Assembly (NCBI GenBank): GCA_047601445.1
Contig: JASGJH010000001.1
Coordinates: 7,136,001 to 7,200,000 of the forward strand
Length of the DNA: 64,000 nt
Source: Myxococcales bacterium
GTDB taxonomy: Bacteria > Myxococcota_A > Polyangia > Polyangiales > DASUME01
Direction: 5' to 3'
The notes beneath the pieces were generated by a model that made no database searches, had not been told where the DNA came from, and saw only the letters and a program-made list of their open reading frames with translations. The stretch's first letter is position 1. Every line of letters starts with the position of its first letter. This document shows, piece after piece, positions 1 through 64,000 of this stretch. A program made the position numbers and the translations under genes.

Positions 1-39
1 CTCAGCCAGTGGGCGCTATCATGGCGCCCGGTAAGAGTC

Positions 40-1137
40 ATGACTTGGTTGAACAGTCTCCTGGATACGGCCGGATTCCCCGCGCGGTGGCACTGCGGCA
101 ACTGGACACCCCTGCACGGTTGGCTTCACGTGTCGGCCGACTTGCTGGTGTTCGGCGCCTACGCCGCGATCCCGGTGGCGCTCGTGTACTTCATCCGCAA
201 GCGCAGCGACGTTCCGTTCTTGCCCATCTTGTGGCTGTTCGCCGCGTTCATTCTGGCCTGCGGCTTCGGACATCTGGTCGACGCCACCATCTTTTGGGCA
301 CCGCGTTACCGGCTCCTGACGGGCTCGAAGCTCATCACGGCCCTGGTCTCCTGGACCACCGTCATCGCGCTCGTACGCGTGTTGCCCAAGGCGCTGGCCC
401 TGCACGCAGACCTGGATCGACGCGTGCAAGATCGTACCGCCGAGCTCTCCGCCATGCTCGTGGAGCGCGAGGTGCTGCTGCGTGAAGTCCACCACCGCGT
501 GAAGAACAACCTGCAAATGATCCTGAGTCTGATCAACCTCCAGCGTCGTCGAGTCTCCGATGGAGCGGGCGAAGAGGCTCTCGGCTTGTGCGCCTCGCGC
601 GTGCTCGCCATCGCCCAAGTGCACGAGCTCCTCTACGAGACCAAGAATGCCTCGCGCATCCCACTGGCGGCCTACGTGCGGGGGCTGGTGAGCGGCCTCG
701 ACGGGGGCGTCGGACTCCTGCCCAAGGTGAACATCGAGACCGACGTGGACGATGTGATGGTGTCCGTGGAGAGCGGTGTGCCCTGTGGGCTCATCCTCAA
801 TGAACTTCTGGCCAACGCCATCAAGCATGCCTTTCCCGGCGAGCGCCGGGGGACCATTAGCGTCTCCGTGCGCCGCTCGGCACCGGGTGAGCTCACCCTT
901 CAGGTGCGCGACGACGGCGTCGGCCTGCCACCGGACTTCGACACTAGGCCCGGCAATTCTCTTGGGCTCAGCATCGTGCGCCGGTTGGCCAGCCAGTTGA
1001 AGGGCGAGCTCACTATCTCGCGCGAGCAGGGCACCACGTTTCGGGTCTCGTTCCCCGCGCAAGACCTGGTGCTGCGCGGTGAGGGGAGCGCGCCCCCTGT
1101 ATCCACGAACGTTCGACTGGAGGCCGCACTGCCATGA
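40..1137 (+). CDS. Membrane sensor histidine kinase (HisKA_2/HWE-like) with N-terminal ETR1-like ethylene-binding domain
   Basis: Three hydrophobic helices carrying SADLLVFGAYAAIP...FILACGFGH...KLITALVS; H-box EVHHRVKNNLQ; N-box NELLANAIKHAF; G-boxes DDGVG and SLGLSIV. Confidence 0.92.
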   Translation: MTWLNSLLDTAGFPARWHCGNWTPLHGWLHVSADLLVFGAYAAIPVALVYFIRKRSDVPFLPILWLFAAFILACGFGHLVDATIFWAPRYRLLTGSKLITALVSWTTVIALVRVLPKALALHADLDRRVQDRTAELSAMLVEREVLLREVHHRVKNNLQMILSLINLQRRRVSDGAGEEALGLCASRVLAIAQVHELLYETKNASRIPLAAYVRGLVSGLDGGVGLLPKVNIETDVDDVMVSVESGVPCGLILNELLANAIKHAFPGERRGTISVSVRRSAPGELTLQVRDDGVGLPPDFDTRPGNSLGLSIVRRLASQLKGELTISREQGTTFRVSFPAQDLVLRGEGSAPPVSTNVRLEAALP

Positions 1138-1778
1138 ATAGCGAGTTGTCACGCTTCGAGGAAAGTCCAGGCCGCGTCATGATCGTCGAGGACGATCGTC
1201 TGGTCGCCCTCGATCTGGAGACCATGTTGGAGGGCTTCGGTTTCAAGCTGTGCCCGACGGCCCACTCGGCCGAGGACGCGCTGGACATCGCCCACCGTCA
1301 TCAGCCCGACCTGGTGCTGATGGACATTCGCCTGGAAGGCGAGATGGACGGGATCACCGCGGCTTCCGTGCTGAGCGAGAAGCTGGGCATCCAGGTGGTC
1401 TACTTGACCGCCCACTCGGATCTCTCCACCGTGAACCGCGCCAAGGAGACGCATCCTTACGGGTATCTGCTGAAGCCCGTGCGCGCCCTCGACCTGCGCT
1501 GCTGTCTGGAGGTAGCCCTGCACAAGGCGCGGCACTCGCCGCACTCGTCCGGCAGCGAGTCCAAGACGGTCTCGTCGACCCTGCTCAACGGGCTCAGCGC
1601 CCGCGAAGTCGAGGTGCTCGGGCTGATCGCGCGCGGCCACACCAGCAAGGACATCGCCCAGGTCCTCAACATCGCCAAGCCCACCGTGGACACCTACCGC
1701 AGCCGCCTGGCCGACAAGCTCGGCGTGCGCAGTCGCAGCGAACTGGTGGCCATCGCGGGCCGAGCCGGCCTCTTGTAG
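1134..1778 (+). CDS. Response regulator, REC plus C-terminal LuxR-type HTH
   Basis: IVEDD, LVLMDI (phospho-acceptor), YLTAH, LLKP; LSAREVEVLGLIARGHTSKDIAQVLNIAKPTV; ATGA overlap with the kinase stop. Confidence 0.93.
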   Translation: MNSELSRFEESPGRVMIVEDDRLVALDLETMLEGFGFKLCPTAHSAEDALDIAHRHQPDLVLMDIRLEGEMDGITAASVLSEKLGIQVVYLTAHSDLSTVNRAKETHPYGYLLKPVRALDLRCCLEVALHKARHSPHSSGSESKTVSSTLLNGLSAREVEVLGLIARGHTSKDIAQVLNIAKPTVDTYRSRLADKLGVRSRSELVAIAGRAGLL

Positions 1779-2004
1779 AGCACCCCCTAGTACTCCGAAA
1801 ACGCCCTGAAACGTTGGCGATTTCGCCGGAAAACGGGCGGACAGCACATTTTTGTCCGCTTTTCCGACGCGATTGTCGAGACCGGGTCCTTCGGCGTTGG
1901 AACGACTCACGAATTCCTCGAATCGACCGGGCCTCCAGGGTGGCATGCGGCGTGCGATGAGCGGCTTCAGACATCCGTCGCCACCCTTCGCCATCAGGTC
2001 CACC

Positions 2005-2202
2005 ATGCCTCCGTTCACGTCGATCGATGCGGCCTCCTTCCTCGGCTACGCGACCTTCGCCTGGGCCCTCTTCGTCAGCGCGGCCCTGCTTTCGCCGCCC
2101 GTCGCCGACGAGCCACGACCGGCCTCGGCCCGCACGCGCACCCTGGCCAAGCTGGCCCGCAGACGCAGCAGCTTGGCTCCGCGCGAACCGCGCCACGACT
2201 GA
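2005..2202 (+). CDS. Small hypothetical protein with one hydrophobic helix
   Basis: ATG at 2005; MPPFTSIDAASFLGYATFAWALFVSAALLSPP followed by a basic tail; GC3-rich codons. Confidence 0.4.
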   Translation: MPPFTSIDAASFLGYATFAWALFVSAALLSPPVADEPRPASARTRTLAKLARRRSSLAPREPRHD

Positions 2203-2338
2203 AGACCGCGAACCACCGCACTGGTCACGCAGGCGGATGAGCGCTTACCTCGGTCACTTGTAATTACTTGTCTCGCTTCCATAGCGAGCGTGCGATCGGT
2301 GCCCACTCAAAGGGCGATCCATGCCGAAGGAGGCACCC

Positions 2339-3073
2339 ATGAATGCCAAGCATTTCACGGCGCTTGCCCTGTGTTCCGGGCTCTTGGCCTGCAACAGCGG
2401 GAAGCAGCTGGAGCGAGCCGAGGAGACGCAAGCGGAGCACGCCCAGAGCGCGGCGGAGAAGCAAGCCGAGCTCGACAGCAAGCAACGAGACCAGCAGCAG
2501 AGGTTGTCGCGCGATATCGCAGAAGAGAACAAAGACCTCAAGAACGAGGAGATCAAGACCGAGGACCAGATGGCGAACACGGCCGAGCGGGCGGCCAACA
2601 AGCTCAACGCCGAGCAAGCCGAATACAACGAAGATCGCGTGAAGGTCGGCACCGACCAGGCGATGAAGCGCGAGGATCTCAACGAAGAGCAGCAAGAGCA
2701 GCGCGCCAAGCTCGACAAGAAGCTCGCCGACCAGCGCAGCGAGGACGCCGAGCGCGTTCAGAAGGCCGAGGCCAAGGTCCAGGAGCGGCGCAACGAGATC
2801 GCCAAGGATTCGCGCGAGCAACTCACGGACCTCGATCAGCGCACCGTGAGTGTGCGCAACAAGGTCGCCGATGCCGCGGACGCCGAGACGCGCGACAAGG
2901 CGAACAAGGAGCTGGCGGCCGTGCCGGCCCAGCGCGATGCCATCGAGCGAGACATCGAAGCCCTCGACACCATCAAGGCCGAGAACCTGAGCCGCGCCCG
3001 GTCGCAGCTCAAAGATCGTCTGTCGAACCTGGACGACACGCTCGACCGCGCCGAGAACGACCTGGTGCGCTGA
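2339..3073 (+). CDS. Coiled-coil lipoprotein
   Basis: GGAGG before ATG 2339; lipobox LLAC; E/K/Q/A-rich helical body. Confidence 0.85.
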   Translation: MNAKHFTALALCSGLLACNSGKQLERAEETQAEHAQSAAEKQAELDSKQRDQQQRLSRDIAEENKDLKNEEIKTEDQMANTAERAANKLNAEQAEYNEDRVKVGTDQAMKREDLNEEQQEQRAKLDKKLADQRSEDAERVQKAEAKVQERRNEIAKDSREQLTDLDQRTVSVRNKVADAADAETRDKANKELAAVPAQRDAIERDIEALDTIKAENLSRARSQLKDRLSNLDDTLDRAENDLVR

Positions 3074-3283
3074 CGAAGGTGCCGAGCGCGCGGCGCGAGA
3101 GCGAGCCCCGGCATCGCCTCCTCGGCCCATTTCGTGTTCGGGCCTCGAAACGCTGTGCCGTCACTGCGCCGGTTCGTGAGCGAAGCGGACCCGCGCTGAG
3201 GCGAGACCGCGGGAAGGTCGCGTGAGCTCCCCGCGATAAGCCGCGACGGCGGGGAAGTCGCATGGCCCCCCTGTGATAAGCGT

Positions 3284-3718
3284 CTAGCTGAGGCGCTTCT
3301 TGAGCGCGCTGATCGCATCGTGGGTCCGCTTCTGCTCGGGTAGCAGCCGCGTCTCCACGAGCTGACGCGCTTCGATGTCCAGGTCCTTCATGTCCCGTCG
3401 GTAGTCGTCTCGCCCGTGGTCTTCGCCCTCCTCGAGCACGGCGATGGCGGTCTTCTCTCCGAGTGCCGTCGCCGTTCCTTCCACAGCCATGGCAAATTGC
3501 CCCCACAGCCCCGACGTCTGTGCCGGCGTGCCGCCACGAGGCCTGATCTCATCCGACAGCTCGGAGACGCGCGTGGAGTGGGATTGCTCGCACGCCTGCA
3601 GGATGGCCTGGTGTGACGGAAGCTTCTTGATCGCCTGCCGATACGCCTCGACCGCCGACAGCTCACCGCGCAGGAACGAGTTCAAGTGGTTCACGGTGTC
3701 GATATTCGTGGCTGCCAT
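3284..3718 (-). CDS. DUF2383/PA2169-like ferritin-like four-helix-bundle protein
   Basis: GGAGG RBS; LNSFLRGELSAVEAY...H, EEGEDHG...Y, EQKRTHD. Confidence 0.85.
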   Translation of the reverse strand: MAATNIDTVNHLNSFLRGELSAVEAYRQAIKKLPSHQAILQACEQSHSTRVSELSDEIRPRGGTPAQTSGLWGQFAMAVEGTATALGEKTAIAVLEEGEDHGRDDYRRDMKDLDIEARQLVETRLLPEQKRTHDAISALKKRLS

Positions 3719-4154
3719 GGTTCCTCCTGGGGTTTGGAACAGGTTCACCACAGCTCGCATCAACTGGGCCAAGGTCGCAGCCGCGCCCATCCCGCGTCGC
3801 ACGCGACTTGGCCGTCTCTCGAGGGCTGCGAGGGAGGTGCGGCGCAGGTCGTGTCAGCCGCTTGCGTACGTGTGCGCCAAACGTCTCCCGCCGCCGCCAG
3901 AACGCGAGACCGTCAGATCTTCCAGACTCTCTCCGCGCTGACTCGCCGTCGTGCAGAGTTGGTTTCGATTGCTTCGTGTTTGCAACGCGGCGCTGCTCGA
4001 ACGCCCGTTGTGGTCACTGGCGGCGGAGTTTTACTCTTGTTTTGCTATGCGAATCGTCGCCGCGATTACACGCGCGAGGGGGGTCGATGGCCGCGCGTAG
4101 TGCCTGCGAGGTTGCATCTTGCAATGCGCGAATGAGGCTGATTGAATTTACAGC

Positions 4155-4586
4155 ATGAGCTTCCCCCGTCGCATGGGGCCAGCCCTCGCGCTGGCCACAC
4201 TGATCTCGTTTACCCACGTCGCGTCTTCGCACGCCGACGACATCACCAGCGGCAGCAGTGCACCCGCCGCAGAACTCACCATCAGTGCACCTGCCACCAT
4301 CGATGCCAACTGGTACACCGGCGGTACGCTGCACAAGGCGACCGCTCGCGAGTGGCTCCAGGGCAGCACGCAAAATCAGCTGGCCACCGCCTCTGATTGG
4401 GTGCTTACGTCCAAGGACCAGAAAGCCAAGGTTGACGCCGCAGCAGGCAACATGAGCCTGGTGCTGCCTTCGGCCGACAAACTTCGTCAGTGCATCAACG
4501 CGGCGCTACGACGCCACTCGGACCTGTACTCGAGCATGCCAGCGTCCGACATCGCCATGACCTGCATGATCACGCTCAAGATCTGA
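4155..4586 (+). CDS. Secreted hypothetical protein
   Basis: Signal peptide ending SHA; WYTGGTLH...W...QLATASDW block; two C-terminal Cys. Confidence 0.75.
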   Translation: MSFPRRMGPALALATLISFTHVASSHADDITSGSSAPAAELTISAPATIDANWYTGGTLHKATAREWLQGSTQNQLATASDWVLTSKDQKAKVDAAAGNMSLVLPSADKLRQCINAALRRHSDLYSSMPASDIAMTCMITLKI

Positions 4587-4628
4587 TACCTCGCTCCTGA
4601 ATCGGGTGGCGGGGGCCTCCGAACGAAA

Positions 4629-5129
4629 TCACTTCTTCGCGCTACGTGCGACCTGGGCGGCCGTCTTGAGCCAGCCGCGCACGGCAGCCAGCGGTAGCTC
4701 CTCGAGCGACGTCAGCTTGAGGTGGCGGCCTGTTTTTCCTTCGCCCGTGAGGCGCTGCTCCGGGTCGGCGTAGGTTCCGGGCGGACCGGATAGAATCAGG
4801 TTTACATGGGCCTTGTGCGCGCCGAGCGCGCACACCGTGGCGCCGCCAATCGAGTAGAAGGGCATGCCCCACTTGAGCGAAGACTCGGCCTCGGGCGCAG
4901 CTTTGTCGACCAGCTCACGCAGTTTTTCCAGGATGGCGCGCAGCGGGGGCGGCTGCTTGGCGAAGAAGGCGTCGATGGGTGCGCCGAAGTCTGCCCGCGC
5001 CATGGGGCGCGCGCGCTTGGTTTTGGCGGGGGATTGGGCCTTGGCGGCGGGACGCTTGACGCTCGACGTCTTGCTCGGCCGCTTGGCGGGGGCTTTTTTC
5101 GCCGTGGTTTTCGCGGGGCTGCCCTTCAC
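4629..5129 (-). CDS. DUF1801 (YdhG-like) protein with Lys/Ala-rich N-terminal tail
   Basis: LRELV..AAPEAESSLKWGMPFY...AHKAHVNL...GEGKTGRHLK; N-terminus AKTTAKKAPAK. Confidence 0.85.
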   Translation of the reverse strand: MKGSPAKTTAKKAPAKRPSKTSSVKRPAAKAQSPAKTKRARPMARADFGAPIDAFFAKQPPPLRAILEKLRELVDKAAPEAESSLKWGMPFYSIGGATVCALGAHKAHVNLILSGPPGTYADPEQRLTGEGKTGRHLKLTSLEELPLAAVRGWLKTAAQVARSAKK

Positions 5130-5393
5130 GGGCCAAGCCTGGCACGCGGCGATGGCGGCGCGCCACCGATTGGCACCATGGTTGGACCACCGCTGTTTTG
5201 CCCCGACCTGAGGACAAAGGTCGTTCCGCGGCGATGGGCTCTTTCCGAGCTCGGATGATCGGAGGGGATACGGAGTTGGCCGATTCGATTACACCAGCGC
5301 CCGCCCCCAACTCGGAGTAGCCCGAAAAACTAGGGTTGTCAGGCCCTTACAAGCGGTGCAAACCTGGCCATTCGTGTCTCAAGGGGGGGGTGC

Positions 5394-6797
5394 ATGAAGG
5401 CAGTCGAGCCGAGCGATCAGTTGTTTTTGTTCATCGAGCGCAGGCAACAGCCGATGCACGTGGGGGGCTTGCAGCTCTTCTCCCTGCCTGAGGGAGCGGG
5501 GCCCAAGTTCGTGCTCGACCTCGTGGAGCAACTGCGCGCCTTCCGTCATCCGTCGCCGCCCTTCAACAAGCGCTTGGTGTCGCGCTTCGGAGCTTCCTTC
5601 TGGGAAGAAGACACCGAGCTCGATCTGGACCTGCACTTGCGTCACGGCGCCCTGCCGCAGCCGGGCCGCGTGCGTGAGCTTCTGAGCTTGGTCTCCGCGG
5701 AGCACTCCATCTTGCTCGATCGCGAGCGCCCGCTCTGGGAGACGCACCTCATCGAGGGCCTCTCGCAGGGGCGCTTCGCCATGTACACCAAGGTCCACCA
5801 CGGCTTGATGGACGGCATCTCCGTGATGCGTCTCGGCATGCAAGCGCTCTCGCACGACCCGAACGAGCGCAATATGCCGCCCTTCTGGGCCCTCCCGCGC
5901 AAGCGCCGCATCCGCGACGCCGAAGCCAACGTCGGCTTCTACACGGACACCACAGCGCGCTACCTTGGGGCCACGCCGGCCGTGCTGCGCGAAGCCTTCA
6001 ACGTTTTCGTGCGCGCGCAGCGCAACCCGGACAGCGTGGGCTTGTATGCCGCGCCCCACTGCAAGCTGAGCGAGAAGATCACGGGCTCGCGCCGCGTGGC
6101 ATGTCAGTCCTATTCACTCACGCGGGTGAAGGCCATCGCCAAAGTGTTCGGCGCCACCGTGAACGACGTGGTGCTCGGGGTGTGCAGCAGCGCGCTGCGC
6201 GGCTACCTGATGAACCAGAACGCCCTGCCCGATAAGCCCCTGATCGCCATGGTGCCCATGTCCATCCGCAAGGACGACAGCGCCGGTGGCAATCAGTTCG
6301 CCGTCATCCTGACCAACCTCGGCACGCACCTGAGCGACCCGGTCGAGCGTCTGCGCGTGATCAAGAACTCGGTGGACGAAGCCAAGACGCGCTACGCCCA
6401 GATGAACAACGAGGAGAGCTCCACGTTCAGCGCAATGGCGCTGGCTCCCGTGCTCTACAACCTGTTCACCGGCCTCAGGCCCAAGTGGATGTCGTTCAAC
6501 GTGGTGATCTCCAACGTGCCTGGCCCCGAGAAGCCCCTCTATATGAACGGCGCGCGCCTCGAGGGCATGTATCCGGTGTCCATCGTGCACGACCACAACG
6601 CGCTGAACATCACCTTCACCAGCTATCGCGACCAGCTCGAGTTCGGCGTGGTCGGCTGCCGGCGCACGTTGCCCTCGATGCAGCGATTGCTGGACCACAT
6701 CGAGCGCGCCATCACCGAGTTCGAGCGCGCGGCCGGGCTCGGCGGCAAGTCGACGCCGGTCGAGAACGCCACCAAGTGGTCATTCCTCGACGCCTAG
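5394..6797 (+). CDS. Wax ester synthase/diacylglycerol acyltransferase (WS/DGAT)
   Basis: PMHVGGL, LDRERPLWE, catalytic HHGLMDG, TVNDVVL, NVVISNVPGP. Confidence 0.96.
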   Translation: MKAVEPSDQLFLFIERRQQPMHVGGLQLFSLPEGAGPKFVLDLVEQLRAFRHPSPPFNKRLVSRFGASFWEEDTELDLDLHLRHGALPQPGRVRELLSLVSAEHSILLDRERPLWETHLIEGLSQGRFAMYTKVHHGLMDGISVMRLGMQALSHDPNERNMPPFWALPRKRRIRDAEANVGFYTDTTARYLGATPAVLREAFNVFVRAQRNPDSVGLYAAPHCKLSEKITGSRRVACQSYSLTRVKAIAKVFGATVNDVVLGVCSSALRGYLMNQNALPDKPLIAMVPMSIRKDDSAGGNQFAVILTNLGTHLSDPVERLRVIKNSVDEAKTRYAQMNNEESSTFSAMALAPVLYNLFTGLRPKWMSFNVVISNVPGPEKPLYMNGARLEGMYPVSIVHDHNALNITFTSYRDQLEFGVVGCRRTLPSMQRLLDHIERAITEFERAAGLGGKSTPVENATKWSFLDA

Positions 6798-6811
6798 GCG
6801 TGGCTTTGCCG

Positions 6812-6914
6812 CCGTGCGCGTGCACGTGCACGTGCTCGAACATGGAAGCCCGGCTTTGCTTCGCCGTGGCGCTGACGAGCACGAGCACGCGGTGAAACGG
6901 GGAGTGCTACTCCC
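6812..6914. repeat. Hexamer-based inverted repeat plus a second hairpin between convergent genes
   Basis: CGTGCG-CGTGCA-CGTGCA-CGTGCTCG (6813-6838) pairs with CGAGCA-CGAGCA-CGCGG (6876-6892); GGGAGT-GCT-ACTCCC at 6900-6914. Confidence 0.6.
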
Positions 6915-6920
6915 GCATGA

Positions 6921-7325
6921 CTAAACCTCGCGCAGCCATGCCATGGCGTCGGCCACATTGGGAAAGCCCTTGATCAACGTGTTGGACGCGAGGCTTACGG
7001 TCGCGATGGCGAAGGCGATCGACTTCAGCTCGTGGGCGACTGCGATGCGGTGCAGACGAGCGTGGTAGTCGCGGAAGAAGTCGATGTGTGCCAGCGGGAA
7101 CTTGGGGCTGTAGCTGTGAAGCTCCATTGCCTCGAACAGCAGCGAGACCGGCCCGCTCTCGGCATCGATCAAGCGACTCAAGCTCGACAGATATGCAGTG
7201 TCATCCGCGGATAGATTGCCGACGCATTTGATCTCGACCATGCCGGGCGCGATCAAACGTGCTTGCGCTCGAGCGAGTGACTGACTTGCTTTGATCCCGG
7301 GCAACATGCCCGAGATGATACGCAA
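6921..7325 (-). CDS. STAS/SEC14 (SpoIIAA-like) domain protein
   Basis: GNLSADD...VSLLFEAMELHSY...RIAVA...FPNVADAMAWL; start uncertain. Confidence 0.7.
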   Translation of the reverse strand: MRIISGMLPGIKASQSLARAQARLIAPGMVEIKCVGNLSADDTAYLSSLSRLIDAESGPVSLLFEAMELHSYSPKFPLAHIDFFRDYHARLHRIAVAHELKSIAFAIATVSLASNTLIKGFPNVADAMAWLREV

Positions 7326-7425
7326 GACTCGCGCGCTGCCGAAAGGTCACAACTCGGTGAATCCGTGATGGGAAGGGCAAGCAACGCTTCGTGGTGATTT
7401 TGTCAGCACGCGCGAGCAGGTTGGG

Positions 7426-8205
7426 TCACGGATCTTGAAAGCCTTCGCGTCGATAGGTGAGCACGAGCGTATCGCGGTGCGGCTTGTCGACGCTCTCGCC
7501 ATCGGGCTGGATGGGCGTGGTCTCGTGGATCACGCGCTCGTCATCCAAAATCAGTACGGACCACGGCTCGCTCAGCGTGAAGCGCAAACCCTCGGGGCGG
7601 TGCGCGTCGAAAACCCGCGTCTCGCCGCCGCGGATATGGCTGCGAGCGATGAGGAACAGCGCCACGAAGTCCACGCCGTCGCGGTGGGCACCCTCGGGGG
7701 TGGGGCGGCCGATGCCATCGTCCGTGCCGATGCGGAACTGGTGAGCCTCGACGTACCAGCGTTGCCCTCGCTCCGCGTCGTCGCGCGAAGTCGCGACAGC
7801 GGGCTTGAGACGCGTGAAGAGCGCGCCCAGGCCGAGCAAGAGACGGCCGAAGGCGGGCGCCTCCTCGAGCGCGGGCTCGATGGGCGAAAACCAGCGACGC
7901 ATGCCCCCATGCAGCGCGTTGTACTGCGGAGGCTGAAAGTGTGCGCGATGCGTGACCCGTTCGCAGCGCTCGGCATGCACCACGTACGAGGCGTGTCGAC
8001 GACGTCGGTAGTGACCGCCGTCTTTCAGGTAGGGGTCCGTCGGCAGCTCATCCCACTCGCGGGCGAGCGCGCCGAGCACCTGCGTGTCCGCGGCGGCCAG
8101 CGCGTGCGTGAAGAGGCTATCGGCGACGGCGTAGCCCTGCCGACGCAAGGTGGCGGGCAGGGCATCGGGGGCGGTGAGTGGCGGGGCGAACTCGGGCAAC
8201 GACAT
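7426..8205 (-). CDS. 2OG-Fe(II) dioxygenase (2OG-Fe_Oxy_2/BsmA-like family)
   Basis: DPYLKDGGHYRRRRH, YNALHGG, PTPEGAHRDGVD (HxD), VIHETTPI, RDTLVLT. Confidence 0.9.
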   Translation of the reverse strand: MSLPEFAPPLTAPDALPATLRRQGYAVADSLFTHALAAADTQVLGALAREWDELPTDPYLKDGGHYRRRRHASYVVHAERCERVTHRAHFQPPQYNALHGGMRRWFSPIEPALEEAPAFGRLLLGLGALFTRLKPAVATSRDDAERGQRWYVEAHQFRIGTDDGIGRPTPEGAHRDGVDFVALFLIARSHIRGGETRVFDAHRPEGLRFTLSEPWSVLILDDERVIHETTPIQPDGESVDKPHRDTLVLTYRREGFQDP

Positions 8206-8220
8206 GGGAACTACTCGAGT

Positions 8221-8934
8221 TTACGATTCTCGCTTGTACTTGAGCTCGAGGTAGCGCTGCTGGGTGGCGAGCGCGCGCAGGTCCTGCTCGGACAACTGGG
8301 CCTCGAGCTGGGCCATTTGTTCGTCGATGGTAGCCAGGCCATCGATCACGTGGCGATCCGGGCTCTGACCACCGTGGCTCGGACGTGCGCGCAGGGCACG
8401 GGGGACCTTCTGGTAGCCCTCCACCAGCTCGGGCAGCTCCTCGGCGATCAACCTGCGCAACTCGAAGGCCTTGGGAGACTGCGGATCGAGCTTCTCGACC
8501 TGGGGCTGCAGCGTCTCCAGGCGCGCCAGGATGTTGCTGAGGCTGTTCTGGGCCGGCGCCGGTAAAGCCCAGCGCTGCTCCTCGAGCCAGGCCTCGGTGC
8601 GGGCAGGCAGCTCCTTCATGTCTCCGCTGGGCAGGACCCGCGGCGCCGGCTTGGAACGCAACCCGAAGTAGAGGATAGTGGTCCACGTCGCGAGCAAGAT
8701 GAGGGGCAGCGCGATTAGCCCTTCCACGCCGCGCGGGCCGAACAGCATGTGCGTGCTGATCATGCCTACCACGATCACGAAGGTGGACAGGGCGATCAGT
8801 CCGAGTAGCGTGACGAAGCGCTTGAGCAAGCGGCGGGCGCGCTTCTGCCTGCGTCGGGAGCGCTGCTGCGCCTCCTCGGAGAGCTGACGCACCAGGGCAG
8901 TGGCCGTTTCTACGATGCGCTCGATGCTCGACAT
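8221..8934 (-). CDS. Two-TM helical protein, TelA partner (XpaC/KlaA-like, inferred)
   Basis: Two TM helices, then LPELVEGY.KVP and LATQQRYLELKY; 1-nt gap to telA. Confidence 0.75.
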   Translation of the reverse strand: MSSIERIVETATALVRQLSEEAQQRSRRRQKRARRLLKRFVTLLGLIALSTFVIVVGMISTHMLFGPRGVEGLIALPLILLATWTTILYFGLRSKPAPRVLPSGDMKELPARTEAWLEEQRWALPAPAQNSLSNILARLETLQPQVEKLDPQSPKAFELRRLIAEELPELVEGYQKVPRALRARPSHGGQSPDRHVIDGLATIDEQMAQLEAQLSEQDLRALATQQRYLELKYKRES

Positions 8935-8935
8935 G

Positions 8936-10117
8936 TCACTCGGTCAGCCGAAAGGGCTCGGCCTGCTCTCCTTGTGCCTGGGCGGCGCCCTCGGCGCGCG
9001 CGATGTAGCCGCGGGATTTTTCGACCTCGGTGCTCAGGGCCTCTACCGTGGTCTTCATGGAGCCGAGTGCCTTGACCTTGAAGGTGTCGATGGCGTCCAT
9101 GGTCTGGTAGATGTTCTGGAATGCCTTCTGCAACGTCTCGATGGGGATGGTGGAAGCCGCCGCTTGCTCGTGAATGGCGCGCGACTGGTTTTGCAGCATC
9201 GCGCTGGTGGATTCGATGATGTTCGCGGTGGTGGAGTTGAGGGCCGTGATTTGGTTGAGCACCAGTTTTTGGCTCGTAAGCGCCTGGGCCACCGTCACGG
9301 CGGTGCTGAGCGCAGCCACGGTGGTGGTGGACGCGCGGTCGACGCCCTTGATCAGCTCCACATTGTTCTTCTTGACCAGGTCGAGCGCGAGGTAGCCCTG
9401 CACGGAGACCGCCATCTGGGTCAACAGGTCGTTCAAGCGCTGACGCACGTAAAAGAGCGCGCCCTCTCGCAGGGCTTTGGCCTTGTTCGCGTCGGCGTAG
9501 TCGAGCTCGTTGGCCTTGGCCTCGAGGCGTGCGTCGAGCTCCTTGCCGATGTGGATCATCTGCTCGAGGCGACCCATGGCCGCCCATAGCGACTGGCGCT
9601 CCACGTCGATGGCCGCGTTGTCTTTGAGCAGCTCGTCCTTGCCGCTCGAGAGGCGCGTGAGGATGGTGGCGATATGGGACTGGGCCGACTTGTAGCTGTC
9701 GAAGTAGTCGCGCATCTTGTTGCCGAACGGCAGCACGCCGAACAGCTTCTTGGGCGTGAGCAGGTTGCCCTGCTTGCCGGGATCGAGGTCCTCCACCGTT
9801 CGTCGCAGCTCCGCCAGATCCGCGCCCACCTTGCCTTCGGAGCCCATGGCCTTGATCGGCCGCTCGAGAAAGCGGTTCGAGTGATTGGAGGCGTCAACGA
9901 TCTCACGGCGGCCCATATTCGTGAGCTGCTCGACCTTTTTGCCGAATTCGGGGCTGTTGGCGTCGAGCGCCACCAGCTCACCGATGAAGGCGTCGGCCTT
10001 GGTTGCGAGTTGAGACTTCTGCCCATCGTTCAGGGGTACGAGACCCGTAGCTTTGCTCGGCGCGACAACTGGAACGGCCTCCGGGGGCGTCAGGACGAGT
10101 TCACCTTCGCTTGCCAT
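8936..10117 (-). CDS. telA: Toxic anion resistance protein, TelA/KlaB family
   Basis: GAGGAG RBS; YFDSYKSAQSHI, ELLKDNA, KKNNVELIKGVDRA..TTV.AL, IETLQKAF. Confidence 0.92.
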   Translation of the reverse strand: MASEGELVLTPPEAVPVVAPSKATGLVPLNDGQKSQLATKADAFIGELVALDANSPEFGKKVEQLTNMGRREIVDASNHSNRFLERPIKAMGSEGKVGADLAELRRTVEDLDPGKQGNLLTPKKLFGVLPFGNKMRDYFDSYKSAQSHIATILTRLSSGKDELLKDNAAIDVERQSLWAAMGRLEQMIHIGKELDARLEAKANELDYADANKAKALREGALFYVRQRLNDLLTQMAVSVQGYLALDLVKKNNVELIKGVDRASTTTVAALSTAVTVAQALTSQKLVLNQITALNSTTANIIESTSAMLQNQSRAIHEQAAASTIPIETLQKAFQNIYQTMDAIDTFKVKALGSMKTTVEALSTEVEKSRGYIARAEGAAQAQGEQAEPFRLTE

Positions 10118-10284
10118 CGCTCTCCTCTTGGGGATGTATCGAGTGTTAGCTTGAGAATGGGGGGGAATTGAGCAGGAATCAACCCGGGCGCGGGACGACG
10201 CCAGGACCATGGAGCGCTGCTCCTCGGAGGCCGGCCCGCTCCGAGCAGCATAACCACGGGGGAGTGCGCGCACCGGCGCGATTG

Positions 10285-10304
10285 CGTGAAGAAACGTGAA
10301 GAAA
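10285..10304. promoter_or_regulatory. Perfect tandem 10-bp direct repeat upstream of telA
   Basis: CGTGAAGAAA twice; minus-strand TATGCT (-10-like) at 10247-10252. Confidence 0.45.
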
Positions 10305-10321
10305 AATCGGGGTTGGAGCGT

Positions 10322-12205
10322 TTAGGCCAGCCGCTTGCTCAGCATCGCCAACACCACCAGCAGGTTCCAGCCCGCGTGCAGCAAGAAGCTCGCGGTGAGG
10401 TCGGAGGTCTTGCGGCGCGCGCGCCCGGCGAACAGTCCGATGCAAAACAAGGTCGGCCACATGAACCACTGGTCGTGGCACAGCGCGAAGACGGCGGCCT
10501 GACAGCGGTTGGCCCAGCGCCAGGGCAGGTAGCCGGAGAGCGCGTCGCTGAGCACGTAGCGGAATAGCAGCTCCTCCGCGAGTGGCGCGAAGATCACCGC
10601 CACCATGATCACCGGGAAGGGGCCGTAGTGGAGCAACAGGGCGCTCAGCATGGTCTGTGTGGTGACAGGGGCCACGGCGGTGCGGTCGGGGATCATCTCG
10701 ATGCCCAGCAAGTTGACGAGCAGCGCGTTGCCGGCGGCAATCAAGAGCAGGACGCCTATCGAGCTGGTGACCGCGCGCGCCACGCTGGGTCGTCGGTCGT
10801 CGCCCTGCGTCGCCGCGCGGCCCCAGGCGAAGGCCTGCTTGAGCGCGGGTAGGCGCAGATAGCCCAAGATCGCGAGCAGGCTCGCGCCCATGCTCAGCAC
10901 CAGCAGGCGCGCCTGCACGGTGTCGTCGAGCGGGACGGGTTCGTGGGAGAAAGGATGCTCCTGAAACCAGCTCTCGAGATTCTCGGCGGCCACCAGGTAG
11001 CCAGAAAAGACCTGCGTAGCGAGCACGATGCCGAACAGCCTGGCGGCTTGCCACAGGGTGATGCCACTCTCCGAGCGGTAGTCGTGGCCCTGTTCGCGCA
11101 GGATGAGCCCCACGTAGTGCACCGGCAGCAGGAGCACGAAGGGCACGCATGCGATGCCTGCGATCACGCCGAGCAGCGCCAACAGGCCCCACGCATCGCG
11201 CGGATTCCAGGGGGCGGCGGGGTGTGCGTAGAACAGGCGCAGGCGTTGGCGCAGGAGCGGGTCGTTGTCGAAGCCGCGGTCGCGCAGCGTCTCGTAGGCC
11301 GCGAGCGCCTGGGCCTGGTTACCGCGCGCGAGCTCGAGCTCGAAGTGGCGTCGACGGGCCTCGCCCGCGTGAAAGCCGTGTTCTAGGCTGCGATAGACGG
11401 CGCGGGCGCGGGCTATCTCTCCCAGTCCCTCCAGGATGCGCGCGTGCAAGAGCTCGTCGGCTTCGCCCGGCATGTACGCTTCGAGCAGCTGGAGCGCGCG
11501 CTCCGCCGGGACGAAGGCGTGCAGCTCCGTGAGCAGGCGCGCCTTGGCGAGCAGCGCGTGGGGCGGATCGGTCCGCTCGAGTCCACGCTCCAGCCACGAT
11601 ACGGCCTCGCCGCGGTTCCCGTGTGTCTTGGCCGCGCGCGCGATGATCAAGCCGACGTCGAGCTGAGGATCGGTGTTCCAGGCGGAGAGCGCCACCTGGG
11701 CCGCCTGATCGTGCTCACCTTGCTGATCGAGCTGCTCCGCCAGCATGAGGCGCATGCGCGCCCCTTCCGGGCTGCTCGCGAGCACCTCACCTTCGCCGAG
11801 CGCCATGTGGATCAGCGCCGCACGCTCGACTCCGTAGTGTTGCTCGGCGCGGAACAACCAGGCCTGCGGTGCGTGCGGGAAGCGCACGCGCAGGTCGACG
11901 TCGCACGCACCGAGCAGGCTGTAAGCGCCGAGCGTGTCGGCCGCGTCGGCATCGCCCGCGGCGGCCAAAAAGCGACAGCGCTCCACGGCTAGCACTGGAT
12001 CGTCGGGCGTGCGCTCCGCGCGTTCGTCGTAGCGTGAAAGCAAGCGCTGAAAGCTCTCTTTCTCGGCGTCACCCAGCGCTGCGACGTGCGCTACGTGGCT
12101 GCCAGGCGCTTCGGGTGCGGGGAGCTCCTGGGCCAGGGCGCAGGTTGCCGCAGCGGACAGCATGCCCACGGCAAACACAAGCGCACGTGCGAGCGACCCC
12201 ACCAT
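10322..12205 (-). CDS. Secreted TPR-like region fused to a CPBP (CAAX/Abi) intramembrane metalloprotease
   Basis: Signal peptide, Ala/Leu-rich helical repeats, TM helices; motifs AEELLFRY, FALCH, LHAGWN. Confidence 0.88.
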   Translation of the reverse strand: MVGSLARALVFAVGMLSAAATCALAQELPAPEAPGSHVAHVAALGDAEKESFQRLLSRYDERAERTPDDPVLAVERCRFLAAAGDADAADTLGAYSLLGACDVDLRVRFPHAPQAWLFRAEQHYGVERAALIHMALGEGEVLASSPEGARMRLMLAEQLDQQGEHDQAAQVALSAWNTDPQLDVGLIIARAAKTHGNRGEAVSWLERGLERTDPPHALLAKARLLTELHAFVPAERALQLLEAYMPGEADELLHARILEGLGEIARARAVYRSLEHGFHAGEARRRHFELELARGNQAQALAAYETLRDRGFDNDPLLRQRLRLFYAHPAAPWNPRDAWGLLALLGVIAGIACVPFVLLLPVHYVGLILREQGHDYRSESGITLWQAARLFGIVLATQVFSGYLVAAENLESWFQEHPFSHEPVPLDDTVQARLLVLSMGASLLAILGYLRLPALKQAFAWGRAATQGDDRRPSVARAVTSSIGVLLLIAAGNALLVNLLGIEMIPDRTAVAPVTTQTMLSALLLHYGPFPVIMVAVIFAPLAEELLFRYVLSDALSGYLPWRWANRCQAAVFALCHDQWFMWPTLFCIGLFAGRARRKTSDLTASFLLHAGWNLLVVLAMLSKRLA

Positions 12206-12216
12206 GAGACGCTACC

Positions 12217-12234
12217 ACACAAATCGCGTGCCAA
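12217..12234 (-). promoter_or_regulatory. Putative sigma-54 -24/-12 promoter
   Basis: Minus strand TTGGCACG-CGAT-TTGT just upstream of ATG 12205. Confidence 0.55.
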
Positions 12235-12256
12235 ACTCGACGCGCCCGAGACGCGT

Positions 12257-12868
12257 TCAGCGCGCCGCTGCGCCTGCTTTCGCGCCCGCCACTACCATTT
12301 CGGTGAGCGCGCGCAGGAAGTGCTCGTCGGCTTCGCCACCCGCGTGCACGACGCGCGAGACCAAGGGCGCCACGCACAGCTCGGCCAACAATCCCGCGTC
12401 ACTCCCCGCGGGGATCTCGCCGCGTGCGATCGCGCGCTCGAAGATCACCCGGCGCAGAGCGGTGTTCTCGCTGCGCATGCGCCGCACCAGGGCGTCCACC
12501 TCGGGATGCGCGCGCTCGGCTTGGATGATGCGCGTGAGTCCGCGCCCCGCGGGACTCGAGAGACTCTCTACGAGTGCGTGCAACAGGGTCTCGAGATCTC
12601 CGTGCAGGCTGCCGGTGTTGGGGACTTCGATGCGGTGGCTGTTCTCGAGCAGCACGGCGTGCACGAGCTCTGGCTTGCTGGGCCAGCGCCGATAGATGGT
12701 GGTCTTGTTGACGCCGGAGGCGAGCGCCACGTCCTCGATGCGCAGGGCCGCGTAGCCCACCAGACCGAGCTGCTCGGCCGTGGCCTTGAGCACCGCGTCG
12801 ACAACCCGGGCGCTGCGTCCCTGCACGCGCAGGCCTTCGGTTCGGCGGGTAATGGGGGGCTGAGACAT
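12257..12868 (-). CDS. TetR/AcrR family transcriptional regulator
   Basis: GYAALRIEDVALASGVNKTTIYRRWPSK; PNTGSLHGDL; divergent from the efflux genes. Confidence 0.94.
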   Translation of the reverse strand: MSQPPITRRTEGLRVQGRSARVVDAVLKATAEQLGLVGYAALRIEDVALASGVNKTTIYRRWPSKPELVHAVLLENSHRIEVPNTGSLHGDLETLLHALVESLSSPAGRGLTRIIQAERAHPEVDALVRRMRSENTALRRVIFERAIARGEIPAGSDAGLLAELCVAPLVSRVVHAGGEADEHFLRALTEMVVAGAKAGAAAR

Positions 12869-12936
12869 GGACTGCACCGTCCGTTCTACTCGAGAAATGT
12901 CCCTGGATCCGAGCGTTTGCGGACCCGTTTCCGATT

Positions 12937-13000
12937 TTATGGCAACCGTTGGTTGCCTTTGCAAGGAGCGAAGTTATTATGGCAACTGATTGTTGCGATA
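12937..13000. promoter_or_regulatory. Two palindromic putative TetR operators, 40 bp apart
   Basis: GGCAAC-CGTTG-GTTGCC (12941-12957) and TATGGCAAC-TGATT-GTTGCGATA (12978-13000); both begin TTATGGCAAC. Confidence 0.7.
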
Positions 13001-13012
13001 GGAGAACGTCTT

Positions 13013-14311
13013 ATGCCCCCGACCGCCGTGTCTGGCGCCATCTCGGAACGCGCGCCTGCTGACCTGCCGTTGACTCGAAGTGCCGATGCGGCCCACGCCG
13101 ACGGTCCGAGTGCAGACCTCTCGCGCGCTGCCGCCAAGACCTTCCTGCGTCAGCACAAGCGTGGGGTGCTTTGCTCGAGTGTGCTCGCGGTGTTGCTCGG
13201 GCTCGGTCTGCTCTTCTTCGCGAGGCGCGGGCTCGAGACCACGGACAACGCGCAAGTGGATGCGGACGTAGTCGCGGTGCCGGCCCGCATCGCGGGCACC
13301 GTCGAGAAGGTGAGCTTCATGGAGAACCAGCGGGTGCGCGCCGGCGACGTGCTGGCGGAGCTCGATGCGCGCGAGGCCCGCGCCAAGCTCGCCCAGGCCG
13401 AGGCCAACCTCGACTCGGCGGTCGCTGCCGCAGCGGCTGCTCACGCCGACGCTGCGGTGGGCACCAGCAACGCCGTGGAAGGGCGCGCGCTCGCCAAGGC
13501 CAGCGTGCAGACCATCGCGCTGGGCACCCAGAGTTCCGAAGACGGCATCCGCGAGGGCACCGCTCAGGTTCAGGCCGCCGAAGCCAAGCTGGCGCAGGCG
13601 CAGATCGACGCCGACCGCGCGCGGCAGCTCTACTCGCTGGGCGCCTTCACCAAGGTGCAGCGCGATGACGCGGACACAGCGCTCTCGCTGGCCAACACCA
13701 GCCTCGACGCAAGCCGAGCCCGCCTGGCGGGGCTACGTAGCGCACTCAGTCAGTCGCGCAGCAAGGTGGCGGAGGCTTCGGCGAACCTGCGTCGCTCCGA
13801 CAACGTGCAGGCGCTGGTTCAGCAAGCCGAGGCGCGCGCCAAGGCTGCCGATGCCAACGTCGAGATCGCGAGGGCGGCCCGCGACTTGGCGGCGCTCGAC
13901 CTCTCCTACACCCAGGTCGTGGCTCCCCATGACGGTGTCGTCTCCAAGAAGGCCATCAACCCGGGGCAAAGCGTGGCCAAGGGCCAGGCCATCGTGCAGC
14001 TGGTGCCCGACGAGCGCTGGGTGACCGCCAACTTCAAGGAAACTCAGCTCGAGCACATGCGCGTGGGACAGTCGGTGCGCTTCGAGGTGGACGCCTATCC
14101 CGGCGTGGAGATCGAGGGCGACGTCGAGAGCCTGTCGGGTGCCACCGGCTCGCGTTTCACGCTGCTGCCTCCGGACAACGCCACCGGCAACTACACCAAG
14201 GTGGTGCAACGCGTGCCCGTGCGCATCCGCGTGCACGAGCTTCCCCACGGCGTCGCGCTGCGCCCCGGCATGAGCGTGGAGCTCACCGTCAACACACGCA
14301 GCCAAGGATGA
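13013..14311 (+). CDS. emrA: HlyD/EmrA family membrane fusion protein
   Basis: GGAG RBS; ETTDNAQV, WVTANFKETQL, PPDNATGNYTKVVQRVPV. Confidence 0.95.
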   Translation: MPPTAVSGAISERAPADLPLTRSADAAHADGPSADLSRAAAKTFLRQHKRGVLCSSVLAVLLGLGLLFFARRGLETTDNAQVDADVVAVPARIAGTVEKVSFMENQRVRAGDVLAELDAREARAKLAQAEANLDSAVAAAAAAHADAAVGTSNAVEGRALAKASVQTIALGTQSSEDGIREGTAQVQAAEAKLAQAQIDADRARQLYSLGAFTKVQRDDADTALSLANTSLDASRARLAGLRSALSQSRSKVAEASANLRRSDNVQALVQQAEARAKAADANVEIARAARDLAALDLSYTQVVAPHDGVVSKKAINPGQSVAKGQAIVQLVPDERWVTANFKETQLEHMRVGQSVRFEVDAYPGVEIEGDVESLSGATGSRFTLLPPDNATGNYTKVVQRVPVRIRVHELPHGVALRPGMSVELTVNTRSQG

Positions 14312-14317
14312 AGTGCC

Positions 14318-15904
14318 GTGTCCCAGGCGATGACATTCGACGACGTGCAAGCCTCTGCGCAGGTCCAGCGGCCCGTGCGCAAGTGGTGGGTCGCCCTGGC
14401 GGTGGCGCTGGGCGCGCTGCTCGAGGTGGTCGACACCTCGATCGTCAACGTGGCGTTGAACGACATCCAGACCACGGTGGGCGCCACGCTCTCCGAGGCT
14501 AGCTGGATCGTCTCGAGCTACGCGGTGGCCAACGTAATCGTGCTGCCGATGACCGCCTGGCTGGGCGCGCGCTTCGGCAAGAAGCGCTACTTCGTGTTCT
14601 CGCTGATCGGCTTCACGCTGGCCTCGGTGCTGTGCGGGTTGGCCACGAGCTTGCCCATGCTGATCATCGCGCGCGTGCTTCAGGGGTTGATGGGCGGAGG
14701 CCTGTTGGCCAAGGCGCAGGCCTTTTTGTTCGAGACCTTCCCCAAGGAAGAGCAGGCCCTGGCGCAGGGCTTCTTCGGCGCGGTGGTGATCGCAGGCCCC
14801 GCCATCGGGCCCACGCTGGGCGGCTTCATCGTCACCAACTACGACTGGCGCTGGATCTTCCTGGTCAACGTGCCGGTAGGCATTGCGGCCGTGTTCCTGT
14901 GCCTGGCTGCGCTGCCCGAGGATACTGGCAAGGCCGACGCTTCGCGCATCGACTGGCTGGCGATCGCCCTGCTCGCCACCGGACTCGGCAGCTTGCAGAC
15001 GGTGCTGGAAGAGGGCAACAGCGACGATTGGTTCGACTCGCATTTGATCACCTTCCTGGCTTGCACGGCGGTCTTCGGGTTGGTGGCCTTCGTGTGGCGC
15101 GAGTTGACCAGCGACAAGCCGATCGTGAACCTGCGCGTGCTGCGGCATCGCTCCCTGTGGGCAGGCAGTCTGCTCTCCGTGGTGGTGGGCATGGCGCTCT
15201 ACGGCGCGCTCTTCGCGATCCCGATCTTCGCGCAGACCATCATGAACTACACGCCCGAGCAGACCGGCTGGCTGCTGTTCCCGGGCGCCTTGGTGGCGGC
15301 GTTTTCGATGCCGCTCGTGGCGCGCTTGCTCGGCAAGTTCGACGCGCGCATGGTGCTCGCCGGCGGCGGTCTGGTGCTGATCTCGGCCTTGTTCTCGTTC
15401 ACGAACCTGAGCCCACAGACCGGATCGTCCGACTTGTTCTGGCCGTTGATCGTGCGCTCGGTGGGCACGACCATGATGTTCTTGCCGCTCAACCTGGCCA
15501 CCATGGGACCCATTCCCAAGCAGGAGGTGGGTGAGGCGGCGGCTTTCTTCAACCTGACGCGTCAGCTCGGAGGCAGCATCGGGGTGGCGCTGCTGACGAC
15601 ACTGCTCACCAATCGCCAGGCGTTCCATCGAGCCGTGCTGGTGGAGAAGCTCGTGCCGAGCGATCCGGGCGTGCTCGCGCGCCTCGACACACTCACCCAG
15701 ATGTTCGTATCCAAGGGGGCGGACCTCGCCCAGGCGCAGCAGCGCGCGCTCTCGATGCTCGATGGCACGGTGAACCAGCAAGCGGCGGTGATGTCGTTCG
15801 GAGACACGTTCTGGGCCGTCGGGATGTTGGTGCTGTTGTGCCTGCCGCTGGTGCTCCTCCTGGGCAAGGCCAATCGCGGCGCCCCGATGGACGCCGGGCA
15901 CTAG
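14318..15904 (+). CDS. emrB: DHA2 family MFS efflux permease (EmrB/QacA)
   Basis: LEVVDTSIVNVAL, WIVSSY, GPAIGPTLGG, WRWIFLVNVPVG, RQLGGSIG. Confidence 0.95.
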   Translation: MSQAMTFDDVQASAQVQRPVRKWWVALAVALGALLEVVDTSIVNVALNDIQTTVGATLSEASWIVSSYAVANVIVLPMTAWLGARFGKKRYFVFSLIGFTLASVLCGLATSLPMLIIARVLQGLMGGGLLAKAQAFLFETFPKEEQALAQGFFGAVVIAGPAIGPTLGGFIVTNYDWRWIFLVNVPVGIAAVFLCLAALPEDTGKADASRIDWLAIALLATGLGSLQTVLEEGNSDDWFDSHLITFLACTAVFGLVAFVWRELTSDKPIVNLRVLRHRSLWAGSLLSVVVGMALYGALFAIPIFAQTIMNYTPEQTGWLLFPGALVAAFSMPLVARLLGKFDARMVLAGGGLVLISALFSFTNLSPQTGSSDLFWPLIVRSVGTTMMFLPLNLATMGPIPKQEVGEAAAFFNLTRQLGGSIGVALLTTLLTNRQAFHRAVLVEKLVPSDPGVLARLDTLTQMFVSKGADLAQAQQRALSMLDGTVNQQAAVMSFGDTFWAVGMLVLLCLPLVLLLGKANRGAPMDAGH

Positions 15905-15908
15905 CATC

Positions 15909-15927
15909 GCGCTGACTGAGTCAGCGC
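15909..15927. terminator. Inverted repeat between convergent genes
   Basis: GCGCTGACT-G-AGTCAGCGC; no U-tract. Confidence 0.45.
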
Positions 15928-15932
15928 AATGT

Positions 15933-17351
15933 TCAGCGCTTGTCGCCAGGTTCGAGCAGCAAGCTGTGATGCATGATGCAGTCGGAGAGCGGGCTCGAGA
16001 CGGGGCTCACTGAGAGCACCACTCGGCTCTTGGTGCGCGCCAGAATCGCGGCGTCGGAGCCCTTGAGCGTGCTGCCTGCCACGTCTGCCTTGCTGTCGCT
16101 GAGGTCGAGCGCGATCTGTCCCTTGATCTCGCCCGCCGTGAGCATCACTTCCGAGTGCTCGACGATGACGCCTGCGGAGACCTTGGCGGCGTCGAGGCGC
16201 GCTTCGCTGTTGCGGATGATGACCTGGCCGGCGGTCACGTGGTCGAGCCAGGCGTGGTGGCAGTTTTCGAGTAACACACTGTCGAAGCTGCCGCGGATCA
16301 CCATGTAACTTCGATCCCGACAGATGACCTCGGTGCCACGCGCAGCAGGCTTTCCGGGTCGCTCGGGCTTGCTCCAGGGGCGCGTGAAGAAACCGTCGAC
16401 GCTGGCCACGAACTCCGCAGGCTGATCGCGCATCATCACGTGTCCGGCGTCGGGGAGGTACTCCAGGCGCGCGGTGTCGATGCGCTCGCTGAGCAGCTTC
16501 CCGATGCGCGGTGGCACCACCTTGTCGAGCTTGCCCTCGAGGATCAGGGTCGGCCTGTGCTCGCGCTCGATCGCCAGGCCGAAGTTGTAGTCGAGCAGGG
16601 CCGTAGCGAGCAGCACGGATGGGCTGCGTCCGATGAGCCCCGAGTCGGCCAGGGCGGCCGAGGATGGTGTGGCGAGGCGCAGCATGTGGACGATGAAGTC
16701 GCCGACCGACTGGATGGCGTGCCCGATCCGTGGCGTGTCCTCGCGGATGTCCTCGAGCTGTGCCGCGAGCTGCGCATGGAGCAGCACCTCGGGTCGCAAA
16801 ATGCCGATCGGCGCTGCGAGCACCAGGCGACGCACCTGCTCGGGACGCTTGCTGGCGAAGAGCAGGGCCAACAGGGCTCCACTCGAGTGCCCGAGCACGT
16901 CGACGCGCTCGAGGCCACAGGCATGGATCACCGCTCCCATGGCGGCCAACATGCGGTCGGGGCCCAAGTCTTCGCTGTGGTAGCTCGAGCGGCCGAAGCC
17001 GGGCAGATCGAGCGCGATGATGCGACGTCGATAGCTCAGGCCCGCGAGCGCCGGGAAGAAGTCTTCGATGCCCACCGGGCCGATGCCGTGAAAGATCAGG
17101 AGCGGCGGCTCCTCTGAGGTCGACGGGCCCGCCTCGAGCACGTAGAGCAGTGATCCATCCTTGGGGTCCGGCACCCAGGAAGCGCGCGCATTCTTGAGCC
17201 GAGGTAGGGACGCAGGGAGAGGTGCGTCACCTTTGCAGGTCGTCGCGGCCTGCGCGGAGGCCGTCAACGGGTGCGGCGCGCCGATGTGTTGGCCGCGCTC
17301 GCAGGCGGCAAAGCAGAGCAGGACCAAACACCATGCAAAGCGAACCAGCAC
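15933..17351 (-). CDS. Alpha/beta hydrolase lipoprotein with a C-terminal beta-helix-like extension
   Basis: Lipobox FAAC; FHG, DLPGFGRS, GHSSG nucleophile, DKVVP, AGH; repetitive beta-rich tail. Confidence 0.85.
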   Translation of the reverse strand: MLVRFAWCLVLLCFAACERGQHIGAPHPLTASAQAATTCKGDAPLPASLPRLKNARASWVPDPKDGSLLYVLEAGPSTSEEPPLLIFHGIGPVGIEDFFPALAGLSYRRRIIALDLPGFGRSSYHSEDLGPDRMLAAMGAVIHACGLERVDVLGHSSGALLALLFASKRPEQVRRLVLAAPIGILRPEVLLHAQLAAQLEDIREDTPRIGHAIQSVGDFIVHMLRLATPSSAALADSGLIGRSPSVLLATALLDYNFGLAIEREHRPTLILEGKLDKVVPPRIGKLLSERIDTARLEYLPDAGHVMMRDQPAEFVASVDGFFTRPWSKPERPGKPAARGTEVICRDRSYMVIRGSFDSVLLENCHHAWLDHVTAGQVIIRNSEARLDAAKVSAGVIVEHSEVMLTAGEIKGQIALDLSDSKADVAGSTLKGSDAAILARTKSRVVLSVSPVSSPLSDCIMHHSLLLEPGDKR

Positions 17352-17432
17352 TCATTCACATCTAGCATCCCGCGAGACTTGTGGACGTTTCCGAGCGCAC
17401 TCCCGGGCACAAGGATTGCCTTTGAGGGCAGC

Positions 17433-18752
17433 GTGGCTCCTTTTTCCGCTCGCGCGCCCGAGGGTGCGCTTCGACCCGTCGATTGCACGCGTTTGCTCGA
17501 GCGATACCGTGGCGTGCGCGCTGCGACCGAGCGCATTTGCGCCTCACTATCCCCCGAGGACCAGACGCTGCAGTCCATGCCCGATTGCAGCCCCACCAAG
17601 TGGCATCGTGCTCACACGACCTGGTTCTTCGAGACTTTCGTGCTTGCGCCGCGCGGGATTCCCGCTTTCTCCGAGCGCTGGGGCTTTCTCTTCAATAGCT
17701 ACTACGAGACCCTGGGGCCCCGGCACACGCGCGCCAAACGGGGACTCTTGTCGCGCCCGTCTGCCGACGAGATCGGCCAATATCGACGCGCCGTCGACGC
17801 GCACGTCTGTAGGCTTCTGCTCGAGCTTGACTCCGCGGAGGCAAGTCGCATCGCGCCCCTGATCGAGCTGGGTCTGAACCACGAGGAGCAGCATCAGGAG
17901 CTGATGCTCACCGACATCCTGAATGCCTTCGCGGAGCACCCGTTCCGACCCGCCTACCGTGAGCACGCCGCCGCGACCGCAGCCGTGCAGGGAGCGTCCG
18001 AACAGCGCTTCGTCCGCTACGGGGGTGGCCTGTGCGAACTCGGCGCCGCGCGGGACAAGACGTTCCGCTTCGACAACGAGGAGCCCCGTCATCGCGTCTG
18101 GCTGGAGCCCTTCGAGCTCGCAGAGCGATTGGTCACGGTGGGTGAGTGGAAGGCGTTCAAGGCCGAAGGCGGCTACGAGACGCCGTCGCTTTGGCTGTCG
18201 GAGGGCTTCGACTGGGTGCGAGCCCATGCCGTCGACGCCCCGTTGTACTTCGAGCGGACGCGCGATCAGGAATGGCAGACCTTCGGCTTCGAGGGGCCGC
18301 GCGCTCTCTCCGACGCCGATCCCCTGGTGCACGTGAGCTACTACGAGGCCGACGCCATCGCGCACTTCTTGGGGGCGCGGCTGCCCACGGAGGCGGAGTG
18401 GGAATTCGCGGCACAAGGTGTGGAGGTCGCCGGGAATTTCCTCGAGTCCGGGCTGTTGCGCGCGCTCCCGCCGGCGGCAAGTACCAGTGCCGAGCGGCCA
18501 CGCCAAATGTTCGGCGATGCCTGGGAGTGGACCTCCTCGAGCTACTCGCCCTATCCAGGGTACTCCCCGAGTGCGGGTGCGCTCGGCGAGTACAACGGGA
18601 AGTTCATGGTGAATCAGCAGGTGCTGCGGGGAGGTTCGAGCCTCACGCCGCGTGCGCACATGCGGGCCACCTATCGCAACTTTTGGCCGGCCCATACGCG
18701 CTTCCAAATGACGGGAGTACGTCTGGCCAGGTCGCTCTGCCCAAGCGTTTGA
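17433..18752 (+). CDS. egtB: Ergothioneine sulfoxide synthase EgtB
   Basis: QSMPDCSPTKWHRAHTTWFFE, NSYYE, HEEQHQEL iron motif, FGE-sulfatase-type C-terminus (RLPTEAEWE, GEYNGKFM); GTG start at 17433 is inferred. Confidence 0.95.
   Translation: MAPFSARAPEGALRPVDCTRLLERYRGVRAATERICASLSPEDQTLQSMPDCSPTKWHRAHTTWFFETFVLAPRGIPAFSERWGFLFNSYYETLGPRHTRAKRGLLSRPSADEIGQYRRAVDAHVCRLLLELDSAEASRIAPLIELGLNHEEQHQELMLTDILNAFAEHPFRPAYREHAAATAAVQGASEQRFVRYGGGLCELGAARDKTFRFDNEEPRHRVWLEPFELAERLVTVGEWKAFKAEGGYETPSLWLSEGFDWVRAHAVDAPLYFERTRDQEWQTFGFEGPRALSDADPLVHVSYYEADAIAHFLGARLPTEAEWEFAAQGVEVAGNFLESGLLRALPPAASTSAERPRQMFGDAWEWTSSSYSPYPGYSPSAGALGEYNGKFMVNQQVLRGGSSLTPRAHMRATYRNFWPAHTRFQMTGVRLARSLCPSV
17444..17475 (+). 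repeat. Dispersed ~31-bp palindromic repeat, copy A
   Basis: TTCCGCTCGCGCGCCCGAGGGTGCGCTTCGAC. Confidence 0.7.
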
Positions 18753-18784
18753 TCTCGTTCGCGCCGTTGTCCAGGAGGAGTCGG

Positions 18785-19747
18785 GTGTTCAACAACAATT
18801 TCAACGGAGCTCTCGCCACGGCCGTGCAGGAAGGCCTGTCGGGGCCGAGCAAGTCCTTGCCCGCCTTCATGCTCTACGACGAGCGCGGCTCGACCCTGTT
18901 CGAAGAGATCACGCGGCTACCCGAGTACTATCTCACGCGCGCCGAGCGCTCCATCTTCGTTCAACACGCGCGCGCCATCGCCGCGCGAGCCTGCGCACTG
19001 GTGACCCGGCCCCTGCAAGTCCTGGAACTCGGCGCGGGCACCGCCAAGAAGAGCCAGATCCTGCTGCACGCCATGGTGGAGGCCCAGGGGCAGACCATCT
19101 ACGTGCCGGCCGACGTGGCCCCCGATCCCCTGTTCGAAGCCTCGAGGCGCCTGCAACGCGACGAGCCCTTGCTCACGGTGCGCCCCCTGGTCACCACGCA
19201 CGAGGAGGTGCTCGACGTGGCGAGCGCCCTGTCAGAGCCCCTGTTCGTGTGGTTCTTGGGGAGCTCGATCGGGAACTACAGCGACGTCGAGGCCACGCGC
19301 CTGCTGTCGCACGTGCGCGCCGCGCTGGGTGAGCAGGGCGTGCTCCTCTTGGGGGCGGACATCAAGAAGAGCGCAGAGGTGTTGGTTCCGGCCTACGACG
19401 ACAAACGCGGCGTGACCGCTCAGTTCAACAAGAACGTGCTCCTGCGCATCAACCGCGAGCTCGGCGGTCACTTCGATCTCGACGCGTTTCGCCACGTGGC
19501 GCTGTGGAACGAGCGGGGGTCGCGGATGGAGATGCACCTCGAGAGCACGCGCAAGCAGGACGTGATGATCGATGCGTTAGGCCTGCAGGTCTCGTTCGAG
19601 GTGGGCGAGCGCATTCACACCGAGTCGAGCCACAAGTACGACCGTGAGCAGCTCGATGCGTTGTTCGGGCGGGCCGGCCTGAAGCGTGTCCACACCTTCC
19701 TCGACGCAGGGCAGCGCTTCGCCGTGCACCTGGCGCGCCCGAGCTAG
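18785..19747 (+). CDS. egtD: L-histidine N-alpha-trimethyltransferase EgtD
   Basis: AGGAGG before GTG 18785; LYDERGS.LFEEITRLPEYYLTRAE, ELGAG, GSSIGN, AYDD..GVTAQFN, IHTESSHKY. Confidence 0.95.
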   Translation: MFNNNFNGALATAVQEGLSGPSKSLPAFMLYDERGSTLFEEITRLPEYYLTRAERSIFVQHARAIAARACALVTRPLQVLELGAGTAKKSQILLHAMVEAQGQTIYVPADVAPDPLFEASRRLQRDEPLLTVRPLVTTHEEVLDVASALSEPLFVWFLGSSIGNYSDVEATRLLSHVRAALGEQGVLLLGADIKKSAEVLVPAYDDKRGVTAQFNKNVLLRINRELGGHFDLDAFRHVALWNERGSRMEMHLESTRKQDVMIDALGLQVSFEVGERIHTESSHKYDREQLDALFGRAGLKRVHTFLDAGQRFAVHLARPS

Positions 19748-19755
19748 CGCGCATC

Positions 19756-21342
19756 TCAGCCCGTGCTGGTGGCCAAGAAGGGCAGCATGTTGCTGGCGTC
19801 GTTGCGCAGGCGGTCGGGCCAGCTGAGGGTGCTCGAGTCCGGGTTCTGCACATTGTCGAGGTATTGCGTGCCGTAGCCGCGTAGCCCGTCACGCTCGTAT
19901 TCGCTCGGGGGAACGCCCATCGCCTGGAGGGCCGTGGCCAGCCACTGATTGTAGAGCAGGCCCGGCCGGGCCTCACCGTGGTAGGAGCCCCACTCGGGGT
20001 GCGCGATACTCGTGTTCTCGCGGTTGCGATAGTCCGCGTAGAGGCCGGTGCGCAGGGCTCCACTGGCCGAGCCTAGCGTGATGACCGGCAGCGACAGGCT
20101 GTTGTGGGTGTCGGGGCCGGACTCCATGGTCCAGGCCATCAAGGTATTGTCGAGGTAGGTGCTGCCCTCGTCTTCCTCCACGTCGAGGCGCTGCGCGAGA
20201 TCCAGAAAGCAACGGTCGAACACCGTGCGGTTGGCGTCCACCAAAGCAGCCTGGGGGCCCGGCAGCGCGTATTGATGGGCGATGTCCTGGTGCCAATCTC
20301 CGCTGTACTCCGCCCATGGCTCGTAGGCGTTGATCACCGCGATGCGCGAGGTCCCGCACATGAAGGCCACCGCGATGATCTCGTTGTAGAGCTGGTGGTA
20401 GCGGATGGTGTCGCTCAAGCTGGTGGCCACGGCGTGGTCGCTGGCCTCTTCGGTGGGCGGGACCACCACGTCGCTGCACTGGGAGACCGCGCTCGAGGCC
20501 ACGGTCAAGGTGCGCTGCAGCTCGCTCAGTCGCCCGATGTGCTCGTCGAGCCGGCGTTTGTCGCTCGCCGAGAGGCGTACACCCTCGCCCCAATTGCCGT
20601 TGCGCAGGCGATTGTAGCTCTCGAGCACACGGTCCACGACGGGGACGCGCTTCACCTCGTCGGAGCTGGCCCTGGGCGCGATGAACACGCTCTTGAAGAG
20701 GTTGAGCGAGCTCTCCGCGGTCGGGATAGCCACCACGTCGCCAGTCTTGTTCCTGGGATCCGAGTAGCTCCAGGAGACTTGTCCCGTCATGCCCACGTGG
20801 ATGGAACGAGTGCGGTTGGTGGAGAGGTCCGCGTAGAACGAGGGAGACCAGGCCATCACTTGGTCGATGGTGGGAATGTAGCCGCCTTGCTTGGCGCGCT
20901 CGGCGGTGTTGCTCACGGTGTTGTCGTTGCGAGCGAAGTTCCCCAGATGGGCGCCCGTTTGGTGGCTGACCTCGAAGGGGATATCGAAGCCGAGCAGCAC
21001 GTTCATCTTCTTGGTCAGGCCGTCGGTGAGGAGGGCCGAGGAGGCCGTGAGCACCGGCGAGAGCGAGGAGCTGCCGTCTTGGCTCGCCAGCTTGAGGTCG
21101 CCTCGTCGAATCAGGTGGTCGCTGTAGAGGTTCTGGGTTTCGGTGAGCACTGCGTCGCTCGGATAGAGACTGTCGTAGTGGAGGCCGCCGTGGGGCGTGA
21201 CGAGGGAGACGAAGCGGGGCTTGCGAGGGGTGGCCTGGGCCTTGGTGCCACGAGGCTCGAGTGAACTCAGAAATGGTATCGCCAGTGCGAACCCGCCGGT
21301 CCCGATCAGAAATTGACGACGACCTCGCATGAACACAGTCAT
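19756..21342 (-). CDS. DUF1552-family protein with Tat-like leader
   Basis: RRQFLIGTGGFALAIPFLSSL; TIDQVMA; DKRRLDEH..RLSELQR; YLDNTL; LPVITLGSASG.LRTG. Confidence 0.85.
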   Translation of the reverse strand: MTVFMRGRRQFLIGTGGFALAIPFLSSLEPRGTKAQATPRKPRFVSLVTPHGGLHYDSLYPSDAVLTETQNLYSDHLIRRGDLKLASQDGSSSLSPVLTASSALLTDGLTKKMNVLLGFDIPFEVSHQTGAHLGNFARNDNTVSNTAERAKQGGYIPTIDQVMAWSPSFYADLSTNRTRSIHVGMTGQVSWSYSDPRNKTGDVVAIPTAESSLNLFKSVFIAPRASSDEVKRVPVVDRVLESYNRLRNGNWGEGVRLSASDKRRLDEHIGRLSELQRTLTVASSAVSQCSDVVVPPTEEASDHAVATSLSDTIRYHQLYNEIIAVAFMCGTSRIAVINAYEPWAEYSGDWHQDIAHQYALPGPQAALVDANRTVFDRCFLDLAQRLDVEEDEGSTYLDNTLMAWTMESGPDTHNSLSLPVITLGSASGALRTGLYADYRNRENTSIAHPEWGSYHGEARPGLLYNQWLATALQAMGVPPSEYERDGLRGYGTQYLDNVQNPDSSTLSWPDRLRNDASNMLPFLATSTG

Positions 21343-21493
21343 GGAATCTCCCGGCTTGGGAACGTCCCGGTGGTGACGGCGTGCTGACGGCGCGTTCGCA
21401 TGGGAGTGCGCGCTGCCGTCCGTCATTTTTACCACGAGCCAAATGCGGCGGTTTAGTGCCGGTCTACCTGCCGCTCGCGCGGGCTCTCTTGCG

Positions 21494-21910
21494 TCATCGC
21501 TCTGGTACGTCGCAGCGAATCCACTCGAGGATGGTCTCGCGCTCACTGGTGGGCATCTCGATCCCGGCGTCGGGCGGCGGCATGGTGCACTTGGACATCT
21601 GCTCGCGTAGCAGATCGTACCAATCGGCCACGTGCGAGTAGTCCACCAGCGGCCACTGCTCGCCGCGACCGTCGTGACAGGAGCCACAGCGCCGCGCGAT
21701 GATTTGCTTCACGTCGCGGTCGTAGGTTGGCGCAGGGCTCGGGCAGCTCGTGGGTAGCACGACATCGCAGACCAGCGGCAGCTCGTTCCCGCCGCCGTCG
21801 GGTGCGTCAGGTTGTCGCGGACCGCCCGAGTCGCTGCAAGCGGCGAAGCCCGAGAGGGAGGCGATCAACAGTCGAGAGAGCGCACGAATAGGCCAAGAAC
21901 GAAAGCGCAT
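21494..21910 (-). CDS. Small c-type cytochrome lipoprotein
   Basis: Lipobox FAAC; PTYDRDVKQIIARRCGSCH; MPP distal-ligand candidate; ER..ILEWI. Confidence 0.8.
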   Translation of the reverse strand: MRFRSWPIRALSRLLIASLSGFAACSDSGGPRQPDAPDGGGNELPLVCDVVLPTSCPSPAPTYDRDVKQIIARRCGSCHDGRGEQWPLVDYSHVADWYDLLREQMSKCTMPPPDAGIEMPTSERETILEWIRCDVPER

Positions 21911-21961
21911 GGGCCCGAATCTACTCCGTGATCCAGGTCGACGTAAATTGACGCTCCCCCT

Positions 21962-22023
21962 GCGACAATTGGTCGCGCGTCCCGCGGCCATAGCGGGGCC
22001 CGATTGCCGCGACAAATGACCGC
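21962..22023. promoter_or_regulatory. Two RegA/PrrA/RegR-like boxes in a divergent promoter
   Basis: GCGAC-AATTG-GTCGC (21962-21976) and GCGAC-AAATG-ACCGC (22009-22023). Confidence 0.6.
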
Positions 22024-22080
22024 ATTTGAAATCGCCTTCGATGTGCTTGTCTCTGCGCAGCTGATTCAAGGAGTGTTGGC

Positions 22081-22770
22081 ATGTCTCTTCGACTTTCTTC
22101 GGTCATGGCGGGTGCGGCGGTGTTGTTGAGCAGCGCGGGGGCATACGCGCATATCTCCATCCCCGGGCCGGCCTATGCTGGCACCTCCCAGGTGCTCACC
22201 TTCAACGTCGGGCACGGTTGTGAGGGCTCCGACACGGTGAAGGTCGAGATCCAGATTCCGCCCGAAGTCACCACCGTACGTGGCCTGCCCAGCTTCTTCG
22301 GCTTCGCCGACGTCAAGACCAACGAGGCCGGCGTGGTGACCTCGGTGGTCTTCACCAAGGACCTGATCCGCAACCAGGACGACCAGTTCTACGAGCTGAA
22401 GATCCGCATCAAGGTGCCCGAGACGCCCTTCGAGACGCTCTACTTTCCCACCATCCAGTACTGCCGCGCGGCCGACGGCAGCGAGCCCGCGCCTGCCCGC
22501 TGGACGCTGACTCCGGCCAACCCCACCGAAGAGGGCGCGGAAGAGTCGCCCCACGCGGTGATCTTGCCAGTGCGCAAGCCCGGCTGGACCAAGCTTACGG
22601 TGGCCAAGGAGATCACCGATCTCACCATCTTCGACGACGCGCTGATCGTCTGGGCCGGCAACAGCGCCTACAGCTCCAACGACACCACCAAGGCACAGAT
22701 CGCCATGGAGGCCGGAGTTACGCCGCTCACCAAGATCGACGCCAACACCGAGATCTGGATCAAGTACTGA
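22081..22770 (+). CDS. YcnI/DUF1775 family copper-binding protein
   Basis: GGAG RBS; signal ending AYA with His as first mature residue (HISI); VGHGCEG, LYFPTIQYC, P.AVIL. Confidence 0.85.
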   Translation: MSLRLSSVMAGAAVLLSSAGAYAHISIPGPAYAGTSQVLTFNVGHGCEGSDTVKVEIQIPPEVTTVRGLPSFFGFADVKTNEAGVVTSVVFTKDLIRNQDDQFYELKIRIKVPETPFETLYFPTIQYCRAADGSEPAPARWTLTPANPTEEGAEESPHAVILPVRKPGWTKLTVAKEITDLTIFDDALIVWAGNSAYSSNDTTKAQIAMEAGVTPLTKIDANTEIWIKY

Positions 22771-22780
22771 GTCGCAGCGT

Positions 22781-22811
22781 GTCGGAGCGCGCCCTCGGGC
22801 GCGCGAGCGGA
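22781..22811 (-). repeat. Dispersed ~31-bp palindromic repeat, copy B
   Basis: Reverse complement TCCGCTCGCGCGCCCGAGGGCGCGCTCCGAC; 29/31 identical to copy A. Confidence 0.7.
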
Positions 22812-22826
22812 GAGAGGAGTCGATCC

Positions 22827-23060
22827 ATGTCCCACCAATCTCGCGAGCGCTTGGCCGCTCGATGGCTTTCGCGTCTTTTCTTGTGCGGCGTGTTGTGCAG
22901 CGTCGCGGCCTGCGGTGACGAGAAGGACAAACACCACGATGTCGTGGATGCCGGGCCCGATGCCGGTGGCGATGCTGGCGTGCAGAAGTCCGCGTTGCCA
23001 CGCCCAGCGCTGGAGCGTCCGCCGAGCAGTTTGCCTGCCGATCTGCGTCCGCCGCGCTGA
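22827..23060 (+). CDS. Small lipoprotein with HHD and a Pro-rich C-terminus
   Basis: GAGGAG RBS; lipobox VAAC; DKHHD, DAG linker, LPRPALERPPSSLPADLRPPR. Confidence 0.75.
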   Translation: MSHQSRERLAARWLSRLFLCGVLCSVAACGDEKDKHHDVVDAGPDAGGDAGVQKSALPRPALERPPSSLPADLRPPR

Positions 23061-23320
23061 GCTCACGCGGCGTCGTTGGCGGCCAGCGCGCAGCGCCGTC
23101 GGCGGTGCTCGTCCTCGGCGCCACATGCGTTGCCGCGACTGACTTGACGTGAGTGTCGCGCTTCTACATGTTCGATACGAGTTTCCATCTCCCCGGAGCT
23201 CGTGCGTCGTGACGGTCAAGAACGCATCGGGCTTGGCCAATGCGAGCCTGCGCGCGATTGCCCAGCATCCGAGCTGCTTGCTGCCGCGCGTGCGAGCGCG
23301 CGAGAAGGGATGCTCGGGAG

Positions 23321-24718
23321 ATGGGACACGTTCGATGGCAAAATGCGCTGACGCGCGCGACGCGCGGGCTCGTTCCGTTCGCGCTGGGGATGACGCTGGC
23401 GTGCAGTGATGCGCCGGCCGTGAACCACACCCATGATCGACAACCTGTCGACGAGGGCGACGGCGACGACGAGGGGGATGGAGATCAGGGCGACGGCGAC
23501 GTCTCTGCGCCCGACGACGACGGCCCTTCGCCATCACTCGATGCGGGCAATGAAGATGGAGATGGCCCCGCGGACGCGACGATTCCAGCCGACGCAGCGA
23601 TACCGGGTCCCAAGACGCTGCAGGGATGCGAGGGCGAGAGCTTGTACGAAGTCCCGGCTGATACGACCGTCACGGGTCCGTGGCCCGTGGGCGTGAAGAC
23701 CGTGAAGTTGCCGCTGAGCCAGGCACCCAATCAACTCACGGTGGAGATTTGGTATCCCGCCCAGCGTGGCAGTGAGGGCAACAAGCCGCGCAAGCAGTAC
23801 GACATGCGCGAATTCCTCAAGGCGAGTCAGCGCGCCAAGGTGCCGGACGCCGATGCCACCTCGGACGTGTTGCTCTGCCGTTGCAGCGAGGGGCTGCCGC
23901 TCGACGATGCGCACGGGCCCTATCCCGTGGTGTTCTACATCCACGGCACGGCCGCCATGCGCATCGCATCGCTTTCGCAGATGACCCACTGGGCAAGCCG
24001 CGGCTTCGTGGTGGTGGCGGCCGATCATCCAGGCATGTACCTCGCCGACATGCTCTACGCTGCGCCGCTCGTGAACCCGCAGTGCTGGCAAGACAGCCGC
24101 GATCCGCAGGACGTTCCGCGCGATATCGATCTGATGCTGAAGGCGCTGAAGGAGGTCCAGGGCGAGCTCGCGTTCTTGTCCGGGCACATCGATCTCGAGC
24201 GCGTGGGCATGACGGGACACAGCCAGGGCGCTGGCATCGCGGCCGACATGGGCGTCAAACCGGGTGTGCGTATCTCGATTCCGCTGGCCGGCCGCAAGCC
24301 GGTGGTGAAGGGACCTGACCTGGCGTCAGTGTTGTATTTCGGAGGCGAGATCGATTCGTTGGTCACCGCGGACGCGCAGCGCCAGGGCTACCAGGACTCG
24401 CCGTCACCCAAGCGCCAGGTGTTGGTGGCCAATGCGGAGCACCTGTTCGTGACGGACCTGTGCGGGGGCAAGAACAAGGACGGGCTCGACGCCATGCAGG
24501 TGGCCGAAAAGTACGGCGTGTGCGGCATCGGCGCGGCAGGCCTGCTCTGGAAGTGCAGCCCCGACTACATCCCGCAGGCCAAGGGCACCGAGATCACCAA
24601 CTACACGACCACGGCCGCGCTCGAGGAGACGCTGCATTGCTGGGATCGCAAGGATGCGTTCAAGAAGCTCGAGGGGCGCTACAGCGAGGTCAGCGAGTTC
24701 AACGAGGACCTCGAGTGA
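23321..24718 (+). CDS. Alpha/beta hydrolase lipoprotein (PAF-AH/chlorophyllase-like)
   Basis: Lipobox TLAC; GDGD linker; GPWPVG, VEIWYPA, HWASRGFVVVAADH, GHSQG, AEHLFV. Confidence 0.88.
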   Translation: MGHVRWQNALTRATRGLVPFALGMTLACSDAPAVNHTHDRQPVDEGDGDDEGDGDQGDGDVSAPDDDGPSPSLDAGNEDGDGPADATIPADAAIPGPKTLQGCEGESLYEVPADTTVTGPWPVGVKTVKLPLSQAPNQLTVEIWYPAQRGSEGNKPRKQYDMREFLKASQRAKVPDADATSDVLLCRCSEGLPLDDAHGPYPVVFYIHGTAAMRIASLSQMTHWASRGFVVVAADHPGMYLADMLYAAPLVNPQCWQDSRDPQDVPRDIDLMLKALKEVQGELAFLSGHIDLERVGMTGHSQGAGIAADMGVKPGVRISIPLAGRKPVVKGPDLASVLYFGGEIDSLVTADAQRQGYQDSPSPKRQVLVANAEHLFVTDLCGGKNKDGLDAMQVAEKYGVCGIGAAGLLWKCSPDYIPQAKGTEITNYTTTAALEETLHCWDRKDAFKKLEGRYSEVSEFNEDLE

Positions 24719-24732
24719 TGGCCCGAGCCTGA

Positions 24733-25737
24733 TCACTCGAAGACGTAGGTGATGGTCTTGGGCCGACCGTCCCGCATGACCGAGAGCGAGACCGTCTTCT
24801 GCTCGCGCAACAGCGCATAGGCTCCGAGCATGCCATCGGGCGTGGAGAGGTTGACGCCGTTCAGAGTGCGCAGCACGTCGCCATCTCGCATGCCCAGCTT
24901 GTGCAGCGTGGACGTGGCAGCGACGCCCGCCAACTTGACCCCGGCATTGCGCTCACCACCGCCTCCGACCTGCGGTTGGAACTTGGTACCGCGCACCACG
25001 CCGGCGGCGTCCGCCATGCCGCGCGTGATGATGTCGCGGGTGACGCGGTAGCGGTCGGGGCCGAGCTCGGTGATGCCCGCAGCCAGCTCGGCTTCGTTGA
25101 ACAGGGGCGCCTTCTTGCTCCGTTTGGCAGGTTCGGCTGCTGGCGCCGGCGTGGCGACGGCCACGGCCGGAGGTGGCGTAGTGGTGAGGTAGAGCGGCAG
25201 GCGGCAGGCCGCCGCGCCCGCATCGCGCACATAGGCGTGGGTGGGGGCGAGCAACAGCAGCTTCACGCCGTCTACGTCGGTGCCCATTAGGACTTGCTTG
25301 GCGGGGGTGGCGCCCTTGCGGATCACGGCGAAGGAGCGTGCGGGATCCTCGTGCATGATGATGGCCATCAGGCGCAGGTCGTTCTTGCAGTCGGTGAGCG
25401 GCGTTTGCACCGGCTCGCTCGAGCCCTGTTCCTCGCCCTCATCGACCGCCGGATCCATCTCCAGGGGGCGGTCGAGCCAGGGCACGCTGCCGACCGTGGA
25501 GTCGAAGATGTTGCGGCTCAGGACGGAGCGGCTGATCTCCTCCGTGCTCAGGCGCGGCGCGGACGTTGCGACGGACGCCTGCTTGCTCTTCTTGGGGGCC
25601 GCATCGTCCGGCTGAAGCGGAGTGGCGTCGAGATAAGCCAGGCCCTGGGTCACGAAGACGCCGGATACCAGCACTGAGCCCACCGAAGACAACAGTGGGA
25701 CCGGCTTGACCTTGGCGAGCTTAGTGGGCCACTTCAT
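24733..25737 (-). CDS. Type II secretion GspC-like protein with PDZ domain
   Basis: N-terminal TM, RNIFDS, HR-like domain, LGMRDGDVLRTLNG...VMRDG. Confidence 0.8.
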   Translation of the reverse strand: MKWPTKLAKVKPVPLLSSVGSVLVSGVFVTQGLAYLDATPLQPDDAAPKKSKQASVATSAPRLSTEEISRSVLSRNIFDSTVGSVPWLDRPLEMDPAVDEGEEQGSSEPVQTPLTDCKNDLRLMAIIMHEDPARSFAVIRKGATPAKQVLMGTDVDGVKLLLLAPTHAYVRDAGAAACRLPLYLTTTPPPAVAVATPAPAAEPAKRSKKAPLFNEAELAAGITELGPDRYRVTRDIITRGMADAAGVVRGTKFQPQVGGGGERNAGVKLAGVAATSTLHKLGMRDGDVLRTLNGVNLSTPDGMLGAYALLREQKTVSLSVMRDGRPKTITYVFE

Positions 25738-25799
25738 CGACCGACCTCGACTCTAGCAGCCCGGTACGACAGCGCACTCGAGGCATCTTTCGCGCGCGA

Positions 25800-26609
25800 T
25801 CATGTACACGACCACACTGTGATCCCTGCGACCAAGGCGGCGATCGACGTGGCCGCCAGGTTCACTACGTCGTTGTTGAACCAGCGGAAACCGCGCACAT
25901 GGCGCGTGGGGCGCCCGCAACGATGGGTCGAGCCCTCGGCATCGCGGGCGCAGGTATCGCAGTGAAAGCCACTCTGCAGGCTCGCTCCCAGCACGCTGTC
26001 GACCAGGGACCCCAGCACGCCGCCCAGGCTGCCCAGGCCCACCAACCAAGCGACCGAGACGCCGAAGGCCTGTGCGTTCAGCGCGGCCACACCGCCGATC
26101 ACGGCGCCTCCCAAGAAGGTGGCGAGCAGGCCCAACGGTGAGACAGCGCCCGAGGTGCCCCGCGGGACGCGCCGCAGCTGCAGCAGCGAGATGGGTTCGG
26201 CGCGGGACAACACGCCGAGCTCGGTGGCCCAGGTGTCTCCGTTGGCGGTCGCCAGTGCCGCCACGAAGCCCGCCGCAAAAGCGGGGTGAGGTTGGAGCGC
26301 CATGCCCAGCGCGCACAGGGCCGCAGCACCGCCGTTGGAGAGCGCCTGCAGCGCGTCGCGGGTATCGCCTTTCTCGAACTCGAGCTTGATGGTGGCCTTG
26401 CGGGCTTTGCCGACCTTGGCGAGCAAGGTCGAGGTCACGAAGAAGGTCACGAGGGCCGAGAACCAGCCGCCCCCGCCGCCCACGTAGATGCTGGTACCGA
26501 TGCCGAGCGCCGCGACGGCGCCGCTCTTCGAGAGCGACCCACGGCGCAGGGCAAACCCCCCGATGAGTGCGCTGCAACAGAGCCCGAGCGCGAGTCGAGT
26601 CAGCAGCAT
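25800..26609 (-). CDS. DUF92/TMEM19 family membrane protein
   Basis: EKGDTRDALQALSNGG, ANGDTWATELG, GTSGAVS..G, DSVLGASLQ, NNDVVN. Confidence 0.92.
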   Translation of the reverse strand: MLLTRLALGLCCSALIGGFALRRGSLSKSGAVAALGIGTSIYVGGGGGWFSALVTFFVTSTLLAKVGKARKATIKLEFEKGDTRDALQALSNGGAAALCALGMALQPHPAFAAGFVAALATANGDTWATELGVLSRAEPISLLQLRRVPRGTSGAVSPLGLLATFLGGAVIGGVAALNAQAFGVSVAWLVGLGSLGGVLGSLVDSVLGASLQSGFHCDTCARDAEGSTHRCGRPTRHVRGFRWFNNDVVNLAATSIAALVAGITVWSCT

Positions 26610-26637
26610 GACCGGCGCCTCGTGATCGACGAGAGGG

Positions 26638-28581
26638 TCACGTGGGGTCCTCCCAAAAGGCGCGTACCTCGCTGAGCGAGTAGCAGCGGCTGGCCTCGGG
26701 TAGGCTCTTCAAGAACACGCGTCCGTAGCCCTTGCTGGAGAGCCGGCGATCCAGCACCGCCACGATGCCGCGATCACTCTGGGTGCGGATCAAGCGCCCG
26801 AAACCCTGCTTGAGCGAGAGCGCAGCCTGCGGCACCAGATAGCCCATGAACGCGTTCTCACCGCGCTCTTCCATCAACTTGCAGCGCGCCTCCACCAGGG
26901 GATCGGTGGGAACGTCGAATGGGAGCTTGTCGATCACCACGAGCCGCAGCGCCGAGCCGGGGACGTCCACGCCCTCCCAGAAGCTGGCGCTCGCGAACAG
27001 CACCGCATCGCCCTGTGCCTTGAAGGTGTCGAGCAGCTCGGTCTTGGGCGCCATGCCCTGCACCAGGGGAGGGCGGTGCAGCTTGGGCGCGCAGGCCGCG
27101 TGCAGCTCGCGCATCATGCGCAGCGACGTGCACAGCACGAAGGCGCCGCCGCCGGTGAGCTCGATCAAGTCGAGGATCTCCTTGGTGGCCGCCTCCAAGA
27201 AGCGTGGGTCGCGCGGCTCGGGGATCTCGCGTGGGATGTAGAGCGCGGCTTGCATGCCGTAGTCGAAGGGGGAGGGCAGGCTGAGCTCGTCGACCTCGAA
27301 GTCGATGCCGATGCGGCGCTTGACGAAGCTGAAGTCGCCCGCGGTACTCAGCGTGGCGCTCGTGAGCACGGCCGCGCCGCCGCGCTCGAAGATGCGCTCA
27401 CGCAAGAGCTCGCCCACCTCGACCGGACTCGCTCCCACCGACGTACTGCGCCCGCGCGTCTCGGCCCATGTCACGTGGCGCTGCTTGCCCTCGAAGATCA
27501 CGTTGAGGTCGTCGCGCGCGCGCCGCGTGCGCCGGGCTACCTGGGCCACTGCCTCGCTCGCAGGAGCCGAGAGTTTGGCGTCGGTCTCCAGGGCTTCGAG
27601 CGCGGCATCCAGGCCGAAGACGTGCTCGCGCGCGTTGGCTGCCAGGCTCTGCACCGAGAGGGTCCTGCGACCCGCTTCGTTCTCGCGGCCGCGTGGGAGG
27701 CTGCTGAAGAACTGGCTCGCCGCGGTGAGCACCGCACGTCCCAGGGGTTCCTTGGACTCGAACAGTTTGGCGGCGCGAAAGGCGCGCTCGGCGTCGCGCA
27801 CCAGGGTCTCGATGCGGGCCGTACTCAAGCGCACGCCGAAGAACTCCGTGACCACGTCTTCGATCTGGTGCGCCTCGTCGAAGATCACCGCGTCGTAGTC
27901 CGGGATGGCGCCGCCGCCCTGCGGTGCGTCGCGTAGTGCGAGGTCGGCGAAGAACAGGTGGTGATTGACCACGATGATCTGCGCCTCCTCCGCGGCCCTT
28001 CGCATCTTGGTGACGAAGCAGCGATCGAAGTGGCCGCAGCGCTGTCCGATTCGCGTTTCGGAGCTGCTGTGTACCTGGCCCCAGATGGGCGCGTCTTCGG
28101 GCACGGAGTTGAAGTCGGAGCGCTCGCCGCTGTGGCTGCCGGCGCGAAACTCGCGCAACAGCGGCAGATGTTTGGCGAACTGCGGCAGGTCGGCCTCGGG
28201 GCTGTGGACGAACTCCTCGTAACGACGCAGGCACAGGTAGTTGTTGAGCCCCTTCATCAGGGCCGCGTTCACGGGGATTCCCAGGTAACTCTCGAGCAAG
28301 GGCAGATCCCGCTGCATGATCTGGTCCTGCAAGGTCTTGGTGCCCGTGGAGATCACCACGCGCTTGCCCGACAACAGCGCGGGTACGAGGTAGGCCAGCG
28401 TCTTCCCGGTGCCCGTGCCCGCTTCGACCAGGGCGATGCCCCCTTCGCTGAGCGCGTGCTCCACGGTTTCCGCCATCTCGAGCTGCTGCGGACGGTGCTC
28501 GTAGCCCTCGATGGCTCGCGCCAAAGGACCGTTGGGGCCGAGCAAATCCACTGCACGCATCGCCGCGCGGTCTAGCACCAA
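26638..28581 (-). CDS. DinG/YoaA family ATP-dependent DNA helicase
   Basis: EAGTGTGKT, Fe-S cysteines, DEAH, TSAT, FWEGVD, QGFGRLIR. Confidence 0.96.
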   Translation of the reverse strand: MVLDRAAMRAVDLLGPNGPLARAIEGYEHRPQQLEMAETVEHALSEGGIALVEAGTGTGKTLAYLVPALLSGKRVVISTGTKTLQDQIMQRDLPLLESYLGIPVNAALMKGLNNYLCLRRYEEFVHSPEADLPQFAKHLPLLREFRAGSHSGERSDFNSVPEDAPIWGQVHSSSETRIGQRCGHFDRCFVTKMRRAAEEAQIIVVNHHLFFADLALRDAPQGGGAIPDYDAVIFDEAHQIEDVVTEFFGVRLSTARIETLVRDAERAFRAAKLFESKEPLGRAVLTAASQFFSSLPRGRENEAGRRTLSVQSLAANAREHVFGLDAALEALETDAKLSAPASEAVAQVARRTRRARDDLNVIFEGKQRHVTWAETRGRSTSVGASPVEVGELLRERIFERGGAAVLTSATLSTAGDFSFVKRRIGIDFEVDELSLPSPFDYGMQAALYIPREIPEPRDPRFLEAATKEILDLIELTGGGAFVLCTSLRMMRELHAACAPKLHRPPLVQGMAPKTELLDTFKAQGDAVLFASASFWEGVDVPGSALRLVVIDKLPFDVPTDPLVEARCKLMEERGENAFMGYLVPQAALSLKQGFGRLIRTQSDRGIVAVLDRRLSSKGYGRVFLKSLPEASRCYSLSEVRAFWEDPT

Positions 28582-28677
28582 ATGGCGGGCTCTGCGGGCC
28601 CCCAGCGGGGCGCCTCAGCGCACGCGTCGGCAGGCCCGGGCCCTGCGTGGGCAGGGCGCCTGTGGTAGGCCCAGCAC

Positions 28678-29376
28678 GTGCTTCCGTTGCGCGACATCAA
28701 CCCCACACGGCGCGCCCCCGTCGTGACCTACCTCTTGATCGCCGCGAACCTCGGAGTGTTCATCTACGAGTTCCTGGTGCTCACGCCGGCGCAAGGCGAG
28801 CGCTTCGTGCTGCAGCATGCCGTGGTGCCCGACTATCTGTTCTCGGGCTACGGACCTAGCCTGTCCACGGTGTTCACCAGCATGTTCATGCACGGCGGCA
28901 TCGGACATCTCGCGTCGAACATGTGGTTTTTGCACGTCTTCGGGGACAACGTCGAAGACATCCTCGGCCACGGGCGCTACCTCTTCTTCTACCTGCTGAC
29001 GGGGGTGATCTCGGCGGTGGCCCACGGCCTCATCGATCCCTCGAGTCACGTCCCCCTGGTGGGCGCTTCGGGCGCCATCTCAGGCGTGCTCGGTGCCTAC
29101 ATCGTGATGTTTCCGCGCGCGCGTGTGGTGACCTTGGTGATCCTCTTCTTGTTCGAGGTTCCGGCCTTCTTCTTCATCTTGTTCTGGTTCGCGATCCAGG
29201 TGTTCTCGGGCTTCGGCGCGCTGGCTGCGCCGACCCAGGCCGGCGTGGCCTTCTTCGCCCACGTCGGAGGCTTCTTGGCTGGCGTCTCCTACGTGGTCAT
29301 CACGGGCGCGCGCAACCGACAGCCGGCACCCTACCTGGGCCCCCGGCTCTCGACTCGGGCCTTGAAGCGGCGTTAA
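28678..29376 (+). CDS. Rhomboid family intramembrane serine protease
   Basis: SMFMHGGIGHLASNM, GASGAISG, FAHVGGF. Confidence 0.95.
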   Translation: MLPLRDINPTRRAPVVTYLLIAANLGVFIYEFLVLTPAQGERFVLQHAVVPDYLFSGYGPSLSTVFTSMFMHGGIGHLASNMWFLHVFGDNVEDILGHGRYLFFYLLTGVISAVAHGLIDPSSHVPLVGASGAISGVLGAYIVMFPRARVVTLVILFLFEVPAFFFILFWFAIQVFSGFGALAAPTQAGVAFFAHVGGFLAGVSYVVITGARNRQPAPYLGPRLSTRALKRR

Positions 29377-29381
29377 ACAGT

Positions 29382-29407
29382 GCGGGGAGGTCACGCGACC
29401 TCCCCGC
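29382..29407 (+). terminator. Perfect 11-bp hairpin after the rhomboid gene
   Basis: GCGGGGAGGTC-ACGC-GACCTCCCCGC. Confidence 0.65.
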
Positions 29408-29446
29408 CAAGCTTCGCTGCGCTCGCGAAGAGCGCCTCGCGCTAGC

Positions 29447-31339
29447 TCAACCGAATGGGTTGTCAGGGACTTCTGGCTTGGGCTCGGGCTTGGGCTCGGC
29501 CTTGGGCGGTTCGGGCTTGGGCTCGTCGACCTTGGGCGCGGGGGCGGGCTCGGGCTTGGGCTCCTCGGCCTTGGGGGCCGGGGCGGGCTCGGGCTTGGGC
29601 TCCTCGGGCTTGGCTTCCGCCGGCGCCGGCGCTTCACCAGCAGGCGCAGCTTCGGGCTTGGGCTTGGCCACCGCGGCGGGCTTGGGCTTGGCGGGAGCCG
29701 GAGCCACCGGCTTCGGAGCCACGGGCGCTGCTGGAGTCGGCGCGACCACGGGCTTCTCCGGCACGGCCTCGAGCGTGAGCTGGACCGAGCCGCGCATGGC
29801 GTCTTCGGTCTGCGTGAATGCGTCGAGCGCGACCGTGGCGTCGGCGTTTTGGTAGCCGGCTAGCTTGGCGCTCGCCTTGAGGGCGGTCTTGGGCGGAACG
29901 GGGAAGCTGAGGTCCACCGGCGACACGCCGCGCTTGCCACCAGCGATGACCGTGGCGCCCGGAGGCGTGGTCTCCACATGCAGCACGAAGGGCAGCACCT
30001 TGAGCGCGAAGCGCACCGTCTTCGCGGCCTCGGGCGTGAGCTCCTGCGAAGCGGTCGCGTAGGTGGCCAGGCCCGCGCTGATGGTCACGGGCTTGCCCTT
30101 CTCGAGGTCCAGCACCACCGGCGCGACTCCCTTGGCCACGCCCCCCACCGAAACCTCGGCGCCGGGCGGTTGGGTGGAGACGCGAATGGCCACGGTTTCG
30201 ACGGGAGCCGCGGGCTCCGCAACGACCTCGGGTGCGGGCTCAGGCGTGGGCTCCGCGGGTGCCGGCGTGGGCTCGGCGGGCGGCGGTTCGGGCGCGGGGG
30301 CCGGCTGCGCCGCGGGTTCGGCGGCCTTGGGGGGCTCGACCGCACTGGCCGGGGTCTCCGTGTTGGCCTCGGGACCTCCGCGCATGGCCACGAATGCCGC
30401 CACGCCGAGCACGGCGGCGATGGCGAGGATGGGCAGCAGCGGGCTCCTCTTCTCGGTCCCGGGCGGCGGCGGAGGCAGCGACGACTCCACGCGCATGACC
30501 GGCGAAGGCAGCGGCGCGGCCGGAGCGACTGGCGGCAACGCCACCTTGGCGGGCGGGGGCAGCGAAGGCTTCTTCGCGTCTGCCGTGGGGCTGGGGTCTT
30601 CGGGCGCCTTCACCTCGCCGGCAGCCGGTCGGTCCGACCTGCGCGCGGGCGGCACGCTCAGACCCGGGTCGATGATCATCGAGGGCAATGCCTCGGCGCT
30701 CTTGCGCTGCTGCTGCTCGGCTTCCGCCACGCGCTGCGCTTCGATCTGCTTGGTGCGTACGCGCGCTTCTTCGGCCTTCTGCTCGGCCTCGCGCGCGGCT
30801 GCCTCGTCGCTCACTTCGGAGAACGCGGCGGCCAAGAATTCAGCGGCCTGGCGCACCGCCGTGCGGTCTTCGGGCGGCGGCAATTCTGCGGGGCCTGCGT
30901 CGGGGAAGAAGCCTCCGCCATCGCTCGAAGCTGCGCCCGGAGGCGGCGTCACGCTGTCGACGCTGACGTTCTCGCGCCCTTCTTCGTAGGCACCTGCGGA
31001 CCCTTCGGAGGCGGCGATGATGCGATCCACCATCACGCGGCTCTCGTTGTCCATCTTGATGAACTTGATGCCCATGCCGGCCGGGCGATCGGGTCCCGCG
31101 CGGTCTTCGCTGCGCGTCCACACCACGCGTCCCACGCCCTTGATCAGCTGCGACTCGTCCTTGAGCTGGAACTGGAACTTCAGCAGCGTGCCCACGGGCA
31201 TGGGCTGGCTCGACTTGATGAAGATGCCGCCTCGCGAGACATCCTTGCAATAGTGCTCGATGAACTCGTCCACCGTCGCACTCTTGAAGCGGACCTTCAG
31301 GGAAACTGGAGCGCGCTTGTCTTTGCGCGTGTCGGACAT
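29447..31339 (-). CDS. TIGR02266-type PilZ-like domain, TM helix, PEGA domains and Pro/Lys/Glu-rich tail
   Basis: RKDKR, DVSRGGIFI, GRVVW, GMGIKF; TM; two TxPPGA PEGA-like units; PKPE repeats. Confidence 0.88.
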   Translation of the reverse strand: MSDTRKDKRAPVSLKVRFKSATVDEFIEHYCKDVSRGGIFIKSSQPMPVGTLLKFQFQLKDESQLIKGVGRVVWTRSEDRAGPDRPAGMGIKFIKMDNESRVMVDRIIAASEGSAGAYEEGRENVSVDSVTPPPGAASSDGGGFFPDAGPAELPPPEDRTAVRQAAEFLAAAFSEVSDEAAAREAEQKAEEARVRTKQIEAQRVAEAEQQQRKSAEALPSMIIDPGLSVPPARRSDRPAAGEVKAPEDPSPTADAKKPSLPPPAKVALPPVAPAAPLPSPVMRVESSLPPPPPGTEKRSPLLPILAIAAVLGVAAFVAMRGGPEANTETPASAVEPPKAAEPAAQPAPAPEPPPAEPTPAPAEPTPEPAPEVVAEPAAPVETVAIRVSTQPPGAEVSVGGVAKGVAPVVLDLEKGKPVTISAGLATYATASQELTPEAAKTVRFALKVLPFVLHVETTPPGATVIAGGKRGVSPVDLSFPVPPKTALKASAKLAGYQNADATVALDAFTQTEDAMRGSVQLTLEAVPEKPVVAPTPAAPVAPKPVAPAPAKPKPAAVAKPKPEAAPAGEAPAPAEAKPEEPKPEPAPAPKAEEPKPEPAPAPKVDEPKPEPPKAEPKPEPKPEVPDNPFG

Positions 31340-31426
31340 TCGGGATCCTCCGAAACCGCTGGGCGAGCGTCGTCCACCGCCAAGCCCACGTATCGTAACG
31401 GATCTTTTTGAATCAAAACCAGAATC

Positions 31427-32281
31427 TCATGGATCGATGGGGGGGAAGGCCCGGAGAGTCCGCGCTAGCCCATGCTCGGACACGAGCTCGACGCGTACCG
31501 TGGCCCGGACGGGGGCGGTCCCCACGTGCTCGCCAATCACGAAACCACGGGTGCCCCGCGCATCCGAGTGCGTAATTGCCGCGTCGCACGCGAGGAAACC
31601 GTGGCGTCGCAGCGATTCGACGTAACCCAGCAGAAAGCTCGAGCGCCCCTCGAGCGGCGCTCGTGGGCTCTCGAAGGCGAGACTCGCACGGGCCGTTTGC
31701 CGCATCCGCGCACACCCTCCCACTGCACTCACGGCCAGGCACGCGATCTCGTCGGCGGGCAGATCGGGCGCGAGTTCGGTGCACAGACCCCCCTGCGCTG
31801 GTGTGAGCTCGAGCCAGCCGGGGTTCGCGCGCGCAGGGGGACCTCCGAGCTGATCGAGCACCCGGGCGTAGCTCGGCGCGAGCTCGGGCCACACCTCGAG
31901 CAGGGGGGCCAGCGCGAAGCTGCGATGGACGAGCTCGGCGTGCGGCACCTGCAGTCGCGGCGTGTGCACCGGCCCCTCCGACCAGTGCAAAATGTCGATA
32001 TCCAGCGTGCGTGCCCCCCAGCGTTCGCGCCGCTCCCGACCGAGCAAGATCTCCACCTGCTGGGTGACCTGAAACAGCCCTTCCAGCCCGCCGCACCACG
32101 CGATCCGGGCGGCCGCGTTCAAGTAGTCAGGCTGCGGCGGACCGAGCGGTGGTGTCTCGTAGAGCTGCGAACGTGCCACGACACGCAGGCCGGGCTGACC
32201 CGCGAGGAGCTCCAACGCGCAGCGGAGCAGCGCGCGTCTCGCGCCGAGGTTGCTGCCGAAGCCGAGGACCGCCTGGGGCAC
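31427..32281 (-). CDS. folK: HPPK (FolK) with a ~120-aa C-terminal extension
   Basis: LGFGSNLG, SQLYETPP, DYLNAA, ERWGARTLDIDIL, VPH..L..RSFAL.PL; GTG start at 32281 is inferred. Confidence 0.9.
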   Translation of the reverse strand: MPQAVLGFGSNLGARRALLRCALELLAGQPGLRVVARSQLYETPPLGPPQPDYLNAAARIAWCGGLEGLFQVTQQVEILLGRERRERWGARTLDIDILHWSEGPVHTPRLQVPHAELVHRSFALAPLLEVWPELAPSYARVLDQLGGPPARANPGWLELTPAQGGLCTELAPDLPADEIACLAVSAVGGCARMRQTARASLAFESPRAPLEGRSSFLLGYVESLRRHGFLACDAAITHSDARGTRGFVIGEHVGTAPVRATVRVELVSEHGLARTLRAFPPIDP

Positions 32282-32357
32282 GACGCAGGCGATAGCATGG
32301 GCGACGCCTCGCGCGCCGGTGCGCGGTGCGAGCGTCCGAGATAGGCTCGGGCCGGCC

Positions 32358-33794
32358 GTGCGTTTTCGGGACGAAGAACAGATGTTGACCGTGGGCGGGT
32401 TGAACCGGGCCGTGCGCCTGCAGCTCGAGCACACCTGGGGCGACCTGCGCATCGTGGGCGAGATTGGAGACCTCTCGCGGCCCGCCTCCGGACACCTCTA
32501 CTTCACGCTCAACGACGAGGTCGAAGCGGCGCAATTGCGCGTGGTGATGTTCAAGAGCGACGTCCGGCGCAGCCGCGCTGTGCTCGAGAACGGTGCCCGC
32601 GTGGCCCTGCGCGGATCGCTGACGCTCTTCGAACCCCGCGGGACGTTCCAATTCCAGGCGCGTGCGGCCCTGCCCGCCGGGGCCGGCCAGCTCAGTGCGC
32701 ATTTCAAGCGTTTGCTGGAGAAGCTCAAGGCCGAGGGCTTGCTGGACCCCGCGCGCAAGCGCCCCCTGCCGCTCCTTCCGCGCTGCATCGGCCTCGTCAC
32801 CAGCGAGCAGGGCGCAGCCATGCACGACGTCATTCGCGTGGCCCACGAGCGCTGTCCGGTGCGCATCGTGGTGTCCCCTTGTCTGGTCCAGGGCAGCGAG
32901 GCGCCGCGCTCCATCGTGGTGGCCCTGCGCGCGGTGCAGCGCGTCCCCGAAGTCGATGTGGTGATCCTCGCCCGTGGCGGCGGCGGCGCCGAAGACTTGT
33001 GGGCGTTCAACGACGAGAACGTGGCGCGCGCCATCGTGGCCGCGCGTGTGCCCGTGGTCACTGGCATCGGGCACGAGGTCGACACCACCATCGCGGACCT
33101 GGTCGCCGACGTGCGCGCCGCCACGCCCTCCAATGCCGCCGAAGTGACCGTCCCCCAGCATCGCGAGCTCGAGGACCAGCTGGCCCAGCGCCTGCGACGC
33201 CTCTCGCGCGGCTTCGAGACGCGCCTCGCGCGCGAGCGTCTGCTGCTGGCGCGACTCGGCGCCAAACTCAAGCATCCACGCGCGCTGCTAGGCCGCGGCG
33301 AGCAGCGCCTGGCCAGCCTCGAGGAGCGCCTGGCACGCGCCATCCAGCGCCGCCTCACGCGCAGCGAAGCCCTGCTCGACGCCCAGAAACGCCGGCTGGT
33401 CCCCTGCGATCCGCGCACCCGGCTCTCCCTCCAGCGCAGCGGCTTCGAGCGCGCCCGTACACGCCTCGCCCTGGTGCGCCTCGGCATGTTCGCCCGCCCG
33501 CGTCGCCACATCGAGCAGCGCCAGCGCACGCTCGAGCAAAACATCGAGAAGCGCGTGCTGCGCGATCAGCATCGGTTCGCCTTCCTGGTGGGCCGCATGC
33601 AAGCGCTCTCGCCTCTGAGTGTGCTCTCACGCGGCTACGCCATCGCTTTCTCGGAGCGCAGTGGCAAGGCCCTGCGCAGCGCCGAGGAGACCGCGCCCGG
33701 GGAGCATCTGAGGTTGCGCCTCGCGTCGGGCGAACTCACCGCCCAGGTCCTCACCACCGCTCCGGACGTCCCATTGCCGAAGGACGAGTCCTAG
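32358..33794 (+). CDS. xseA: Exodeoxyribonuclease VII large subunit
   Basis: SGHLYFTL, ARGGGGAEDLWAFNDE, GIGHEVD, TPSNAAE, LSPLSVLSRGY; start uncertain. Confidence 0.96.
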   Translation: MRFRDEEQMLTVGGLNRAVRLQLEHTWGDLRIVGEIGDLSRPASGHLYFTLNDEVEAAQLRVVMFKSDVRRSRAVLENGARVALRGSLTLFEPRGTFQFQARAALPAGAGQLSAHFKRLLEKLKAEGLLDPARKRPLPLLPRCIGLVTSEQGAAMHDVIRVAHERCPVRIVVSPCLVQGSEAPRSIVVALRAVQRVPEVDVVILARGGGGAEDLWAFNDENVARAIVAARVPVVTGIGHEVDTTIADLVADVRAATPSNAAEVTVPQHRELEDQLAQRLRRLSRGFETRLARERLLLARLGAKLKHPRALLGRGEQRLASLEERLARAIQRRLTRSEALLDAQKRRLVPCDPRTRLSLQRSGFERARTRLALVRLGMFARPRRHIEQRQRTLEQNIEKRVLRDQHRFAFLVGRMQALSPLSVLSRGYAIAFSERSGKALRSAEETAPGEHLRLRLASGELTAQVLTTAPDVPLPKDES

Positions 33795-33810
33795 GGGAAA
33801 CTCGCGCTCG

Positions 33811-34659
33811 ATGAGCGCCACCTACGGCATCCTCGGCTGGCCCGTCGAGCATTCTCGTTCCCCAGCCATGCAGAACGCCGCGTTCGCGGCCCGTGGGCTG
33901 GACGCGACCTACGTGCGCTTTCCGGTGCACCCCGACGACGTGGCCCAGGCCATCGCGGGGCTGCGCGCGCTCGGTATCCGCGGGGCCAACGTCACCGTTC
34001 CCCACAAGGAGGCCGTCATCGATCTGCTCGACGAGGTCACGCCCGAGGCCCGCGCCATCGGCGCCGTGAACACCATCGTGCGCGATGGCGAGCGGCTGCT
34101 CGGTCACAACACGGACGCCGAGGGCCTCACGCGATCGCTCGAAGAGGCTGGCGTGAACGTGGTCGGCAGCAACGTGCTGGTGATCGGCGCGGGCGGCGCT
34201 GCGCGGGCAGCGGTCGCCGGGCTGGCCAAGCGAGGGGCCGCCCGGGTCTGCGTGGCTGCGCGCCGCTTCGAGCAGGCAGGACAGCTGGTGGAGGCCCTGA
34301 GCGACGTTTGCACACCTTGTCCCCTCGTGGCCTGCGATCTCTCACCGCTGACCCTCAGCGAGGCCATGGCCGAGAGCCACTTGCTCGTGCAGTCCACGAG
34401 CGCGACCCTGGCCACCTCGCCCGATGCCGCCGCGTTCGCTGCGCTGCTCCCCCTGGAGCTCATGCCCGCCAAGGCCAGCGTGGTGGATCTCGTGTACAAG
34501 CCGCGCGAGACCAGCGTGCTGGCCAAGGCACGCGAACTGGGACTGCGGGGGGTCGATGGGCTCGGCATGCTGCTGCACCAGGGCGCCCTGGCCTTCGAGC
34601 TCTGGACCCACCTGCCCGCTCCGGTCGCCCAGATGCGGGCTGCCCTCGAGGGGCCCTAG
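33811..34659 (+). CDS. aroE: Shikimate dehydrogenase
   Basis: HSRSPAMQ, NVTVPHKE, GAVNT, NTD, GAGGAARA, DGLGMLLHQG. Confidence 0.96.
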   Translation: MSATYGILGWPVEHSRSPAMQNAAFAARGLDATYVRFPVHPDDVAQAIAGLRALGIRGANVTVPHKEAVIDLLDEVTPEARAIGAVNTIVRDGERLLGHNTDAEGLTRSLEEAGVNVVGSNVLVIGAGGAARAAVAGLAKRGAARVCVAARRFEQAGQLVEALSDVCTPCPLVACDLSPLTLSEAMAESHLLVQSTSATLATSPDAAAFAALLPLELMPAKASVVDLVYKPRETSVLAKARELGLRGVDGLGMLLHQGALAFELWTHLPAPVAQMRAALEGP

Positions 34660-34808
34660 GAAAGGGTTAACGAGCGCCTTGCCAGCTTGGCAGCGTCGAC
34701 TCGGCGGTCCGTAGTCGGCTTGTCAGTTTGTCATCGAGGGCAGGCGAGCTCACGCTTTGAGAGCACCAGGATCCACGAATTGATTGGGCAATTGCGGAAG
34801 GCCATGCC

Positions 34809-34824
34809 TGGCACGCACGCTGCA
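34809..34824 (+). promoter_or_regulatory. Putative sigma-54 promoter
   Basis: TGGCACG-CACG-CTGCA, about 14 nt before GTG 34838. Confidence 0.55.
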
Positions 34825-34837
34825 AACCCCGTCTGTC

Positions 34838-35278
34838 GTGCGACCCATTGGAACGACCCTTCTGATTGCCTTCCTCAGTTTGAGCGGCGTGGCCGTGGCG
34901 GCCGACGCCCTGGTCACGACCGAGCGCGAGGAGCTCGACGGCTTCCTCGACGACGTCACGTGCGACAAGCCGGAGGCCCGCATCGAGGGCGCACTCGGCT
35001 ACGTGAACCCGAGCGTCGCCTCGGTGAAGCTCTCGGCCGATGGTTCGCTGCAGGAGTTCGCGGCAGGGGATAGCGGCCAACTGGCGGACGCGGTGCGCGG
35101 CGCCCTTGGCGTGTTCGACTCGTCGGACCAGGACCTGCTCCAGCACTCGGTGCGAGTCGACGGCAGCCACGCCACCGTCACCACGCGCATGGGCGACTCT
35201 GGCTACGAGCAGACGGTGATCTACGACCTTGTGCGCAAGGACGAGCGCTGGCTGGTGCGCTCGATGCGCGTGCTTTGA
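34838..35278 (+). CDS. Secreted hypothetical protein (possible NTF2-like fold)
   Basis: Signal peptide; VRVDGSHATVT...YDLVRKDERWLV C-terminal pattern. Confidence 0.7.
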   Translation: MRPIGTTLLIAFLSLSGVAVAADALVTTEREELDGFLDDVTCDKPEARIEGALGYVNPSVASVKLSADGSLQEFAAGDSGQLADAVRGALGVFDSSDQDLLQHSVRVDGSHATVTTRMGDSGYEQTVIYDLVRKDERWLVRSMRVL

Positions 35279-35549
35279 CCCCGTTCTGATCCCGCGAACA
35301 CTACCCGCGAGACTGCTCTCGGGAGCGAGGTCGGCCTTCAGTCTGCGCGCAGGTGCGTGCCACGCCTCCCCCGGCTCGACGTGAGCTGCATGACCTACTT
35401 GGACCCCCGCAGGTCAGCCGGTTGGGCGCTAAGGCCATTGCATCGCGGGCAAGCGAACGTGCGATAATGCGCAAAAGCGCCGGGGTTCCGCTTCCATGGC
35501 ACCTCGCTCGCCTCGACATTGGTCCACGTTATCGTCGCGCTGAGAACAG

Positions 35550-37505
35550 GTGACATCTTCTCGAAACTCGAGTGCATCGGATCCCACTCGCACCCAGACG
35601 GGTAGCGGGGTCGGACGCACTACGTCGGGCGGGAAGGTTCCGCTGCCACCTCCGCCCTCGTCGCAGAGCACGGCTCCGCACACCACGAGCGGCACGCAAA
35701 GCACCAGTGGGCAAAGCGTGAGCGGTCAGAGCGTGAGTGGTCAGAGCACGAGCGGTCACAACCGCAGCTCGGTTACTGGCAGCGGCCCGAATCGCACCTC
35801 CGTCACCGGCAGCGGGGCTTCGCAGAGCGGCGGCGGCGGTTCGCGCAGTGGCGGGCGCGGTAGTGGCACGGGCGCTCCGTTGCTCGCCATGTGGAAGGAC
35901 ATGCACGGGCGCACGCTCGGCAACTTCCGACTCATCAAGCCCATCGCGGCCGGCGGCATGGGCGCGGTGTTTTTCGCCCGCAAGGAAGCCTTCGGACGCT
36001 TCAGCCAGCCTGCCGCGGTGAAGCTCGTCCATCCGCACTTCGCCAACCAGAAAGACTTCGTCGACATGTTCCTCGACGAAGCCCGCATCGCCTCCTTCGT
36101 GCAGCACTCCAACGTGTGTCGCGTGCTCGATTTCGGCGTGGCCGAGGGCACGTACTACCTCGCCATGGAGTACGTGCACGGCGAGACCTGGGGCGAGCTT
36201 TTCGCGCGCGCCTCCAAGGATGAAGAGAGCAAGACCGTGCTGCCGGTGATCGCCGCCTACGTGGTCTCGCAGGCTTGTGAGGGCTTGCACGCGGCTCACA
36301 TCGCGACCGGCGAGGAGGGGCAGCCGCTGCAGATCGTGCACCGCGACGTATCGCCCCAGAACATCTTCGTGGCCTACGACGGCACGGTGCGCGTGCTGGA
36401 CTTCGGCGTGGCGCGCGCTTCCGAGCGCCTCACCACCACGCGGGCCGGCATCGTGAAGGGCAAGCTCGCCTATATGTCGCCCGAGCAGGTGAGCGGCGGC
36501 ACTCTGGACGCGCGCGTCGACGTCTGGGCGCTCGGCGTCATCTTGCGCGAGGCCCTCGAGGGCAAGCGGTTGTTCCGCCGCGACAGCGATACGGAGACCC
36601 TGCGCGCCGTGGTCGGCGAGCCGTTGCCGCCCTGGTCCGCCGACGTCCCCAAGGACCTCGCGGCCATCGTGGACCGCGCGCTCGAGAAAAACGTCAACGA
36701 GCGCTACGCGAGCGCGCGTGAGATGGGCCTCGCCCTCTCGCGCTACGTGTCGGCGCAGGTCGTGCCCATGGGCAGCCCCGAGCTGTCGAGCTGGATGCAC
36801 CGACTGTTCGCGGACCAGTACGAGCAAAAGCGCGCCATGCTGCTGGCCGACAACGCGCCCGAAGAAGAGGATGACGCGGGCGATAGTGCGCCCGAGCTCG
36901 ATCTCGACCTCGAAGAAGACGCCGAGCCCACGCGTGCTCCGCTGGCGCGCGAGCTGCGCCAGCAACAACCTCAGCCGCAGAGACGGGTGGTTCAACCCAC
37001 TCTCTCGCTACGCACGGCGCGCATTCAACGGCGCCTGGGCTCGGGGCTCGTCGTGATGGGAGCGCTGGTGCTCGGCCTCGCCGCGCTCGTGCTGTACAAG
37101 CGACTCGGGCGCGACGATCCGCATACCGTGACCTTGGTGCGGCCTCCGGTTCCGGCGGTCGCCCCGGTAGTGACTCGAATCGTGACGAGCCCGAGTGAGC
37201 CTGCTTTGGCAGTCCCACAGGCTGCGCAGCCCGCGCCCAGCGACCCCGCAGCGAGCGTCGTGTCGAGCAAGCCCGAGAAAGACGTGGGCGCCGAGCCCGC
37301 CGAGCGCAAGCGCGCCACGCTGTTGATCGCATCCCCCTCGGGTTGGGCCGAGGTGTACCTGGGCAGCCGCAAGCTCGGCACTACGCCGGGCAAGTTCAAG
37401 CTGCCCGAGGGCACCCACACGCTGCTCATCAAGCCCTTCGGCAAGTCCCCTGGCTACACCAAAAAGGTCACCGTGTCGGGCAGCAACAACAAGCTCATTC
37501 TGTGA
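35550..37505 (+). CDS. Membrane Ser/Thr protein kinase with PEGA-like C-terminus
   Basis: AAGGMG, AVK, HRDVSPQN, DFG, YMSPE, DVWALG; TM; LGTTP. Confidence 0.95.
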   Translation: MTSSRNSSASDPTRTQTGSGVGRTTSGGKVPLPPPPSSQSTAPHTTSGTQSTSGQSVSGQSVSGQSTSGHNRSSVTGSGPNRTSVTGSGASQSGGGGSRSGGRGSGTGAPLLAMWKDMHGRTLGNFRLIKPIAAGGMGAVFFARKEAFGRFSQPAAVKLVHPHFANQKDFVDMFLDEARIASFVQHSNVCRVLDFGVAEGTYYLAMEYVHGETWGELFARASKDEESKTVLPVIAAYVVSQACEGLHAAHIATGEEGQPLQIVHRDVSPQNIFVAYDGTVRVLDFGVARASERLTTTRAGIVKGKLAYMSPEQVSGGTLDARVDVWALGVILREALEGKRLFRRDSDTETLRAVVGEPLPPWSADVPKDLAAIVDRALEKNVNERYASAREMGLALSRYVSAQVVPMGSPELSSWMHRLFADQYEQKRAMLLADNAPEEEDDAGDSAPELDLDLEEDAEPTRAPLARELRQQQPQPQRRVVQPTLSLRTARIQRRLGSGLVVMGALVLGLAALVLYKRLGRDDPHTVTLVRPPVPAVAPVVTRIVTSPSEPALAVPQAAQPAPSDPAASVVSSKPEKDVGAEPAERKRATLLIASPSGWAEVYLGSRKLGTTPGKFKLPEGTHTLLIKPFGKSPGYTKKVTVSGSNNKLIL

Positions 37506-37535
37506 GCTGACGGTCGGACTGGGCGGTCTCGACGA

Positions 37536-38744
37536 TCAGATCCCGTAGTTGATCGAGACGCAGCCAAGGATGCTGTGACCGTGGTACGTCCCTGCGCCGC
37601 TCGGGTTGACGTCCGCCGAGACCTTACCGACCGTACCCCCTGAGTACCCGAGTGCGAAGTCCAGCATCATGGTTTCCCGCAGCAGCATGCCCGCGCCGGC
37701 CGAGAAGCCGTACAACAGGTCGCTGGGACCGATCTGCAGCTGCGAAGCGCCACGGTCGCTGGTAGCCGAGTTGCCGAGGTAGAAACCGCCTCGCACGAAC
37801 ACGTCGTCACGCACGGCGTACTCTGCGCCCAGGGTGCCGCGCACGGCGTTTCTCCAGCTGCCTGGTCTGCCCTGCGCGTCGTTCGCCGGATGGGAGTCTC
37901 GGTAGAGCCACACCGCGAAATCGCTCGCGAGCACGAGGCGCTGCTGCATGAGCCGGAGTTCGCCGCCGAACTTGAAGGTGTGCGGCAAAGCATACTCGCC
38001 ACTCGCCGAGCTCTTCTGAGTCTGCCCTGCGACCTTGACCTTGGTGTCGCCGTCGAGGCCTACCGTGACCTTGTTGCGATAGCTGAAGCCGGCGCGGAAC
38101 ATGTCGTTGAAGCGATAGCGAATGCCGACGGACACGCCTGCGAAATTCCAACCGCCGAGCGTGGTGCTGCTCTCGGTGAAGGTGGTGGTGGTCGGTGGCA
38201 TCGGAGGCAAGGGCACGTCGGCACTGATGCGCGCGAAGGTCATGCGATAGCCCGCCGCCAGACTGAGGTTCTTGGTGATGTTCACGGCGATGGGCAGCTG
38301 AATCTCGCCCGCGAAGGCCTTCGTGGACAGATCCTGACCCGCGAACGCGTTGGTGAACTTGACGCTGTAGCCAGAGAACACGTAGGTGGTGAAGCCCAGC
38401 ACGATGCGCTCGTGCACGCGGTAGCCCGCCGCCACGTCGCCGAGACCGCCGAGCTGCCAGTCTCCTTTCACCCGCTCCGGCTGACCGGTGGCCAGATTTG
38501 GGAACGGTGAGTCGATGCGCAAGAGCAACGGTATCAGCGTGCCCGTGACGCTCAGTCGTTTGACCGAGGCGAGGCCCGCCGGGTTTTGCCAGACCGAAGA
38601 GGCATAGTCATTGGACGCGACACCGACACCACCGAGCGCCATGGAACGACCGTCCGATAGGTACGGTGTCTCCGGATTGGCGCGCGCCAGCTGGGTCGCG
38701 CCTAGCCACAGGCAGGCCGCGATGAGTCCGACATACGTCCGCAT
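37536..38744 (-). CDS. OmpP1/FadL/TodX-like outer membrane transporter
   Basis: Signal peptide; RSMALGG...WQNPAGLA; amphipathic beta strands; terminal INYGI. Confidence 0.85.
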   Translation of the reverse strand: MRTYVGLIAACLWLGATQLARANPETPYLSDGRSMALGGVGVASNDYASSVWQNPAGLASVKRLSVTGTLIPLLLRIDSPFPNLATGQPERVKGDWQLGGLGDVAAGYRVHERIVLGFTTYVFSGYSVKFTNAFAGQDLSTKAFAGEIQLPIAVNITKNLSLAAGYRMTFARISADVPLPPMPPTTTTFTESSTTLGGWNFAGVSVGIRYRFNDMFRAGFSYRNKVTVGLDGDTKVKVAGQTQKSSASGEYALPHTFKFGGELRLMQQRLVLASDFAVWLYRDSHPANDAQGRPGSWRNAVRGTLGAEYAVRDDVFVRGGFYLGNSATSDRGASQLQIGPSDLLYGFSAGAGMLLRETMMLDFALGYSGGTVGKVSADVNPSGAGTYHGHSILGCVSINYGI

Positions 38745-39026
38745 ACTGTCTGCAGATGACTTAGCAGCCAAGCGCACGCATCGCGAACGAACTTCACGTC
38801 TGCGCCGGATCCAAAGCGCTCGGCGGTGGGTCGACGCGCGGCTCGCGGCGCGGCGCAAGCGCGACTGCTCCGCGGCAGTTCGACCGCATGAACAGCGCTG
38901 CGCGCGGGCGCGCGCCTCCAAGCGAGGGATCTCGGTGTGGGCGTCTCCAAGGCTGGATAGCGGAGCAGTGCGTGATCTCCCGCCGTTCTTCGAGGTTGCA
39001 CGAAGGCTAACAAAGGGGCCGCATGC

Positions 39027-42000
39027 TCACTCGCCCGTGTCATCCTCTCCGTGCGACTCGCTGTCCGCGGAGAGCAGTTCGCGTACGCGAGCGCGTAGCG
39101 CATCCACGGCGAAAGGCTTCGGGAGCAGCACGGTGCCGTCATCGAGCGTGCCCTTCGCCGACACCATGTCCTCCGAATACCCGGAGACGAACAGTGCCTT
39201 CAACAATGGCCGCTCGCGCGTCAAGGCCCGGTACAGCTCCCGTCCATTCATGCCCGGCATGATGATGTCGCTGATCAAGAGGTCGAGTGTTTGCCCAAGT
39301 TGGTGCGCAAGCACCAATGCATCGCCGGGATCTCCAACCGCCAGCACGCGGTAGCCGTCGCATCGCAGGATATCGGCGACCACCGAGCGCACGGCCGAAT
39401 CGTCCTCCACGACGAGTACGGTTTCGCCCTTTCCCTTGGGCTTGTCGTCCATGGCCGAGGTCGCGGCGGTGATTTGCTCTCCAGGGTCGTCGACGCGCGG
39501 CAGAATCACCTCGAAGGTCGTTCCCTTGCCGATCTCGCTGTGCACCGAGAGCTCTCCTCCGTGTTGTGCCACGATGCCGTGCACGGTGGGTAACCCCAGG
39601 CCAGTTCCCTTGCCAGGGGCCTTGGTGGTGAAGAAGGGCTCGAAGATCCTGTCCAAGGTGTCCGCGTCCATGCCGTGACCGCTGTCGCGGACGCGCAGCA
39701 CCACGCACGCTCCCGATGGCCCGTGCTCCCGATGCGCGTCGGAGGTCGACCCTCGAATGACGCTCTCCGTCTCGAGAACGAGCTGGCCGCCGTCGGGCAT
39801 CGCATCCGCGCCGTTGATGGCGAGGTTCATGATCACGCGGCGGATCTGAGAAGGATCGGCGCTGATTCGACCCACGTTCTGACCCAACCGCAGATCGAAC
39901 GAGACGTTCTCGCGCACCAGCCTCCTGAGGATCTTCTCGAATCGGCGCACCTCCTCGTTGAGGTCGATCACCTGTGGCTCGATGGCTTGTTGGCGACCGA
40001 AGGCCAGGAGCTGCTTGGTCAAGTCCGCCGCCTGGGCAGCCGCATCGCGGATCTGGGTCACCTGCGCGCGGGCGGTGGAGCCGGGCGGCATGGCCCGCGC
40101 GAGCAGCTCGGAGTAGGCGAGGATGGGCGTGAGCAGGTTGTTGAAGTCGTGCGCCACGCCGCCCGCCAGCCGGCCGATGGACTCGAGGCGCTGGGCTTGA
40201 TGGAGCTGCGCCTCCAGGCTCGTGCGCGCCGTCTCGGCCGCGCGTTGTTCGCTGATGTCCTGGAACGCGAGGATGGCGTAGCGCACCGCACCTTGCTCGT
40301 CGCAGATCGGTGTGCCCCAGGCGGCCACCGGCACGGTGCGATCGGGGAGCCGAAACTCCGCGTCGTCGATCATGGAGGTCTCTCCCTGCAAGGCGCGCGC
40401 AAGCGGACTGCGCTCGACCGGATAGGTCTGATCCGTGCCGGCCAAATAGACCTGGTATGTCTCGGCCACTTCGGCCACCGAGAGGTTGAGGGACGGCTCG
40501 AAGGGCTTTCCGCTGATCTCCACCGCGCGCTTGTTGGTGACCACGGGCCGCCCTTTGGCGTCGACCACGTACACACCGACTGGCATGCCCTCGAAGAAGT
40601 CTCGCAGCATGGCCTCGCGCTGCTTGAGTGCGAGATTGAGGTGCTGCGTCGAGTCGTAGAGGCGGGCGTTCTCGAGCGAGATCGCGGCCTGGGAGAGCAA
40701 GAGGTGCAGGACCTCGAGGCGTTGCTCCGTGAACACCCCAGAGGAGAGGTCGTTCTCCAGGAATAGGACGCCCGCGATCTGGTCGCGATGACGTAGCGCC
40801 ATGCACAGGACGGACTTGGCATGGTGCGCGATCACGTAGGGATCCGAGGCGAAGTCGCCGCGCTGCGCCGCGTCCGAGAGCACGACGTCTTCGCCGGTGC
40901 GCAGCGTGTAGCGGACGATGGCCTCCGAGACCAGGTTCGCCATGTCCTCATCGGCATTGGCAGGGACCAGGCGTGCGCTGCGCTGTGCGTCTAGGTGAGC
41001 CTCGATGCGCAGGCTGCCGTCGTCCGCAGCCAACAGCACGCCGCGCGACGCGCCCGAGGTCTGGACGATCACGCGCATGATCTTCTCCAGCAGCGCGGCC
41101 AGCGCAATCTCGCTCGAGAGGGCCTGCGACGCGCGCACCACGCTGACTGTGTCGAGCGAAAGGGGGGGAGCGGCAGCTTCCGCTTCGCGCGCGAGCTCGG
41201 GATGATCGTCTTCCAGCTGACGAACCTTCCCGAGGGCGCCCCAGCGCAGGTACCCCGCGCGGGCCGATTCCAGGTAGGTTCGTGCTATCTGGGAGCGTGC
41301 ACGTCGCCGGTAGGCGCGCGCCGCGAGCTCGGCTGCCAGCGCGGCGTGGTGTGAGTATCCGTTCGCTTCGGCTCCCTGGATCGCCTCGTTGTAGAGGAAG
41401 GTAGCAGTCTCGACGCGCCCCTCGAACTCCGCCAGCTCGGCGAGCACCAGCTGGTATCGATGTTGGAAGTTCATCGGTGCGCTCTCCGCCCAGCGTGCGA
41501 GCAACCGCTTCTTCGAGCGCAGCATGCGCCGCACGGCGCGACGGTCGAGCTCGCGATCGCGCAGACCCTCCACCAGGGCGAGGCAAGCGAAGAAGCCGTA
41601 CTCGGTGAGTCGGATCAAGGCCACGTTGCTGGTTTCGATCATGCGGTCGTGCTCGAGGAGGATGCGGACGGCCTCCCGAGGTTGCCCGAAGAGCGTGTGC
41701 AAGATGGTCTTGATGATGAGCAGGAGGCCGCGTGTACCCTTCGCCGAGATCGCCTGCGCCTCCGCGAAGATGTCCGACTCGGCTCGGTCGCCCGTGCTGA
41801 GGCTGGCGGGGCCCTGGGTCTCACCGTGCAAGCAGCGCAAGCACTGCCGGAAGATGCTTTGTTCCAGCGTCACCTGTTCGGAGCGAAACGAGCGTATCGA
41901 GCGTTCGCGTAGCTCGAGGTCCTGCAGCAGGAGTCCGACTGGATCCCCGAGCCAGATGCGGAGCTCCGTGAGGGACTTCGACGCCTGGGCCGTGTAGAAG

Positions 42001-45000
42001 AGGTCTCCACTCTCGAGACCGACCTCCACCGCGCTCTCCAGGATCGGGATCGACGTCCTGAGGTGGTTCTCCGCGTAGGCGTTCATGAACAGGGCGAAGA
42101 GCGTGTAGGTGCTGCAGCGGAGCGCAAAGCCGTCATCGCGGTCTGCGAGCGAGAGCGCAAAGCGGCCGAACGCGAGAGCCTGGGCGAAATCTCGCCTGAA
42201 GCCGATCAAGAATGCCCCGTAGACCAGGCAGCCGATGGCGGACTCCGTGGTGACGCCATGCTTGATGGTGAGGCTGACGCTCTCGTGGACAGCCCAGATG
42301 CCCAGCATCTGATCCGCCGCGTTGGCCGAGTAGGTGATCTTGCCGAGGATCTTCGCCACCGCGATGAGACGCGGATCGGTCATCACGGGCAGCTTCGGGA
42401 GGTCTTCTGCGCGCTTGCCTGCCATCAAGATGGCGAGCTTGGCCGCCGCCATCGCCGCGGCGACGGGAGCCGGCACGCTCGGCACGGGATGGTCGAGCTC
42501 CGCCAGGGCCTCGCGCCCGAGCTGCAGGGTGCGCGTGTGCTCGCCGCGGCTGGTCGCGAGCTCGATGCGGACCAACTGCAGCTCCGCCTTCTCCGGCGCA
42601 CTGCGTACCTTGGGCAAGAAAGCGGTCGCGCACTCCTCGGCTTCCGCGAACAGTCCCGCGAGGTAGGCGCACTCTGCGTAGCCGAAATGCAGTCCATAGG
42701 CCACGGCGTAATGCTCGGTCCAGGCGTCCTCCGAGAGCAGGGCCATGCCGCGTTGGAAATAGGCGAGCCCTTCTCGGTAGGCCGTGGTGCGGCGCGCGCG
42801 CCGGCCTGCCTCGAGGTTCAACGCGGCGATCTCGTTGCGTTCGGCCTGATCGGTCACCAGTGAGATGCCGCGGTTGAGTTGCTCGGTCATCTCGAAGACA
42901 CGCTCGGTCCGCTCGGCGCCTCGTGCACTCGCGCGCAGAATCCTGCCGAGCCGCAAGTGAAGCTCCGGACGGTCGGCCTCGAGGGTGCTTTCGTAGGCAG
43001 CCTGCTGCACGCGGTCGTGCAAGAAGCGGTAGCGATGGTCGGACTGTTCGATCTCCTGGGCGCGCGTCGACCGGCGCGTGTCGGAGTCCTCGGCGACCTC
43101 GGAGGACTTCGCTCCCATGTCGCGGACGAGCTCGATGGAGTAGTTGGGGTCGAGCGGCACCAGCAGGCGCTCGCGGATCGCCGGCGCCAGGCGTGCGCGC
43201 ATCTCCACCGGGGGCACATCGAGGGCCTCCGCCAGAAAGCCCAGTTCGAAGCGGTTCCCGATACAGGCTCCGACTCGTAGTGCTTGCTGGGTCGCAGGCG
43301 GCAAGCGCTCGAGCTTGCGCACCATCAGGTCCACGACGTTGGGCGTGATGCCGAGGGCGCCGATGGCCGCCAAGTTCCAGACCCAACGGCGCTGCGAAGC
43401 GGAGAAGCTCAACAGCTTCTCTTCATCCAGCGTGCGCAGGAATTCCTCGACGAAGAAGGGGTTTCCGGAGGTCTTCTCGTACACCAGCTGCGCGAGTTCA
43501 CGGGCCTCGCTGGGCGTGGTGCGGACGGCGTCCGCGATCAGGGCCGTCACCTCTTTTTGCGACAGCCCTCCGAGATGCAGGACGCACACGTCCACGGATG
43601 CAAGGCGTAGCTCGTCCAGCGTGATCGCCAACGGATGCGACGCATCCACCTCGTTGTCTCGGTATGCGCCGATGATGAGCAAATGGCTCGGTTGCGACGC
43701 GCGCATGAGGGCGTCGATGGCGTGCAGCGACGCGGGGTCGGCCCACTGCAGGTCGTCCAGAAACAATACGAGCGGCTGGCCCTCGCGCGCGAACGCCGTC
43801 AAGAACGCGGCCAGCGTGAGGTCGAAGCGATGTTGCACTTCGAGCAGCCCCGTTTCGGGCACGCTGGGTTGCGGTCCGATGATGCGCTCCAGAATCGGCA
43901 CCAGCTCCACGATCAGCTGCGCGTTTCTCGGCACCTGCTTCAGGATCCGCTCGCGCCACTCGCCCAGCTCCTCCTCCGGCAAGCTGAGTAGACTCCGACA
44001 GAGCTGCGTGAGGGCCTGTCCGAGCGCGAAGTAGGGCTCGTGGCGGTGCAGCGGATCGAACTTGCCGGCTGCGAAGCGACCACGCCGTTCGACGATCGGC
44101 TTGTGGACTTCGTTGACCAAACAAGACTTGCCGATTCCAGAGTAGCCGCTCACCAGCAGCCAGAGCTTCTCGCCCTGCGCTGCGCGCGCGAATGCCTGCA
44201 AGAGCTCTTCGCGCTCGGCATCGCGTCCGTACAGCCGCTCCGGGATCTGAAATCGCTCGGGTGCATCGTATCTGCCGAGCGCGAACTCGGTCACGGAGCC
44301 GGTCTCACGGTACTGAGCGAGGCATTCTTCGAGGTCCTGGGTGATGCCGGCGGCGCTCTGGTAGCGGGCCTCGGCGTTCTTCTGCAGGAGCTTGCCGACG
44401 ACCTTGGAGACTTGCTTGGGGATGTGAGGATCGAGCTGCCAGAGGTCGCGCGGAGGAACGGCGAGGTGGGCATGGACCAACGCCAGCGGATCGGAGATCT
44501 CGAACGGCGGATGGCCCACCAAGACGTGATAGAGGGTGGCGCCCAACGAGTAGAAGTCGGTCCGATAGTCCACCGTGCGGTTCATGCGCCCGGTTTGCTC
44601 GGGAGAAATGTAAGGCAGGGGAATGGCGCGCTCGTTCAAGTGTCGGGCTGGATCCGGGCGGTGCGTGAGGAGCGAAGCCTCCGAGAAGTCGACGATCTTG
44701 GCGGTCCAGGTCGCGGTGTCCACGACGATGTTGCCCGGATGAATGCTGCGGTGCGTGACGCCCTGCGCATGGATGTCCACCAGGCCGGCCGCGATTTGCA
44801 GGCCGATCTGGAGTCCCTTCTCCAGCGGCAGCCGTCCGCGTGCGAGGAGATCCCTCAGGGACGTGTCACCGAACGCCTCTTGCACCAGCGCCGCGCGATT
44901 GTCGAACGGTTCCACGCCGAGGTAAGCGACCACGTGTCGCGAGTGGATGGGGGCCGCGATCTCGAACTCACGCCAGGCGCGCGCGCGCATGTCTGGCAAG

Positions 45001-45164
45001 GACTCCCCGGCACTCCACTTGAGCACGACGCGGTCTCCTGACGCTGCGCGCACGGCCCGCGCGACATTGGAGCGGCGTCCTCTGTGGACTTGCGCCTCGA
45101 GTCTGTACCCGGAAATCATGCTCCCATCCGCGGCATGAGCCTGCGCGACGTCGTTCAAAGGCAA
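39027..45164 (-). CDS. Multidomain hybrid sensor: Ser/Thr (pseudo)kinase, AAA ATPase, helical repeats, GAF, PAS, HisKA/HATPase and REC
   Basis: YISPEQTGRMNR.VDYRTDFYSLG; GYSGIGKS; FLDDLQWAD; FLHDRVQQAAY; AHDFNNLL; FEPFFTTK..GKGTGLGL; SDIIMPGM. Confidence 0.95.
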   Translation of the reverse strand: MPLNDVAQAHAADGSMISGYRLEAQVHRGRRSNVARAVRAASGDRVVLKWSAGESLPDMRARAWREFEIAAPIHSRHVVAYLGVEPFDNRAALVQEAFGDTSLRDLLARGRLPLEKGLQIGLQIAAGLVDIHAQGVTHRSIHPGNIVVDTATWTAKIVDFSEASLLTHRPDPARHLNERAIPLPYISPEQTGRMNRTVDYRTDFYSLGATLYHVLVGHPPFEISDPLALVHAHLAVPPRDLWQLDPHIPKQVSKVVGKLLQKNAEARYQSAAGITQDLEECLAQYRETGSVTEFALGRYDAPERFQIPERLYGRDAEREELLQAFARAAQGEKLWLLVSGYSGIGKSCLVNEVHKPIVERRGRFAAGKFDPLHRHEPYFALGQALTQLCRSLLSLPEEELGEWRERILKQVPRNAQLIVELVPILERIIGPQPSVPETGLLEVQHRFDLTLAAFLTAFAREGQPLVLFLDDLQWADPASLHAIDALMRASQPSHLLIIGAYRDNEVDASHPLAITLDELRLASVDVCVLHLGGLSQKEVTALIADAVRTTPSEARELAQLVYEKTSGNPFFVEEFLRTLDEEKLLSFSASQRRWVWNLAAIGALGITPNVVDLMVRKLERLPPATQQALRVGACIGNRFELGFLAEALDVPPVEMRARLAPAIRERLLVPLDPNYSIELVRDMGAKSSEVAEDSDTRRSTRAQEIEQSDHRYRFLHDRVQQAAYESTLEADRPELHLRLGRILRASARGAERTERVFEMTEQLNRGISLVTDQAERNEIAALNLEAGRRARRTTAYREGLAYFQRGMALLSEDAWTEHYAVAYGLHFGYAECAYLAGLFAEAEECATAFLPKVRSAPEKAELQLVRIELATSRGEHTRTLQLGREALAELDHPVPSVPAPVAAAMAAAKLAILMAGKRAEDLPKLPVMTDPRLIAVAKILGKITYSANAADQMLGIWAVHESVSLTIKHGVTTESAIGCLVYGAFLIGFRRDFAQALAFGRFALSLADRDDGFALRCSTYTLFALFMNAYAENHLRTSIPILESAVEVGLESGDLFYTAQASKSLTELRIWLGDPVGLLLQDLELRERSIRSFRSEQVTLEQSIFRQCLRCLHGETQGPASLSTGDRAESDIFAEAQAISAKGTRGLLLIIKTILHTLFGQPREAVRILLEHDRMIETSNVALIRLTEYGFFACLALVEGLRDRELDRRAVRRMLRSKKRLLARWAESAPMNFQHRYQLVLAELAEFEGRVETATFLYNEAIQGAEANGYSHHAALAAELAARAYRRRARSQIARTYLESARAGYLRWGALGKVRQLEDDHPELAREAEAAAPPLSLDTVSVVRASQALSSEIALAALLEKIMRVIVQTSGASRGVLLAADDGSLRIEAHLDAQRSARLVPANADEDMANLVSEAIVRYTLRTGEDVVLSDAAQRGDFASDPYVIAHHAKSVLCMALRHRDQIAGVLFLENDLSSGVFTEQRLEVLHLLLSQAAISLENARLYDSTQHLNLALKQREAMLRDFFEGMPVGVYVVDAKGRPVVTNKRAVEISGKPFEPSLNLSVAEVAETYQVYLAGTDQTYPVERSPLARALQGETSMIDDAEFRLPDRTVPVAAWGTPICDEQGAVRYAILAFQDISEQRAAETARTSLEAQLHQAQRLESIGRLAGGVAHDFNNLLTPILAYSELLARAMPPGSTARAQVTQIRDAAAQAADLTKQLLAFGRQQAIEPQVIDLNEEVRRFEKILRRLVRENVSFDLRLGQNVGRISADPSQIRRVIMNLAINGADAMPDGGQLVLETESVIRGSTSDAHREHGPSGACVVLRVRDSGHGMDADTLDRIFEPFFTTKAPGKGTGLGLPTVHGIVAQHGGELSVHSEIGKGTTFEVILPRVDDPGEQITAATSAMDDKPKGKGETVLVVEDDSAVRSVVADILRCDGYRVLAVGDPGDALVLAHQLGQTLDLLISDIIMPGMNGRELYRALTRERPLLKALFVSGYSEDMVSAKGTLDDGTVLLPKPFAVDALRARVRELLSADSESHGEDDTGE

Positions 45165-45406
45165 GCGAGCGGCGCTCCATCCCCCGATGGATCCAGCCGT
45201 ATCTCAGATCAAGCTACCATGCGGCCTTTGGCTCCGCTCCGTGAGGGTCCAGGTAGTCGCTGGCGCCGTGCGGGACTGGAATATGCTTGGTTCGCCGCAA
45301 GTGTCAGACTGCGAGTTCGCTCACGAGCACGGTGCACAGTCGTGCGTGCTGCCACGATGGCATCGCCTGCCCGTCGAGCTGCCCAGGACGCTCCATCTCT
45401 TGCGGA

Positions 45407-46465
45407 CTAGAAGGTCTCGCACACGTAGGTCAGCGCGGCCGAACAAGCACTGTCATTCCAGGTGCCGTCAATACCGATGGTGGCGCAATCTTCGCCTTCC
45501 GGGCAGGGGCCCGACGGGTAGCAGAGTTCGTTGCTGAATGTGTTGTCGGGTTGGCCTGCCGCCCAGTTGACGTACTGGCCGGCGCCCGCCACGCACTGCT
45601 TGGAGTCGGTGTTGAGGTCGCACAGCGCGGGACCGCGCGCGTTGTTCGCCGGGCCGTCGATCCAGGTCCACTTGCCCTCGTCGCCTTGTTTGACGCAGGT
45701 GGTCTTGCAATCGAGGGCATACACCTTACCGTTGTCGCCCTTGTCGTTGGCGCCGATCCAGCGCGTCACGCCACCCAGCTTCGAGGCTACGTACGCGTTT
45801 TCGTCGGCCGAGTTGATCACCACCAGGTCCGTGCTGTGGGAGCGACAGCCCTTGCGAGCGTTGTCCCAGCTGGCTGCGGACGGGCACACCAGATACGTGT
45901 GGCCGTTGTATTCGCTGCAGGCGCAGTCGCCCTCGTCGACCTTGCAACCGCTCGGGCAGCCTTCCGGGGGACACTTTCCGGCATCTGCGGGCGGGTCGGG
46001 GATGACGACGACACCCGAGTCATCGACCGGGGTTACGCCGCCGTCGTCGATGCGGGGCAGGGAGCCATCCATCTCGGGCATCTGTAGGTCACAGGCGTCC
46101 GTGGTGAGCGTGAAGCTGAGGCTCTTGGCGGGTAGGGCCTGGGCGCGGCAGGCGGTTGCGACCGGCACCTGCATGGCGCTGTCCTCGAAGGCGGTGACTT
46201 CGAGGAAGTAGTCGCCCGGGGAGACGATCTCGTCAGGGCCGGCTTCGCCCCGCACGAGGGTCGCATCGTAGGCCGCATCGGTGCCGCCGCAGGCGTCCCG
46301 GAGGACGCGGACCCGCAGGGTCATGGTGCGCATGGCGTCGCTCGGGCACTTAAAGTCGATGGTCCAGCGCAGGTCTGCCGGACCGTCTCCGGGACAGGCG
46401 GTCAAGAACCAGGCGCTGGAGAGAACCAAGAGAAGCGACGATACGAAGCGAGCCAACCTCATCAC
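45407..46465 (-). CDS. Lipoprotein with a C-type lectin domain
   Basis: Lipobox LTAC; YNGHTY, W.NARKGC, DLVVINS.DEN, WIGAND, W.WIDG, NWAAGQPDN, EDC, WND..C, YVCE. Confidence 0.9.
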   Translation of the reverse strand: MMRLARFVSSLLLVLSSAWFLTACPGDGPADLRWTIDFKCPSDAMRTMTLRVRVLRDACGGTDAAYDATLVRGEAGPDEIVSPGDYFLEVTAFEDSAMQVPVATACRAQALPAKSLSFTLTTDACDLQMPEMDGSLPRIDDGGVTPVDDSGVVVIPDPPADAGKCPPEGCPSGCKVDEGDCACSEYNGHTYLVCPSAASWDNARKGCRSHSTDLVVINSADENAYVASKLGGVTRWIGANDKGDNGKVYALDCKTTCVKQGDEGKWTWIDGPANNARGPALCDLNTDSKQCVAGAGQYVNWAAGQPDNTFSNELCYPSGPCPEGEDCATIGIDGTWNDSACSAALTYVCETF

Positions 46466-46562
46466 TGTACAGCCAACCTCTCACCCGGCGTTCCGAATTG
46501 TTTGCCTTTCGTAGCGTTCCTGGGGCGGTCCTTGGTAGTAATTGTGATCGACTGGAGGCAGC

Positions 46563-47507
46563 TTGCGGAGTGGCTTAGGCGCAGATGTGCGTCGTGTAGG
46601 GACGTGGACCCTTCCGAGTCGGGCGAGGCAGCAGCCTTCCGACGGCTCGCGCGCTCCGACGCGGCGCCCGCGCTCCGGGGTGCTGTGGTTGATCCTGGGG
46701 CTACTCTTCGGGCTGGCTTTGCCGCTGCCGGCTTCGGCCAACCCCGACCTCGACAAAGCCATCCGCTTGAGCGGAGAGCTCGAGTTCAACCAGGCCCTTC
46801 GCGCGTTCCAAAAAGCCCTCGATTCCGGGAAGCTCTCGCGAAGCGAACTCGCCCAGCTCCTGGCCGAGCGGGCGCTGTTGCTGCACGCGCTGCGGCGCCA
46901 ACCCGAGGTGGTCTCCGATTTCCGTTGGCTGGCCGCCGTGGACCCCAGCTACAAGCTCGACAGCCGCGCGCCCCCCGACCTGACGGCGATCTGGGAATCC
47001 CTGCGACGGGAGGCGGGCGGTGCGGCCAAGATCGAGCTGCGCGACGAGAGCTCCCCGGGGCGCCTCCGCTTGCGTCCCTTGGTGAAGGGGGCGCATCCGG
47101 AAGGGCTCCGCATCGACGCTTACTTCCGGGTCGGGGGAGGTGCCTACGAGCCCCTCGATGAGGCCCTCGGCGTGGAGCGCAACTACCCCCAGGGAGCCGA
47201 CGTGCAGGCCTACGCCAGCTTGATCGGCCTCGGACAGGTACAGCTCTCCAGCGCGGGAAACCCCGAGAATCCGCTGGCCTTCGTGGTGCCGCCCGCAGGA
47301 AACGCGGCTGTCGCGGTGGCTGGGGGAGGCTTCGGGTCGGAGCCCGAGACGACCCCAGCTGACTCCAAGAAACGCATCGACCCCAAGTGGCTATGGATTG
47401 GCGGTGCGGCGGCCGTGGTGGTAGTGGTCGTGGTTACCGCGGCGGTGCTTGCCGGGGGCGGTGAGGATTCGAAGGACGTGCGGCTTACCCCGGTGGCGAA
47501 CTTCTGA
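46563..47507 (+). CDS. Secreted TPR-like protein with a C-terminal membrane anchor
   Basis: Signal peptide ending ASA; helical N-terminal domain; KWLWIGGAAAVVVVVVV; stop abuts the next ATG; start uncertain. Confidence 0.75.
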   Translation: MRSGLGADVRRVGTWTLPSRARQQPSDGSRAPTRRPRSGVLWLILGLLFGLALPLPASANPDLDKAIRLSGELEFNQALRAFQKALDSGKLSRSELAQLLAERALLLHALRRQPEVVSDFRWLAAVDPSYKLDSRAPPDLTAIWESLRREAGGAAKIELRDESSPGRLRLRPLVKGAHPEGLRIDAYFRVGGGAYEPLDEALGVERNYPQGADVQAYASLIGLGQVQLSSAGNPENPLAFVVPPAGNAAVAVAGGGFGSEPETTPADSKKRIDPKWLWIGGAAAVVVVVVVTAAVLAGGGEDSKDVRLTPVANF

Positions 47508-49286
47508 ATGAGTGGGGCGATGCCCGAAGGTGTTCCGATCGGAAGCTTCGAGGGACAGGTCCTCGGTAGCTATCGCATCCTGCGCCCGATCGCCGCCGGA
47601 GGCATGGCCACCGTGTACCTCGCGCGCAAGGCCGGGCCGCGCGGGTTCGCCCAAAACGCTGCCATCAAGGTGGTTCATCCGCACCTCGCGCTGCAGCCCG
47701 AGTTCGTGGAGATGTTCCTGGACGAAGCCCGGATCATCTCGCTGATCAACCACCCGAACGTCTGCCGTGTGCTCGACTTCGGCGCCTTCGGAGGCACCTA
47801 CTTCCTGGCCATGGAGTACGTGCGCGGGGAGACCTGGGGCGACGTGCTCGCCGCGCTGCATGCTCATCCCCAGGGCGCCAAGGCCGTCCCGTCGATTTCT
47901 GCCTGGGTCATGGCCCAGACCTGCGAAGGACTCCATGCCGCCCACGAGGCGCACGATGAGTCCGGAGCCCAGCTTCACATCGTGCATCGCGACGTCTCGC
48001 CGCAAAACCTGCTGGTGGGCTACGACGGCAGCCTGCGCATCGTGGACTTCGGCGTGGCCTACGCGGCCGAGCGCTCGCACGCCACGCGAGATGGCGCCGT
48101 CAAGGGGCGCTACGGCTACATGGCGCCGGAGCAGATGCGCGGCAACGCCGTGGATCGACGGGCGGACATCTGGTCGGTGGGCGTGATCCTGCGCGAGGCG
48201 CTCACGGGTGGACGCCTGTTCGCGCGCGAGAACGACGCCGCCACCATCTACGCGGTCACCGAGCAGCCGCTCCCGGTGTGGCCCGAGCACGTTCCGCTCG
48301 CGCTGCGCGCCGTGGCAGACCGGGCGTTGATTCGCGAAGCGGAGGGCCGCTACGCCACCGCGCGCGACATGGGGCGCGACTTGGTGCGTGCGCGTGACGC
48401 GGACGGCTCTGCGAGCGTCGACCTCTCCGAGTGGATGGCCAAGCTCTTCGCCGAGAACATCGAGCGCAAGAACGCGCTCATCCGCGAGCTCGCTCAGCTA
48501 CCCAACACGCTCTCGCCCGGCGATGGCGTGCGCCCGCCCGCGCCCAAGGCGCAGGTGCCACCGCCGCCGCCGCCTTCCATGAACTCCACCGGCGGCCATC
48601 GCGCGGTCGGGACGACGCCACGCTCGGGCACGCCCACCACCAGCACCGTGCGCGAGGTCAGCAAGGGCAAGCAGCCCGTGCCGCCGCCTGTCGAGGTGCT
48701 CGCGGCCGAGAAGCGTCCGCCCTGGGTCATCCCTGTGTTCGTGGCCGGTGGCGTGGGCTCGCTGGTGCTCTTGTTCTTGCTGTTCTCGGGCTCGCCGGAG
48801 GGGACACCCAGCGTGACGTTGCAGACCCAGCCCACGCTGCCTGCTCCGGTGGTGCAGCCCATGGTGCCCTCGGTGCTCTCTCCGCCCAGTCCTGCGGGCG
48901 CGACCGTGCAACAAGTGGCTCCTGCCGTTCCCGCAGAAGGCGCGAGTGGTAGGGCGACCGAGCCGGCCGACAAGCCCATCCCGACGGGTGAGCGCGGCGC
49001 AGGCCGCAGCGGTCGCGAAACGAACGGCTCGGAAGCGAGCTCGAGCTCGAGTCGGCGCTCGTCGAGCCGCGCCGAGAACGGCACTGTGGTGATTGGCGCC
49101 GTGGGAGGCTGGGCGGACGTGTTCCTCGGCGCGCGGCGCCTGGGCACCACGCCGGTGGTGGCCACGCTCCCGGCCGGCACGCATACGCTTACCGTCTATC
49201 CCTTCGGGAAGGGACCGGCGCAGCGCTCGCGCATCGAGATCAAAGCGGGCGAACAGCTGAAGCACAAGCTGACACTGGGTCGCTAG
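47508..49286 (+). CDS. Membrane Ser/Thr protein kinase with PEGA-like C-terminus
   Basis: AAGGMA, AIK, HRDVSPQN, DFG, YMAPE, DIWSVG; TM; LGTTP. Confidence 0.95.
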   Translation: MSGAMPEGVPIGSFEGQVLGSYRILRPIAAGGMATVYLARKAGPRGFAQNAAIKVVHPHLALQPEFVEMFLDEARIISLINHPNVCRVLDFGAFGGTYFLAMEYVRGETWGDVLAALHAHPQGAKAVPSISAWVMAQTCEGLHAAHEAHDESGAQLHIVHRDVSPQNLLVGYDGSLRIVDFGVAYAAERSHATRDGAVKGRYGYMAPEQMRGNAVDRRADIWSVGVILREALTGGRLFARENDAATIYAVTEQPLPVWPEHVPLALRAVADRALIREAEGRYATARDMGRDLVRARDADGSASVDLSEWMAKLFAENIERKNALIRELAQLPNTLSPGDGVRPPAPKAQVPPPPPPSMNSTGGHRAVGTTPRSGTPTTSTVREVSKGKQPVPPPVEVLAAEKRPPWVIPVFVAGGVGSLVLLFLLFSGSPEGTPSVTLQTQPTLPAPVVQPMVPSVLSPPSPAGATVQQVAPAVPAEGASGRATEPADKPIPTGERGAGRSGRETNGSEASSSSSRRSSSRAENGTVVIGAVGGWADVFLGARRLGTTPVVATLPAGTHTLTVYPFGKGPAQRSRIEIKAGEQLKHKLTLGR

Positions 49287-49573
49287 CTCTGGCTTGAACG
49301 CTCGCTGGGTGCGCGCGTGAGCTCCGCGCACGCGGCGGTGCCAGCGAGTGACGTGCGTCGGCATGCATGAGCACGCCGGTCTGCTCGATGTTTCCGGCCG
49401 ATTCTGCGCGTATCTCCGGTGTGTCGCGAGCGTTTCTGCTGCCTAACTTGCGGTAGAACCAAACGTGTGGAGTCGATCGATGGCTAGCTTCGGAGTGCGG
49501 TTGATCGTAGGTGGAGGTTGAGAGTCAGACTGCAGACATGGGATCGGCAGCGCACAGGACGGAGGGAGCTTGC

Positions 49574-50713
49574 ATGGTTCGTCGCATCGCGATCAACACG
49601 GGCGGCGGTGACGCACCGGGCCTCAATGCCGTGATCCGCGCGGTCGCGCTCAGCGCGCTCAATCGCGGCTGGGAGGTCATCGGCATCAGGCGCGGTTACG
49701 AAGGCTTGCTGGAGGACGATCCGGAGGGACTCATTCGCTTGGACCGGCGTGCGGTGCGCGGCATCGCCCACCTGGGCGGCACCATTCTGGGGACCACCAA
49801 CCGCGGCGACCCCTTCAGCTATCCGGCGCTGGTGCAGGGCAAGAAAGTCCCGACCGATGTGTCGGCGCGCCTGGTGGAGCGCTTCAAGAGCTTGTCCATC
49901 GACGCCCTCGTGGCGCTCGGGGGCGACGGCTCCATGAGCATCGCGCAGCGCCTGATGGAGCGCGGGCTCCCCCGTGTGATCGGCGTGCCCAAGACCATCG
50001 ACAATGATCTCAGAGGCACCAACGTGACCTTCGGCTTCGCTACCGCGGTGGCCACTACCACCGAGGCCCTCGACAAGCTTCACACCACGGCGCAAGCCCA
50101 TCGCCGCGTGATGGTGGTGGAGGTCATGGGGCGTCACGCGGGTTGGATCGCGCTCCACGCTGGCATTGCGGGCGGCGCCGACGTGATCTTGATGCCGGAG
50201 ATTCCCTTCTCGTTCGAGCGTGTCTGCGAGAAGCTGCGCGAGCGCTACGAGAACAAGAGTGAGTTCGCCATCGTGGTGGTCTCCGAGGGCGCCAAAGAAC
50301 TGGGCGGTGAAGCCATGTACAAGCTCGACAAGGATGCCTTCAAGGAGCACGCCGTGTTGGGCGGCATCGGCGAACGTCTGGCTCGCCAGATCGAGGCTGC
50401 CACCGGCTACGAGTCGCGCGCGGTGGTGCTCGGGCACCTGCAGCGCGGCGGGTCGCCCGTGAGCTTCGATCGCCTGCTGGCCCAGTGCATGGGGTCCGCT
50501 GCCGTGCGCTATCTGGCCGAGGGCAATGAGAGCGGGATGGTGGCGCAGGTGGCGGGCGAGATCCGTTTGGTGCCGTTCGACCTCGTGATTGGCGGGACCC
50601 GTGGTGTGGACGTGAAGGGCGACGCCGTGGCCACGGGCCGCGACCTCGGGATCTGCTTCGGTGACGAGCCGGAGGGATGGTTCCGGAGGCATTCGTACGT
50701 GGCTGCGCAATGA
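49574..50713 (+). CDS. pfkA: 6-phosphofructokinase (group III type, probably ATP-dependent)
   Basis: TGGGDAPGLNA, GGTILGT, GGDGS, PKTIDND, EVMGR, LGHLQRGG. Confidence 0.95.
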   Translation: MVRRIAINTGGGDAPGLNAVIRAVALSALNRGWEVIGIRRGYEGLLEDDPEGLIRLDRRAVRGIAHLGGTILGTTNRGDPFSYPALVQGKKVPTDVSARLVERFKSLSIDALVALGGDGSMSIAQRLMERGLPRVIGVPKTIDNDLRGTNVTFGFATAVATTTEALDKLHTTAQAHRRVMVVEVMGRHAGWIALHAGIAGGADVILMPEIPFSFERVCEKLRERYENKSEFAIVVVSEGAKELGGEAMYKLDKDAFKEHAVLGGIGERLARQIEAATGYESRAVVLGHLQRGGSPVSFDRLLAQCMGSAAVRYLAEGNESGMVAQVAGEIRLVPFDLVIGGTRGVDVKGDAVATGRDLGICFGDEPEGWFRRHSYVAAQ

Positions 50714-50779
50714 AGGGATGCCAGGCGCCCCGACCGCGATCCCTTGACGCTATCTCGGGGACGGTGCACATGCCCCGGC

Positions 50780-51622
50780 ATGGCCAAACGCAACGCGCGA
50801 CAGACGGTCTTGATCACGGGTGCAGCCAGCGGAATCGGGCGCGAGACAGCGCGCGCCTTCGCTGAACGCGGTGCAGCCCTGGAGCTCACGGACCTCAACT
50901 ATGACGGACTGCTCGAAACCAAGAGGCTGTGCGAGGCCGCCGGTGCGTCGTCGGTGCACGTGGAGCCGGTGGACGTGGCGGACCCAGCGGCCATGGAGCG
51001 CTACGGGCGCAGCGTGCACTCACGTGTGAACGCGGTGGACGTACTGATCAACAACGCGGGCATTGGGGCTGCTGGGCGCTTCCTCGAGGCGTCGCTCGAG
51101 ACGTGGCGCAAGACCCTCGACATCAACTTGATGGGCGTCGTGCACGGCTGTCGTGTCTTCGTGCCCGCCATGGTCGCGCGCGGGCAGGGCGGCAGCGTGG
51201 TCAACGTGGCCTCGGTGGCGGGGCTCGTCGGCATGCCCGACATGCCCGTGTACTGCACGAGCAAATACGCAGTCGTGGGGCTCTCGGAGAGCCTGCGAGG
51301 AGATTTGGCGCGCCACAAGATCCGCGTGAGCTGCATCTGCCCGGGCGTGGTGGACACCAACATCGTCCACAGCACGCTCTACGAAGGTAAGGACTTCACG
51401 CCCGAAGTTCGGCAAGGCATCCAGAAGTTCTACGCAGGCCGCAAGTACACGCCGCGCAAGGTGGCCGACGCCATCGTGAGCGCGGTGGATCGCGGGGCGG
51501 GACTCGTGCCGGTGACACCCGAGAGTTGGTTCATGTGGCTCACCCAGCGCGCGGCGCCCGGGCTCATCGCGAGCTTGGGCCGAGGCGACAAAGTGTTCGC
51601 CCAGTTGCAAAAGCGGGGGTGA
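50780..51622 (+). CDS. SDR family oxidoreductase
   Basis: TGAASGIG, NNAG, YCTSK, CPG.VDT. Confidence 0.95.
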   Translation: MAKRNARQTVLITGAASGIGRETARAFAERGAALELTDLNYDGLLETKRLCEAAGASSVHVEPVDVADPAAMERYGRSVHSRVNAVDVLINNAGIGAAGRFLEASLETWRKTLDINLMGVVHGCRVFVPAMVARGQGGSVVNVASVAGLVGMPDMPVYCTSKYAVVGLSESLRGDLARHKIRVSCICPGVVDTNIVHSTLYEGKDFTPEVRQGIQKFYAGRKYTPRKVADAIVSAVDRGAGLVPVTPESWFMWLTQRAAPGLIASLGRGDKVFAQLQKRG

Positions 51623-51712
51623 AAAACAGGCCTGTTTGGGGGATCAGGGGTGCGCTTGTCACTCATTTGAGCGTTGCGACGAAGTAGGTTCGCGCTTACA
51701 AGTCGTCTGCAT

Positions 51713-53611
51713 ATGCTTCGCTCTTCCTTGACCCTGCCACTCGCCCTGGCTCTGGGCTTCGCCGCCGCTTGTTCGTCCGACCCACCGCTGCAAGTCGATC
51801 GCGGCCCGATCGAACCTGGCGACGGCGATGGCGATCAGCACAACGACGAGGACGACCACCCGCGCGGTGATGGCGACGCGGAGGACGCGGGACAGGGCCA
51901 GCCCGATGCGGGTCCGGTGAAGCACGGGCCTACCCCGGTGACACTCGCGGAGTGCACGGCGGCCAGCGCAGGACTCAGTGCGGATCGCCTGAACAAGCTG
52001 CGTGCAGGCGGCGAGCTCGGCGACATGCGCTTCATCTATCCCTACGATGGGACAGTCTTCCCGCGCGGTCTCGCGGCGCCTGTGCTGATGTGGAAGAGCA
52101 GCGACACGGAGCAGGCCGACGCGGTGTACGTGCACATCAAGTCGAGCTGGTTCGAGTATTCGGGGTGTATGAAGCCCGATGCCAAGGGACGCATCGCGCT
52201 GCCGCAAGAAGTGTGGGAGCAGGCGGGCGCGCAGAGTCCAGGCAAGAGCGATCCATTCAGCGTCGAGCTCAGCGCCATTCGCGGCAGCATGGTGCGCGGT
52301 CCCCTCACGCAGTCCATCATCATCGCGCCGGCCAGCCTCAAGGGCTCGGTCTTCTACAACAGCTATAGCTCTCCGTTGGCTATGTCCAAGGGAGCGCCGG
52401 GTGGTGCGGTGCTGCGCATTCCATCGGGCGGCGAGGCCGAGGTGTTCCTGGGGCAAACCGGCTGCGTGGGTTGCCACTCGGTGTCGGCGCACGGCAATCG
52501 CCTGGTGGTGTCGGCCTCGGAAGTAGACGGCGTGTACAAGCTCGAGCCCAAGGGCGCGGTGAACCCGCCCGCCCTGCGCGGCAACAGCTACGGCAACGTG
52601 GGCCTCACGCCCGACGGAACCATCTTCGTGGCCGAGGGCTCGATGTTCGAGACCGACACCGGCGATATGATCGGCGACGCGGGGCTGCCGCTCTACGCCC
52701 ATGAAGGCAACTTCTCGCCCGACGGCAAGCAGCTCACCTTCGTCGACTACGATTCCGACGCCGGTGTCTCCGTGCTCGCAAGCATGAGTTGGGATCAAGG
52801 GGCGCGGAAGCTTGGGGACTACAAGAGCCTGATGAAGTCCACGGTGGACGCCCAGGGCATGATGCAACCCAACATCGAATGGCCCACGTTCCTGCCCGAC
52901 AGCAAGGCCGTTATCTTCGCCGACATCAACAAGAACGACCTCTTCATCACCGATGTGGCCACCGGCAAGGTCACGCTGCTCGCGCGCGCCGTGGGCTTCA
53001 AGTCGACGAGCGACGCCGCGCAGGACACCACGACGTATTTGCCGTTCGGCGCCGACGAGCTGCACCAGTCGTACTATCCGACCGTCGCGCCGGTGGCCGC
53101 GGGCGGCTACTTCTGGGTCTTCTTCGATACCAGCCGGCACTACGGTAACTTCGACACCACCAAGATCGATCCCGTGGCTCCGCAGCCACCCGTGGTCGTG
53201 CCCGTAGATCCGTTGTGCGCGGCGTTGCCCTTCCTGTGTCCTGATCCCGTGCCGGTGGATCCGGGGCCATCGACGCCTGCAGTCCAGTCGCGACAGCTCT
53301 GGGTCACGGCCATCGAGATCTCTCCCGACGGCAGCTACACGAGCGACCCGAGCGCGCCCGCGTTCTACCTGCCCGGACAGGAGATCGGCGCCAACAACCA
53401 TCGCGCGTTCGCGGCGCTCGATCCGTGCCTGCCGAACGGACAGAGCTGCGAGAGCGGCACGGAGTGCTGCGAGGGCTACTGCACGGAGGGCGTCTGTTCG
53501 GGGCCCACGGACAGCTGTTCCAAGACCGAAGAAGCCTGCGACACGAGCGCGGATTGCTGCGACGAACAGGACCGCTGTATCAATGGTTTCTGCAGCTTCG
53601 TGCTGTTGTGA
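51713..53611 (+). CDS. Lipoprotein with TolB-like propeller and Cys-rich C-terminal modules
   Basis: Lipobox AAAC; YPYDGTVFPRG; CVGCHSVS; FSPDGKQL; GGYFWVFF.T.R.YG; DPSAPAFYLPGQ; CC-containing tail. Confidence 0.85.
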   Translation: MLRSSLTLPLALALGFAAACSSDPPLQVDRGPIEPGDGDGDQHNDEDDHPRGDGDAEDAGQGQPDAGPVKHGPTPVTLAECTAASAGLSADRLNKLRAGGELGDMRFIYPYDGTVFPRGLAAPVLMWKSSDTEQADAVYVHIKSSWFEYSGCMKPDAKGRIALPQEVWEQAGAQSPGKSDPFSVELSAIRGSMVRGPLTQSIIIAPASLKGSVFYNSYSSPLAMSKGAPGGAVLRIPSGGEAEVFLGQTGCVGCHSVSAHGNRLVVSASEVDGVYKLEPKGAVNPPALRGNSYGNVGLTPDGTIFVAEGSMFETDTGDMIGDAGLPLYAHEGNFSPDGKQLTFVDYDSDAGVSVLASMSWDQGARKLGDYKSLMKSTVDAQGMMQPNIEWPTFLPDSKAVIFADINKNDLFITDVATGKVTLLARAVGFKSTSDAAQDTTTYLPFGADELHQSYYPTVAPVAAGGYFWVFFDTSRHYGNFDTTKIDPVAPQPPVVVPVDPLCAALPFLCPDPVPVDPGPSTPAVQSRQLWVTAIEISPDGSYTSDPSAPAFYLPGQEIGANNHRAFAALDPCLPNGQSCESGTECCEGYCTEGVCSGPTDSCSKTEEACDTSADCCDEQDRCINGFCSFVLL

Positions 53612-53740
53612 CGCGGCGTAATCGGCATTGTTGCTACCAGCGCTTCGTCCCCGCGTGCCTGGTTGCGTGGCTTCCAAAACCTGTGAGCAGGCGCAAGCTG
53701 GTGTGCCTACCCGGCGAGCTCACGTGATAGGCTGCGCCTG

Positions 53741-54475
53741 ATGCTTGGTCTCTCGGGCGCCCGGCCCAGCTCTGTAGTGCGACTGTCCCTGCTGTTGTGG
53801 GCCAGCTCGCAAGCAGGCTGCTTTCTGCTGGGGTACGAGGGCATCGCCGGCAGCCTGGACGCGGGCATGACCTCCGATACGGGCACCACGGACGCCTCCG
53901 AGCTGCCAGTGAACGACGGCGCGATCGCCAGCGATGCCGGTGAGGGCGATCTCGATGCAGGTCATGGAGATGCCGGTACTGACGCGGGCCAGGTGGTCGA
54001 CGCGGGCGCAGACTCGGGGGCGCCGCCGCTGAGGGACGGCTGGTGGAAGGGCACGGAACCCACCACGTCTTGCTCGGGCTTGCCCGGAGCGGTCTGCACG
54101 CAGACTTGTCCGACCACCGCCACCGCGCCCTGCGTGTTTGAATGCAGCGCCATCGCGTCGTGTGCCTCTGCCTGCGAGTACGGTTCGCAGTGCTACTCGG
54201 AGTGCGGCACGATCGCCAACTGCAGCCACAACTGCAACGCAGGGGCTGAGTGCTGGTACGTGGCGAAGTCGAGCTACGCCAACGTCACCTGCGAGTACAA
54301 CTCCGTGTGCGACGTGACCTGTCCCGCCAACGTCGGCTGCAACGTGACCTGCGTCGTCGGCGCCTCGTGCCTCCTCGACTGTTCGGGCGGGCTCACTTGC
54401 AACATGGACTGCAAGAGTGGCATCAAGGCCAGCTGCCCTGATGGCACTGTAGTGTGTGATCACGCTTGTCCGTAG
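53741..54475 (+). CDS. Cys-rich repeat lipoprotein
   Basis: Lipobox-like QAGC; DAG linker; 24 Cys, largely in a CxxxC-x5 period. Confidence 0.8.
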   Translation: MLGLSGARPSSVVRLSLLLWASSQAGCFLLGYEGIAGSLDAGMTSDTGTTDASELPVNDGAIASDAGEGDLDAGHGDAGTDAGQVVDAGADSGAPPLRDGWWKGTEPTTSCSGLPGAVCTQTCPTTATAPCVFECSAIASCASACEYGSQCYSECGTIANCSHNCNAGAECWYVAKSSYANVTCEYNSVCDVTCPANVGCNVTCVVGASCLLDCSGGLTCNMDCKSGIKASCPDGTVVCDHACP

Positions 54476-54478
54476 AGA

Positions 54479-54568
54479 GCCGCGAGCGGCTATCGGCCAT
54501 GGATGGCCGCACGCCGATTGCGGATAGCCGCACGCAGAGAGCCGCTGGCGGATGGCCGCCGGCTTTTT
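54479..54568. repeat. Inverted heptamer array ending in an intrinsic terminator
   Basis: GCCGCAC/GCCGATT/GCGGATA/GCCGCAC/GCAGAGA/GCCGCTG/GCGGATG/GCCGCCG (54506-54561), then a T run. Confidence 0.65.
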
Positions 54569-56401
54569 TTACCCGGGCTCGGGCTCCCGCCCGGCGCCTG
54601 ACAGCGCAGCAGCGGCTTCTTCGTTGAGGGCCTGGCCAGCGCGCTGGGGGGTGGTGAACGGCTGAGGTTTGGGGGCGTTGCCCAGGATGAGCGCAGAGCC
54701 TGCGGAAAGGCCCGCGGTGAGTTCCAGTGCCCTGCGCTCAGCGTCGCGCTTGCGCACTTGCGCCACCACTTCTTCGGCCTCGAGATCCGGCACTCCCAGC
54801 GCCTTCAACGCGGCCTCACCGAACGCCATGGCAGACTCGAAGGTCTCGCGGATCTGGAAATCCACCTCCTTGCCCAGCAGCTCCAGCGCATGCTCGCGAT
54901 CGAAGGAGCGCACCAGCAGCTTGGCCTGGCCGAACTCGGCTTTGGTCAGGTCGACGATCTTATTGATGGCGGCGCGATTGTCGATGCAGACGGCGATGGC
55001 GTTGGCCTTGCCGGCGCCCGAGGCGCGCAGCACGTCGAGGCGTGAGCCGTCGCCATAGTAGACCTTGAACCCGAACTCGGCCGCGCTGCGGATCATCTCC
55101 GTATCGGTGTCGATGATGGAGACGTCGAGTCCGCGCGCGAGGAAGGCCTGACTCACGACCTGACCGAAGCGACCGAAGCCGATCAAGAGCACGCTCCCGC
55201 CGAGTCCGTCGGCGAGCTCGATGCCCTCCATGGACTCCTCTTCTTTGGCAGCAAGCAAGCGCAGCGCGAACATGCCGAGCGGCGTGAGGGCCATCGACAC
55301 GATCACGATGGCGGCCAGCACCGCATTGGTGCGCGCGTCGAGCACCCCTCCAGCCAGCGCGGCTCCGTAGAGCACGAAGGCGAACTCGCCGCCCTGGGCC
55401 AACAGCGTCGACCGATACAGCGCCTCGTTGTGCGAGGCGTGGCCGAGCCGCGCCACCGTGTAGATACCGGCGGACTTGAGCACCCGCATGGCGAGCACGC
55501 CGCCCACGATCCAGGGCCAGTCGCGCGCGAAGACGGATAGATCGAGCGACATGCCCACGCCCAGGAAGAACAAGCCGAGCAGGATGCCGCGGAAGGGTTC
55601 GATGTCGGCCTCGAGTTGGTGGCGAAAGCTCGACTCGGACAGGAGCACGCCCGCCAGGAAGGCACCCATGGCCATGGAGAGCCCGCCTGCCTGCATCAAG
55701 AGCCCGGAGCCGAGCACCACCAACAGTGCGGCAGCAGTCATCACCTCGCGTGCTTCGGCGCGCGCCAGCAGGCGGAACATGGGGCTCAACAAGAAGCGCC
55801 CCGCGAAGACCAGGCCGAACACGGCGGCGAGGCCAATCAGGATGCCGAGCCAGCGCTGCTGATGGGTGACCTCTTCCTGTGGCGAGAGCCAGGCCACCAG
55901 CGCCAATAGCGGCACGATGGCGAGATCCTCGAACAGCAGGATAGAGACCACGCGTTGTCCACGCGGCGTGCCGGTCTCCCCGCGCTCCTCCATGACTTGC
56001 ATGGCGATGGCCGTGGACGACAGCACGAAGCCCATGCCACCGATGCACGCCACGGCGGGCGTCAGGCCCAGCGCGCAGCCCGCGCCCGTGATCAGCGCCC
56101 CGCACACGCCCACTTGCAGCGCGCCCAGGCCGAAAATCTCGCGTCGCATGCTCCACAGGCGCGCCGGCTCCATCTCGAGCCCGATCACGAACAGGAACAT
56201 CACCACGCCCAGCTCGGCCACGTGCAGGATGGAGTTGGGGTCCGTGAACAGCCGCAAACCGAACGGGCCGATCGCCAGACCCGCCGCCAGGTAACCCAGC
56301 ACCGAGCCGAGTCCCAGGCGCTTGAACACCGGCACCGCCACCACCCCCGCGCCGAGCAGGGCGACCACCTGGGCCAGATCATTTCCCGAGTGTGCCGACA
56401 T
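54569..56401 (-). CDS. KefB/KefC-type K+ efflux antiporter (CPA2 plus KTN)
   Basis: AELGVVMFLFVIGLE, LSSTA, LLFED, HQLEADIEP, QGGEFAFV, GFGRFGQ. Confidence 0.93.
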   Translation of the reverse strand: MSAHSGNDLAQVVALLGAGVVAVPVFKRLGLGSVLGYLAAGLAIGPFGLRLFTDPNSILHVAELGVVMFLFVIGLEMEPARLWSMRREIFGLGALQVGVCGALITGAGCALGLTPAVACIGGMGFVLSSTAIAMQVMEERGETGTPRGQRVVSILLFEDLAIVPLLALVAWLSPQEEVTHQQRWLGILIGLAAVFGLVFAGRFLLSPMFRLLARAEAREVMTAAALLVVLGSGLLMQAGGLSMAMGAFLAGVLLSESSFRHQLEADIEPFRGILLGLFFLGVGMSLDLSVFARDWPWIVGGVLAMRVLKSAGIYTVARLGHASHNEALYRSTLLAQGGEFAFVLYGAALAGGVLDARTNAVLAAIVIVSMALTPLGMFALRLLAAKEEESMEGIELADGLGGSVLLIGFGRFGQVVSQAFLARGLDVSIIDTDTEMIRSAAEFGFKVYYGDGSRLDVLRASGAGKANAIAVCIDNRAAINKIVDLTKAEFGQAKLLVRSFDREHALELLGKEVDFQIRETFESAMAFGEAALKALGVPDLEAEEVVAQVRKRDAERRALELTAGLSAGSALILGNAPKPQPFTTPQRAGQALNEEAAAALSGAGREPEPG

Positions 56402-57846
56402 CAGCGCGCTCCGAATTCGCTGGCGATGCCCGCGAGCACGGCGGCCGGGGCGCGCACGCGAATGCGGGTGCCCTCGTCTTCGTAGTTCTCCTCGAGCACG
56501 CGGCAGCGCTCGTGCAGCATGGCCACGAAACGCTGCTCACTGTAGGGGATCAAGAACTCCTGCTCGCCCATGCTCTGTTCGAAGTGGGCCACGATCCGCT
56601 CGTGCAGGCGGCGCACGTCTTCGGGGTCTTTGGCCGACAGCATGAGGGCCTGGGGGAACTCCGCTTCCAGGGCCTTGCGGGTGGCCTCGTCGAGCTTGTC
56701 GGACTTGTTGAGCACGAGCAGTGACGCGTTGTCGCCAGCTGCGATTTCCGCCAGCACTTCGCGTGTCACCTGATACTGGTCGCGGAACGCCGGGTCCGAA
56801 CCGTCGACCAAATGCAGGAGCAAGCTGGCGTCGCGTGCCTCCTCGAGGGTGGAGCGGAAGGAGGCCACCAGGTCGTGAGGTAGCTTCTTGATGAAGCCGA
56901 CGGTATCGGAGACCAGGATGCGCGGGCGCGTCTCGGGCTTGAGGGCACGCACCGTGGTGTCGAGCGTGGCGAACAGCTGATCGGCCACGTAGACCTCGTC
57001 GCCGGTCAAGGCGCGCATGAGCGAGGATTTGCCCGCATTCGTGTAGCCCACGAGCGCCACCGTATGAGAATCGGTCTGCGTCCGGCGGCTGCGGCGCGTG
57101 TCGGCCTCGCGCTTCACATTCTCGAGCTCACGTCGCAGCTCGGCGATGCGATCGCGGACGCGCCGCCGATCGAGCTCGAGCGCGGACTCGCCAGCGCCGC
57201 GCCCACCGATGCCGCCCCGTTGACGGTCCTGGCCCGCGCTGGCCTCACGCATGCGCGGCGCCATGTAGTTGAGGCGCGCGATCTCCACCTGCATGCGGGC
57301 CTCGCGCGTGCGCGCATGGCGCTGGAAGATGGAGAGGATCACCATCGAGCGGTCGAGCACGTCGGCGCCGGTCGCCTTCTCCAGATTGCGCATCTGCGAA
57401 GGGGTGAGGTCGTGGTCCACCAAGACGAGCTCGGCTTGCTGTGAAGGACCGGGTGCGTCCGGGTCGAAGCCATCGTCGTCGTCATCGTGCTCGGAGCGCT
57501 CACGGGCAAGGGCGTCTTCGGCGCGGGCCTGGGCCAGCTCTTGCTCGGGGTCGGCCTCCTTGCGCTTCCCAGGTGGCGCGTAGGTCGGTACGAAGCCGGG
57601 CCCTCCCGTGTAGGCGGCGATCTGCCTCAGCTTGCCCGCACCCACCACGGCTGCGGCGGCGAGGGCGCCGCGGCGCTGCGTGACCTGGCCCACCACGGTG
57701 AGTCCGAGGGTATCGGCCAATCGCGCGAGTTCTTTGAGGGAGGCCTGGAACGCCTCGTCCGAGACATCGGGCAATTGCACGCCCACGATGAGCGCGGGAG
57801 GTCGGGGGCCTTCGGTGGTGCGGAGGGTAGAACCAGAACTGGACAT
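56401..57846 (-). CDS. hflX: Ribosome-splitting GTPase HflX
   Basis: LTPSQMRNLE, IFQRHARTREA, GYTNAGKS, FATLD, DTVGF, NKSD, SAK. Confidence 0.96.
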   Translation of the reverse strand: MSSSGSTLRTTEGPRPPALIVGVQLPDVSDEAFQASLKELARLADTLGLTVVGQVTQRRGALAAAAVVGAGKLRQIAAYTGGPGFVPTYAPPGKRKEADPEQELAQARAEDALARERSEHDDDDDGFDPDAPGPSQQAELVLVDHDLTPSQMRNLEKATGADVLDRSMVILSIFQRHARTREARMQVEIARLNYMAPRMREASAGQDRQRGGIGGRGAGESALELDRRRVRDRIAELRRELENVKREADTRRSRRTQTDSHTVALVGYTNAGKSSLMRALTGDEVYVADQLFATLDTTVRALKPETRPRILVSDTVGFIKKLPHDLVASFRSTLEEARDASLLLHLVDGSDPAFRDQYQVTREVLAEIAAGDNASLLVLNKSDKLDEATRKALEAEFPQALMLSAKDPEDVRRLHERIVAHFEQSMGEQEFLIPYSEQRFVAMLHERCRVLEENYEDEGTRIRVRAPAAVLAGIASEFGAR

Positions 57847-57922
57847 CAGGCGGGCACGATGGCTATGCGGCGCGCTTTGCGCAAGCAGGAGCTCGGACCC
57901 TGCGGCATGCTTCAGCGATCCC

Positions 57923-58534
57923 ATGAGCGAGTTACCTGGCGTTTGCGCCTTCTTCCGCTCGCGCGCCCGAGAGCGCGCTTGGCCCCTCGGGCTGGGCCTC
58001 GCGGTGGCTTGCGGAGGGGCGCGCTACCGCCCGCCTGCGCCCGACGTTCCGCACGCGGACGTGCGTGTAGACGTGGTGTTCCACCGTGACTTCGAGTCCG
58101 AGTTGAGGCAGCGCGTGCGCATCGATGGGGGCGAGATTCAGTCGCCGCAGGGGGTGGCCGCCGTGCCGCGTTGGTCGCGTAGCCTCCGCGTGGAGCCCGG
58201 GGAGCACGAGCTCGCGTTTTGGTTACGTTTCGAACATGCCGACCTGGCCACCGAGTACATCAGGCCAGACCTCCCCGGCTGTCCCCCCGGTACCGCCACG
58301 GCCTACGTGATGAACGATTGCATCAACCAGGGGGCCCGCGCGCAGCCCACCTCGGTCTGGAACTGGATCCCCGATGCCGAGTGCGAACGCAAGCTCGCCT
58401 TCGTGGCGCGCGCGAACGACCAGCTCAGGGTCACGCTGCACTTCTACGGTCCGCCCAGCAGCGAGCGTCCTGCCTGCGAGGTCGTGTGCGAACGGCGCGG
58501 CAGCACGGAGCCCTGCCTCGGCGCTACTCGATAG
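57923..58534 (+). CDS. Hypothetical lipoprotein
   Basis: Lipobox LAVAC; several Cys. Confidence 0.65.
   Translation: MSELPGVCAFFRSRARERAWPLGLGLAVACGGARYRPPAPDVPHADVRVDVVFHRDFESELRQRVRIDGGEIQSPQGVAAVPRWSRSLRVEPGEHELAFWLRFEHADLATEYIRPDLPGCPPGTATAYVMNDCINQGARAQPTSVWNWIPDAECERKLAFVARANDQLRVTLHFYGPPSSERPACEVVCERRGSTEPCLGATR
57953..57980 (+). repeat. Dispersed palindromic repeat, copy C
   Basis: TTCCGCTCGCGCGCCCGAGAGCGCGCTT. Confidence 0.6.
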
Positions 58535-58640
58535 GTCGAGGTCGAAGTGGCTCGCTTGGGAGAGAGGGCCCGCGTCAACCGCCAGCAGCAAGGCTCTTCG
58601 TGAGCGCGGCAGGCGGTGGGGACGCAGCCTTGCTGCGACG

Positions 58641-58668
58641 GGCGGGGAGGGCGCGTGCCCTCCCCGTC
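58641..58668 (-). terminator. Hairpin after hppA (a second small hairpin lies at 58623-58637)
   Basis: Minus strand GACGGGGAGGGC-ACGC-GCCCTCCCCGCC. Confidence 0.6.
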
Positions 58669-58680
58669 AAAAAGGCGCGA

Positions 58681-60759
<2,079 letters not shown>

Positions 60760-61037
60760 TCAGACACTCCTCGGCCCCAGGGACCGGAAGAAGCGCGCGG
60801 TCCAATCCGCGGCGCGAACCACATCCATCATCCCCTCGCTCCGCCGCGGTTTCCCCCGGCGCGGACGAGACAAATCGGCCGCCTACATCCCGCACTTCCC
60901 GGGCATGGTCAAGCGACCGGCGCGCCCGGGATAGCCTGATTTTGCACGTTGCGCTCGTGGCTTCGTGAGCTTTGCAGCCGGTATGCGTCGACCCAGGGCC
61001 CATGCTTCCTGGCGCGGATGGGCCTAAGCTGTGTCCG

Positions 61038-62705
61038 ATGGCGGTCAACCGTTCAGAGCTTCGCTGGAATGGCTGGGGGCGCGTGCGTGAATCGGTGGCC
61101 CTCTCCGAGCCCCAGCAGCTGGCCGTCGTGCAAGCCCTGGCCCAGCGCCTGGGGGTACCCCAGACCACCCGCAGGGCACCCGTGGCGATCGCCGACGTGG
61201 ATCTGCCGCCCTCTCGGCTCTCCCGGGGCATCCTGCTCGAGCTGGGTGAGGCCATCGGCCCCGATCTGGTTCGTACCAGTATGATCGAGCGGGCCCAGCA
61301 CGCCGCGGGCCGCAGCCTGCCCGATCTGTTGCGGCTCCGTTCCGGGAAGCTTGGCCGAGCGCCCGACGCGGTGCTCTACCCGGAGAACGCCCAGCAGATC
61401 GCCGCCATCCTGCGGCTGGCCAGGGAACACGCGCTCAGCGTCGTGCCCTTCGGCGGTGGCAGCAGCGTGGTCGGCGGCGTGGACCCGGTGTGTCCCCAGG
61501 GCAAGCGCGCCGTGTTGTCCCTCGATACCACGCGCCTGCACCGACTGATCGCGATCGACGACCAGAGCCTCACCGCCACCTTCGAGGCCGGCATCGATGG
61601 TCCCAGCCTGGAGGCCGAGCTCAACGCCCGCGGCTACACCCTGGGGCACTTTCCACAGTCATTCGAGCATTCCACCCTGGGCGGCTGGATCGCGGCGCGC
61701 TCCTCGGGGCAGCAGTCCGACGGCTACGGCGGCATCGATACGTTGCTGGTGAGTGCCAAGCTCGTGACTCCACGCGGAGAGCTCAGCACGCTCGGGGTCC
61801 CGCGCACGGCCACCGGACCCGACCTCAAGGAGTTCGTGCTCGGCTCCGAGGGCACCCTGGGCGTCATCGTGGAGGCCACCGTGCGCATCCGGCACCGGCC
61901 TGCCATCCACGACGTGCGCGGCATGCTGTTCCGGGACTTCGCCTCGGGCGTGCGCGCGATCCGGGCGCTGCAGGCAAGCGGCTTGCCCATGAGCATGATG
62001 CGGCTCTCCGACGCGCGTGAGACCGAGCTCTCGCTGCTGCTGCGCAGGGACCCCTCGCGCAGCTTCGATCTTACCGCGCATGTCATGCAAGGCGTGCGCG
62101 GGCTCGGCTACGGCGAGGGGCGCTGCGCGCTGCTGTTAAGCGTCGAGGGCGATGAGGCCGTGCGAGTCGAGGCCGAGATGTTGCGGGCGCAGGCCATCGG
62201 GGTGCGCCATGGGGGCTTGCCGCTGGGGAAGAAGCCTGGGGAGTCATGGAAGAAGGATCGCTTCCGGGCGCCCTACTTAAGAGATTTCTTGCTCGATCAC
62301 GGATTCGCCATCGACACCATGGAGACCGCCTTCAGCTGGTCCAAGCTCGAGGCCGGCCATGACCACGTGGTGCATGCCATGGCGGAGGCGGCGCGTGTGC
62401 ACGCTGGCGCGGGCTTCTCCATGGGCCACATCTCGCATAGCTACGCGGACGGCGCCTGCGTGTACTTCATCGTGCTGTATCCGCTCGCCGCCGAGGACGT
62501 GCTCGGGCAATGGCAAGCCATCAAGCGCGCCACCACGGACGCCATCGTGAAGAGCGGCGGCACCGTGTCCCATCATCACGGCGTGGGGCTCGATCACGTG
62601 CCCTGGATGGCGCAGGAGAAGGGCCAGCTGGGGCTCGCGGCCATCCGAGCGCTGCGCAATGCGTTCGATCCCGAGGGCATGATGAATCCGGGAAAGCTCG
62701 CGTGA
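61038..62705 (+). CDS. FAD-binding oxidoreductase, alkyl-DHAP synthase (AGPS)-like
   Basis: WNGWG, PFGGGSSV, GHFPQSFEHSTLGGW, GSEGTLG, HISHSY, SHHHGVG, MNPGKL. Confidence 0.9.
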   Translation: MAVNRSELRWNGWGRVRESVALSEPQQLAVVQALAQRLGVPQTTRRAPVAIADVDLPPSRLSRGILLELGEAIGPDLVRTSMIERAQHAAGRSLPDLLRLRSGKLGRAPDAVLYPENAQQIAAILRLAREHALSVVPFGGGSSVVGGVDPVCPQGKRAVLSLDTTRLHRLIAIDDQSLTATFEAGIDGPSLEAELNARGYTLGHFPQSFEHSTLGGWIAARSSGQQSDGYGGIDTLLVSAKLVTPRGELSTLGVPRTATGPDLKEFVLGSEGTLGVIVEATVRIRHRPAIHDVRGMLFRDFASGVRAIRALQASGLPMSMMRLSDARETELSLLLRRDPSRSFDLTAHVMQGVRGLGYGEGRCALLLSVEGDEAVRVEAEMLRAQAIGVRHGGLPLGKKPGESWKKDRFRAPYLRDFLLDHGFAIDTMETAFSWSKLEAGHDHVVHAMAEAARVHAGAGFSMGHISHSYADGACVYFIVLYPLAAEDVLGQWQAIKRATTDAIVKSGGTVSHHHGVGLDHVPWMAQEKGQLGLAAIRALRNAFDPEGMMNPGKLA

Positions 62706-64000
62706 GCGACGCTTCCTGGACGCTCCGGGAGCGCCACACCGCCCTCGAGCGGCTCGCGCGCGAGGGGATCGAGCTCGCAGTGATCGGCGGTGGCATCACC
62801 GGAGCGGGCGTGTTGCGCGACGCCGCCTTGCGCGGGCTCTCGTGCGCGTTGTTCGAGCGCGAAGACTTCGCCTCGGGCACCTCGAGCCACACCTCCAAGA
62901 TGATCCACGGCGGGCTGCGCTACATCGCCGAGGGACAACTCGGCGTCACGCGCGAGTCGTGCCTGGAACGAGAGCTCCTGGCGCGCCTGAACCCAAACCT
63001 CGTGCACCCGCTGCCCTTCCTGTTCTGTGCCTTCGAGAACGGACTCAAGCCCTGGCAGGTGGTGGCGGGCATGAGCCTCTACAGCGCCCTGTCGGGCTTC
63101 AAGAGCGGCTTCTCTCTGCTCTCGGGAGACGACGTGGAGCGCCTCAGCCGCGACGTGCGCAAGGACATCCTGCGGCGCGCCGCGCTCTATCACGACCAGC
63201 AGGTCGACGACGCGCGCATCGTGCTCGAGACCGTGAAGGACGCTCGACGCGTGGGCGCCGAGGCCATTTCGCACGCGGACGTGGTGGGCTTCGACAAGCA
63301 AGGCGAGCGCATCACGGGCTTGAGGGTGCGCGACCGCCTGAGCGGTCGTGAGTTCTCGATCCGCGCGGGCAGCGTGGTGAATGCCGCGGGCCCCTCCGCT
63401 GACCGCGTGCGCGAGCTCGACGCGGCGCTGGCCGTACACGAGCTGAGGCCTGCCAAGGGCGTACATCTGGTGATCGAGCGCTCGCGCGTGCATGCGGAGG
63501 CGGCCGTGGCGTTCCAGGCGCCCGACAAGCGCCATATGTTCCTGTGCCCTTACCAGGACGTGCACTTGATCGGCACCACCGACACCTTCACCGACGAGAT
63601 CGACGAGCCCACCGTCACGCGCAAAGATCTGCACTACCTGCTGGCCGCTACCAATCGCATGTTCTCGAGTCCGCCGCTCGTCGAGCACGATGTGATCAGC
63701 GTCTTCGCCGGGGTGCGCCCGCTGGTGGCCGATGCCCATGCCGAAGTGCCCGCGTCCAGCGTGTCACGCGAGCACCGCATCACACTCGACCCGTCGGGGC
63801 TGCTCTCGGTGGCGGGCGGGAAGCTCACCACGCACCGGCACATGTCCGAGCAGATCGTGGATCGCGTGCTGGAGCAGCTCGGGCCCGAACGGCGCCGAAG
63901 CTTGAAGCCCTGCCAGACCAAGCTGCGCCCGCTGCGCGCGGACCGCTTCGAGTTCGGCGCACTCCAGGCCGAGCTCACGCAACGCTTCGAGCTCGATCCC
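62702..64000 (+). CDS. glpD: FAD-dependent glycerol-3-phosphate dehydrogenase (runs off the window end)
   Basis: Not in the ORF track. Translated by hand from GTG 62702 (GTGA overlap): VIGGGITGAG...DFASGTSSHTSKMIHGGLRY, later GTTD, FAGVRPL, SREH, GGKLTT. Confidence 0.93.
   Translation, partial: MSDASWTLRERHTALERLAREGIELAVIGGGITGAGVLRDAALRGLSCALFEREDFASGTSSHTSKMIHGGLRYIAEGQLGVTRESCLERELLARLNPNLVHPLPFLFCAFENGLKPWQVVAGMSLYSALSGFKSGFSLLSGDDVERLSRDVRKDILRRAALYHDQQVDDARIVLETVKDARRVGAEAISHADVVGFDKQGERITGLRVRDRLSGREFSIRAGSVVNAAGPSADRVRELDAALAVHELRPAKGVHLVIERSRVHAEAAVAFQAPDKRHMFLCPYQDVHLIGTTDTFTDEIDEPTVTRKDLHYLLAATNRMFSSPPLVEHDVISVFAGVRPLVADAHAEVPASSVSREHRITLDPSGLLSVAGGKLTTHRHMSEQIVDRVLEQLGPERRRSLKPCQTKLRPLRADRFEFGALQAELTQRFELDP

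Follow-up and report, generated by a model that had tools for sequence, protein, structure and literature searches.

The locus considered here lies at the start of a 64,000-nucleotide stretch of DNA from a Myxococcales bacterium (contig JASGJH010000001.1; the window, to whose first nucleotide all positions refer) and raises the question of whether a myxobacterium may sense ethylene with a receptor of the plant type and answer it with a change in transcription. A sequence-only reading had seen in it an ETR1-like receptor kinase with a directly attached HisKA_2-type kinase core, translationally coupled to a REC-LuxR regulator. As the domain, structure and conservation analyses described below show, positions 40-1778 encode a two-gene two-component system with an intact ETR1-type domain. 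Since a kinase carrying an intact plant-type ethylene-binding domain is joined to a DNA-binding regulator, it is probable that the bacterium senses ethylene and turns the signal directly into altered transcription. The features on which this conclusion is based are collected in table 1. A syntenic metagenomic relative holding both genes, L113, served as the reference for dN/dS values and for the comparison of the gene junction.

Table 1. Features of the kinase/regulator locus (positions in the window; aa, residues of the encoded protein).
Feature	Position	Strand	Basis and remarks
Kinase 5' leader	1..39	+	Stretch GCTATCATGGCGCCCGGT common to L113 (pairwise DNA alignment of upstream regions)
Sensor histidine kinase gene	40..1137	+	ORF, 365 aa; ETR1_N, signalling helix, HisKA_2, HATPase_c
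Pre-helix-1 motif FPARWHCGNW (aa 13-22) with Cys19	76..105	+	Alignments; clade A marker
Three-helix membrane ethylene-binding domain, putative (aa 24-116)	109..387	+	Pfam, AF2, hydrophobic segments, AzoEtr1 alignment
Signalling helix (aa 117-148, continuous with helix 3), then HisKA_2 (aa 149-219)	388..696	+	AF2, Pfam
HATPase_c catalytic ATP-binding domain (aa 251-341)	790..1062	+	Pfam, E 1.2e-18
ATGA overlap, kinase stop/regulator start	1134..1137	+	Sequence; kept in L113
Response regulator gene	1134..1778	+	214 aa, REC + GerE/LuxR helix-turn-helix; NarL/FixJ class
Stable hairpin 50-90 nt past the regulator stop	1827..1866	+	RNA fold, -19.9 kcal/mol, z -3.86; inverted repeat

The ethylene-binding domain

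The N-terminal region of the kinase matches the ETR1_N family of Pfam (PF25487) with an E value of 1.2e-33 and a score of 115.7 bits, the family cut-off being 27. The match extends over residues 26-121 and profile positions 2-97 of 97, and is thus of full length and far beyond chance. The same region aligns with AzoEtr1 of A. brasilense Sp7 (plasmid NZ_CP012915, L111:2489-4066), which itself scores 132 bits on the ETR1_N model, with 52/118 identities (44%), 0 gaps and an E value of 1e-25 (BLASTP), confirming the proposed assignment to the ETR1-type domains. Three hydrophobic segments at the N-terminus of the protein agree with the three transmembrane helices predicted by AF2 (residues 24-54, 61-84 and 90 onward), for which the pLDDT values are 91-97 in the membrane domain, the mean over the kinase model being 87.8. 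No solved ethylene-binding domain was present among the sequence or fold matches, the Foldseek search of the model returning kinase domains only.

A script check located D34, Y41, I44 and P45 in helix 1, I71, C74 and H78 in helix 2 and K97, within KLITALVS, in helix 3, at the positions that the sequence-only reading had given them. The numbering runs one residue behind that of AzoEtr1 throughout, so that C74, H78 and D34 are aligned with AzoEtr1 C75, H79 and D35 as the putative copper ligands (the Cys/His pair of helix 2) and the helix-1 Asp, K97 with AzoEtr1 K98, the equivalent of ETR1 K91, as the predicted relay lysine, and Y41, I44, P45 and I71 with Y42, I45, P46 and I72 (BLASTP alignment). 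In ETR1, Y32, I35, P36 and I62 are, according to the sequence-only reading, further residues needed for ethylene binding. By taking into account the equivalence of AzoEtr1 D35/C75/H79/K98 with ETR1 D25/C65/H69/K91, as set out in the accessible part of PMC11819568, the claimed offset of +9 to ETR1 is found to apply to helices 1 and 2, but not to K97, where it is +6. From these two values, the loop between helices 2 and 3 would be three residues shorter than that of ETR1, as it is in AzoEtr1. According to the available text of PMC10266040, D25, C65 and H69 of ETR1 take part in binding copper and ethylene, and signal output involves the link between D25 and K91; for AzoEtr1, the available sections of PMC11819568 report that the first 130 residues bind 14C-ethylene saturably and that neither the D35A nor the C75A mutant complements.

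Conservation was counted over 37 proteins of the same architecture. D34 and K97 are kept in all of them, C74, H78 and Y41 in 36 and I44 and I71 in 35; P45 is replaced by Ser in 8/37, so that 'the seven' residues singled out in the sequence-only reading are not all strictly held. The motif that precedes helix 1 is similarly well preserved (C19 in 36/37 and F13 in 35/37), and the positive-inside rule, applied to the RKR loop (residues 53-55) that follows helix 1, predicts that it lies with the N-terminus on the non-cytoplasmic side. In a tree of the domain, in which AzoEtr1 is the only experimentally proven receptor included, the sequences of the FPARWHCG type (clade A) are split with 100/100 support from clade B, to which AzoEtr1 belongs. 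Clade A is a sister of the AzoEtr1 clade, and no experimentally tested member was seen in it.

Kinase core, regulator and gene junction

The ATG at position 40 is the earliest start codon past the upstream stop, and orthologues use the same start. A single predicted helix (AF2) spans residues 90-171 and thereby leads from the membrane into the HisKA_2 domain (Pfam E 3.8e-23, 81.8 bits, cut-off 22.3), which is followed by HATPase_c (68 bits, cut-off 26.4). The predicted phospho-acceptor, H152 (nucleotides 493-495), is aligned with the His of the EL346 kinase motif QHRVKN (4r39), and the sequence H152-R-V-K-N is invariant (37/37). Pfam gave no match to PAS or GAF in the 365-residue protein, so that the direct fusion to a HisKA_2-type kinase, as first proposed, stands.

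The regulator is composed of a REC domain (residues 15-122, nucleotides 1176-1499; Response_reg, 72.8 bits) and a GerE domain (residues 154-208, nucleotides 1593-1757; 63.9 bits), both identified by Pfam. D20/D21, D64, T92 and K114 are present, and presumably represent the canonical acidic pocket, phospho-Asp, Thr and Lys of REC. In NCBIfam, the best partial matches were MctR, PhyR-type REC, TtrR and FixJ, all of them below the cut-offs. The ATGA link between the two reading frames was found in the sequence as described in the sequence-only reading, and the regulator could alternatively start at the ATG at 1179 (M16). With respect to L113, the kinase orthologue is 81% identical (dN/dS, 0.143 over the whole kinase) and the regulator orthologue is 85% identical over aligned codons (dN/dS, 0.156). 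Both genes are under purifying selection (dN/dS about 0.15), and the lowest value in the operon, 0.117, is that of the sensing domain.

That the two genes form a two-gene operon is supported. A second block conserved with L113 in the same pairwise DNA alignment is located in the DNA immediately preceding the window (about 1357-1386 of L002). A consensus promoter scan of the kinase upstream region revealed no sigma-70-like promoter, and an Rfam scan of positions 1-8000 detected nothing. The hairpin downstream of the regulator is a possible operon terminator; it was not called in a consensus terminator scan, and L113 lacks this region. Among the neighbours of the operon, no gene with a link to ethylene or copper was found.

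Pairing, relatives and distribution

The kinase and the regulator are conserved as a pair in their orthologous group, and the exact pair was seen only there. For 11 of the 20 closest listed kinase relatives (P0002-P0021), the longest contig is equal in size to that of a REC-GerE relative, at 60-86% identity, and L113 directly confirms one of these 11 inferred pairings. When metagenome DNA was scanned for a degenerate form of the linker HADLDxRVQ(E/D)RT, which is specific to the orthologues, a single locus was returned, that of L113. At one further locus, a REC-GerE regulator is encoded upstream of its ETR1_N-domain gene. Both proteins have their closest named relatives in a Polyangiales MAG (Myxococcota). 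The pair was not found in the other 9 genomes from its genus and is thus accessory. When genome contigs were scanned with the whole kinase as a protein, 80 loci were found, essentially by their kinase core, with none of the matches starting upstream of query residue 58 and with no orthologue among them; against plasmids, tblastn gave mostly kinase-core matches with the whole kinase, and AzoEtr1 with residues 1-128.

The domain itself is widespread. It matches 7,291 protein clusters and is found in 25 of 401 sampled genomes of the phylum and in 54 of 401 of the order, with a second copy in the genome under study; the fusion lacking both PAS and GAF is seen in 10 of the 25 other proteins from the phylum, and the same PAS-less architecture in 45 of 120 relatives among those listed. 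The rarity implied by the sequence-only reading was therefore overstated. That it knew of no such circuit described in Myxococcota agrees with the literature search, in which no publication about an ethylene receptor from a myxobacterium came up and whose reach did not include the likeliest surveys (Lacey & Binder 2016; Carlew et al. 2019).

Synthesis of ethylene by the organism itself was also considered. A 362-residue 2OG oxygenase (L114) has as its best solved match 9ovh (213 bits), which is named ethylene-forming enzyme. However, 9ovh is presumably a reconstructed ancestor, from its one mention in an ancestral-reconstruction paper with one solved ancestral structure (PMC12329707), and the match of the oxygenase to the PDB chains of the usual ethylene-forming-enzyme entries is partial (66 bits), so that the oxygenase was not taken as a sign of ethylene synthesis.

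Proposed mechanism and rival explanations

For the preferred reading, that of an ethylene-responsive system, the following sequence of events may be envisaged. C74 and H78, with the assistance of D34, would hold Cu(I) within the three-helix domain, and ethylene would bind to that copper; both copper and ethylene binding are inferred from the residues that the domain shares with the studied receptors. A polar link between D34 and K97 would pass the resulting change on to helix 3, which is predicted to run unbroken into the HisKA_2 domain and H152. By analogy with ETR1, SynEtr1 and AzoEtr1, ethylene might lower autophosphorylation, so that less phosphate would be transferred to D64 of the REC-GerE regulator and the expression of target genes would change. 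The sign of the regulation, with ethylene as an inhibitor of the kinase, is thus borrowed from the other receptors.

The copper-loaded domain of clade A might instead respond to another small ligand of Cu(I), such as a different alkene, an isocyanide, carbon monoxide or some other volatile, with the relay unchanged. The clear separation of clade A from the AzoEtr1 clade, each with its own N-terminal motif (FPARWHCG vs FMPHGHC), would fit such a change of ligand, and other gases that bind Cu(I) also elicit a weak response from ETR1. However, all the pocket residues that are important in ETR1 and AzoEtr1 are kept at identical spacing. Moreover, both bacterial domains tested so far, SynEtr1 and AzoEtr1, bind ethylene, as stated in the available part of PMC11819568, and a ligand other than ethylene is considered unlikely. 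A decidedly small probability is given to the proposal that the domain is a copper or redox (peroxide) sensor, in which copper occupancy or the oxidation of C74/C19, rather than a gas, would set kinase activity. The domain is indeed built around a Cys/His metal site, C19 is well conserved at a position predicted to be outside the membrane, and a review, in its accessible part, relays the proposal that oxidation of N-terminal cysteines in ETR1 mediates H2O2 signalling (PMC3546692). But Y41, I44, I71 and K97, which are not copper ligands and are needed for ethylene binding or for the relay, are equally conserved; K91 mutants keep copper binding and lose ethylene binding or signalling (PMC10266040, from the text available); and no copper-homeostasis gene adjoins the operon.

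Finally, the membrane domain could be a mere anchor or dimerisation module without a ligand, the kinase being constitutive or driven by a cytoplasmic cue. Degenerate relatives devoid of the ligand residues do exist, such as P0076, with D-A-L-A-L-D-R-K at eight positions, and P0049, which has no ETR1_N match, and the kinase carries no other sensor domain. Every key residue is nevertheless kept in the window protein and its orthologues, and the domain is the part of the operon under the strongest constraint by dN/dS, which makes this explanation very improbable. Ethylene sensing is therefore retained as the preferred reading. We are slightly more doubtful than confident about the wider proposal that clade-A domains are true ethylene sensors and that the two-gene unit is the simplest natural ethylene-to-transcription switch, in which one continuous helix would connect the gas site with the phospho-histidine and the only further component would be a LuxR-type regulator.

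Significance

The principle is not new, as the domain family is large, already in Pfam and frequent in this bacterial order. Particular to the locus are the clade-A domain, from a sister of the AzoEtr1 clade, and a kinase/REC-GerE pair found only in this orthologous group. Experimental evidence of ethylene perception was found in the literature for two bacterial receptors, SynEtr1 and AzoEtr1, neither of them a known member of clade A. Should the proposed function be correct, ethylene signalling would be extended to Myxococcota, and a Polyangiales myxobacterium, a soil predator, would directly read ethylene from roots, fungi or prey. The wiring would be the shortest conceivable, without a second sensor domain and with a regulator that is itself DNA-binding. 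The two genes would then also make a portable biosensor for ethylene, something not available with any of the three receptors studied. The locus is thus attractive for the question of ethylene binding in clade A, for the study of how a membrane copper site may drive a kinase through a single helix, and for a two-gene ethylene reporter.

Comparison with known systems

Among solved structures, the closest relative of residues 142-340, both by sequence (E 2.4e-23) and by fold (Foldseek E 3.7e-13), is the kinase domain of EL346 from Erythrobacter litoralis (PDB 4r39/4r3a), which shares the HRVKN phospho-acceptor motif but is a soluble light sensor with a LOV domain, whereas the input of the window kinase would be a membrane ethylene-binding domain. 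Arabidopsis ETR1 and ERS1 share with the window kinase the ETR1_N family, with a full-length profile match, and the equivalents of D25, C65, H69 and K91. Unlike it, the plant proteins contain a GAF domain, reside in the ER membrane and rely chiefly on the CTR1 kinase for signalling instead of a His-Asp relay.

SynEtr1 (UirS, Slr1212) and UirR (Slr1213) of Synechocystis PCC 6803 resemble the window pair in that a kinase with an ethylene-binding domain transfers phosphate to a DNA-binding regulator (available parts of PMC11819568 and PMC3546692). The comparison is by description: in SynEtr1 a GAF photosensor that binds a bilin is also present, and UirR belongs to the AraC family (PMC3546692, in its accessible text), whereas no second sensor is found in the window kinase and its regulator is of the LuxR/GerE type. 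AzoEtr1 has the same N-terminal three-helix domain, the same D/C/H/K spacing and a histidine kinase output, and, in the portions of its description at hand, the gene of AzoRR-etr1 overlaps the AzoEtr1 stop codon as the window regulator gene overlaps that of its kinase. As described in those portions, AzoEtr1 combines PAS with a HisKA-type kinase and AzoRR-etr1 is a protein of 135 residues without an output domain, whereas the window kinase is PAS-less and of the HisKA_2 type and its regulator carries the GerE DNA-binding domain. The sensing domains themselves, with their distinct N-terminal motifs, fall into clade B for AzoEtr1 and clade A for the window kinase.

Organization of the operon

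The kinase and regulator genes lie co-oriented at the start of the window (G000:C1:7136001-7200000, within the 9.5-Mb single-contig genome of the source Polyangiales bacterium, G000). In a reading extended upstream of the window, the kinase ATG is the earliest start codon past an upstream stop codon, a start position shared by the kinase orthologues, and the 3' end of a Peptidase_M90 gene is found 430 nt upstream of the kinase, with no gene in between. Since the next gene downstream, for a lipoprotein-like protein, is 540 nt off behind a stable hairpin, the two genes are taken to form a two-gene operon.

Approximately 450 nt between the regulator and lipoprotein genes (1779-2230), containing the hairpin and a possible one-helix ORF without a Pfam match, are missing in L113, a syntenic metagenomic relative. 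The AT-rich stretch 5' of the lipoprotein gene (CACTTGTAATTACTTGTCTCG, with the palindrome GTAATTAC) is kept in L113 with one base differing, and could be a promoter or a binding site of the regulator. No link to the operon was seen for the downstream wax-ester synthase/DGAT gene, which is syntenic in L113 too, or for the 2OG-Fe_Oxy_2 gene. A DUF1775 gene, of what we take to be the YcnI-type copper-binding family, is 20 kb from the operon, too far to be tied to the receptor.

Features of the operon, its surroundings and other loci of the same genome (window positions unless stated)
Feature	Position	Strand	Details
Kinase gene	40-1137	+	ORF, 365 aa
Pre-helix-1 motif FPARW(H/Y)CGxW	76-105; kinase aa 13-22		contains C19, outside Pfam domain
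ETR1_N	kinase aa 26-121		Pfam, E 1.2e-33, 115.7 bits, profile positions 2-97/97
HisKA_2	kinase aa 149-219		Pfam
HATPase_c	kinase aa 251-341		Pfam
Regulator gene	1134-1778	+	ORF, 214 aa
Response_reg	regulator aa 15-122		Pfam
GerE	regulator aa 154-208		Pfam
Hairpin	1827-1866		-19.9 kcal/mol, z -3.86
Possible ORF	2005-2202		65 aa
AT-rich stretch	2255-2275		palindrome at 2260-2267
Lipoprotein-like coiled-coil protein gene	2321-3073
Wax-ester synthase/DGAT gene	5394-6797	+
2OG-Fe_Oxy_2 dioxygenase gene	7426-8205	-
DUF1775 protein gene	22081-22770	+
Second kinase and receiver	G000:C1 ~1429599-1431162 (L001:1423-2986)		outside window; kinase L001:1423-2625
2OG oxygenase	L114:850-1938 (G000:C1:3791440-3794814)	-	362 aa

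The sensor kinase and its regulator

The sequence-only reading had described an ethylene-binding domain joined to a HisKA_2 kinase and translationally coupled to a DNA-binding regulator. This is borne out by Pfam, with an ETR1_N score above the 27-bit cut-off, no PAS or GAF domain in the kinase, and Response_reg and GerE in the regulator, and by the ATGA overlap in the sequence. A scripted check found the seven proposed ethylene-binding residues in place (D34, Y41, I44, P45, I71, C74 and H78), along with K97.

AzoEtr1, the Azospirillum brasilense receptor with proven binding, was located on the Sp7 megaplasmid by tblastn of kinase residues 1-128 against plasmids, and a 525-aa ORF (L111:2489-4066) was taken to be AzoEtr1 because its start, MFGGVEAF, agrees with a cloning primer given in PMC11819568. 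BLASTP gave 52/118 identities with the window kinase (E 1e-25), the numbering of the latter trailing by one residue all along. Passages of PMC11819568 equate AzoEtr1 D35, C75, H79 and K98 with Arabidopsis ETR1 D25, C65, H69 and K91, and report saturable 14C-ethylene binding by AzoEtr1 residues 1-130 and no complementation by the D35A and C75A mutants; passages of PMC10266040 assign ETR1 D25, C65 and H69 functions in binding copper and ethylene, and the D25-K91 link a role in output. With AzoEtr1 as intermediate, the alignment and the published equivalences therefore uphold the offset of +9 to ETR1 proposed earlier for helices 1 and 2, but place K97 at +6. The earlier observation is correct and its interpretation sound.

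An AlphaFold2 model (mean pLDDT 87.8; 91-97 over the membrane part), computed from 37 aligned proteins of the same architecture, predicts helices at 24-54 and 61-84 and an uninterrupted helix at 90-171 that takes in helix 3, the linker and the initial helix of the phospho-acceptor domain, the site of H152. The motif H152-R-V-K-N does not vary across the alignment, and its histidine lines up with that of the motif in EL346, the top solved relative of the kinase by sequence and by fold; sequence and fold searches found no solved structure matching the sensing domain. Judging from the RKR loop past helix 1, the N-terminal 23 residues would be extracytoplasmic; they include Cys19, retained in 36 of the 37 proteins, which might take part in copper loading or form a disulfide dimer as ETR1 does. 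The regulator has D20/D21, D64, T92 and K114, and its nearest NCBIfam models (MctR, TtrR, FixJ and a PhyR-type receiver) all score under their own cut-offs.

Conservation, clades and output partners

Synteny and dN/dS were compared with one metagenome locus, L113, which has the order M90 peptidase, kinase, regulator, lipoprotein, small secreted protein and wax-ester synthase, with the same ATGA junction. Amino acid identity and dN/dS were 81% and 0.143 for the whole kinase, 86% and 0.117 for its sensing domain, and 85% and 0.156 for the regulator. For 11 of the 20 closest kinase relatives among the matches listed (P0002-P0021), the longest contig equals in size that of a REC-GerE relative (60-86% identity), three of these contigs having merely 1,977, 2,571 and 4,991 bases. 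Together with L113, this shows, indirectly, that the pair travels together, also for the kinase variants with an extra PAS domain (P0018-P0020). Two named relatives, P0030 for the kinase and P0145 for the regulator, are from a MAG of the Polyangiales, a group of Myxococcota. An orthologue of the kinase was not found in nine other genomes of the genus (72-99% complete); the top matches there cover the kinase core only (39-45% identity), and in two of these genomes the M90 peptidase is present with no operon next to it. The pair is thus an accessory element of patchy distribution.

In a tree built from 41 sensing domains, two clades separate with 100/100 support each: clade A (FPARWHCGxW), which contains the window protein and its orthologues as well as named Fimbriiglobus and Chthoniobacter-like MAG proteins, and clade B (FMPHGHCYLW), with AzoEtr1, a second copy in G000, Pendulispora and a cyanobacterium. 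Clade B also has a Cys at the place of C19, within FMPHGHC. Five loci in other genomes of the phylum (L017, L019, L021, L023 and L024) belong to a sub-clade mainly of hybrid kinases, all five with helix-1 Asp replaced by Asn and helix-3 Lys by Arg, and with Ala or Thr for Pro; Asn variants are mentioned in a passage of PMC10266040.

The REC-GerE partner of the window kinase is unusual. Flanking genes were read for a further nine ETR1_N-HisKA_2 kinases from the order and phylum, and REC-GerE is absent from all of them; the partners are REC-PAS-HisKA-HATPase_c or REC-HisKA-HATPase_c kinases at six, a double receiver at one and an upstream REC-PAS-GGDEF protein at two. Lone receivers come after HisKA-type relatives, and at one other locus (L124) a REC-GerE gene is upstream of the domain protein. 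ETR1_N-HisKA_2 kinases at L159-L165, L122 and L126 adjoin REC-PAS-HisKA kinases or REC-PAS-GGDEF cyclases with receivers similar to that of the window regulator (E 1e-27 to 1e-36); one and the same sensor-receiver pair seems to be joined to differing outputs.

Proposed mechanism and alternatives

The window kinase is best read as sensing ethylene in a Cu(I)-dependent manner. The signal would pass from the gas site through D34-K97 and along the single continuous helix to H152; by analogy with the studied receptors, ethylene would be expected to reduce kinase output, leading to less phosphorylation of the DNA-binding regulator.

That the domain detects another Cu(I)-binding ligand is a rival reading, since AzoEtr1 belongs to clade B and the sole tested receptor in the tree thus lies outside the clade of the window protein. 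Copper or peroxide might also be sensed through the kinase cysteines, as cysteine-based peroxide sensing has been proposed for ETR1 (relayed in a passage of PMC3546692). The membrane domain could even be an anchor blind to ligand, as suggested by metagenomic relatives of the same kinase architecture with decayed sensing domains, namely P0076, whose eight key positions read D-A-L-A-L-D-R-K, and P0049 (ETR1_N match lost); however, all key residues are retained in the window lineage.

As to an ethylene source, the 362-aa 2OG oxygenase of G000 has 9ovh as its best solved match (213 bits), an entry that is presumably the ancestral ethylene-forming enzyme reconstructed and solved in the one citing paper. 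Other chains named ethylene-forming enzyme match it only partially (66 bits), and it was rejected as evidence of ethylene synthesis.

Occurrence of the domain and relation to known receptors

Among 1.84 billion cluster representatives, the 128-residue sensing domain has 7,291 matches at E <= 0.001 (4,560 at <= 1e-10 and 608 at <= 1e-30). Matches over the Pfam cut-off are found in 25 of 401 sampled genomes of the phylum, counting G000, and in 54 of 401 of the order, a tally that includes G478, flagged unpublished, which enters no other result. The combination with a kinase and neither PAS nor GAF recurs in 10 of 25 other phylum proteins scanned, and ETR1_N plus HisKA_2 without PAS/GAF in 45 of 120 relatives among the matches listed (query counted). 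The second copy in G000 is a 401-aa ETR1_N-HisKA-HATPase_c kinase (135.9 bits on ETR1_N) with its 3' end overlapped by a lone 149-aa receiver gene; as it belongs to clade B, G000 has one receptor per clade.

The sequence-only reading knew of no such system in Myxococcota, and literature searches, screened by title and abstract among the papers listed, found no myxobacterial ethylene receptor, although Lacey & Binder 2016 and Carlew et al. 2019 may list entries. Putative receptors with varied output domains are ascribed to many proteobacteria, cyanobacteria and other bacterial phyla in passages of PMC7700396 and PMC11819568. By its sequence, the window system is a new member of this known family rather than a novel kind of system: its sensing domain can be aligned with that of AzoEtr1 without a gap, but the two belong to separate clades, A and B, respectively.
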